Assembly (NCBI GenBank): GCA_038893995.1
Contig: JAWAQK010000047.1
Span: 1 to 19,928, forward strand
Direction of reading: 5' to 3'
Source: Candidatus Thorarchaeota archaeon
GTDB taxonomy: Archaea > Asgardarchaeota > Thorarchaeia > Thorarchaeales > Thorarchaeaceae
DNA length: 19,928 bases
The position numbers and the translations under genes were made by a program. Below the pieces are notes generated by a model that did not search any database, was not told the DNA's origin, and was given only the letters and a program-made list of their open reading frames with translations. Positions 1 through 19,928 of this stretch are shown here, piece after piece. How positions within the stretch are numbered: the stretch's first letter is position 1; every line of letters starts with the position of its first letter.

Positions 1-2
1 GT

Positions 3-467
3 CTTCGTGTGCCAAGGACGTCTCCCGCAACGGTAGACAGGCTAAGAGGCCTGGTACGTGATGTCGGCACTGGTCTGTACAATCCAGTGGACCTTGCTGC
101 AGACTACTACAGTGACCGGACCGCTTCAGATGTCATACAGATTGTCGGCGAGGAACAGGAATTTGACTCTCTGCTGATAGAGGCGGACGTTCACAATGTT
201 CATCAGGTCGCCTCAATCGTCGGTGCTGCTGATTCGGCGGATGACTTTTGGCGTTCCCTAGCGGCTGCCTCGAAGAGAGTGGTTCAAGAAACGAACAAGC
301 CCGTGCTGACAGTGATACCAGAGGTCGCGTATCCTGAACAGAGGTCCAAGGTCTGGAACATATTTGTTGGCGAGGGGCTGCCCGTATTCAGAAACATGAG
401 AGAAGCCATTGGAGCCCTCGAGAGAGTCTGTGACTACTTTGAACACAGACATAGAACCTCCCATTGA
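3..467 (+). CDS. Acetate/acyl-CoA ligase (ADP-forming) alpha-subunit-like protein, C-terminal part (5' truncated by the window)
   Basis: Frame is open from the window edge. SPATVDRLR..GLYNPVDL and the terminal GLPVFRNMREAIGAL match the C-terminal ligase domain of AcdA-type acyl-CoA synthetases. Confidence 0.75.
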   Translation, partial: LRVPRTSPATVDRLRGLVRDVGTGLYNPVDLAADYYSDRTASDVIQIVGEEQEFDSLLIEADVHNVHQVASIVGAADSADDFWRSLAAASKRVVQETNKPVLTVIPEVAYPEQRSKVWNIFVGEGLPVFRNMREAIGALERVCDYFEHRHRTSH

Positions 468-583
468 TCGGGGTAGACCGCATGGTTCGATGCACTGGTC
501 TGTCCTGTGGGCAGAGCCAGACGGACATGATGATATTCGTCCAAATACTGCTTATTAGGCGGCCTTACAGTCCCGTCTCCGGG

Positions 584-1432
584 GTGTTGTCACTGGGAAA
601 GATCGCTGCTGTGGGCGTAGCCCTATATCTGATCTCCTATTTTGTTGCGCTTGGCCTATTGACACTTGAGGTCTTCAGGCTCTATGGATTGATGGACCAC
701 ATCTTCATCCGCACACTCCTCGACAATCTGGCAGCTGAGAACGTGTACCTCTACGTAGTGGTCCTCGCCATTCCACCCTTGGTGTTTCTGTGGTTCTTCT
801 CCGTTGCATTCAGGTCTGCCAAGGGGGCGGCAAAGAGACAGCTCATGTTCTGTCTCATCCCGCTTGCTGTGTTCTTGTGGGTCGCATTCTACGGAATCCT
901 GGCAATACTCTACATGGCGGCCACCTTCATAGGAGTGTACATGACCGCAGTAGGCAGCGGGATCGGTGGTTACGAGGACGGCAAGAAGCAGATCAGTATT
1001 GGTTCTCTTATTGCCCTCATTGGTGTCATGGTGGGCTTTGCACTCGAGCTCGCCAACAAGGGGTACCTCGATCTGATACTTCCCCTTGTTCAGGGGACTC
1101 TCAGTATGCCGATTGACCTGCAGAGCAGCTCGCCCAGCCCATCTGGATATGGGATTGGATACTACATCAGCATGATCTCGATGATGTATACAGCCATCAA
1201 GTCTGCTAGAGAGTCTTGGCAGCTGCGAGCCGACATCCTCAGTTCTAGCGCGACAGAGACGAGTGGCGGCGCATTGGGAATGGTCATGAACCCACTCTTC
1301 GTCGCGTTCTGGATCCTCGCCACGGTATTCTTCTTTCCCCTTCTGCCGTTTGAGTACCTCAACTGGGGTCTGGTCATCCTCTATGTCGTAGGTTGGGTCA
1401 CAGGCAGGGGCGCAGGCTCCTCTGCTTCTTAG
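584..1432 (+). CDS. Hypothetical polytopic membrane protein
   Basis: About 7-8 hydrophobic segments. The ORF is called from 464, but hydrophobic sequence begins near GTG584/TTG587, about 30 nt downstream of TATA-like TTATTA (552-557). Start uncertain. Confidence 0.7.
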   Translation: MLSLGKIAAVGVALYLISYFVALGLLTLEVFRLYGLMDHIFIRTLLDNLAAENVYLYVVVLAIPPLVFLWFFSVAFRSAKGAAKRQLMFCLIPLAVFLWVAFYGILAILYMAATFIGVYMTAVGSGIGGYEDGKKQISIGSLIALIGVMVGFALELANKGYLDLILPLVQGTLSMPIDLQSSSPSPSGYGIGYYISMISMMYTAIKSARESWQLRADILSSSATETSGGALGMVMNPLFVAFWILATVFFFPLLPFEYLNWGLVILYVVGWVTGRGAGSSAS

Positions 1433-1775
1433 GCATAGGTACTGGCGGGTACAGATTCAAGCACGGCATCCACGAGAGAGAGAGTCGTTGCGACAGAAGA
1501 CCTGGAGTGCAATCACGTTCTCAACCAGCTCCCTGGACCCTGTCCCACTCTCTCTCTGTCCCCTGTCGAGCGAATTCTAGTTATACCAACCAGTCGCTCG
1601 GTCAGCGGGTTCGTGACTCAGTTGGTCCTGCGCATGAGTGTCCCATATAGACACCTTCAAATCGCATTCCGTAGAGTGTCTTCCTGTCCTGTCCGTTGTT
1701 CTACTAGTCTGGTTCATGTAGATGTGACCGACCGTGAAGGACAGTGATCACTTGATTGGTGGCTGAACAGTTCAG

Positions 1776-4502
1776 ATGCACGGCGAGAAGATGGTCTACC
1801 GATTTGGAGCAGGTCAGGCTGACGGCAATGGAACGATGAAGGAGATCCTGGGTGGTAAGGGCGCATCCCTTGCAGAGGCCACGTTGCTTGGACTTCCAGT
1901 CCCACCCGGATTCACGATATCCACAGAAGTGTGCAGGCAGTATCTCCGCGATGGCCGACTCTCTGAAGAGGTGAAGAAGCAGATCGTCGACGCATTGCAC
2001 TGGGTTGAAGGTGTGATGGGAAAGAAGTTTGGTGATCCCGAGAACCCTCTCCTCGTTTCCTGCAGGTCTGGGGCGCGTCAGAGCATGCCCGGAATGATGG
2101 AAACTGTACTGAATGTAGGGCTGACGGTCAACACTATCCCGGGTCTGATCAGGAGCACCGGGAACGAATGGTTTGTCTATGACAGTTACCGACGTCTACT
2201 GATGATGTATGCCGATGTGGTCATGGAGAAGGCAGAGGGAATCGTTCCTGAGGAGGGTTCCGAGGGGATCCGTTCGCAGTTGGAGTGGCTCATGAGACGC
2301 GCGAAGAAAGAGGCTGGAGTTGAGTCGGACTCGGACATTCCCGTGTCCACGCTCAAGGAACTAGTGGAGGCATTCAAGGAGAGAATCCAGAAGGTTCTGG
2401 GTAGACCATTTCCCGATGATCCGTACGAACAGCTGTGGGGTGCTGTCACGTCGGTGTTCAAGAGTTGGAATGGTGCCAGGGCCGTTGCCTACAGACGCAT
2501 TGAGAACATACCTGACGATTGGGGCACTGCCTGTACAGTCCAGACGATGGTGTTTGGCAACATGGGTGCAAGGTCTGCAACTGGTGTGGCCTTTACCAGG
2601 AATCCGGCCACTGGTGCCAACCACTTCTATGGTGAATGTCTGTTCAACGCCCAGGGTGAGGACGTTGTTGCCGGCATTCGGACTCCAAACCCGCTCAATG
2701 AGGACAGCAGAAACGATCAGAACAGGCATCTGCCAACACTGGAGGAACAGATGCCCGAAGTCTATGCACAGTTAGTCGAATATCGGAACCTGCTCGAGCG
2801 ACACACACGTGACATGCTGGACCTGGAGTTCACAATCGAGGAGGGCAGGCTGTTCATTGTGCAGCACAGGTCAGGCAAGAGGACTGCCACAGCAGCCCTC
2901 GAGATCGCTCTGGACATGCTTGACGAGGGTCTCATTGACGAAGAGACTGCTATCATGCGCTTGGCCCCAGAACAACTGGGTCAGCTCCTATACCCCCTCT
3001 TAGATCCTGCGGCAGAGTCAAAGACCGAACCGATTGCCCGGGGACTTCCTGCCGGTCCTGGTGGCGCTGTTGGTCAGATCGTGTTCACTTCCGAGGACGC
3101 GGTCGCTTGGACAAAGTCCGGCAAGAAGGTGATACTGGTCCGTGAGGAGACCAATCCTGAGGACATCGAGGGAATGAGGGCCGCAGTGGGCCTACTCACG
3201 GCGAGAGGCGGCATGACGAGCCATGCAGCTCTGGTGACACGTGGATGGGGAAAGTGCTGTATAGTAGGTGCATCTGGGATAGACGTTGACCCCTATGAGA
3301 AGAAACTCGTGGTCGATGGTCGTGTGTTCCACGAGGGTGATGTGCTGAGCCTCAACGGCACTCTTGGCCTCGTGTACGCCGGCGCGCTGCCCATGATTGA
3401 CTCGACTAGGAATCCCCGGCTTCAGAGATTCATGAACATGGTCGACAAATATCGTCGGCTGAAGATACGCGCGAACGCAGATGCACCAGGGGATGCCAGA
3501 AAAGCCCGCGAGTTCGGCGCCGAAGGGATTGGGCTGTTCAGGACGGAGCACATGTTCTACGGAGAGGGCAGTGACGAGCCCTTGTTCCTGCTCCGCAAGA
3601 TGATACTCAGCAAGACCAAGAAGGAACGGATTGATGCCCTCGCCGAACTGAAACCATACATGAAGGAGGACGTCAAGGCGACACTCGAGGTCATGGACGG
3701 TCTTCCGGTGACTATCAGGCTGCTTGACCCTCCACTCCACGAGTTTGTTCCACAGAGCAAGATTGGCCAGGAACGGTTAGCTCATGCACTTGGCATCGAC
3801 ATTGACGAGGTCCGGAGACGTGGCGAGGCCCTTCACGAGAGCAACCCCATGATGGGGCATAGAGGTGTCAGGCTCGCAATAACTTACCCTGAGATATACG
3901 AGGTTCAGGTCAGGGCCATATTCGAGGCATGTGTTGAGCTCATCAAGGAGGGTCGGAACCCCCATCTTGAACTGATGATACCGGTCACAGTCGGTGCTGC
4001 TGAGCTGAAGGCAGTCAAGATGTCAGTGGATCGAGTCTACCAGGAAGTGAGAGATAGCACCGGAGTTGACATTCCTTTCCTATATGGGACCATGATTGAG
4101 ACTCCCCGTGCATGCATGCGTGCGGGTGACATGGCTGAGACCGCCGAGTTCTTTTCGTTTGGGACAAATGATCTCACCCAGATGGGTTTCGCCTTTAGCA
4201 GGGATGACATTGACACCTTCCTGCCAGCATACCTAGATCAGCACCTGCTGAGAAACGATCCGTTCAAGAGCATCGACAAGAGAGGCATTGGTGGGCTCAT
4301 GCGGATAGCAATAGAGAGGGGAAAGGAGCGCAGGCCCAGTATCAAGCTGGGCGTCTGCGGTGAGCATGGGGGTGACCCACGTTCAATCGAGTTCTTCGAC
4401 GAGATTGGACTCGACTATGTCTCTTGCTCTCCATTCAGACTGCCGATTGCAAGGCTCGCGGCTGCACAGTCTGCAATCAAGAAGAAGAGAGGACTGACAT
4501 AG
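1776..4502 (+). CDS. ppdK: Pyruvate, phosphate dikinase
   Basis: 908 aa. LGGKGA, PLLVSCRSGA, MPGMMETVLN, phospho-His motif GGMTSHAA, GIGLFRTEHMF, FSFGTNDLTQM, CGEHGGDP. Confidence 0.98.
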   Translation: MHGEKMVYRFGAGQADGNGTMKEILGGKGASLAEATLLGLPVPPGFTISTEVCRQYLRDGRLSEEVKKQIVDALHWVEGVMGKKFGDPENPLLVSCRSGARQSMPGMMETVLNVGLTVNTIPGLIRSTGNEWFVYDSYRRLLMMYADVVMEKAEGIVPEEGSEGIRSQLEWLMRRAKKEAGVESDSDIPVSTLKELVEAFKERIQKVLGRPFPDDPYEQLWGAVTSVFKSWNGARAVAYRRIENIPDDWGTACTVQTMVFGNMGARSATGVAFTRNPATGANHFYGECLFNAQGEDVVAGIRTPNPLNEDSRNDQNRHLPTLEEQMPEVYAQLVEYRNLLERHTRDMLDLEFTIEEGRLFIVQHRSGKRTATAALEIALDMLDEGLIDEETAIMRLAPEQLGQLLYPLLDPAAESKTEPIARGLPAGPGGAVGQIVFTSEDAVAWTKSGKKVILVREETNPEDIEGMRAAVGLLTARGGMTSHAALVTRGWGKCCIVGASGIDVDPYEKKLVVDGRVFHEGDVLSLNGTLGLVYAGALPMIDSTRNPRLQRFMNMVDKYRRLKIRANADAPGDARKAREFGAEGIGLFRTEHMFYGEGSDEPLFLLRKMILSKTKKERIDALAELKPYMKEDVKATLEVMDGLPVTIRLLDPPLHEFVPQSKIGQERLAHALGIDIDEVRRRGEALHESNPMMGHRGVRLAITYPEIYEVQVRAIFEACVELIKEGRNPHLELMIPVTVGAAELKAVKMSVDRVYQEVRDSTGVDIPFLYGTMIETPRACMRAGDMAETAEFFSFGTNDLTQMGFAFSRDDIDTFLPAYLDQHLLRNDPFKSIDKRGIGGLMRIAIERGKERRPSIKLGVCGEHGGDPRSIEFFDEIGLDYVSCSPFRLPIARLAAAQSAIKKKRGLT

Positions 4503-4507
4503 GTTGG

Positions 4508-4545
4508 TGACGGGCTCATTGGATGTCTTAATTCCGAGCCCGTCA
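4508..4545 (+). terminator. Stem-loop immediately after the ppdK stop (terminator or 3' stabiliser)
   Basis: Perfect 10-bp inverted repeat TGACGGGCTC (4508-4517) / GAGCCCGTCA (4536-4545), 5 nt after the stop. No strong T-tract. Confidence 0.5.
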
Positions 4546-4747
4546 AGACCTAGACAAGGAGATAGACGAGTTCATCTCAGGATCGTGCCACGAACTCAAT
4601 CTCTACTATGCCATCTGTCACTATAATTCTACTCATGGAACAGTCTGTTCTGGTTATTGAACAGGCAATTCGTACTCATCGGTATGCTTTATTAGGCGCT
4701 TCCGGTCCGGCTCGACCAGCGAAGACACACCGAGAGGCCAAGAAGCA

Positions 4748-5695
4748 ATGAAGAGAATTCTTGTCACAGGTGCATACGGACAGATTGGCACCGAGCTGGT
4801 AACTGCACTGAGAAAGAAGTACGGCGGCGACAACGTACTCGCCACAGGTCGCAAGAAGCCCCCTGCCGTACTGACTGCCGATGGTCCTTACGAGCACCTT
4901 GACGTACTAGATTCCAACGAACTACACACCATCATTGTCAACCATGACATCAATGTGATCATCCACAATGCGAGCATCCTCTCAGCAGCAGGAGAGAAGA
5001 ATCCTCAGCTTGCATACAGGACGAACATGGACGGTGCGTACAATGTTCTGGAGGCCGCAAGGGAACTGAGTCTCGACACAGTACTGATCCCAAGTTCCAT
5101 CGCAGCATTTGGCCCGAGTACTCCGCGCCAGAACACGCCAAACGACGTCATCATGCGTCCCACAACGATGTATGGAGTCACTAAGGTTGCCATCGAGCTA
5201 CTTGGCGAATACTACAATACAAGATTTGGTGTGGATTTTCGATCCCTGCGGTATCCTGGAATCATCAGTTCCGAGGCCCTGCCGGGTGGTGGGACCACAG
5301 ACTACGCGGTAGAGATCTTCTACGAGGCCATCAAGCACAGGAAGTACAAGTGTTTCCTGGGTCCCAACACTCGACTACCAATGATGTACATGCCCGACTG
5401 TATCAAGAGCACCATTGATCTGATCGAGGCGGACGCGAAACGCCTCAAACACAGGACCTTCAACGTGACGGCGTTCAGCTTCACCCCGGCTGAGCTTGCT
5501 GCGGAGATAAAGAAACACATCAAGGACTTTGAGATAGCCTACGAGCCGGACTTCAGGCAGAAGATTGCAGACTCGTGGCCCGAGACAATTGATGACAGTG
5601 TTGCCCGTCAGGAGTGGGGCTGGAAGCCTGACTTCGACCTGGCGTCCATGACCGAAGACATGATAAGGGTGTTGTCCAAGCGGCTGATCAAGTAG
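4748..5695 (+). CDS. tdh: L-threonine 3-dehydrogenase (SDR / NAD-dependent epimerase family)
   Basis: TGAYGQIG Rossmann motif, PSSIAAFG, catalytic YGVTK, and family-diagnostic PGGGTTDYAV, LPMMYMPD and RQKIADSWP. Confidence 0.92.
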   Translation: MKRILVTGAYGQIGTELVTALRKKYGGDNVLATGRKKPPAVLTADGPYEHLDVLDSNELHTIIVNHDINVIIHNASILSAAGEKNPQLAYRTNMDGAYNVLEAARELSLDTVLIPSSIAAFGPSTPRQNTPNDVIMRPTTMYGVTKVAIELLGEYYNTRFGVDFRSLRYPGIISSEALPGGGTTDYAVEIFYEAIKHRKYKCFLGPNTRLPMMYMPDCIKSTIDLIEADAKRLKHRTFNVTAFSFTPAELAAEIKKHIKDFEIAYEPDFRQKIADSWPETIDDSVARQEWGWKPDFDLASMTEDMIRVLSKRLIK

Positions 5696-5761
5696 TGCTC
5701 GCCGGAACCCCCCTGGATACCACTCCAAGAACGCGGCCCACCAAAGTCGAGAGAGGCAACG

Positions 5762-7507
5762 ATGACACACCGATTGAACACAGCTGCACAGTACTCCACA
5801 TTCCTCCTATTGGTCATAGTGACAGTGTCTTCGTTCTATCTGTCCTGGGCCTGTGAACAGGGCCTGGGCTACTTGAATGTAGAACGTGTCTCACTCGAGA
5901 GATATCCTGGGCGGACTGTGGACTTTCTGGTCTACAGACCCATCTCTCCTGTCCACGAGGGCCCAATGCCCATCATACTGACGATTCACGGTCTGGCCGG
6001 CTCCAAGGAGGGTATGTACTCTTTCAACACCGAGCTAGCACGGCGTGATCTAGTGGTTGTGTCAGTTGACTTGCCGGGGCACGGAGACTCCGTTCTGCCT
6101 TTCGACATCCAGGAACTTGGACCGATTGCCGAAGACTGCTATGCCGCCCTGAGATATGTCCAGTCCAGCAGCATGATGATCGACAACACCTCATACGCGG
6201 TCCTGACACACTCGATCGGGGCGGAGATCGCGATCCTGTTGTCCCAATACCCGGTGAAACCAATGGGCTACGTATTCGTGGGCTGGGCGCCATCTGTGGA
6301 GACTCCTCCTGGCAATATGATGATTGCCATAGGCGTGGTCGATGAGATGGTCTCGGTGGAAGTGGCACTGGACGTAATTCGCAGGGGTACTGGTCTATCA
6401 TCTGTCGAGCCCGACGTGACATATGGTTCATTTGAGGACGGTACTGCCTACAGGGTTTCTGTAGCCCCAACCGAACATGTCTTTGCGGCAGTCGATCCTA
6501 TAGTGGTGTCGTCGTCCATCTGGTGGTTGACTCAGTGCGTACGTGGGTCTGACGAGAGCGACATTGTTCCCAGCAGCAGCAATATGGTGTTTCAGCTCAG
6601 GACAGTCGGTATGACGACAGGTGCATTTGCCCTCCTCGTGTCTGTCCTCCCACTGTCGACAATCTTCCGACGGCTCGGGAACAGGAGTGTGTTCTCGATG
6701 CGACTCGAGCTATACGTCAGTGGCGATCCAGTGCGGAGACTCATCATGTCTGCTGCTCTTGGCGTGGTCATGACTGTCGTATTTGTCGTGAACCAGGTGC
6801 TGAGTCTCTACTTGTTCTACTGGGGGCTCAACTGGCCCAGCTCTATGTTTGCTCCGGGTGTCATGGCATTCTTTGCCATCTTTCCTGCGTGTGGTATCTT
6901 TGTACTGCGCAGAATTGGAGTACTCAGACTCTCGAACGGTGCAAATGGGGAGAGCATATCGACCACAGAGGGTTCTGGGACCGCACGATCAATCATTATT
7001 GGCACAGCCGAGGGCATTGCCATCGTGGGGTCCATCATCATACTGTATTATGTTGCATCTGTGGTTGTCAGTCCTGGAGCAACAGTCACCCTCTATCTCG
7101 TCCGTTTCCCTAACACAGTCAGACTGGTGAACACCCTTCTGATGATTCCTGCGGCTCTGGTGTTTACCGTGTTTGACTGCATCTGGGTCAAATGCCTCCT
7201 CATGAGCAGAATGCGTTCTACAGGTCCTGAAGTGGAGGCCCGGGACACTGTGCTTGCCATTGCAAGTCGACTGCTCCCTGCCGCAGGAAGTGCAGCTCTG
7301 GCAGTCTTCCTCATCACAGTCGCTGGATACGTAACGGGACCACTGGTCTTGGTCGGGCTGTTGCTACTCACCGTCACTGTGATTTCATCCCTGACGACTC
7401 TCCTCTTTGTTTCCTCACCAGCCACGCTCCGGAATATCTTTGGCGAGGCCCTTGTGGCGTCGTTCCTGTTGTGCTGGGCAATCGTTTCATCTCTACCTCT
7501 CGTCTGA
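5762..7507 (+). CDS. Membrane-anchored alpha/beta hydrolase with a multi-TM C-terminal domain
   Basis: N-terminal TM segment, IHGLAGSKE, VDLPGHGDS, nucleophile elbow THSIG, candidate Asp (GVVDEMV) and His (TEHV), then about 8 hydrophobic helices. Confidence 0.85.
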   Translation: MTHRLNTAAQYSTFLLLVIVTVSSFYLSWACEQGLGYLNVERVSLERYPGRTVDFLVYRPISPVHEGPMPIILTIHGLAGSKEGMYSFNTELARRDLVVVSVDLPGHGDSVLPFDIQELGPIAEDCYAALRYVQSSSMMIDNTSYAVLTHSIGAEIAILLSQYPVKPMGYVFVGWAPSVETPPGNMMIAIGVVDEMVSVEVALDVIRRGTGLSSVEPDVTYGSFEDGTAYRVSVAPTEHVFAAVDPIVVSSSIWWLTQCVRGSDESDIVPSSSNMVFQLRTVGMTTGAFALLVSVLPLSTIFRRLGNRSVFSMRLELYVSGDPVRRLIMSAALGVVMTVVFVVNQVLSLYLFYWGLNWPSSMFAPGVMAFFAIFPACGIFVLRRIGVLRLSNGANGESISTTEGSGTARSIIIGTAEGIAIVGSIIILYYVASVVVSPGATVTLYLVRFPNTVRLVNTLLMIPAALVFTVFDCIWVKCLLMSRMRSTGPEVEARDTVLAIASRLLPAAGSAALAVFLITVAGYVTGPLVLVGLLLLTVTVISSLTTLLFVSSPATLRNIFGEALVASFLLCWAIVSSLPLV

Positions 7508-7882
7508 CATGTGCTGGATGCTGGTCGCGGGACCTGGTCGGCTAGACGAGGCCTGCTCTCATTGTGCTCTCGGAAACCCCACGCTGGTCACGTCAGACTG
7601 TCAGTCTGTTGTTGCCTATTGCATTCATCATGTGAAGTCGATCTGTGCAACGGCCAGAGCCGTCCAGACTACTCGGTGGCACAATCTTCGAGCGAGATAT
7701 CATGATCACTCGGTAGGACAATCACGTTGCCCACTGTTCTGATCAGAGCCAGCATCCCGGAATTCCATTCTGCCTCGATCGGGCTCGAACCAGCCTCAGC
7801 ACAATGATGAAACTGAGTACGTCTGAGGACACGGCCTGTGCAGACATCGATTGACAGAGGGCGTGAATGACCGATCCGGCTG

Positions 7883-8119
7883 CTATGAGGCCTTCAGAGC
7901 GTACAGGAGTTCATCTTCCTGTTCGCCGACGATCTCCACATTTCCCCATCTGAGCATGCCTATGAGGTTCCAGACGATGAGGTCCTTCGGCATCCCTGTG
8001 ACCTCAGCCAGTCTCGTCACTGTGCTGGGGCCGCCTCTCAGGGCCTCCTGTATCGAGGACCTCTGCTTCCGGACGTCCCCACGTCTCTGTGCAAAGAACC
8101 TGACAAACGTGTTGTTCAT
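7883..8119 (-). CDS. Small winged helix-turn-helix protein (78 aa), last gene of the hdr operon
   Basis: ATG at 8119 overlaps the mvhD stop (ATGA). IQEALRGGPSTVTRLAEVTGMPKDLIVWNLIGMLRWGNVE has a wHTH pattern followed by a wing hairpin. Confidence 0.8.
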   Translation of the reverse strand: MNNTFVRFFAQRRGDVRKQRSSIQEALRGGPSTVTRLAEVTGMPKDLIVWNLIGMLRWGNVEIVGEQEDELLYALKAS

Positions 8120-8559
8120 CTCCACACTCTCCTCATTGGACCGAGTCTCCTGACCTGCTCGGTGAACATCCTGACCCCGTCTGCAAATATCTGTGCCTCT
8201 GAGGCGCTCGCCCACTGAAGCCGTATCCGTCTGGGGTCAATACCAGCCTGCTCAATGGCAGACTCCAGCAGCGCCCAGCGGGCCCTCAGCTTGAGGTTCC
8301 CACTGGTGTAGTGACAGTCTCCAGGATGACAGCCAGAGACCAGCACACCGTCTGCGCCCATCTCCAGTGGTGCCAGTATGAAGTCCGGACTTATCCTCCC
8401 AGTGCAGTTGACACGGATGATCCGTGCATTTGGAGGATACTGTATCCGGCTCGTGCCAGCAAGGTCTGCACCAGCGTACGAGCACCAGTTGCAACAGAAG
8501 GCGACTATGCGCGGCTCCCACTTCTGCTGGTCATCTGAGCTCTTCTCTGGAGTTGTCAT
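8116..8559 (-). CDS. mvhD: [2Fe-2S] hydrogenase/Hdr adaptor subunit MvhD (FlpD family)
   Basis: EPRIVAFCCNWCSYAGADLAG, IRVNCTGRI, GADGVLVSGCHPGDCHY..GN, WASASE. ATG 8559 overlaps the upstream stop (ATGA) and follows a GGAGGTGG SD. Confidence 0.95.
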   Translation of the reverse strand: MTTPEKSSDDQQKWEPRIVAFCCNWCSYAGADLAGTSRIQYPPNARIIRVNCTGRISPDFILAPLEMGADGVLVSGCHPGDCHYTSGNLKLRARWALLESAIEQAGIDPRRIRLQWASASEAQIFADGVRMFTEQVRRLGPMRRVWR

Positions 8560-10310
8560 GACCCTCCACCTCCAGCAACGGCCGTCGGAGTGCATAGGAA
8601 TGCCTCCACCATGGCCATGATCTGCTGGTCTGTCGAGTGATACATCACAATTGCACTACTTGGACAGGCTGCTGCGCACGTACCACATCCGTGGCACTTG
8701 GCCTCTGTCACAAGGGCGACAGGTGGGTCTCTCGAATTGTCCATTGATATGGCACCGTACGGGCATGCGGTGACGCATGTCCTGCATGAGGAGCACAGCT
8801 CACTGATGACATGGGATACGGTTGACTCTATCTCCACCTCTCCCCTTGCCATGAGACCGACCGCCTTTGCCGCTGCTCCGCTGGCATCTATGACTGACTC
8901 GGAGGCGTTCTTGGCCGCCTGTGCAGCTCCGGCGATCATAACGCCCGCTGTGTGAGTCGTGAGCGGAGCCAGCTTGATGTGCTCAGGATTGAAGAACCCG
9001 TCTCCGCTACGAGTGAGACTGAAGAGTTTGGAAACATCTGCCGCGTCCGGAGGCGGTACCATTGCTGAGGCCAACACGAGCATGTCCGGTTCGTACATCA
9101 TGTCATCACCAGACAGCACATCGTGCCATGTGACCCTGATCTTGCCGCTCTTGGTGACAGTCACCTCCGGCTTGTTGTCCCTGGGGAATTTGCTGTATAT
9201 CACGTGCTTGGATCTTGCGAGTCTATAGAGCTCCTCATGTCCGCGGCCATATGTCCTGATGTCCTGGTAGAGTATCAGGACCTCATCGACTCTGTCTCGT
9301 AGGTCAGATGCTGCCTTTGCGACGGCAGAGCAGCAGTGTCTTGAACAGTGCTCATGTCCAGGCTTCCCTGGTTCCCTTGAGCCAACGCACCCGATGAATA
9401 CCAACTTCTTGACAGGTTTTCCATCACTTGGCCTCAAGAGATCCTCCCTCGGTCGTAGCTCCTGAAGCTCAGCAAGGGTGACTATATCCTTGGACTCGCC
9501 ATACCCATAGTAACCGTATGGCTTGAACGGCTCGAAGCCTGTCGCCACAATCACAGTGCCGACCTCGTAAGACTCCTCCTTTCCGGTCTTGAGATTCTTG
9601 ACCCTCGCGACGAAATTCCCGATATAGCCCTCAAATCCGACGACCTGACTGTCAGTCAGCACCTTGATGAGTGGATGTCTTGTCACGTTTCTCAGCAGAG
9701 GCGCTATCACTTGCCACCCCGACTCATCTGCTGGGAATAGGTGTGTCCATTTGGCCACATGTCCTCCCAGCTTGGACTGCCTCTCGACAAGGACTACTTC
9801 GAAACCCCTGTCGGCAATATCGCACGCGGCCCTCAGACCTGCGATCCCCCCGCCGACAACAAGTGTTCGGGGTAGGACCTTCACAGTCTTCACTGGTAGA
9901 TGCTCCAGTTGTGCCGCTCTAGCGACCGACATCCGTACCAGGTCGATAGCCTTCTCTGTGGCCTTCTCGGGCTCTCGCATGTGACACCACGAGACATGTT
10001 CTCTGAGGTTGACCTGTTCGAAGAGATATCGATTCAGTCCAGCCTCCTCCACCACGCGTCTGAAAGTAGGCTCATGCATTCTGGGTGAACAGCTGGCCAC
10101 TACGACACGGTTGAGATTCTTCTCTCTGACCTTCTCGCGTATCAATGCTTGACCTGCGTCAGAACACATGAACATCTCGTGTGTCGAGTACACAACGTTC
10201 GGGAAGGATTCGGCCGCCTTGGCCACTCTCTCCACGTCGACCGATCCTGCAATGTTGTGCCCGCAGTGACACACGAAGACACCAATCCTGGGTTCGGTAT
10301 TCTCAGCCAT
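8556..10310 (-). CDS. hdrA: HdrA-family protein (QmoB-like architecture): N-terminal Fe-S domain, FAD domain and C-terminal 2x[4Fe-4S]; lacks the inserted ferredoxin and the FPTxDCxxC motif
   Basis: RIGVFVCHCG, FMCS, VVVASCSPRMHE, NLREHVSW, VGGGIAG, CVGSR-x9-CSRHCC, CSSCRTCVTACPY and CHGCGTCAAACP. ATG 10310 overlaps the upstream TGA. Confidence 0.92.
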   Translation of the reverse strand: MAENTEPRIGVFVCHCGHNIAGSVDVERVAKAAESFPNVVYSTHEMFMCSDAGQALIREKVREKNLNRVVVASCSPRMHEPTFRRVVEEAGLNRYLFEQVNLREHVSWCHMREPEKATEKAIDLVRMSVARAAQLEHLPVKTVKVLPRTLVVGGGIAGLRAACDIADRGFEVVLVERQSKLGGHVAKWTHLFPADESGWQVIAPLLRNVTRHPLIKVLTDSQVVGFEGYIGNFVARVKNLKTGKEESYEVGTVIVATGFEPFKPYGYYGYGESKDIVTLAELQELRPREDLLRPSDGKPVKKLVFIGCVGSREPGKPGHEHCSRHCCSAVAKAASDLRDRVDEVLILYQDIRTYGRGHEELYRLARSKHVIYSKFPRDNKPEVTVTKSGKIRVTWHDVLSGDDMMYEPDMLVLASAMVPPPDAADVSKLFSLTRSGDGFFNPEHIKLAPLTTHTAGVMIAGAAQAAKNASESVIDASGAAAKAVGLMARGEVEIESTVSHVISELCSSCRTCVTACPYGAISMDNSRDPPVALVTEAKCHGCGTCAAACPSSAIVMYHSTDQQIMAMVEAFLCTPTAVAGGGGS

Positions 10311-11623
10311 CACTTCCGACCTCCTCTTGTAAGCACTATGGTTGCCTTCATAGCTGCTGCGCTTCCGGCCGTGACCGAGTCAGGTATGTCCTTTGGCCCG
10401 TCAGCGCACCCACATACAAAGATCCCGGGCACCTTGGTATCTACCGGTCCGAAGTAGTGATGCGCGACGTCTACATATCCGTCGTTCTTGATCGTGATGC
10501 CAAGTGATTCGGCCATCTTGCCGATGTCTTCAGGCGGCTGCAGACCTGGGCTGAGCACCAAGAGATCGTGAACCCTGTCAATTACCCTTGCGTTCTCGGT
10601 ATCCTCGACCTTGCAGTGTATCTTCCCAGTCTTCTCATCTCTACTGACCTCGGCCACCCTCCCTCTGAGGAACTTCACTCCAAAGCGGTTCTGGGCCATC
10701 TCGTAGAACTCCTCGAATCCCTTGCCGAAGGCACGGATGTCCGCGTAGTAGACTGTCACATCGGCATCAGGATGGTGTTCCTTGGCCATCACTGCATTCT
10801 TTATCCCGTACATGCAACACACTCGACTGCAATATGGGACATCCTTGTTGACATCACGTGCACCCACACACTGGACGAATCCTATGGAGCGTGGGATCTT
10901 GCCGTCACTCAGCCTGATGAGGTGCCCGTGGGTAGGCCCGGCGGCATTGATCAGTCTCTCGTACTCCATTGCGTTTATCACATCTGGGATCTTGCCGTAT
11001 CCGAGTCTGGGATACGCTCGCACGTCGAACAGTTTGTAACCTGTTGCAATCACTATTGCGCCAACCTTCAGTTCCAGCCTCTCGTCCTGCATGTCGAGAT
11101 CAATGGCATTTCGCTCGCAAACACTCATGCAACGTTTACAGCGAATACAGGCCCCCATGTCTATTGTGTATACGTTCGGCGTAGCCTGTGGGAAGGGAAC
11201 GTATATTGCCTTGCGGAACCCCAGGTTCTGGTCGAACTCGTTGGGAACCTCAACAGGACACTCGTCAGTGCAACGACCACAGCCTGCACAGGCCTTCTCG
11301 TTCACATATCGGGCCCTCTTTATGACTCTGGCAGTGAAGTCGCCGACCTTGCCGACAACGCTCTCGAGCTCGGAGTTCGTCAGAAGCGTTATGTTGGGGT
11401 TTCTTGCCACCTCACTCAGTTTTGGTGTGAGAATGCATGCAGAGCAGTCGAGTGTAGGAAAAGTCTTGTCAAGTGCGGCCATACGCCCACCTATCGAGGG
11501 GCTCTTCTCGACCAGATACACGCGAAAACCCTGCGAAGCTATGTCCAGTGCAGCCTGCATGCCGGCGACTCCTCCCCCAATCACTAGAGCCGCCCCAGTT
11601 TCCTTAGACTGTGGTGACGCCAT
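10310..11623 (-). CDS. hdrA: HdrA core subunit (437 aa): FAD domain plus inserted 2x[4Fe-4S] ferredoxin; no N-terminal domain and no C-terminal ferredoxin
   Basis: IGGGVAG, LDKTFPTLDCSACIL, CAGCGRCTDECP, CIRCKRCMSVC, QCVGARD-x7-CSRVCCMYGIK, GPKDIPDSV. GGAGGTGG SD. Confidence 0.95.
   Translation of the reverse strand: MASPQSKETGAALVIGGGVAGMQAALDIASQGFRVYLVEKSPSIGGRMAALDKTFPTLDCSACILTPKLSEVARNPNITLLTNSELESVVGKVGDFTARVIKRARYVNEKACAGCGRCTDECPVEVPNEFDQNLGFRKAIYVPFPQATPNVYTIDMGACIRCKRCMSVCERNAIDLDMQDERLELKVGAIVIATGYKLFDVRAYPRLGYGKIPDVINAMEYERLINAAGPTHGHLIRLSDGKIPRSIGFVQCVGARDVNKDVPYCSRVCCMYGIKNAVMAKEHHPDADVTVYYADIRAFGKGFEEFYEMAQNRFGVKFLRGRVAEVSRDEKTGKIHCKVEDTENARVIDRVHDLLVLSPGLQPPEDIGKMAESLGITIKNDGYVDVAHHYFGPVDTKVPGIFVCGCADGPKDIPDSVTAGSAAAMKATIVLTRGGRK
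10695..10972. repeat. Near-identical tract shared with 13700-13977 (copy 1)
   Basis: Manual ungapped alignment at offset 3005: 22 mismatches in 278 nt (~92%), with only 2 in 10797-10900. Confidence 0.9.
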
Positions 11624-12505
11624 TCAGACCACCTCCTGCAACGACTCAAAGACTCTATCGGGACTTATCTTGTTCAGGTAGGCCCCCAGGGCATTCTTGT
11701 CGACTCCCAATGCTGGACCGAGGAACTGTGGAAGAGTCAGGACTGGAACTCGGTCCTTGGGATCAAAGCCCTCCTCAAACTGCACCTGAGTCAGCTGTAT
11801 GTCGCAGAAGACACAGGCCGTGACTATACCGTCAGCCCTCTCGTTTCTGACGTTCTGAATCTTCTCCATGCCTATCTTCGCAGCAAGGGAAGGATCCATT
11901 GCAAGCATTGGGCCGCCACAGCACTTTGTCTTGCCGACATAGTTGACTGGCGTCGCTCCGGCCAACTCTATGATCCTGTCTATTATCGTCGGGTTCTCTG
12001 GATCGTCCACGTGAACTATCTCGTAAGGTCTGGTCACATGACAACCGTAGTGGGCTGCAAGCCGCAGTCTCTTCGGATAGGGTCTTACGATCGCCTCTCT
12101 GAGCGCATCGTAGCCGATATCTTCGTGGAACACCTGCAGTAGGTGCTTTACCTCTGATGTCCCAGTGTATTCTAGTCCCTCTTCGGCAAGGATGTCATTG
12201 ACCTCTGCACGAAGTATTCTGTCACGGTCCAACATTTCCTTGACCATCTTCAGCGAACCGGAGCAAGCCCCACAGATGGCCAGAATGTCCAGACCTGCCT
12301 GCTCGGCCATCGCAATTATCCTTCCGCTCATCGCGGCAAAGGCCTGTCTGTTGATAGACTCAAGATACTGGGCGCCACAACAGTTCACGTTGTCCATGTC
12401 TACCACACGGATGCCAAGCTTCTCGAGTACTATCTTCACGGAGGCCTCATAGGCTGGGTGTCTCACTGGTACAGTACATCCTGTGTAGAGCATGAATTCC
12501 TTCAA
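11624..12505 (-). CDS. hdrB: Heterodisulfide reductase subunit B
   Basis: Two intact CCG domains: YTGC..NCCG..CGAC and HYGCH..KCCGG..ACVFC. The TTG start overlaps the hdrC stop (TTGA). Confidence 0.95.
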   Translation of the reverse strand: MKEFMLYTGCTVPVRHPAYEASVKIVLEKLGIRVVDMDNVNCCGAQYLESINRQAFAAMSGRIIAMAEQAGLDILAICGACSGSLKMVKEMLDRDRILRAEVNDILAEEGLEYTGTSEVKHLLQVFHEDIGYDALREAIVRPYPKRLRLAAHYGCHVTRPYEIVHVDDPENPTIIDRIIELAGATPVNYVGKTKCCGGPMLAMDPSLAAKIGMEKIQNVRNERADGIVTACVFCDIQLTQVQFEEGFDPKDRVPVLTLPQFLGPALGVDKNALGAYLNKISPDRVFESLQEVV

Positions 12506-13026
12506 TGAGTCGTGCCTCCCTCGACGAATCTCTGTTTGACTCTCTTACTGAATTCGTTGTTCCAGTTGATCTTGGTCCGGAGTCCGAGCGCCTCACGGTC
12601 CTCCTCAATGAAGTCTGTATAGGCGTCCTTGAGTAGCCATCCGTCTCGAAAGAGGACCTCGACGGTGTTGGCAAAGGCCTTTGGGATGCGGTTCTCACTG
12701 GCTGCGATCTCTCTGACAGCATGGAATATGTCCGCGAGGCTGACGCCCTCTTGGCATCTCTCCTCACAGAGTCTGCAGGTCATGCACAGCCACGGGAGCT
12801 CGCTGTTGAGGACTTCCTCCCTCTCGCCCAACAGGATCTTCTGTATGAGCTTCCTGGGTCTGTACTTGTCTTCATAGCTAGCAACCATGCAGCTGGCAGT
12901 GCATATGCCGCACTGGACACACTTGTTGATGTCTTCTCCGCCGGGTACTGATGCTATCTCGCGGGAGAATTCAGAACTGGGTACATGTGCATGAAGTGTA
13001 CCTTTCTGGCTATTGGTCTTACCCAT
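12502..13026 (-). CDS. hdrC: Heterodisulfide reductase subunit C
   Basis: KCVQCGICTASC, PRKLI, WLCMTCRLCEERC. Directly upstream of hdrB. Confidence 0.93.
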   Translation of the reverse strand: MGKTNSQKGTLHAHVPSSEFSREIASVPGGEDINKCVQCGICTASCMVASYEDKYRPRKLIQKILLGEREEVLNSELPWLCMTCRLCEERCQEGVSLADIFHAVREIAASENRIPKAFANTVEVLFRDGWLLKDAYTDFIEEDREALGLRTKINWNNEFSKRVKQRFVEGGTTH

Positions 13027-13066
13027 GACTACTCACTACTCCGGGAACAGCCCACAGGTAGAAACC

Positions 13067-13147
13067 CTGACCGATGTTGGTCATGGTTACAGACTGTAAT
13101 TAAACCTATACATATCGCACAGATGCTCACACGACCAACATGGTCAG
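13067..13147 (-). promoter_or_regulatory. Putative internal promoter for hdrC-hdrB-hdrA-hdrA-mvhD-wHTH with palindromic operator candidates
   Basis: Minus-strand TTTAATTA (13104-13097) about 70 nt upstream of the hdrC ATG. It overlaps the palindrome TTACAG-A-CTGTAA (13087-13099) and is flanked by inverted copies of CTGACC(G)ATGTTGGTC. Confidence 0.55.
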
Positions 13148-13305
13148 CACGAACCGTGTGTTCGATGGGCAAGGTACTCTGACAACCGTCCAGCGGATCT
13201 TCTTGTGGCCACTGAAGCAGTGCACACATGCTGGTCGATCCGCGGCCGTGCATCAACGACACCTTGCCATCATCCGCAACGCATCGCTTGCTGAAGCACC
13301 ACGTT

Positions 13306-16062
13306 TTATGTCTTGCCTTTCGACTCTTTTCCAGCCAGCATGATCGTGGCGCGCATCGCAGCGGCACTTCCTGCTGACACAGAGTCCGGAATATCTTTGG
13401 GTCCATCTGCACACCCGCAGACGAACACACCTGGAACTCTGGTGTCCACTGGCGTCAGTACCTGATCCGCAACGTCGACATAACCATCAACCGCGAGCTC
13501 CATGCCTAGTTCCACAGCCATGTCCTCGAGACCCTCTGGCGGCTGTATCCCTGGGCTGACAACCACCAGGTCGTGTTCGACATCGTTCACCGTGTGTGCC
13601 TCTGTATCCTCCACACGGAGGATGAGGTTTCCAGTGTCTTTTGCCTCCCTCACCTCCGCCACTCTTCCCCTGACGAACTTGACACCGAACCGTGTGCGTG
13701 CCATCTCGTAGAACTCCTCGAATCCCTTGCCAAACGCCCGTATGTCCGCGTAGTAGACTGTAACATCGGCGTCGGGGTGGTGTTCCTTGGCCATCACTGC
13801 GTTCTTTATCCCGTACATGCAGCACACTCGACTGCAATATGGGACATCCTTGTTGACATCACGTGCACCTACACACTGGACGAATCCTATGGAGCGTGGG
13901 ATCTTACCATCACTGAGTCTGATCAGATGTCCACGGGTAGGGCCTGCGGCATTGATCAGTCTCTCGTACTCCATTGCATGGATGACGTTCGGGTACTTTC
14001 CGTATCCAAGCTGGGTATAGCGGCTCACGTCGAACAGCCTGTAGCCCGTTGCGATGACGATCGCGCCGACGTTGAGCTCGAGCGACTGATCAGTCATGCC
14101 GTGGTCGATAGCGTTTCTCTGACACGCCTGAGCACATCGACCACACTCACAACACACAGCACAATTGAGACATCTCTCAGCCTCAGCGGCAGCGGTCTCC
14201 TCAGAGAATCCCAGTTCGACCTCGCTGAAGGTGCGCTTCCTGCTCTTCACTCCCTGTTTTGGCATGACGGCCCTCTTGGCAAATGGGATATGCGTCTTGT
14301 CGACCTCATACGACTGCACCCTGTGTCGATGCGGAGTCTCCGCCCGTGAACGTAGCTCTCCGCGAAGATACCTGTCTATGGCAATTGCTGCATCCCTGCC
14401 CTGCCCCACTGCCTTGACGACGGTTAGGGGACCTGTGACGACATCCCCTCCTGCAAACACGCCCGGAATGTTGGTCGCCATTGTGGCAGGGTCGACAATC
14501 ACTGTTCCAAACTCTGTACATTCACACTGGGTCTGTACTCCCTGTGGGTCTGTGGACTGGCCGACTGCTACGATGAGTGTGTCGATTGCCAGGGTGAACT
14601 CGGAGCCAGGTATCGGCACTGGTCTCCTCCTACCTGAGTGGTCTGGCTCGCCAAGCCTCATCTTGATGCATCTGATTCCGCTCACGTGACCACCGTGCGA
14701 CAGGACCTCAATCGGAGCAGTGAGCATCATGAACCGGACGCCCTCCTCCTTTGCGTCCTCTACCTCTGACGGAATTGCAGGGATCTCAACGTTTGACCTA
14801 CGGTAGACCACAGTGACCTCCTGTGCGCCAAGTCTGATGGCCACACGTGCTGCGTCGACAGCTGCATCCCCTCCACCCACAACAGCAACTCTACGTCCAA
14901 CTGTGACCGTTTCCCCGTTCGAGATCTTCTCCAGGAATGGTATCGAGTGAATGACTCCTTCGACATCCTCGCCCTTGATGCCCAACTTATTACTGGCCGA
15001 GGCTCCAGTGCCAATGAATACTGCCTTGAATCCCTTCTTGAGCAGATCCCTGACCGATCTCACTGGCGAGTTGGTCTTGATGGTCACGCCCATGTCCTCG
15101 ATGCGTCTTATCTCCTCGTCGAGGATGTTACGTGGAAGTCTGTACTCTGGGATTGCGTATCTCATCAGTCCGCCGGGCTTTGGTTTTGCCTCAAACACGG
15201 TGACTGGATAGCCCATTCTTGCCAGATGATATGCACAACTCAGGCCGGCCGGACCTGCCCCGATGACCGCAACCCTGTCACTCTTGTCTATCTTGGGGGT
15301 CACTGGCTTTCCTAGCTTATGCTCTCGTTCATAGTCTGCGAGGAATCTGTGCAGGTTCCTGATGCTGACGCTAGCGTCATGCATGCCTCTCTCGCACTCA
15401 GCCTCACAGAAACTGATACATACTCGTCCCAGTACCCCTGGAAATGGGATAGACTCTCTCAAGATCTCCAGGGCAGCTGCATAGTCGCCCTGCTTCATCA
15501 TCGTTATGAACCCTTGAGCATTCACATGAGCCGGGCATGTTGCCCGACAGGCCGGCTCGCCCTTCTTCTCGATAGTGTACACGTTGGGCGTGGCCTGTGG
15601 GAACGGTGAATATATGGCCTTCCGGAACCCTATCCCCTGATCGAACTCGCTGGGGACCTCAACTGGGCACGCTGCCACACAATCGCCGCAGCCGGAGCAT
15701 TTACTCTCGTCCACATAGCGTGCCTTGCGTCTGATCTTCACCGTGAAGTTGCCAGGTTCTCCCGTCACCGACTTGACCTCGGAATAAGTCAGCAGCTCGA
15801 TATTGGGATGTCTTGCAGTTTCACTGAGGCGGGGCGTGAGTATACAAGCAGAGCAGTCCAGCGTCGGGAATGTCTTGTCAATCATGGCCATCCTCCCGCC
15901 TATGGATGGAGACTGCTCCAACAGATACACCTTGAACCCCTGATTTGCTATATCGAGTGCCGCCTGCATGCCGGCCACTCCACCGCCGATGACCATTGCA
16001 GCAGGCGTTTCGCGGAGACCCTCACTCATCGATCTCTGGTTCGTGCGACTGGTAACCGTCAT
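13306..16062 (-). CDS. hdrA: HdrL-type large HdrA: HdrA core with a ~470-aa GltD/NfnB-like FAD/NAD(P)H module inserted in the ferredoxin domain
   Basis: HdrA motifs (IGGGVAG, FPTLDCSAC, CSGCGDCVAACP, CSRVCCMYGIK) interrupted at ~15570-14161 by PACRATCP, GRVCISFCEAEC, IGAGPAG, YAIPEYRLP, VGGGDAAVD, VYRRS, FAGGD and EAERCLNC. Start may be 16062 (AGGAG SD) or the next Met (16029). Confidence 0.92.
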   Translation of the reverse strand: MTVTSRTNQRSMSEGLRETPAAMVIGGGVAGMQAALDIANQGFKVYLLEQSPSIGGRMAMIDKTFPTLDCSACILTPRLSETARHPNIELLTYSEVKSVTGEPGNFTVKIRRKARYVDESKCSGCGDCVAACPVEVPSEFDQGIGFRKAIYSPFPQATPNVYTIEKKGEPACRATCPAHVNAQGFITMMKQGDYAAALEILRESIPFPGVLGRVCISFCEAECERGMHDASVSIRNLHRFLADYEREHKLGKPVTPKIDKSDRVAVIGAGPAGLSCAYHLARMGYPVTVFEAKPKPGGLMRYAIPEYRLPRNILDEEIRRIEDMGVTIKTNSPVRSVRDLLKKGFKAVFIGTGASASNKLGIKGEDVEGVIHSIPFLEKISNGETVTVGRRVAVVGGGDAAVDAARVAIRLGAQEVTVVYRRSNVEIPAIPSEVEDAKEEGVRFMMLTAPIEVLSHGGHVSGIRCIKMRLGEPDHSGRRRPVPIPGSEFTLAIDTLIVAVGQSTDPQGVQTQCECTEFGTVIVDPATMATNIPGVFAGGDVVTGPLTVVKAVGQGRDAAIAIDRYLRGELRSRAETPHRHRVQSYEVDKTHIPFAKRAVMPKQGVKSRKRTFSEVELGFSEETAAAEAERCLNCAVCCECGRCAQACQRNAIDHGMTDQSLELNVGAIVIATGYRLFDVSRYTQLGYGKYPNVIHAMEYERLINAAGPTRGHLIRLSDGKIPRSIGFVQCVGARDVNKDVPYCSRVCCMYGIKNAVMAKEHHPDADVTVYYADIRAFGKGFEEFYEMARTRFGVKFVRGRVAEVREAKDTGNLILRVEDTEAHTVNDVEHDLVVVSPGIQPPEGLEDMAVELGMELAVDGYVDVADQVLTPVDTRVPGVFVCGCADGPKDIPDSVSAGSAAAMRATIMLAGKESKGKT
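13700..13977. repeat. Near-identical tract shared with 10695-10972 (copy 2)
   Basis: Same alignment as copy 1. Confidence 0.9.
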
Positions 16063-16173
16063 ATTGGCCTACTCCTGGACCCTATCAGACTGCCGTCCGT
16101 GCACATTGGGTGCCCCAATGGACCTGTCAGAACGGACATCGATTATCTGGCATCCTATACAGTGATGCAACCG

Positions 16174-16181
16174 ATATTAAA
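16174..16181 (-). promoter_or_regulatory. Putative TATA box for hdrL
   Basis: Minus-strand TTTAATAT, about 110 nt upstream of the ATG and the most TATA-like AT-rich stretch of this intergenic region. Confidence 0.5.
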
Positions 16182-16410
16182 CTGATATGGTGGCCCGGCG
16201 TTAGTCGAGGTTCAGGGGGGCACACTGACGAAAACGGCCCTGGAGACTTGTAGGGATGCCCGAGTTGTTGTCATGCCAGCCCGAAGATGGTGCAGCCTGA
16301 CTGTTTCCGACGCCCACCTGTGCTACTCCTGCCGGTACGACACGACCTCCGCTCCCTGAACTAGATCGAGTCCGTAGTAGTGGTCGCACTGTGAGACATG
16401 CGAGCCAGTC

Positions 16411-16442
16411 AAAGAAATGGTGACCCAAGTTTCAGATGGGTC
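16411..16442 (-). terminator. Putative terminator of the NifB/NifX transcript
   Basis: Minus strand GACCCA-N9-TGGGTC hairpin followed by ACCATTTCTTT, about 35 nt after the stop at 16478. Confidence 0.4.
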
Positions 16443-16477
16443 GGTATTCTGGTCTCGTATCGGAGAAGAACCCGGTG

Positions 16478-16843
16478 TCACCTGTGATGTGCCTCGTGGC
16501 ATCCCTCGGTCACCGCGTTCAGAGACCCGCTCATGTATGCGGAGATGATCTCCTCAATAGATGTTGAGCGGGCCTGGAGTACCGATATACCCGCTCTGCG
16601 AAATAGCTCAAGTCCTCTGGGTCCTATTCCTGACACGATCACGGCGTCGGGTCGCATTTGCATTACATTGTCATGGGTGAATCCGTGACCACCAAGGTGA
16701 CTGCTTCTGTTCTCGTGAACGGAAGTCTTGACCTCCCCCTTACTGTCATCGATCTCGACCAGTACCAAGTAGGGGGCGCGTCCAAAGTGAGCACCGAGCT
16801 TCTTGCCCTGTTGGTCGTCCGATGGAATAACGATTCTCCTCAA
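16478..16843 (-). CDS. NifB/NifX (COG1433, dinitrogenase FeMo-cofactor family) protein, His-rich
   Basis: TTG start at 16843 after an AGGAGG SD, 1 nt after the upstream stop. RIVIPS, AHFGRAPY, DAVIVSGIGPRG, AGI; HLGGHGFTH loop and CHEAHHR tail. Confidence 0.88.
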   Translation of the reverse strand: MRRIVIPSDDQQGKKLGAHFGRAPYLVLVEIDDSKGEVKTSVHENRSSHLGGHGFTHDNVMQMRPDAVIVSGIGPRGLELFRRAGISVLQARSTSIEEIISAYMSGSLNAVTEGCHEAHHR

Positions 16844-16844
16844 T

Positions 16845-17279
16845 CTATCGAGCGCCTCCTTGAGACCAACGACCATGTCCCACTGCAGGTCTGGTTCCTC
16901 GGCCATGCCCAGCTCCTCCGCAGTTTCCCTGACCGAGTGTCGCAGTACTGATGGGCCTCGCCTCACCCCTGATGTATCGGTCGACCGCCTCTCTGACAGT
17001 ACTTGCGGAAGCATCGAGAACTTGGATGCCTGCAGCTCTGAGTGCGCTCATGGCATGGGGCCCAAAGTTCCCAGTCAACACACCATCGACGTGATGAGAC
17101 ACCACAAGTTGAGCTGCCTGAATCCCAGCACCCCCGACTGCCTGCGCCCCCGGGTCAGCAACTGCAGTAGTGTCATCTGTGTCAGTATCCACGATCACAG
17201 ACCAACTGCAACGTCCGAATCTTGGATCGTCTCCCAAGTTCAGAGTGTCTCCAGTCGCTGACACACACAACCTTGTCAT
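16845..17279 (-). CDS. NifB/NifX (COG1433, orange-protein-like) protein with Gly-rich tail
   Basis: ATG 17279 after a GAGGTG SD. DPRFGRC, GGAGIQAAQ, VLTGNFGPHA..L.AAGI, TVREAV; tail GQGNCGGAGHGRG. Confidence 0.9.
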   Translation of the reverse strand: MTRLCVSATGDTLNLGDDPRFGRCSWSVIVDTDTDDTTAVADPGAQAVGGAGIQAAQLVVSHHVDGVLTGNFGPHAMSALRAAGIQVLDASASTVREAVDRYIRGEARPISTATLGQGNCGGAGHGRGTRPAVGHGRWSQGGAR

Positions 17280-17309
17280 GTTCACACACCTCGTATCAGG
17301 TTCATATTT

Positions 17310-17348
17310 TGAATCAATATTCACAAACGTTATCGGGATCCATTTAAA
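17310..17348 (-). promoter_or_regulatory. Promoter of the NifB/NifX pair: TATA box plus 14-bp palindromic operator
   Basis: Minus-strand TTTAAAT (17348-17342). TGAATCAATATTCA (17310-17323) lies over the expected start site and has an identical copy at 18889-18902. Confidence 0.7.
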
Positions 17349-17440
17349 CCATCGCATAGTAACACAGTATCACGACAGACGAGCCGCCTCCCACTCGGGC
17401 TGATTGCGTTTTTCATGGGCTCTGGCCCGCCTCTGTGATT

Positions 17441-17776
17441 CTACACATACTCGCTGTCCACATCTCTGTGATCCTTGCGCCCCAGCACATAGCTACCACC
17501 TTCGATACGGATCATCCATCCGTTCACGAGGGCGGTAGCGACCTTCTGTCTTGCAGAATTGAGAGTCCTATTGAACGTGGGCTGGCTGACTTCCATTCTC
17601 TCGGATGCATCCCTCTGGTCCAGTCCCTCGAGGTCCGAAAGCCTCAGTGCCTCTAGTTCATCCACAGTGAGCACGACCTCCTCCAGGCATCTGGCCGGGA
17701 CGCCTGCTGGCTTGAAGACTGTTGTAGGAGGCATACGACTCACAAGACGACACCTTCTTCTTCGGGGCATGGCCAT
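17441..17776 (-). CDS. DUF134 (UPF0251) HTH DNA-binding protein
   Basis: MPRRRRCR, FKPAG, LTVDELEALRLSDLEGLDQ..A...MEVSQPTF.R.L.SARQKVA.ALV.G..I.IEGG is the DUF134 signature. Confidence 0.92.
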   Translation of the reverse strand: MAMPRRRRCRLVSRMPPTTVFKPAGVPARCLEEVVLTVDELEALRLSDLEGLDQRDASERMEVSQPTFNRTLNSARQKVATALVNGWMIRIEGGSYVLGRKDHRDVDSEYV

Positions 17777-17805
17777 ATCTCCATCTCATCTAGAGCAATA
17801 AAGGT

Positions 17806-18003
17806 TCACGGAAATGCGAACCAGCTGTCTGCGGGTACCCGCTTCAAGACATCATCCCACATCTCACGCAGGAGTGCCGTTAGGTCACTCTCAGGTGCAT
17901 CGAGGTCACAGTCGGCGAAGACACTCCTTGCAGATAGCACAGCAAATGCCGCACAGTGTCGACTTACCGGTCCCTCCCCCGATGCAATGGCCACTATCAA
18001 CAA
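17806..18003 (-). pseudogene. Relic of a MinD-superfamily P-loop ATPase (COG1149-like): frameshifted Walker A and large internal deletion
   Basis: Reads IVAIASG, with GGTGKSTL in a shifted frame (17977-17954), then AAFAVL..VFADCDLDAP joined directly to the C-terminal-like ESDLTALLREMW. GGTGA SD before TTG 18003. Confidence 0.75.
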
Positions 18004-18032
18004 AGTACTCTCACCCGAGATCGACATGTGGG

Positions 18033-18845
18033 TCAGAGGCCGATGGATTCGGATATTCTCCTACACAGCTCGGCAAACGACTTGGCTGACTCCGAGTCAG
18101 GCTGGCCTATGACAAACGGGGTGCCCTCGTCAGTCAGCCTTGATATTGATGGATCCATTGGTATAGAACCGAGATACGGTATGCCATAGTCTCTCGCGGC
18201 TCGCTCCACTGCTCCCTCACCCATCAGTCGATACCTGGCACCACACTTCGGGCAGACGAACTCGCCCATGTTCTCGACGACACCCAGTACTCGGACCCCC
18301 ATTCGTTGGGTGAGCTGAATGGCCCTCCTTGCTCCGAGTACGGCAACCTCTTGCGGAGTGGACACTATCAGAGTCCCATCGACTGATGGTATCAACTGAA
18401 GGATGCTCAGGATCTCGTCCCCGGTCCCGGGTGGCAGATCAACGACGAGCAGGTCCAAGTCTCCCCACTCCACATCGCTCAGGAATTGACTGATTGCCTT
18501 TGCGACCAGCGGCCCCCTCCATGCGACTGCGTCGTCTGCGTTTCTCAGGAGGAATCCCATGCTCATGACCTTCACATCGAGAGGCCCATTGACTGGAAGA
18601 ATTGACTTTTCTAGGACCTCGGGGTGTTGACCCTGCAGGCCCAATATCTTGGGGATGGTGGGTCCGTAGATGTCCACGTCGAGTATTCCAGACTTCACGT
18701 CCGACTTGGCAAATGCCATCGCCAGATTGGCGGATACGGTACTCTTCCCTACTCCCCCCTTGCCAGACAGCACCACTACTTTGTGCCTAACTCGCTTCAT
18801 CCGCTCGCGGACCTCAGTCGGGATCATGCTCTCCCTGTCCTGCAT
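18033..18845 (-). CDS. mrp: Mrp/NBP35 (ApbC) Fe-S cluster carrier ATPase
   Basis: VLSGKGGVGKS, DVDIYGP, WRGP, DLPPGTGDE, STPQ, ENM..F.CPKCG. ATG 18845 preferred over TTG 18896, which lies inside the operator. Confidence 0.95.
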   Translation of the reverse strand: MQDRESMIPTEVRERMKRVRHKVVVLSGKGGVGKSTVSANLAMAFAKSDVKSGILDVDIYGPTIPKILGLQGQHPEVLEKSILPVNGPLDVKVMSMGFLLRNADDAVAWRGPLVAKAISQFLSDVEWGDLDLLVVDLPPGTGDEILSILQLIPSVDGTLIVSTPQEVAVLGARRAIQLTQRMGVRVLGVVENMGEFVCPKCGARYRLMGEGAVERAARDYGIPYLGSIPMDPSISRLTDEGTPFVIGQPDSESAKSFAELCRRISESIGL

Positions 18846-18888
18846 AGTATTCGTTCTGCCACCTGTCGGATCTAGACCACACGTAATC

Positions 18889-18908
18889 TGAATCAATATT
18901 CATTTAAG
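18889..18908 (-). promoter_or_regulatory. mrp promoter: TATA-like box plus 14-bp palindromic operator
   Basis: TGAATCAATATTCA (18889-18902) abuts minus-strand CTTAAAT (18908-18902). Confidence 0.7.
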
Positions 18909-19123
18909 GATGGTGATATATGTGAATTCAACAAACCTCGATGTACCACTCCATACCAGGACACACTGGGTCACAGTGAACAGGTACCCATGCAGTGGAC
19001 GACGTGCGTCGTCCTTTGCTCACTGACAGTGAGTCTGGCACGTGTTTCTGGCCTGCACAGATAGATCCTGACTCCAACTATTGACCATCGTCGTTTCCTA
19101 GAGTCAGGCACCGACCTGAGCTC

Positions 19124-19858
19124 TCATGTTGGTCCATCTGGTCTGTTCTTTTCGGCCTCAGCGTATCTTCTCCTCAGAAACTCGGGCATCGACCATCCAA
19201 ACCAGGCATGGAGGACCGTGACCATCATGAAGGTCATTACGACCAGGAAGAACAGGTTACCGGTCACTGGATCAGAACCGAACAGGGAAGATGCCATGAA
19301 CAGGAAGAAGGTAGCGATGTACAGCAATGAAAAGCGACCCACGAGGATGAATTTCATCCTCGTCAGGAGCCGGGATGCCTTAGGAGCAGTTTCTCTACAT
19401 GCAAGGTACAGTGGAACATACATGCCAAGTGTCAGGATTGCAAAGGGTAGAGCCATCGTTGCAGGAGGGCCGTAGGCGATCTCCTCTCCAAGTATGGCCC
19501 TCAGTAGGAAGCCGCTCAGAAAGGAAATGGTTGGCAGATACCACCTGTTTCTCGGTCTGAATAGACCCACATAGAAGTAGGCCATTAGAGGATACGACGC
19601 AATGAAGAAGACAAAGAAGATGTAGACCAGAAGGTCAGCAGTGGCATTTGCGCCGACTGCTATTACTATGTACTCTGCGGAGACCTCAAAGATGAGTCCG
19701 ATACCCATCAACATGATCGATAGCGCAAGCGATGCTGTGAGCGGATCTCGGTCCTTTCTCCAGACCATGAGAAGTCTGAGAGATGCATAGATGAACAGTA
19801 GCGCCGATAGTGTGTTTCCCACTGCCGCAACTATGGTAGTGTTCGGATTGAGAACCAT
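19124..19858 (-). CDS. Hypothetical 7-TM membrane protein
   Basis: GAGGTGG SD before ATG 19858. About seven hydrophobic helices ending in FGWSMPEFLRR. Confidence 0.8.
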   Translation of the reverse strand: MVLNPNTTIVAAVGNTLSALLFIYASLRLLMVWRKDRDPLTASLALSIMLMGIGLIFEVSAEYIVIAVGANATADLLVYIFFVFFIASYPLMAYFYVGLFRPRNRWYLPTISFLSGFLLRAILGEEIAYGPPATMALPFAILTLGMYVPLYLACRETAPKASRLLTRMKFILVGRFSLLYIATFFLFMASSLFGSDPVTGNLFFLVVMTFMMVTVLHAWFGWSMPEFLRRRYAEAEKNRPDGPT

Positions 19859-19870
19859 CAAACATCCACC

Positions 19871-19928
19871 TCATATCTTGTCAAAGAACCTCATGGCCCT
19901 AACAGCCTCGTTCTCGTCTGACACCACA
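19871..19928 (-). CDS. 3' end of an upstream gene (truncated by the window)
   Basis: Open frame VVSDENEAVRAMRFFDKI-stop, whose TGA overlaps the SD of the 7TM gene. Confidence 0.5.
   Translation of the reverse strand, partial: VVSDENEAVRAMRFFDKI

Follow-up and report, generated by a model that had tools for sequence, protein, structure and literature searches.

Six genes on the minus strand of a Thorarchaeota contig are predicted to encode a shared-arm Hdr, in which a single arm subunit, HdrA-N/C (N/C), probably pairs with either of two alternative cores, HdrA-S (S) or HdrL (L), to give two enzyme forms. The observed basis for this reading is the domain content of the three HdrA paralogs, the conservation of their residues, replacement of one core by the other in the gene order of relatives, natural fusions and co-occurrence across genomes. 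The window (the whole 19.9-kb stretch of DNA analysed) is part of a Thorarchaeota MAG, and the genome is 91% complete.

Organization of the hdr locus

The six ORFs run in the order hdrL, hdrC, hdrB, hdrA-S, hdrA-N/C and mvhD (Table 1). Translational coupling links S, N/C and mvhD but leaves out hdrL: the hdrA-N/C ATG at 10310 overlaps the hdrA-S stop codon as TGATG, and the mvhD ATG at 8559 overlaps the hdrA-N/C stop codon as ATGA. The FlpD/MvhD domain of an MvhD adaptor is thus encoded directly 3′ of hdrA, and MvhD proteins of relatives are 147–149 aa long. HdrB and HdrC form a recognizable disulfide-reducing module, with CCG domains of five cysteines each in the former and two [4Fe-4S] motifs in the latter. 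HdrB scores 240 bits against TIGR03288 (cut-off 345 bits) and HdrC 89 bits against TIGR03290 (cut-off 160); as both CoB-CoM equivalog models stay below cut-off, the substrate need not be CoM-S-S-CoB.

No hydrogenase, formate dehydrogenase or MetFV is encoded in the hdr locus, and the window has no qmoC or apr genes, although QmoA/QmoB is an HdrA-like pair that goes with QmoC and APS reductase. Flanking genes (PPDK, an epimerase, a hydrolase, two NifX-like proteins, DUF134 and an Mrp-type ATPase) were considered as members of the system and set aside, none being kept beside hdr in 79 related loci. Fused HdrA paralogs are present on another contig of the same genome. A 421-aa and 720-aa pair (contig C55) was considered as QmoAB, an identity rejected because the pair carries a fused MvhD.

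Table 1 Features of the hdr locus in window coordinates
Feature	Position	Strand	Description
TATA-like octamer TTTAATAT	16174..16181	-	~112 nt upstream of hdrL ATG; putative promoter element
hdrL (L)	16062..13306	-	918 aa; S-type HdrA core + NADP(H)/FAD/2x[4Fe-4S] module
GltD/NfnB-like insert, HdrL residues 166-630	14173..15567	-	Pfam Fer4_20 + Pyr_redox_2
hdrL-hdrC spacer	13027..13305	-	279 nt; contains TATA-like octamer TTTAATTA
TATA-like octamer TTTAATTA	13097-13104	-	71-78 nt upstream of hdrC ATG
hdrC	13026..12502	-	174 aa; two [4Fe-4S] motifs
hdrB	12505..11624	-	293 aa; two CCG domains, five Cys each; PF02754 in two stretches
hdrA-S (S)	11623..10310	-	437 aa; FAD domain, HA4 cluster cysteines, inserted ferredoxin
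DCSAC codons (C60, C63) of hdrA-S	11435..11449	-	C63 aligns with Cys197 of HdrA (5odc_A)
hdrA-N/C (N/C)	10310..8556 from ATG or 10313..8556 from GTG	-	584 aa (ATG) or 585 aa (GTG)
Degenerate loop FPADESGWQ of N/C	9711..9737	-	In place of HdrA FPTLDCSMC (FPTLDCSxC)
mvhD	8559..8116	-	147 aa; PF02662 E 1e-51, profile positions 1-123

Reciprocal domain losses in three HdrA paralogs

A canonical HdrA (type I, class A1) carries on one chain an N-terminal Fe-S domain, an FAD/TrxR-like domain with HA4 cysteines, an inserted ferredoxin, a C-terminal ferredoxin and Cys197. No single chain in the window holds this set: each lacks at least two of the required features, the losses are reciprocal, and the set is complete only as N/C plus S or L. 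All three paralogs score 562–588 bits against an NCBIfam HdrA cut-off of 1100, and the profile matches of N/C and S to solved HdrA (5odc, 8rvu) reach E values of 1e-138 to 1e-147. A preliminary description had likewise seen no full canonical HdrA here, and alignment to the solved proteins upheld both this and the domain assignments it had made for the individual copies. The 584-aa copy (N/C) has the N-terminal Fe-S domain, an FAD-type domain with HA4 cysteines and a C-terminal ferredoxin (2x[4Fe-4S]), and is without the inserted ferredoxin and DCxxC. It aligns with residues 10–243 and 317–657 of the 8rvu chain, a gap that corresponds to the skipped inserted ferredoxin domain. The 437-aa (S) and 918-aa (L) copies have kept DCSAC and the inserted ferredoxin and lost both terminal domains; S aligns with 5odc residues 143–568 only, and its E222 and K275 correspond to HdrA E356 and K409.

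In L, DCSAC lies at C70/C73 and the inserted ferredoxin is split. The module that separates L from S, earlier put at ~470 aa, measures 465 aa and is GltD/NfnB-like, and the two proteins are 74–75% identical over HdrL residues 17–165 and 632–909. It sits between the inserted-ferredoxin cluster motifs C122xxCxxCxxxC and C637xxCxxCxxxC, so that Fer4_20 and the FAD and NAD(P)H Rossmann folds lie within an A6-type core, the architecture of HdrL / type III HdrA (class A9). The best solved relatives of the insert are 9bov_A, 9n5u_A (NfnA of NfnABC), 8oh5_C and NfnB 4ylf_B (E 7e-92). Its sequence includes GGGDAA and VYRRS, which we take to be an NADPH-type NAD(P)H-site motif. A fused double HdrA, as in type II HdrA, BamE or the Moorella HdrA, is not what the window encodes, N/C and S being separate genes with a stop/start overlap.

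Residue conservation across orthologs

Conservation was followed through 46 N/C, 27 S and 24 L orthologs. Both cysteines of DCxxC (Cys194 and Cys197) are kept in every S (27/27) and L (24/24) ortholog, including L from loci that also hold S, and neither position is Cys in any N/C ortholog (0/46). The N-terminal-domain cysteines are 100% kept in N/C. The absence of any exception at these diagnostic cysteines in the three sets argues that the reciprocal domain pattern is not chance. A complementary HdrA pair (A6 + A5/A12 type), i.e. one gene with the N-terminal domain and without Cys197 next to one with Cys197 and without the N-terminal domain, is encoded by adjacent genes in the window, and the pattern is conserved in every ortholog examined (46 N/C, 27 S). 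The bifurcation residues E356 and K409 never vary among the S and L orthologs; in N/C the E356 position is Gln in 29, Glu in 16 and His in one of the 46, and the K409 position is Lys in 38, the window copy among them.

These data bear on a reading without any heterodimer, in which each paralog is homodimeric and the N-terminal cluster of N/C has a non-Cys ligand or is three-coordinate. HdrA-like cores can homodimerise (6tjr); the minimal sHdrA of that structure dimerises without an N-terminal domain, which makes S:S, L:L or S:L dimers conceivable. Asp, Glu or Gln also occupies the Cys197 position in 37 of the 46 N/C orthologs. That position is nevertheless hypervariable (Q/D/E/K/T/V/A), unlike a ligand, the genes are tightly coupled, and the natural fusions described below keep them in the same order. 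An N/C homodimer would have no low-potential exit and an S homodimer no MvhD-side arm. Combined with the finding that N/C never occurs without S or L in 24 genomes checked, these points make exclusive homodimers very improbable.

Exchange of the core gene in relatives

Thorarchaeota loci are of three kinds: L-C-B-S-N/C-D, C-B-S-N/C-D and, without S, L-C-B-N/C-D or C-B-L-N/C-D. HdrL thus takes the place of S beside the orthologous N/C gene in some relatives. At one of these loci (L107) the HdrL gene overlaps the start of N/C, as S does in the window, and wherever S is missing N/C has no DCxxC-bearing neighbour other than HdrL. N/C proteins from loci with and without S are intermixed in the tree, one clade with SH-aLRT support of 99 containing six with S and five without, and this tree, the backbone of which is unresolved, contains no N/C clade dedicated to either core. 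In the tree of the cores, S and L group together (99) to the exclusion of full-length and bacterial forms. Two natural fusions join the same partners, namely S::N/C::MvhD (1162 aa) in the window's own genome and L::N/C::MvhD (1648 aa) in another Asgard family, and in both DCxxC is confined to the first module.

The paralog types co-occur, as the preliminary description had expected: N/C is present in exactly 20 of 24 family genomes, those with S and/or L, counts that overstate the support since kin are not independent. Its further proposal, that the 584-aa subunit plus MvhD pairs with either the 437-aa or the 918-aa subunit, is supported in part: comparative evidence indicates that N/C needs a DCxxC-bearing partner and that both cores qualify for the role.

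An alternative is that in this organism S alone pairs with N/C, and that HdrL, as a homodimer or with another HdrA-like partner, is an enzyme in its own right that merely adjoins the operon and feeds NADPH electrons to HdrBC or ferredoxin by itself. In line with this, the 279 nt that divide hdrL from hdrC..mvhD contain a TATA-like box, hdrL stands outside the translational coupling noted above, and some genomes house the S and L systems apart, with N/C, HdrBC and MvhD present at each locus. A separate enzyme does not sit well with HdrL as the only DCxxC-bearing neighbour of N/C where S is absent, with the L::N/C::MvhD fusion, or with a DCSAC invariant in 24/24 L, given that N/C shows no constraint at these positions. 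Outside the insert, moreover, only one of 216 positions conserved in both S and L discriminates between them. At 91% completeness a second N/C gene could lie in an unassembled part of this genome; against a dedicated second copy, five genomes of the same layout (93–98% complete) have a single N/C each and no other N/C ortholog. We consider a separate HdrL enzyme unlikely, and continue with N/C as the arm shared by S and L.

Proposed shared-arm enzyme

In the scheme that follows, we infer how the subunits pair, which flavin bifurcates, which way electrons run, what thiol/disulfide is turned over, what donor docks on MvhD and whether there is regulation. Assembled from halves, the Hdr-type flavin/iron-sulfur complex of the six genes would be asymmetric and have no hydrogenase. 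N/C and MvhD would make up the mobile arm or scaffold, N/C contributing its N-terminal cluster domain and C-terminal ferredoxin and MvhD the [2Fe-2S] adaptor. The flavin site of N/C is probably structural; because N/C keeps the HA4 cysteines and, in the window, K409, this flavin may not be inert. The core, S or L, would supply the bifurcating FAD and the HA4 cluster leading to HdrCB, the disulfide-reducing end, and its inserted ferredoxin would be the exit for the low-potential electron. The DCxxC cysteine of the core is predicted to complete or touch the cluster of the arm.

The two forms would share the arm, HdrBC and MvhD and differ at the exit. With S, a plain ferredoxin-domain exit may couple the low-potential branch to ferredoxin. 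With L, the GltD/NfnB-type FAD, 2x[4Fe-4S] and NADP(H) module would be wired into the exit and couple it to NADP(H).

Spacer, putative promoters and possible regulation

Since the host is archaeal, promoters were sought as A/T-rich boxes and not by a bacterial promoter/terminator scan. TTTAATAT and TTTAATTA are the only two all-A/T octamers in the whole window. Among relatives the length of the hdrL-hdrC spacer is bimodal (17–20 nt or 228–284 nt), and ~279 nt recurs in the clade to which the window belongs. In sequence, the spacer shows no conservation between the window and its nearest relatives, the DNA aligning only within a close trio. The possibility of a small gene in the spacer was rejected: the frame is open in the window and four relatives, but neither peptide nor DNA is conserved.

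Separate promoters for hdrL and hdrC..mvhD, by which the cell could switch between cores, had been suggested in the preliminary description. The two TATA-like boxes fit this suggestion, and five of the 13 same-type loci (L072, L073, L074, L076, L102) do not, hdrL there lying 17–20 nt from hdrC in what this gap indicates is one tight operon. The latter loci, as well as the differing spacer sequence, are in accord with a reading in which both heterodimers form constitutively, side by side or in one larger assembly, with ferredoxin- and NADP(H)-coupled activities present simultaneously and no regulated switch. On the other hand, the window spacer holds one of the two octamers at a promoter-like distance from hdrC, and spacers of similar length recur in its clade. 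Constitutive formation of both is a real possibility, though less likely than not. One N/C gene for two partner genes, all made equally, implies a stoichiometric imbalance.

More tentatively, and with some doubt on our part, Thorarchaeota may practise a regulated subunit exchange, in which the single arm (N/C and MvhD, with HdrBC) is loaded with S or L and the low-potential electron is redirected between ferredoxin and NADPH pools. If true, relatives of the eukaryotic host lineage would possess an internal, Nfn-like switch for redox balancing.

Significance

Energy conservation in anaerobes relies centrally on HdrA-type electron bifurcation, the mechanism of which is debated with regard to the identity of the bifurcating flavin, the movement of the arm and the function of the CxxC pair. 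Separate arm and core proteins, the core with and without an NADPH module and otherwise alike, would be clean reagents for such questions, and S and L cores would also allow the role of the inserted ferredoxin exit to be tested. Little is known of redox metabolism in Asgard archaea, to which the shared-arm layout may add a concrete feature found across the lineage; these organisms are uncultured, and the evidence is comparative.

Comparison with known systems

The idea of a split-HdrA heterodimer is already published; one arm shared by two cores appears to be undescribed in the literature searched. The methanogen complexes (HdrABC-MvhAGD)2 and Fdh/Elp-Hdr (5odc, 8rvu, 7bkb; PMC12350162) resemble N/C plus S in cofactor set, wiring and the presence of all HdrA domains. 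They are homodimers with two complete electron tracks, whereas here only one track could be complete.

In the cryo-EM structure of BamE, a fused HdrA dimer, the first module holds the bifurcating FAD, which has a Lys near its N5, the FAD of the second module is structural and does not bifurcate, a shuttle cluster approaches the Cys59-Cys62 pair, and an MvhD-like adaptor rides on a rotating arm (bioRxiv 10.64898/2026.04.10.717634). The counterpart of this CxxC pair (residues 59–62) in S is C60 and C63. Unlike the proteins described here, BamE is fused and domain-permuted, feeds low-potential electrons to a tungsten enzyme (class II benzoyl-CoA reductase) and has neither an NADP(H) module nor an alternative core.

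The HdrA of the Moorella thermoacetica MetFV-HdrABC-MvhD complex (162.8 kDa), which oxidises NADH and is the biochemical precedent for such an activity in L, and that of Sporomusa ovata (101 kDa) (PMC9430772) also combine an N-terminal TrxR-like core half, GltD-interrupted in Moorella and without GltD in Sporomusa, with a C-terminal N/C-like half that has no inserted ferredoxin. In each organism the halves make up a single polypeptide that exists in one version and is linked to methylene-THF reductase; in the window they are encoded apart, and the locus holds both cores.

HdrA with an NfnB/GltD insertion has been described before in PMC2702500 and PMC12054007, and HdrL systems include D. autotrophicum HdrL1-3 (PMC2702500), S. 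fumaroxidans HdrABC/HdrL (PMC5947623) and ANME-1 class A9 / HdrA9-11. Like L, the known HdrLs have a ~465–500-aa GltD/NfnB-like module inside the inserted ferredoxin, no terminal domains, and hdrBC and mvhD adjoining. Unlike them, L is matched in this family by S, a twin lacking nothing but the insert, and the two swap beside the same partner gene. The GGGDAA and VYRRS of L, which we read as NADPH-type, contrast with the NADH that Lyu et al. argued for in theirs (PMC12054007).

The closest precedent is in ANME archaea. Heterodimeric HdrA with broken two-fold symmetry was proposed for their tandem and fused HdrA (Chadwick et al. 2022, PMC9012536), and complementary pairs are given as HdrA5/6 and 12/13 (PMC9012536) and as classes A6 and A12 (Lyu et al. 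2025, PMC12054007); the passages of both papers covered here contain no proposal of partner exchange. As here, the neighbouring gene in the ANME tandem pairs has Cys197 and is without the N-terminal domain, and it was this pattern that led to the heterodimer proposal (PMC9012536). Compared with the ANME pairs as presented there, the host here is a non-methane-cycling Asgard archaeon, and one N/C stands beside two alternative Cys197-bearing partners.

Three complementary HdrA paralogs

The six genes from hdrL to mvhD all lie on the minus strand of the window (see table). Pfam and NCBIfam assign HdrB, HdrC, MvhD and three HdrA-like flavoproteins, with every HdrA model falling far under its curated cut-off for the paralogs. 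The genes hdrC through mvhD are translationally coupled, with a 4-nt overlap at hdrC/hdrB, junctions reading TGA-ATG (hdrB/S), TGATG (S/N/C) and ATGA (N/C/mvhD), and GGAGGTG-like motifs before all three junctions read. Because the flanking genes are not conserved in related loci, we take the module to be hdrL to mvhD. Upstream of hdrL are two overlapping NifX/NafY-like ORFs (PF02579), a DUF134 regulator-like gene and an Mrp/NUBPL-type P-loop ATPase, a group that adjoins hdr in none of the related loci.

Features of the hdr locus and of related HdrA genes
Feature	Position	Strand	Remarks
NifX/NafY-like, DUF134 and ATPase genes	16478-18896	-	
TATA-like octamer TTTAATAT	16174-16181	-	~112 nt upstream of hdrL
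hdrL	16062..13306	-	918 aa
hdrL-hdrC spacer	between hdrL and hdrC	-	279 nt
Spacer ORF (rejected)	13029-13430	-	
TATA-like octamer TTTAATTA	13097-13104	-	71-78 nt upstream of hdrC
hdrC	13026..12502	-	
hdrB	12505..11624	-	two CCG domains (Pfam/NCBIfam)
hdrA-S	11623..10310	-	437 aa
hdrA-N/C	10310..8556	-	584 aa from ATG; 585 aa from GTG at 10313
mvhD	8559..8116	-	147 aa
hdrA-S/hdrL similar DNA	10644-10943 / 13649-13948		300 nt
S::N/C::MvhD fusion	L150:1620-5108		1162 aa; window's own genome
L::N/C::MvhD fusion	L149:4982-9928 (G032:C26)		1648 aa, single ORF; another Asgard family
Full-length NfnB-bearing HdrA	L083:17950-, L090:15220-, L101:619-, L104:2874-, L109:2848-, L111:5743-		1120-1143 aa

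The paralogs were compared with solved HdrA chains. N/C aligns to residues 10-243 and 317-657 of 8rvu, a jump that leaves out the inserted ferredoxin domain, and its FPADESGWQ stands at HdrA's FPTLDCSMC. S aligns to residues 143-568 of 5odc only and retains DCSAC, with Cys197 of HdrA matched by C63. HdrL (L) is 74-75% identical to S on either side of a 465-aa insert (HdrL residues 166-630) that separates the inserted ferredoxin's two cluster motifs. The nearest solved relatives of this insert are the GltD-like NADPH-binding modules of 9bov_A, NfnA (NfnABC), 8oh5_C and NfnB 4ylf_B, and its nucleotide site (GGGDAA and VYRRS) is presumably of the NADPH type. These alignments bear out the preliminary description of three incomplete, complementary paralogs, the 584-aa copy lacking the inserted ferredoxin and DCxxC and the other two differing mainly by a ~470-aa module; the trio at this locus is real.

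Conservation was assessed in proteins of Thorarchaeota loci: 46 N/C, 27 S, 24 L and six full-length NfnB-bearing (F) ones. Cys194 and Cys197 (reference HdrA numbering) are present in every S, L and F protein; the same positions are hypervariable in N/C, with Cys in 0 of 46. All N/C and F proteins have the four cysteines of the N-terminal domain, and the HA4 cluster cysteines are retained across N/C, S and L. The published markers separating bifurcating from non-bifurcating HdrA flavins, E356 and K409 (PMC12054007, PMC9430772), do not vary among the S, L and F proteins. N/C has Q (29), E (16) or H (1) at E356 and keeps K409 in 38 of 46 orthologs.

The F proteins form a fourth HdrA kind, carrying the N-terminal domain, DCxxC, both ferredoxin domains and the NfnB insert. 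They are accompanied by their own divergent hdrC'B' (~30% identity), and their HA4 motif reads GC rather than the CC found elsewhere (Cys403 to Gly, 6/6).

S and L share one core and differ by a cassette

Once the insert is taken out, the S and L sequences group in one clade (SH-aLRT 99), separate from the F type and bacterial S. At least 85% conservation in both groups is seen at 216 of 437 S positions, only one of which, position 160 at the insert border, discriminates S from L. The window's S is equally similar to L proteins and other S proteins in every 40-residue segment. S and L are thus one protein with or without an NfnB-type cassette. S residues 221-320 are 97-100% identical to the window's own HdrL, versus 83-87% to orthologs, and residues 241-300 are 100% identical; this excess points to local concerted evolution. 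The corresponding genes are 88% identical over 300 nt of DNA. Together with the protein identities, this suggests past gene conversion between the two paralogs.

Probable pairing of one N/C with either core

Loci orthologous to the window (64-78% identity) all belong to Candidatus Thorarchaeota or Promethearchaeota MAGs. After these rank Desulfobacterota mvhD-S-N/C-hdrC clusters (36-39% identity); this arrangement, with S-type (~430 aa) and N/C-type (~640 aa) copies and DCxxC in the short copy only, is widespread and conserved in bacterial MAGs including Desulfobacterota (L115-L148).

Three kinds of locus were found: kind I, the window's own (L-C-B-S-N/C-D; 13 Thorarchaeota loci); kind II, without HdrL (C-B-S-N/C-D); and kind III, without S (L-C-B-N/C-D, C-B-L-N/C-D or L-N/C-D). 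HdrL in kind III variants occupies the exact place of the window's S, and at locus L107 it shares a start/stop overlap with N/C, as S does here. N/C copies from kinds I and III are intermixed in the tree: one clade (support 99) holds six and five copies respectively, and a single kind III copy falls within a group of kind I copies at branch lengths <0.1.

Co-occurrence, proposed earlier as a check that could refute the pairing, was tabulated for 24 genomes of the window's family, kin whose counts are descriptive and carry no statistical test. An N/C ortholog is present in exactly the 20 with S and/or L and absent from all 4 with neither. S occurs without L in G001, G016, G022 and G023, and L without S in G015 (95% complete) and G017. 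A single N/C accompanies both cores in a set of genomes that includes G004, G006, G010, G012 and G019 (93-98% complete); both cores occur with two N/C in G003, G007, G008, G013, G014 and G020. In G011 (L151:8861-10207 with L058; G011:C15), S comes after a full-length NfnB-bearing HdrA with its mvhD, and no N/C gene follows S; the sole N/C ortholog found in that genome lies ~10 kb away, on the same strand, in a C-B-L-N/C-D cluster.

The window's assembly (2.33-Mb MAG, 91% complete) also encodes two fused S::N/C proteins, two canonical HdrAs and another complementary HdrA pair with fused MvhD. Genes for [NiFe]-hydrogenase large subunits occur in other parts of this assembly but not in the hdrL to mvhD locus. 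Both MvhD-containing fusions in the table carry DCxxC in the first module only and the CxCG N-terminal domain in the second only, in the window's gene order.

The proposed pairing of N/C with the 437-aa or 918-aa copy, a prediction as regards physical contact, is well supported by comparison of gene order, fusions, co-occurrence and conservation. An N/C-S heterodimer is very probable; it is somewhat more likely than not that HdrL shares this N/C in the present organism.

Transcription of the two forms

The window contains only two all-A/T octamers, both upstream of minus-strand hdr genes, versus ~33 expected (0.45^8 × window length, independent base composition), so such runs are strongly avoided in the rest of the window. 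The two octamers fit archaeal TATA boxes and putatively separate transcription of hdrL and hdrC to mvhD in this genome. From separate promoters, a switch between the forms had been proposed. The putative boxes stand, but the layout is not general: of the 13 kind I loci, 5 have hdrL ending 17-20 nt before hdrC, and where the spacer is long its sequence is unconserved among relatives. A regulated switch therefore stays hypothetical, and we consider it rather unlikely; constitutive coexistence of the S and L forms is at least as likely. A reading frame that spans the entire hdrL-hdrC spacer, open here and in four relatives whose spacers measure 279-284 nt, would give an unconserved peptide and is probably non-coding.

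Proposed mechanism and comparison with known systems

The HdrA arm serves the partner protomer's FAD', HA4' and HA5' (PMC12350162). The arm parts would be exactly N/C plus MvhD, and the FAD', HA4', HA5'/HA6' and CxxC parts exactly S or L; by this division, the heterodimer would keep one complete track and drop the second. The bifurcating flavin would reside in S or L, because E356 and K409 are conserved there. With S as the core, the low-potential electron would exit via the inserted ferredoxin; with L, this exit would lead into the GltD/NfnB cassette and thence to or from NADP(H).

The complementary-HdrA concept itself is already published, and one arm with two cores is a variant of it. One report proposes heterodimeric HdrA for ANME from Cys197/N-terminal-domain complementarity in tandem and fused genes, and describes NfnB insertion in HdrA alongside (PMC9012536); Lyu et al. 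class such parts as A6, A12 and type III A9, and note that A9 occurs in clusters that hold several hdrA genes of unclear function (PMC12054007). The name HdrL dates from 2009 (PMC2702500), proteomes of S. fumaroxidans contain the protein (PMC5947623), and multiple and fused Thorarchaeota HdrA genes have been counted (PMC11237513). In the papers searched, we found no arm gene with two alternative cores, no S/L replacement series and no Asgard treatment of this layout.

There are two experimental precedents. Cryo-EM of BamE, the fused HdrA dimer of class II benzoyl-CoA reductase, shows that module 1 holds the FAD that bifurcates and that the FAD of module 2 is structural, with a shuttle cluster approaching the Cys59-Cys62 pair (10.64898/2026.04.10.717634). 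Moorella HdrA is a fused L-like plus N/C-like form, and it oxidises NADH (PMC9430772).

Follow-up and report, generated by a model that had tools for sequence, protein, structure and literature searches.

The DUF134 protein encoded in a 19,928-nt stretch of Candidatus Thorarchaeota DNA (the window) probably acts as a dimeric repressor of two promoters, which it would control through two 14-bp palindromic operators. The palindrome TGAATCAATATTCA is found exactly at 17310–17323 and 18889–18902 on the same strand, and reads TGAATATTGATTCA at both sites in gene orientation (minus strand). An earlier note on this DNA had claimed that an exact 14-mer occurs twice in the same orientation, that both copies are intergenic and lie downstream of TATA-like boxes, and that they represent a repressor-type DUF134 operator for Fe-S/metal-cluster genes. 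The first two claims were borne out by the genome scan and by direct reading of both promoters, and the third is supported by comparative genomics together with a predicted dimeric helix-turn-helix (HTH) protein.

The window is the entire contig C47 of a 91%-complete genome of 2,326,833 bases in 82 contigs, and a whole-genome scan returned only these two exact copies of TGAATCAATATTCA, with every other site differing at two or more positions. Estimated from base composition, a second copy is expected by chance about 0.01 times per genome and about 6e-6 times within 1.6 kb. Both copies are non-coding, and sequence identity between them is confined to the 14 bases; the flanks are unrelated, which rules out a segmental duplication. 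The scan favoured the exact pair, which is unique, but not the looser motif TGAAT-N4-ATTCA, which stays at background level with five genomic occurrences against 0–5 for other spacer lengths; the three extra copies include two inside open reading frames and one that has no adjoining TATA box. Since the genome has no excess of TGAAT-N4-ATTCA, what stands out is the exact pair and where it lies. When up to one half-site mismatch was tolerated, the genome gave 46 sites, six of them non-coding, and the only ones adjoining a TATA box are the window's two; no further regulon member was found among these 46 sites. A 9/14 match at hdrL (16167–16180) had been counted correctly in the earlier note but is a chance match and was rejected as an operator, since 7,421 genome positions match at 9/14 or better and its half-sites carry 4/10 mismatches. 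A lone TGAAT half-site is also seen at 18917–18930 (minus strand), within the 14-mer TGAATTCACATATA, which has two half-site mismatches; its start lies 28 nt upstream of that of the mrp operator.

All genes in the island region lie on the minus strand, and their order from high to low coordinates is a membrane protein gene (19124–19861), mrp (18033–18845), a COG1149 remnant (17806–18027), DUF134 (17441–17776), two COG1433 genes (16845–17279 and 16478–16843) and a large HdrA-like gene (13306–16062). The mrp gene encodes an mrp/ApbC/Nbp35-type Fe-S carrier ATPase of 270 aa with a CPKC motif (PF10609, 315.8 bits), and the two COG1433 genes (Nitro_FeMo-Co, PF02579; 67.7 and 56.2 bits) are the only PF02579 genes of the genome. 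The second of them likely starts at a TTG at 16843, one base past the stop of the first; its orthologues in relatives encode 122–126 aa and abut gene 1. These genes had been described as a NifB/NifX pair, and the operator does lie upstream of the pair, but the products are two small PF02579/COG1433 proteins and not NifB. The COG1149 remnant, 73 codons of a MinD-type Fe-S ATPase gene, has no Pfam match and was recognised by its 43–45% identity to the N-termini of relatives' proteins of 287–364 aa; a search of the rest of the 91%-complete genome gave no intact COG1149 homologue. The ORP-like set of this genome, as far as it is complete, consists of Mrp, the two PF02579 genes and this remnant, and the mrp and COG1433 units would then represent everything that is left of an ORP-like (orange-protein-type) metal-cluster island.

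TATA boxes and transcription start sites are throughout deduced from the sequence. At the mrp promoter, a TATA-like box CCTTAAAT (18902–18909, minus strand), assigned by direct reading and by the arrangement in relatives, shares one base with the candidate operator O-mrp (18889–18902, minus strand): the first T of O-mrp belongs to both, and O-mrp ends 43 nt before the mrp ATG (18845). At the COG1433 promoter, the TATA-like box TTTAAAT (17342–17348, minus strand), assigned on the same grounds, is followed 18 nt downstream by the candidate operator O-nif (17310–17323, minus strand), which lies 30 nt before the first COG1433 ATG (17279) and covers the expected transcription start of the unit. Both candidates are delimited by the exact copies and by the orthologous mrp and COG1433 promoters. 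The window has only one good site per promoter, unlike relatives with tandem sites; a second tandem operator at the COG1433 promoter was rejected, because only traces with at least 4/10 mismatches and a wrong spacing of 19 nt are present. DUF134 has a TATA-like element of its own, CCTTTATTG (17796–17804, minus strand), about 30 nt before its ATG and conserved in position among relatives, and no operator follows CCTTTATTG in the window genome; an operator there was rejected, with 6/10 mismatches. Autoregulation through the mrp transcript, as suggested earlier, is thus possible only by read-through from the mrp promoter and is uncertain, since the DUF134 promoter itself lacks an operator.

About 100 related loci formed the base of the comparison, the closest named ones being Candidatus Thorarchaeota MAGs; DUF134 orthologues with 53–68% identity are present in 18 genomes of the same family, and about 10 kb around each was compared. 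In related Thorarchaeota, TGAAT-N4-ATTCA adjoins the TATA box at mrp, COG1433 and DUF134 promoters, with TTTAAAT, TTTATA or CTTATA standing upstream of the operators at orthologous promoters. For instance, G013 and G024 have the order membrane protein, mrp, COG1149, COG1149, DUF134, COG1433, COG1433, which matches the window except that two intact COG1149 genes take the place of the remnant; their mrp orthologues (76–79% identical) head the same cluster, their mrp promoters have CTTATA or TTTAAA immediately followed by TGAATCTGGATTC(G/A), and their COG1433 promoters carry two TGAAT-N4-ATTCA-like sites each. Upstream of the COG1433 operon, G020 and G007 have TTTATA or CTTATA, then a perfect site and a second perfect site 23 bp on. 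Tandem sites 22–25 bp apart recur among relatives and suggest that two dimers may bind at some promoters. In 20 related loci, a T-rich TATA-like element stands equally far upstream of DUF134; the site directly follows this element, 10–25 nt before the DUF134 ATG, in G011, G005, G017, G023 and G035, and is weaker in G009 and G020. Many Thorarchaeota have DUF134 set among housekeeping genes (NMD3, FEN1, aIF2-beta), where it is still preceded by the site in L033, L046 and L047 and not in others. About half of the Thorarchaeota orthologues have no recognisable site at their own promoter (L036–L040, L042, L044), and G004 has no perfect TGAAT-N4-ATTCA genome-wide.

The motif was also recovered by enumeration. 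When all 5-mer inverted repeats with spacers of 0–8 were counted in 31 Thorarchaeota promoter regions (DUF134, COG1433 and mrp), TGAAT-N4-ATTCA ranked first with 8 regions from 7 loci; the second was its own inner register, and all others occurred in at most two regions. The symmetrised matrix of 15 sites reads TGAAT[C>A]WW[G>T]ATTCA, in which the half-sites are kept and the spacer is variable. A genome-wide excess was sought in the relatives and rejected, the 0–28 perfect palindromes per genome being background: a read-backwards control gave 0–2 per genome and is biased low, and in a spacer-length control (spacers 0–10) N4 was not enriched, with 26 in G014 at N4 against about 21.5 per spacer. 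Apart from this, L041 of G005 has two near-perfect tandem sites 24 bp apart, about 120–150 nt past the DUF134 stop and about 270–290 nt ahead of a gene for an acetyl-CoA-synthetase-like protein (AMP-binding, 663 aa); they may belong to a further regulon member or reflect a wrongly called start.

Contigs were further scanned with a DUF134 alignment, and 80 named loci were kept, 35 archaeal and 45 bacterial. TGAAT-N4-ATTCA with at most one mismatch begins 1–40 nt upstream of the DUF134 ATG in 16/35 archaeal loci, where 0.25 is expected from the remainder of the same loci, and the lineages with the site are Thor-, Hermod-, Bathy-, Aenigm-, Nano- and Pacearchaeota and one Methanomicrobia MAG. At the equivalent position, downstream of the -10 region, bacterial loci have TGAGC-N4-GCTCA (14/45) or TGAAC-N4-GTTCA (4/45); the archaeal type was found there in 0/45 bacterial loci, and neither domain shows the other's type. 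The Poisson P values (1e-23 and 6e-30) are too favourable, since related loci do not count as independent cases. The frame common to both domains is a 14-bp TGA-N8-TCA palindrome, and a Lokiarchaeial TGAATAATTATTCA and the bacterial ATGAAC-N4-GTTCAT are likewise candidate DUF134 operator palindromes. The occurrence of the site in so many unrelated lineages would be difficult to account for if it were not tied to the DUF134 gene. Within the family, three genomes (G008, G012, G014) have only a paralogous DUF134 type, and their COG1433 promoters have other palindromes in place of TGAAT-N4-ATTCA; those before COG1433 in L132–L136 of these genomes include GTTACA-N3-TGTAAC and a TTGTG-N6-CACAA-like one. 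The type of site thus goes with the type of regulator, which suggests that each DUF134 subtype has its own operator type. Bacterial and archaeal DUF134 proteins share the same recognition helix, yet positions 4–5 of the half-site differ, which leaves the specificity determinants unexplained. In Desulfovibrio/Mailhella (L081, L097, L123), DUF134 is longer than elsewhere (225–237 aa), and a conserved TTATGCTCAWTTGTGCAAAAC upstream replaces the bacterial TGAGC-N4-GCTCA.

The window's regulator belongs to DUF134/UPF0251 (PF02001, COG1342) with 86.1 bits over residues 4–97 against a cut-off of 27, and is the only copy of the genome. In the control panel of that search, Methanosarcina acetivorans and Methanocaldococcus jannaschii also had a DUF134 gene. 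It has 109–111 aa, depending on the start (an MPRR start lies at 17770), and contains both the MPRxxKxRxV...FKPxG arm and the VSQPTxxR recognition helix. In alignment A1, R3, R8, V10, P14, G23, S62, Q63, P64, T65 and R68 are invariant, and the recognition helix VSQPTFNR varies hardly at all. Among solved structures, the nearest match in sequence is the B. subtilis DeoR DNA-binding domain (7BHY/8R7Y, E 2.7e-4). The AlphaFold model (pLDDT 80.5) has a three-helix HTH core that superposes on sigma-70 region 4 and DeoR domains at 0.6–0.9 Å over 40–49 residues; a Foldseek search of the PDB gave nothing at E ≤ 0.001 and HTH domain matches at 0.04–0.1, weak values that stem from the small size of the domain, and these matches were taken as evidence of fold class only. 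The homodimer prediction scored 0.79, compared with 0.00 for the best of three controls; this mark was reached by 20/30 solved one-chain pairs and 1/23 solved single chains, counts that hold only roughly here because a custom alignment was used. At least 70% of contacts agreed between runs, and partner pLDDT was at least 72. The predicted interface consists of residues 17–22, 39–49 and 74–89 and leaves the recognition helix free. The modelling lends support to a putative DUF134 homodimer.

The C-terminal part of the protein bears on what it might sense. A Cys4 ribbon (CxxC...CPxC after an IEGG hairpin) is present in 14/16 aligned proteins and absent from the window copy and L032; DUF134 proteins with this tail have 134–153 aa, and the window protein ends at residue 109, so that it is not of the Cys4-ribbon Thorarchaeota type. 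A frame-shifted, decayed relic of the zinc ribbon can be traced at 17340–17455 (minus strand), where CxxC/CPxC read CVES/QPEW with 3/4 Cys positions replaced and the sequence continues as MRWFKW, compared with LRWxRW in relatives; these matches are collinear but individually weak and not significant. Many bacterial DUF134 proteins have Cys7 plus three C-terminal Cys, and family members could reasonably sense through a metal or cluster bound by Cys. The Fe-S/metal sensing suggested earlier is doubtful for the window copy, which has lost the Cys4 tail; the window regulator may not respond to any signal, or it may detect one in another way. The truncated protein and the operator-less promoter of its own gene indicate that the system may be decaying.

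A repressor mechanism can be outlined on this basis, in which we infer binding, its sign and any signal from the sequence, position and conservation of the sites and from the fold class of the protein. A DUF134 homodimer would place its two HTH motifs on the TGAAT half-sites, the centres of which are 9 bp apart. The bound site would adjoin the TATA box at the mrp promoter and would cover the expected start at the COG1433 promoter; bound DUF134 would then hinder the recruitment of TFB and RNA polymerase and block assembly of the pre-initiation complex, and both transcription units, the mrp unit and the COG1433 unit, would be repressed. As is usual for a repressor and its operator, the palindrome overlaps core promoter elements and is conserved at orthologous promoters. 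Promoter-occluding repressors of the NrpR, MDR1 and Phr types usually sit between the TATA box and the start. The archaeal sites lie between TATA box and start and the bacterial ones past the -10 region, which is why DUF134 is read as a repressor.

Other readings of the same sites were weighed against this mechanism. Archaeal activators usually bind upstream of BRE/TATA, and the placement of the sites between TATA box and start in the window and its relatives, and downstream of the -10 region in bacteria, is typical of repressors and argues against DUF134 binding as an activator or dual regulator; we regard such a role as rather unlikely, although the sign of regulation cannot be read from sequence and the ORP operons of Desulfovibrio are run by an activator, OrpR (PMC8359166). 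It is improbable that the palindrome serves another trans-acting regulator, for which the candidate is an HTH-like ORF 9 kb away (7883–8215, minus strand), probably the wHTH protein named as an alternative in the earlier note. This ORF has a winged-helix-like C-terminal half and no Pfam match, and stands beside an mvhD-like gene (8116–8595). In 20 related loci, the DNA up to 5 kb from DUF134 contains no homologue of it; the site precedes DUF134 in some loci, although not in others, where the gene is set among housekeeping genes, and the site type changes along with the DUF134 subtype. A palindrome with no protein partner at all, whether a core-promoter feature, an RNA hairpin of the 5'-leader, a product of chance or a duplication remnant, is most improbable. 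A transcribed palindrome could fold into a short hairpin, but the site adjoins the TATA box, and so lies upstream of the expected start, at mrp and in the majority of the relatives' promoters; moreover, the site is confined to these promoter classes, its flanks are unrelated, and an exact second copy is rare by chance. Repression by a DUF134 dimer therefore remains the preferred reading.

The proposed repressor resembles several known systems in part. B. subtilis DeoR (SorC family) binds the palindromic dra-nupC-pdp operator as a repressor. Its DNA-binding domain (7BHY, 8R7Y) has the same sigma-70-region-4-type HTH fold as DUF134, at 0.8 Å over 40 residues, and its ISRPTVSRLL corresponds to VSQPTFNRIL of DUF134. 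DUF134 differs from DeoR in having a basic arm with strands at its N-terminus and, in most members, a Cys4 ribbon at its C-terminus, and its operator sequence is unlike that of DeoR; the window protein would work in the manner of a DeoR DNA-binding domain but does not belong to the SorC/DeoR family, as only the HTH matches and 109 aa leave no SorC-type, sugar-phosphate-binding effector domain. Archaeal repressors of the NrpR, MDR1, Phr and TrmB types have palindromic operators that are sometimes in tandem, block polymerase recruitment and are frequently autoregulated; they differ from DUF134 in protein family and motif.

The target genes themselves recall the ORP island of Desulfovibrio, which contains the Mrp-type Orp9, a COG1433 orange protein and COG1149 Orp3/Orp4 (PMC6345978). 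OrpR is a sigma-54 activator that senses the redox state through an Fe-S cluster and was reported to occur in Deltaproteobacteria only (PMC8359166). The orp operons of Desulfovibrio vulgaris and the DUF134 system have in common similar target genes, a dedicated local regulator and a very small regulon, and the Fe-S cluster of OrpR is held by Cys residues; DUF134 is an unrelated small HTH protein with repressor-like placement of its sites, and archaea lack sigma-54. A broader idea, possible but tentative, is that DUF134 proteins are ancient Cys-ligated (metal, Fe-S or redox) sensing repressors of Bacteria and Archaea that act on TGA-N8-TCA and govern ORP-like genes, as the counterpart of OrpR outside Deltaproteobacteria, with the Thorarchaeote as a 'sensor-less' derivative. 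If this were true, the zinc-ribbon tail and COG1149 would have decayed while two perfect operators were kept, and one natural example would separate DNA binding from signal sensing.

No published DUF134 function or operator was found in the literature searched (DUF134, COG1342, UPF0251, PF02001 and motif strings), in line with the earlier note, which knew of no defined DUF134 operator. As a mechanism, the proposed pair is of the conventional repressor-operator kind; its protein family is uncharacterised. DUF134 is widespread in anaerobic bacteria and archaea, and to our knowledge almost no transcription factor-operator pairs are known in Asgard archaea. With defined candidate operators (TGAAT-N4-ATTCA in archaea, TGAGC/TGAAC-N4 palindromes in bacteria) and few, coherent targets (Mrp, COG1433, COG1149 and DUF134 itself), the family becomes testable, and confirmed binding would give a handle on the control of the poorly understood ORP-like metal-cluster proteins, including those of Asgard archaea.
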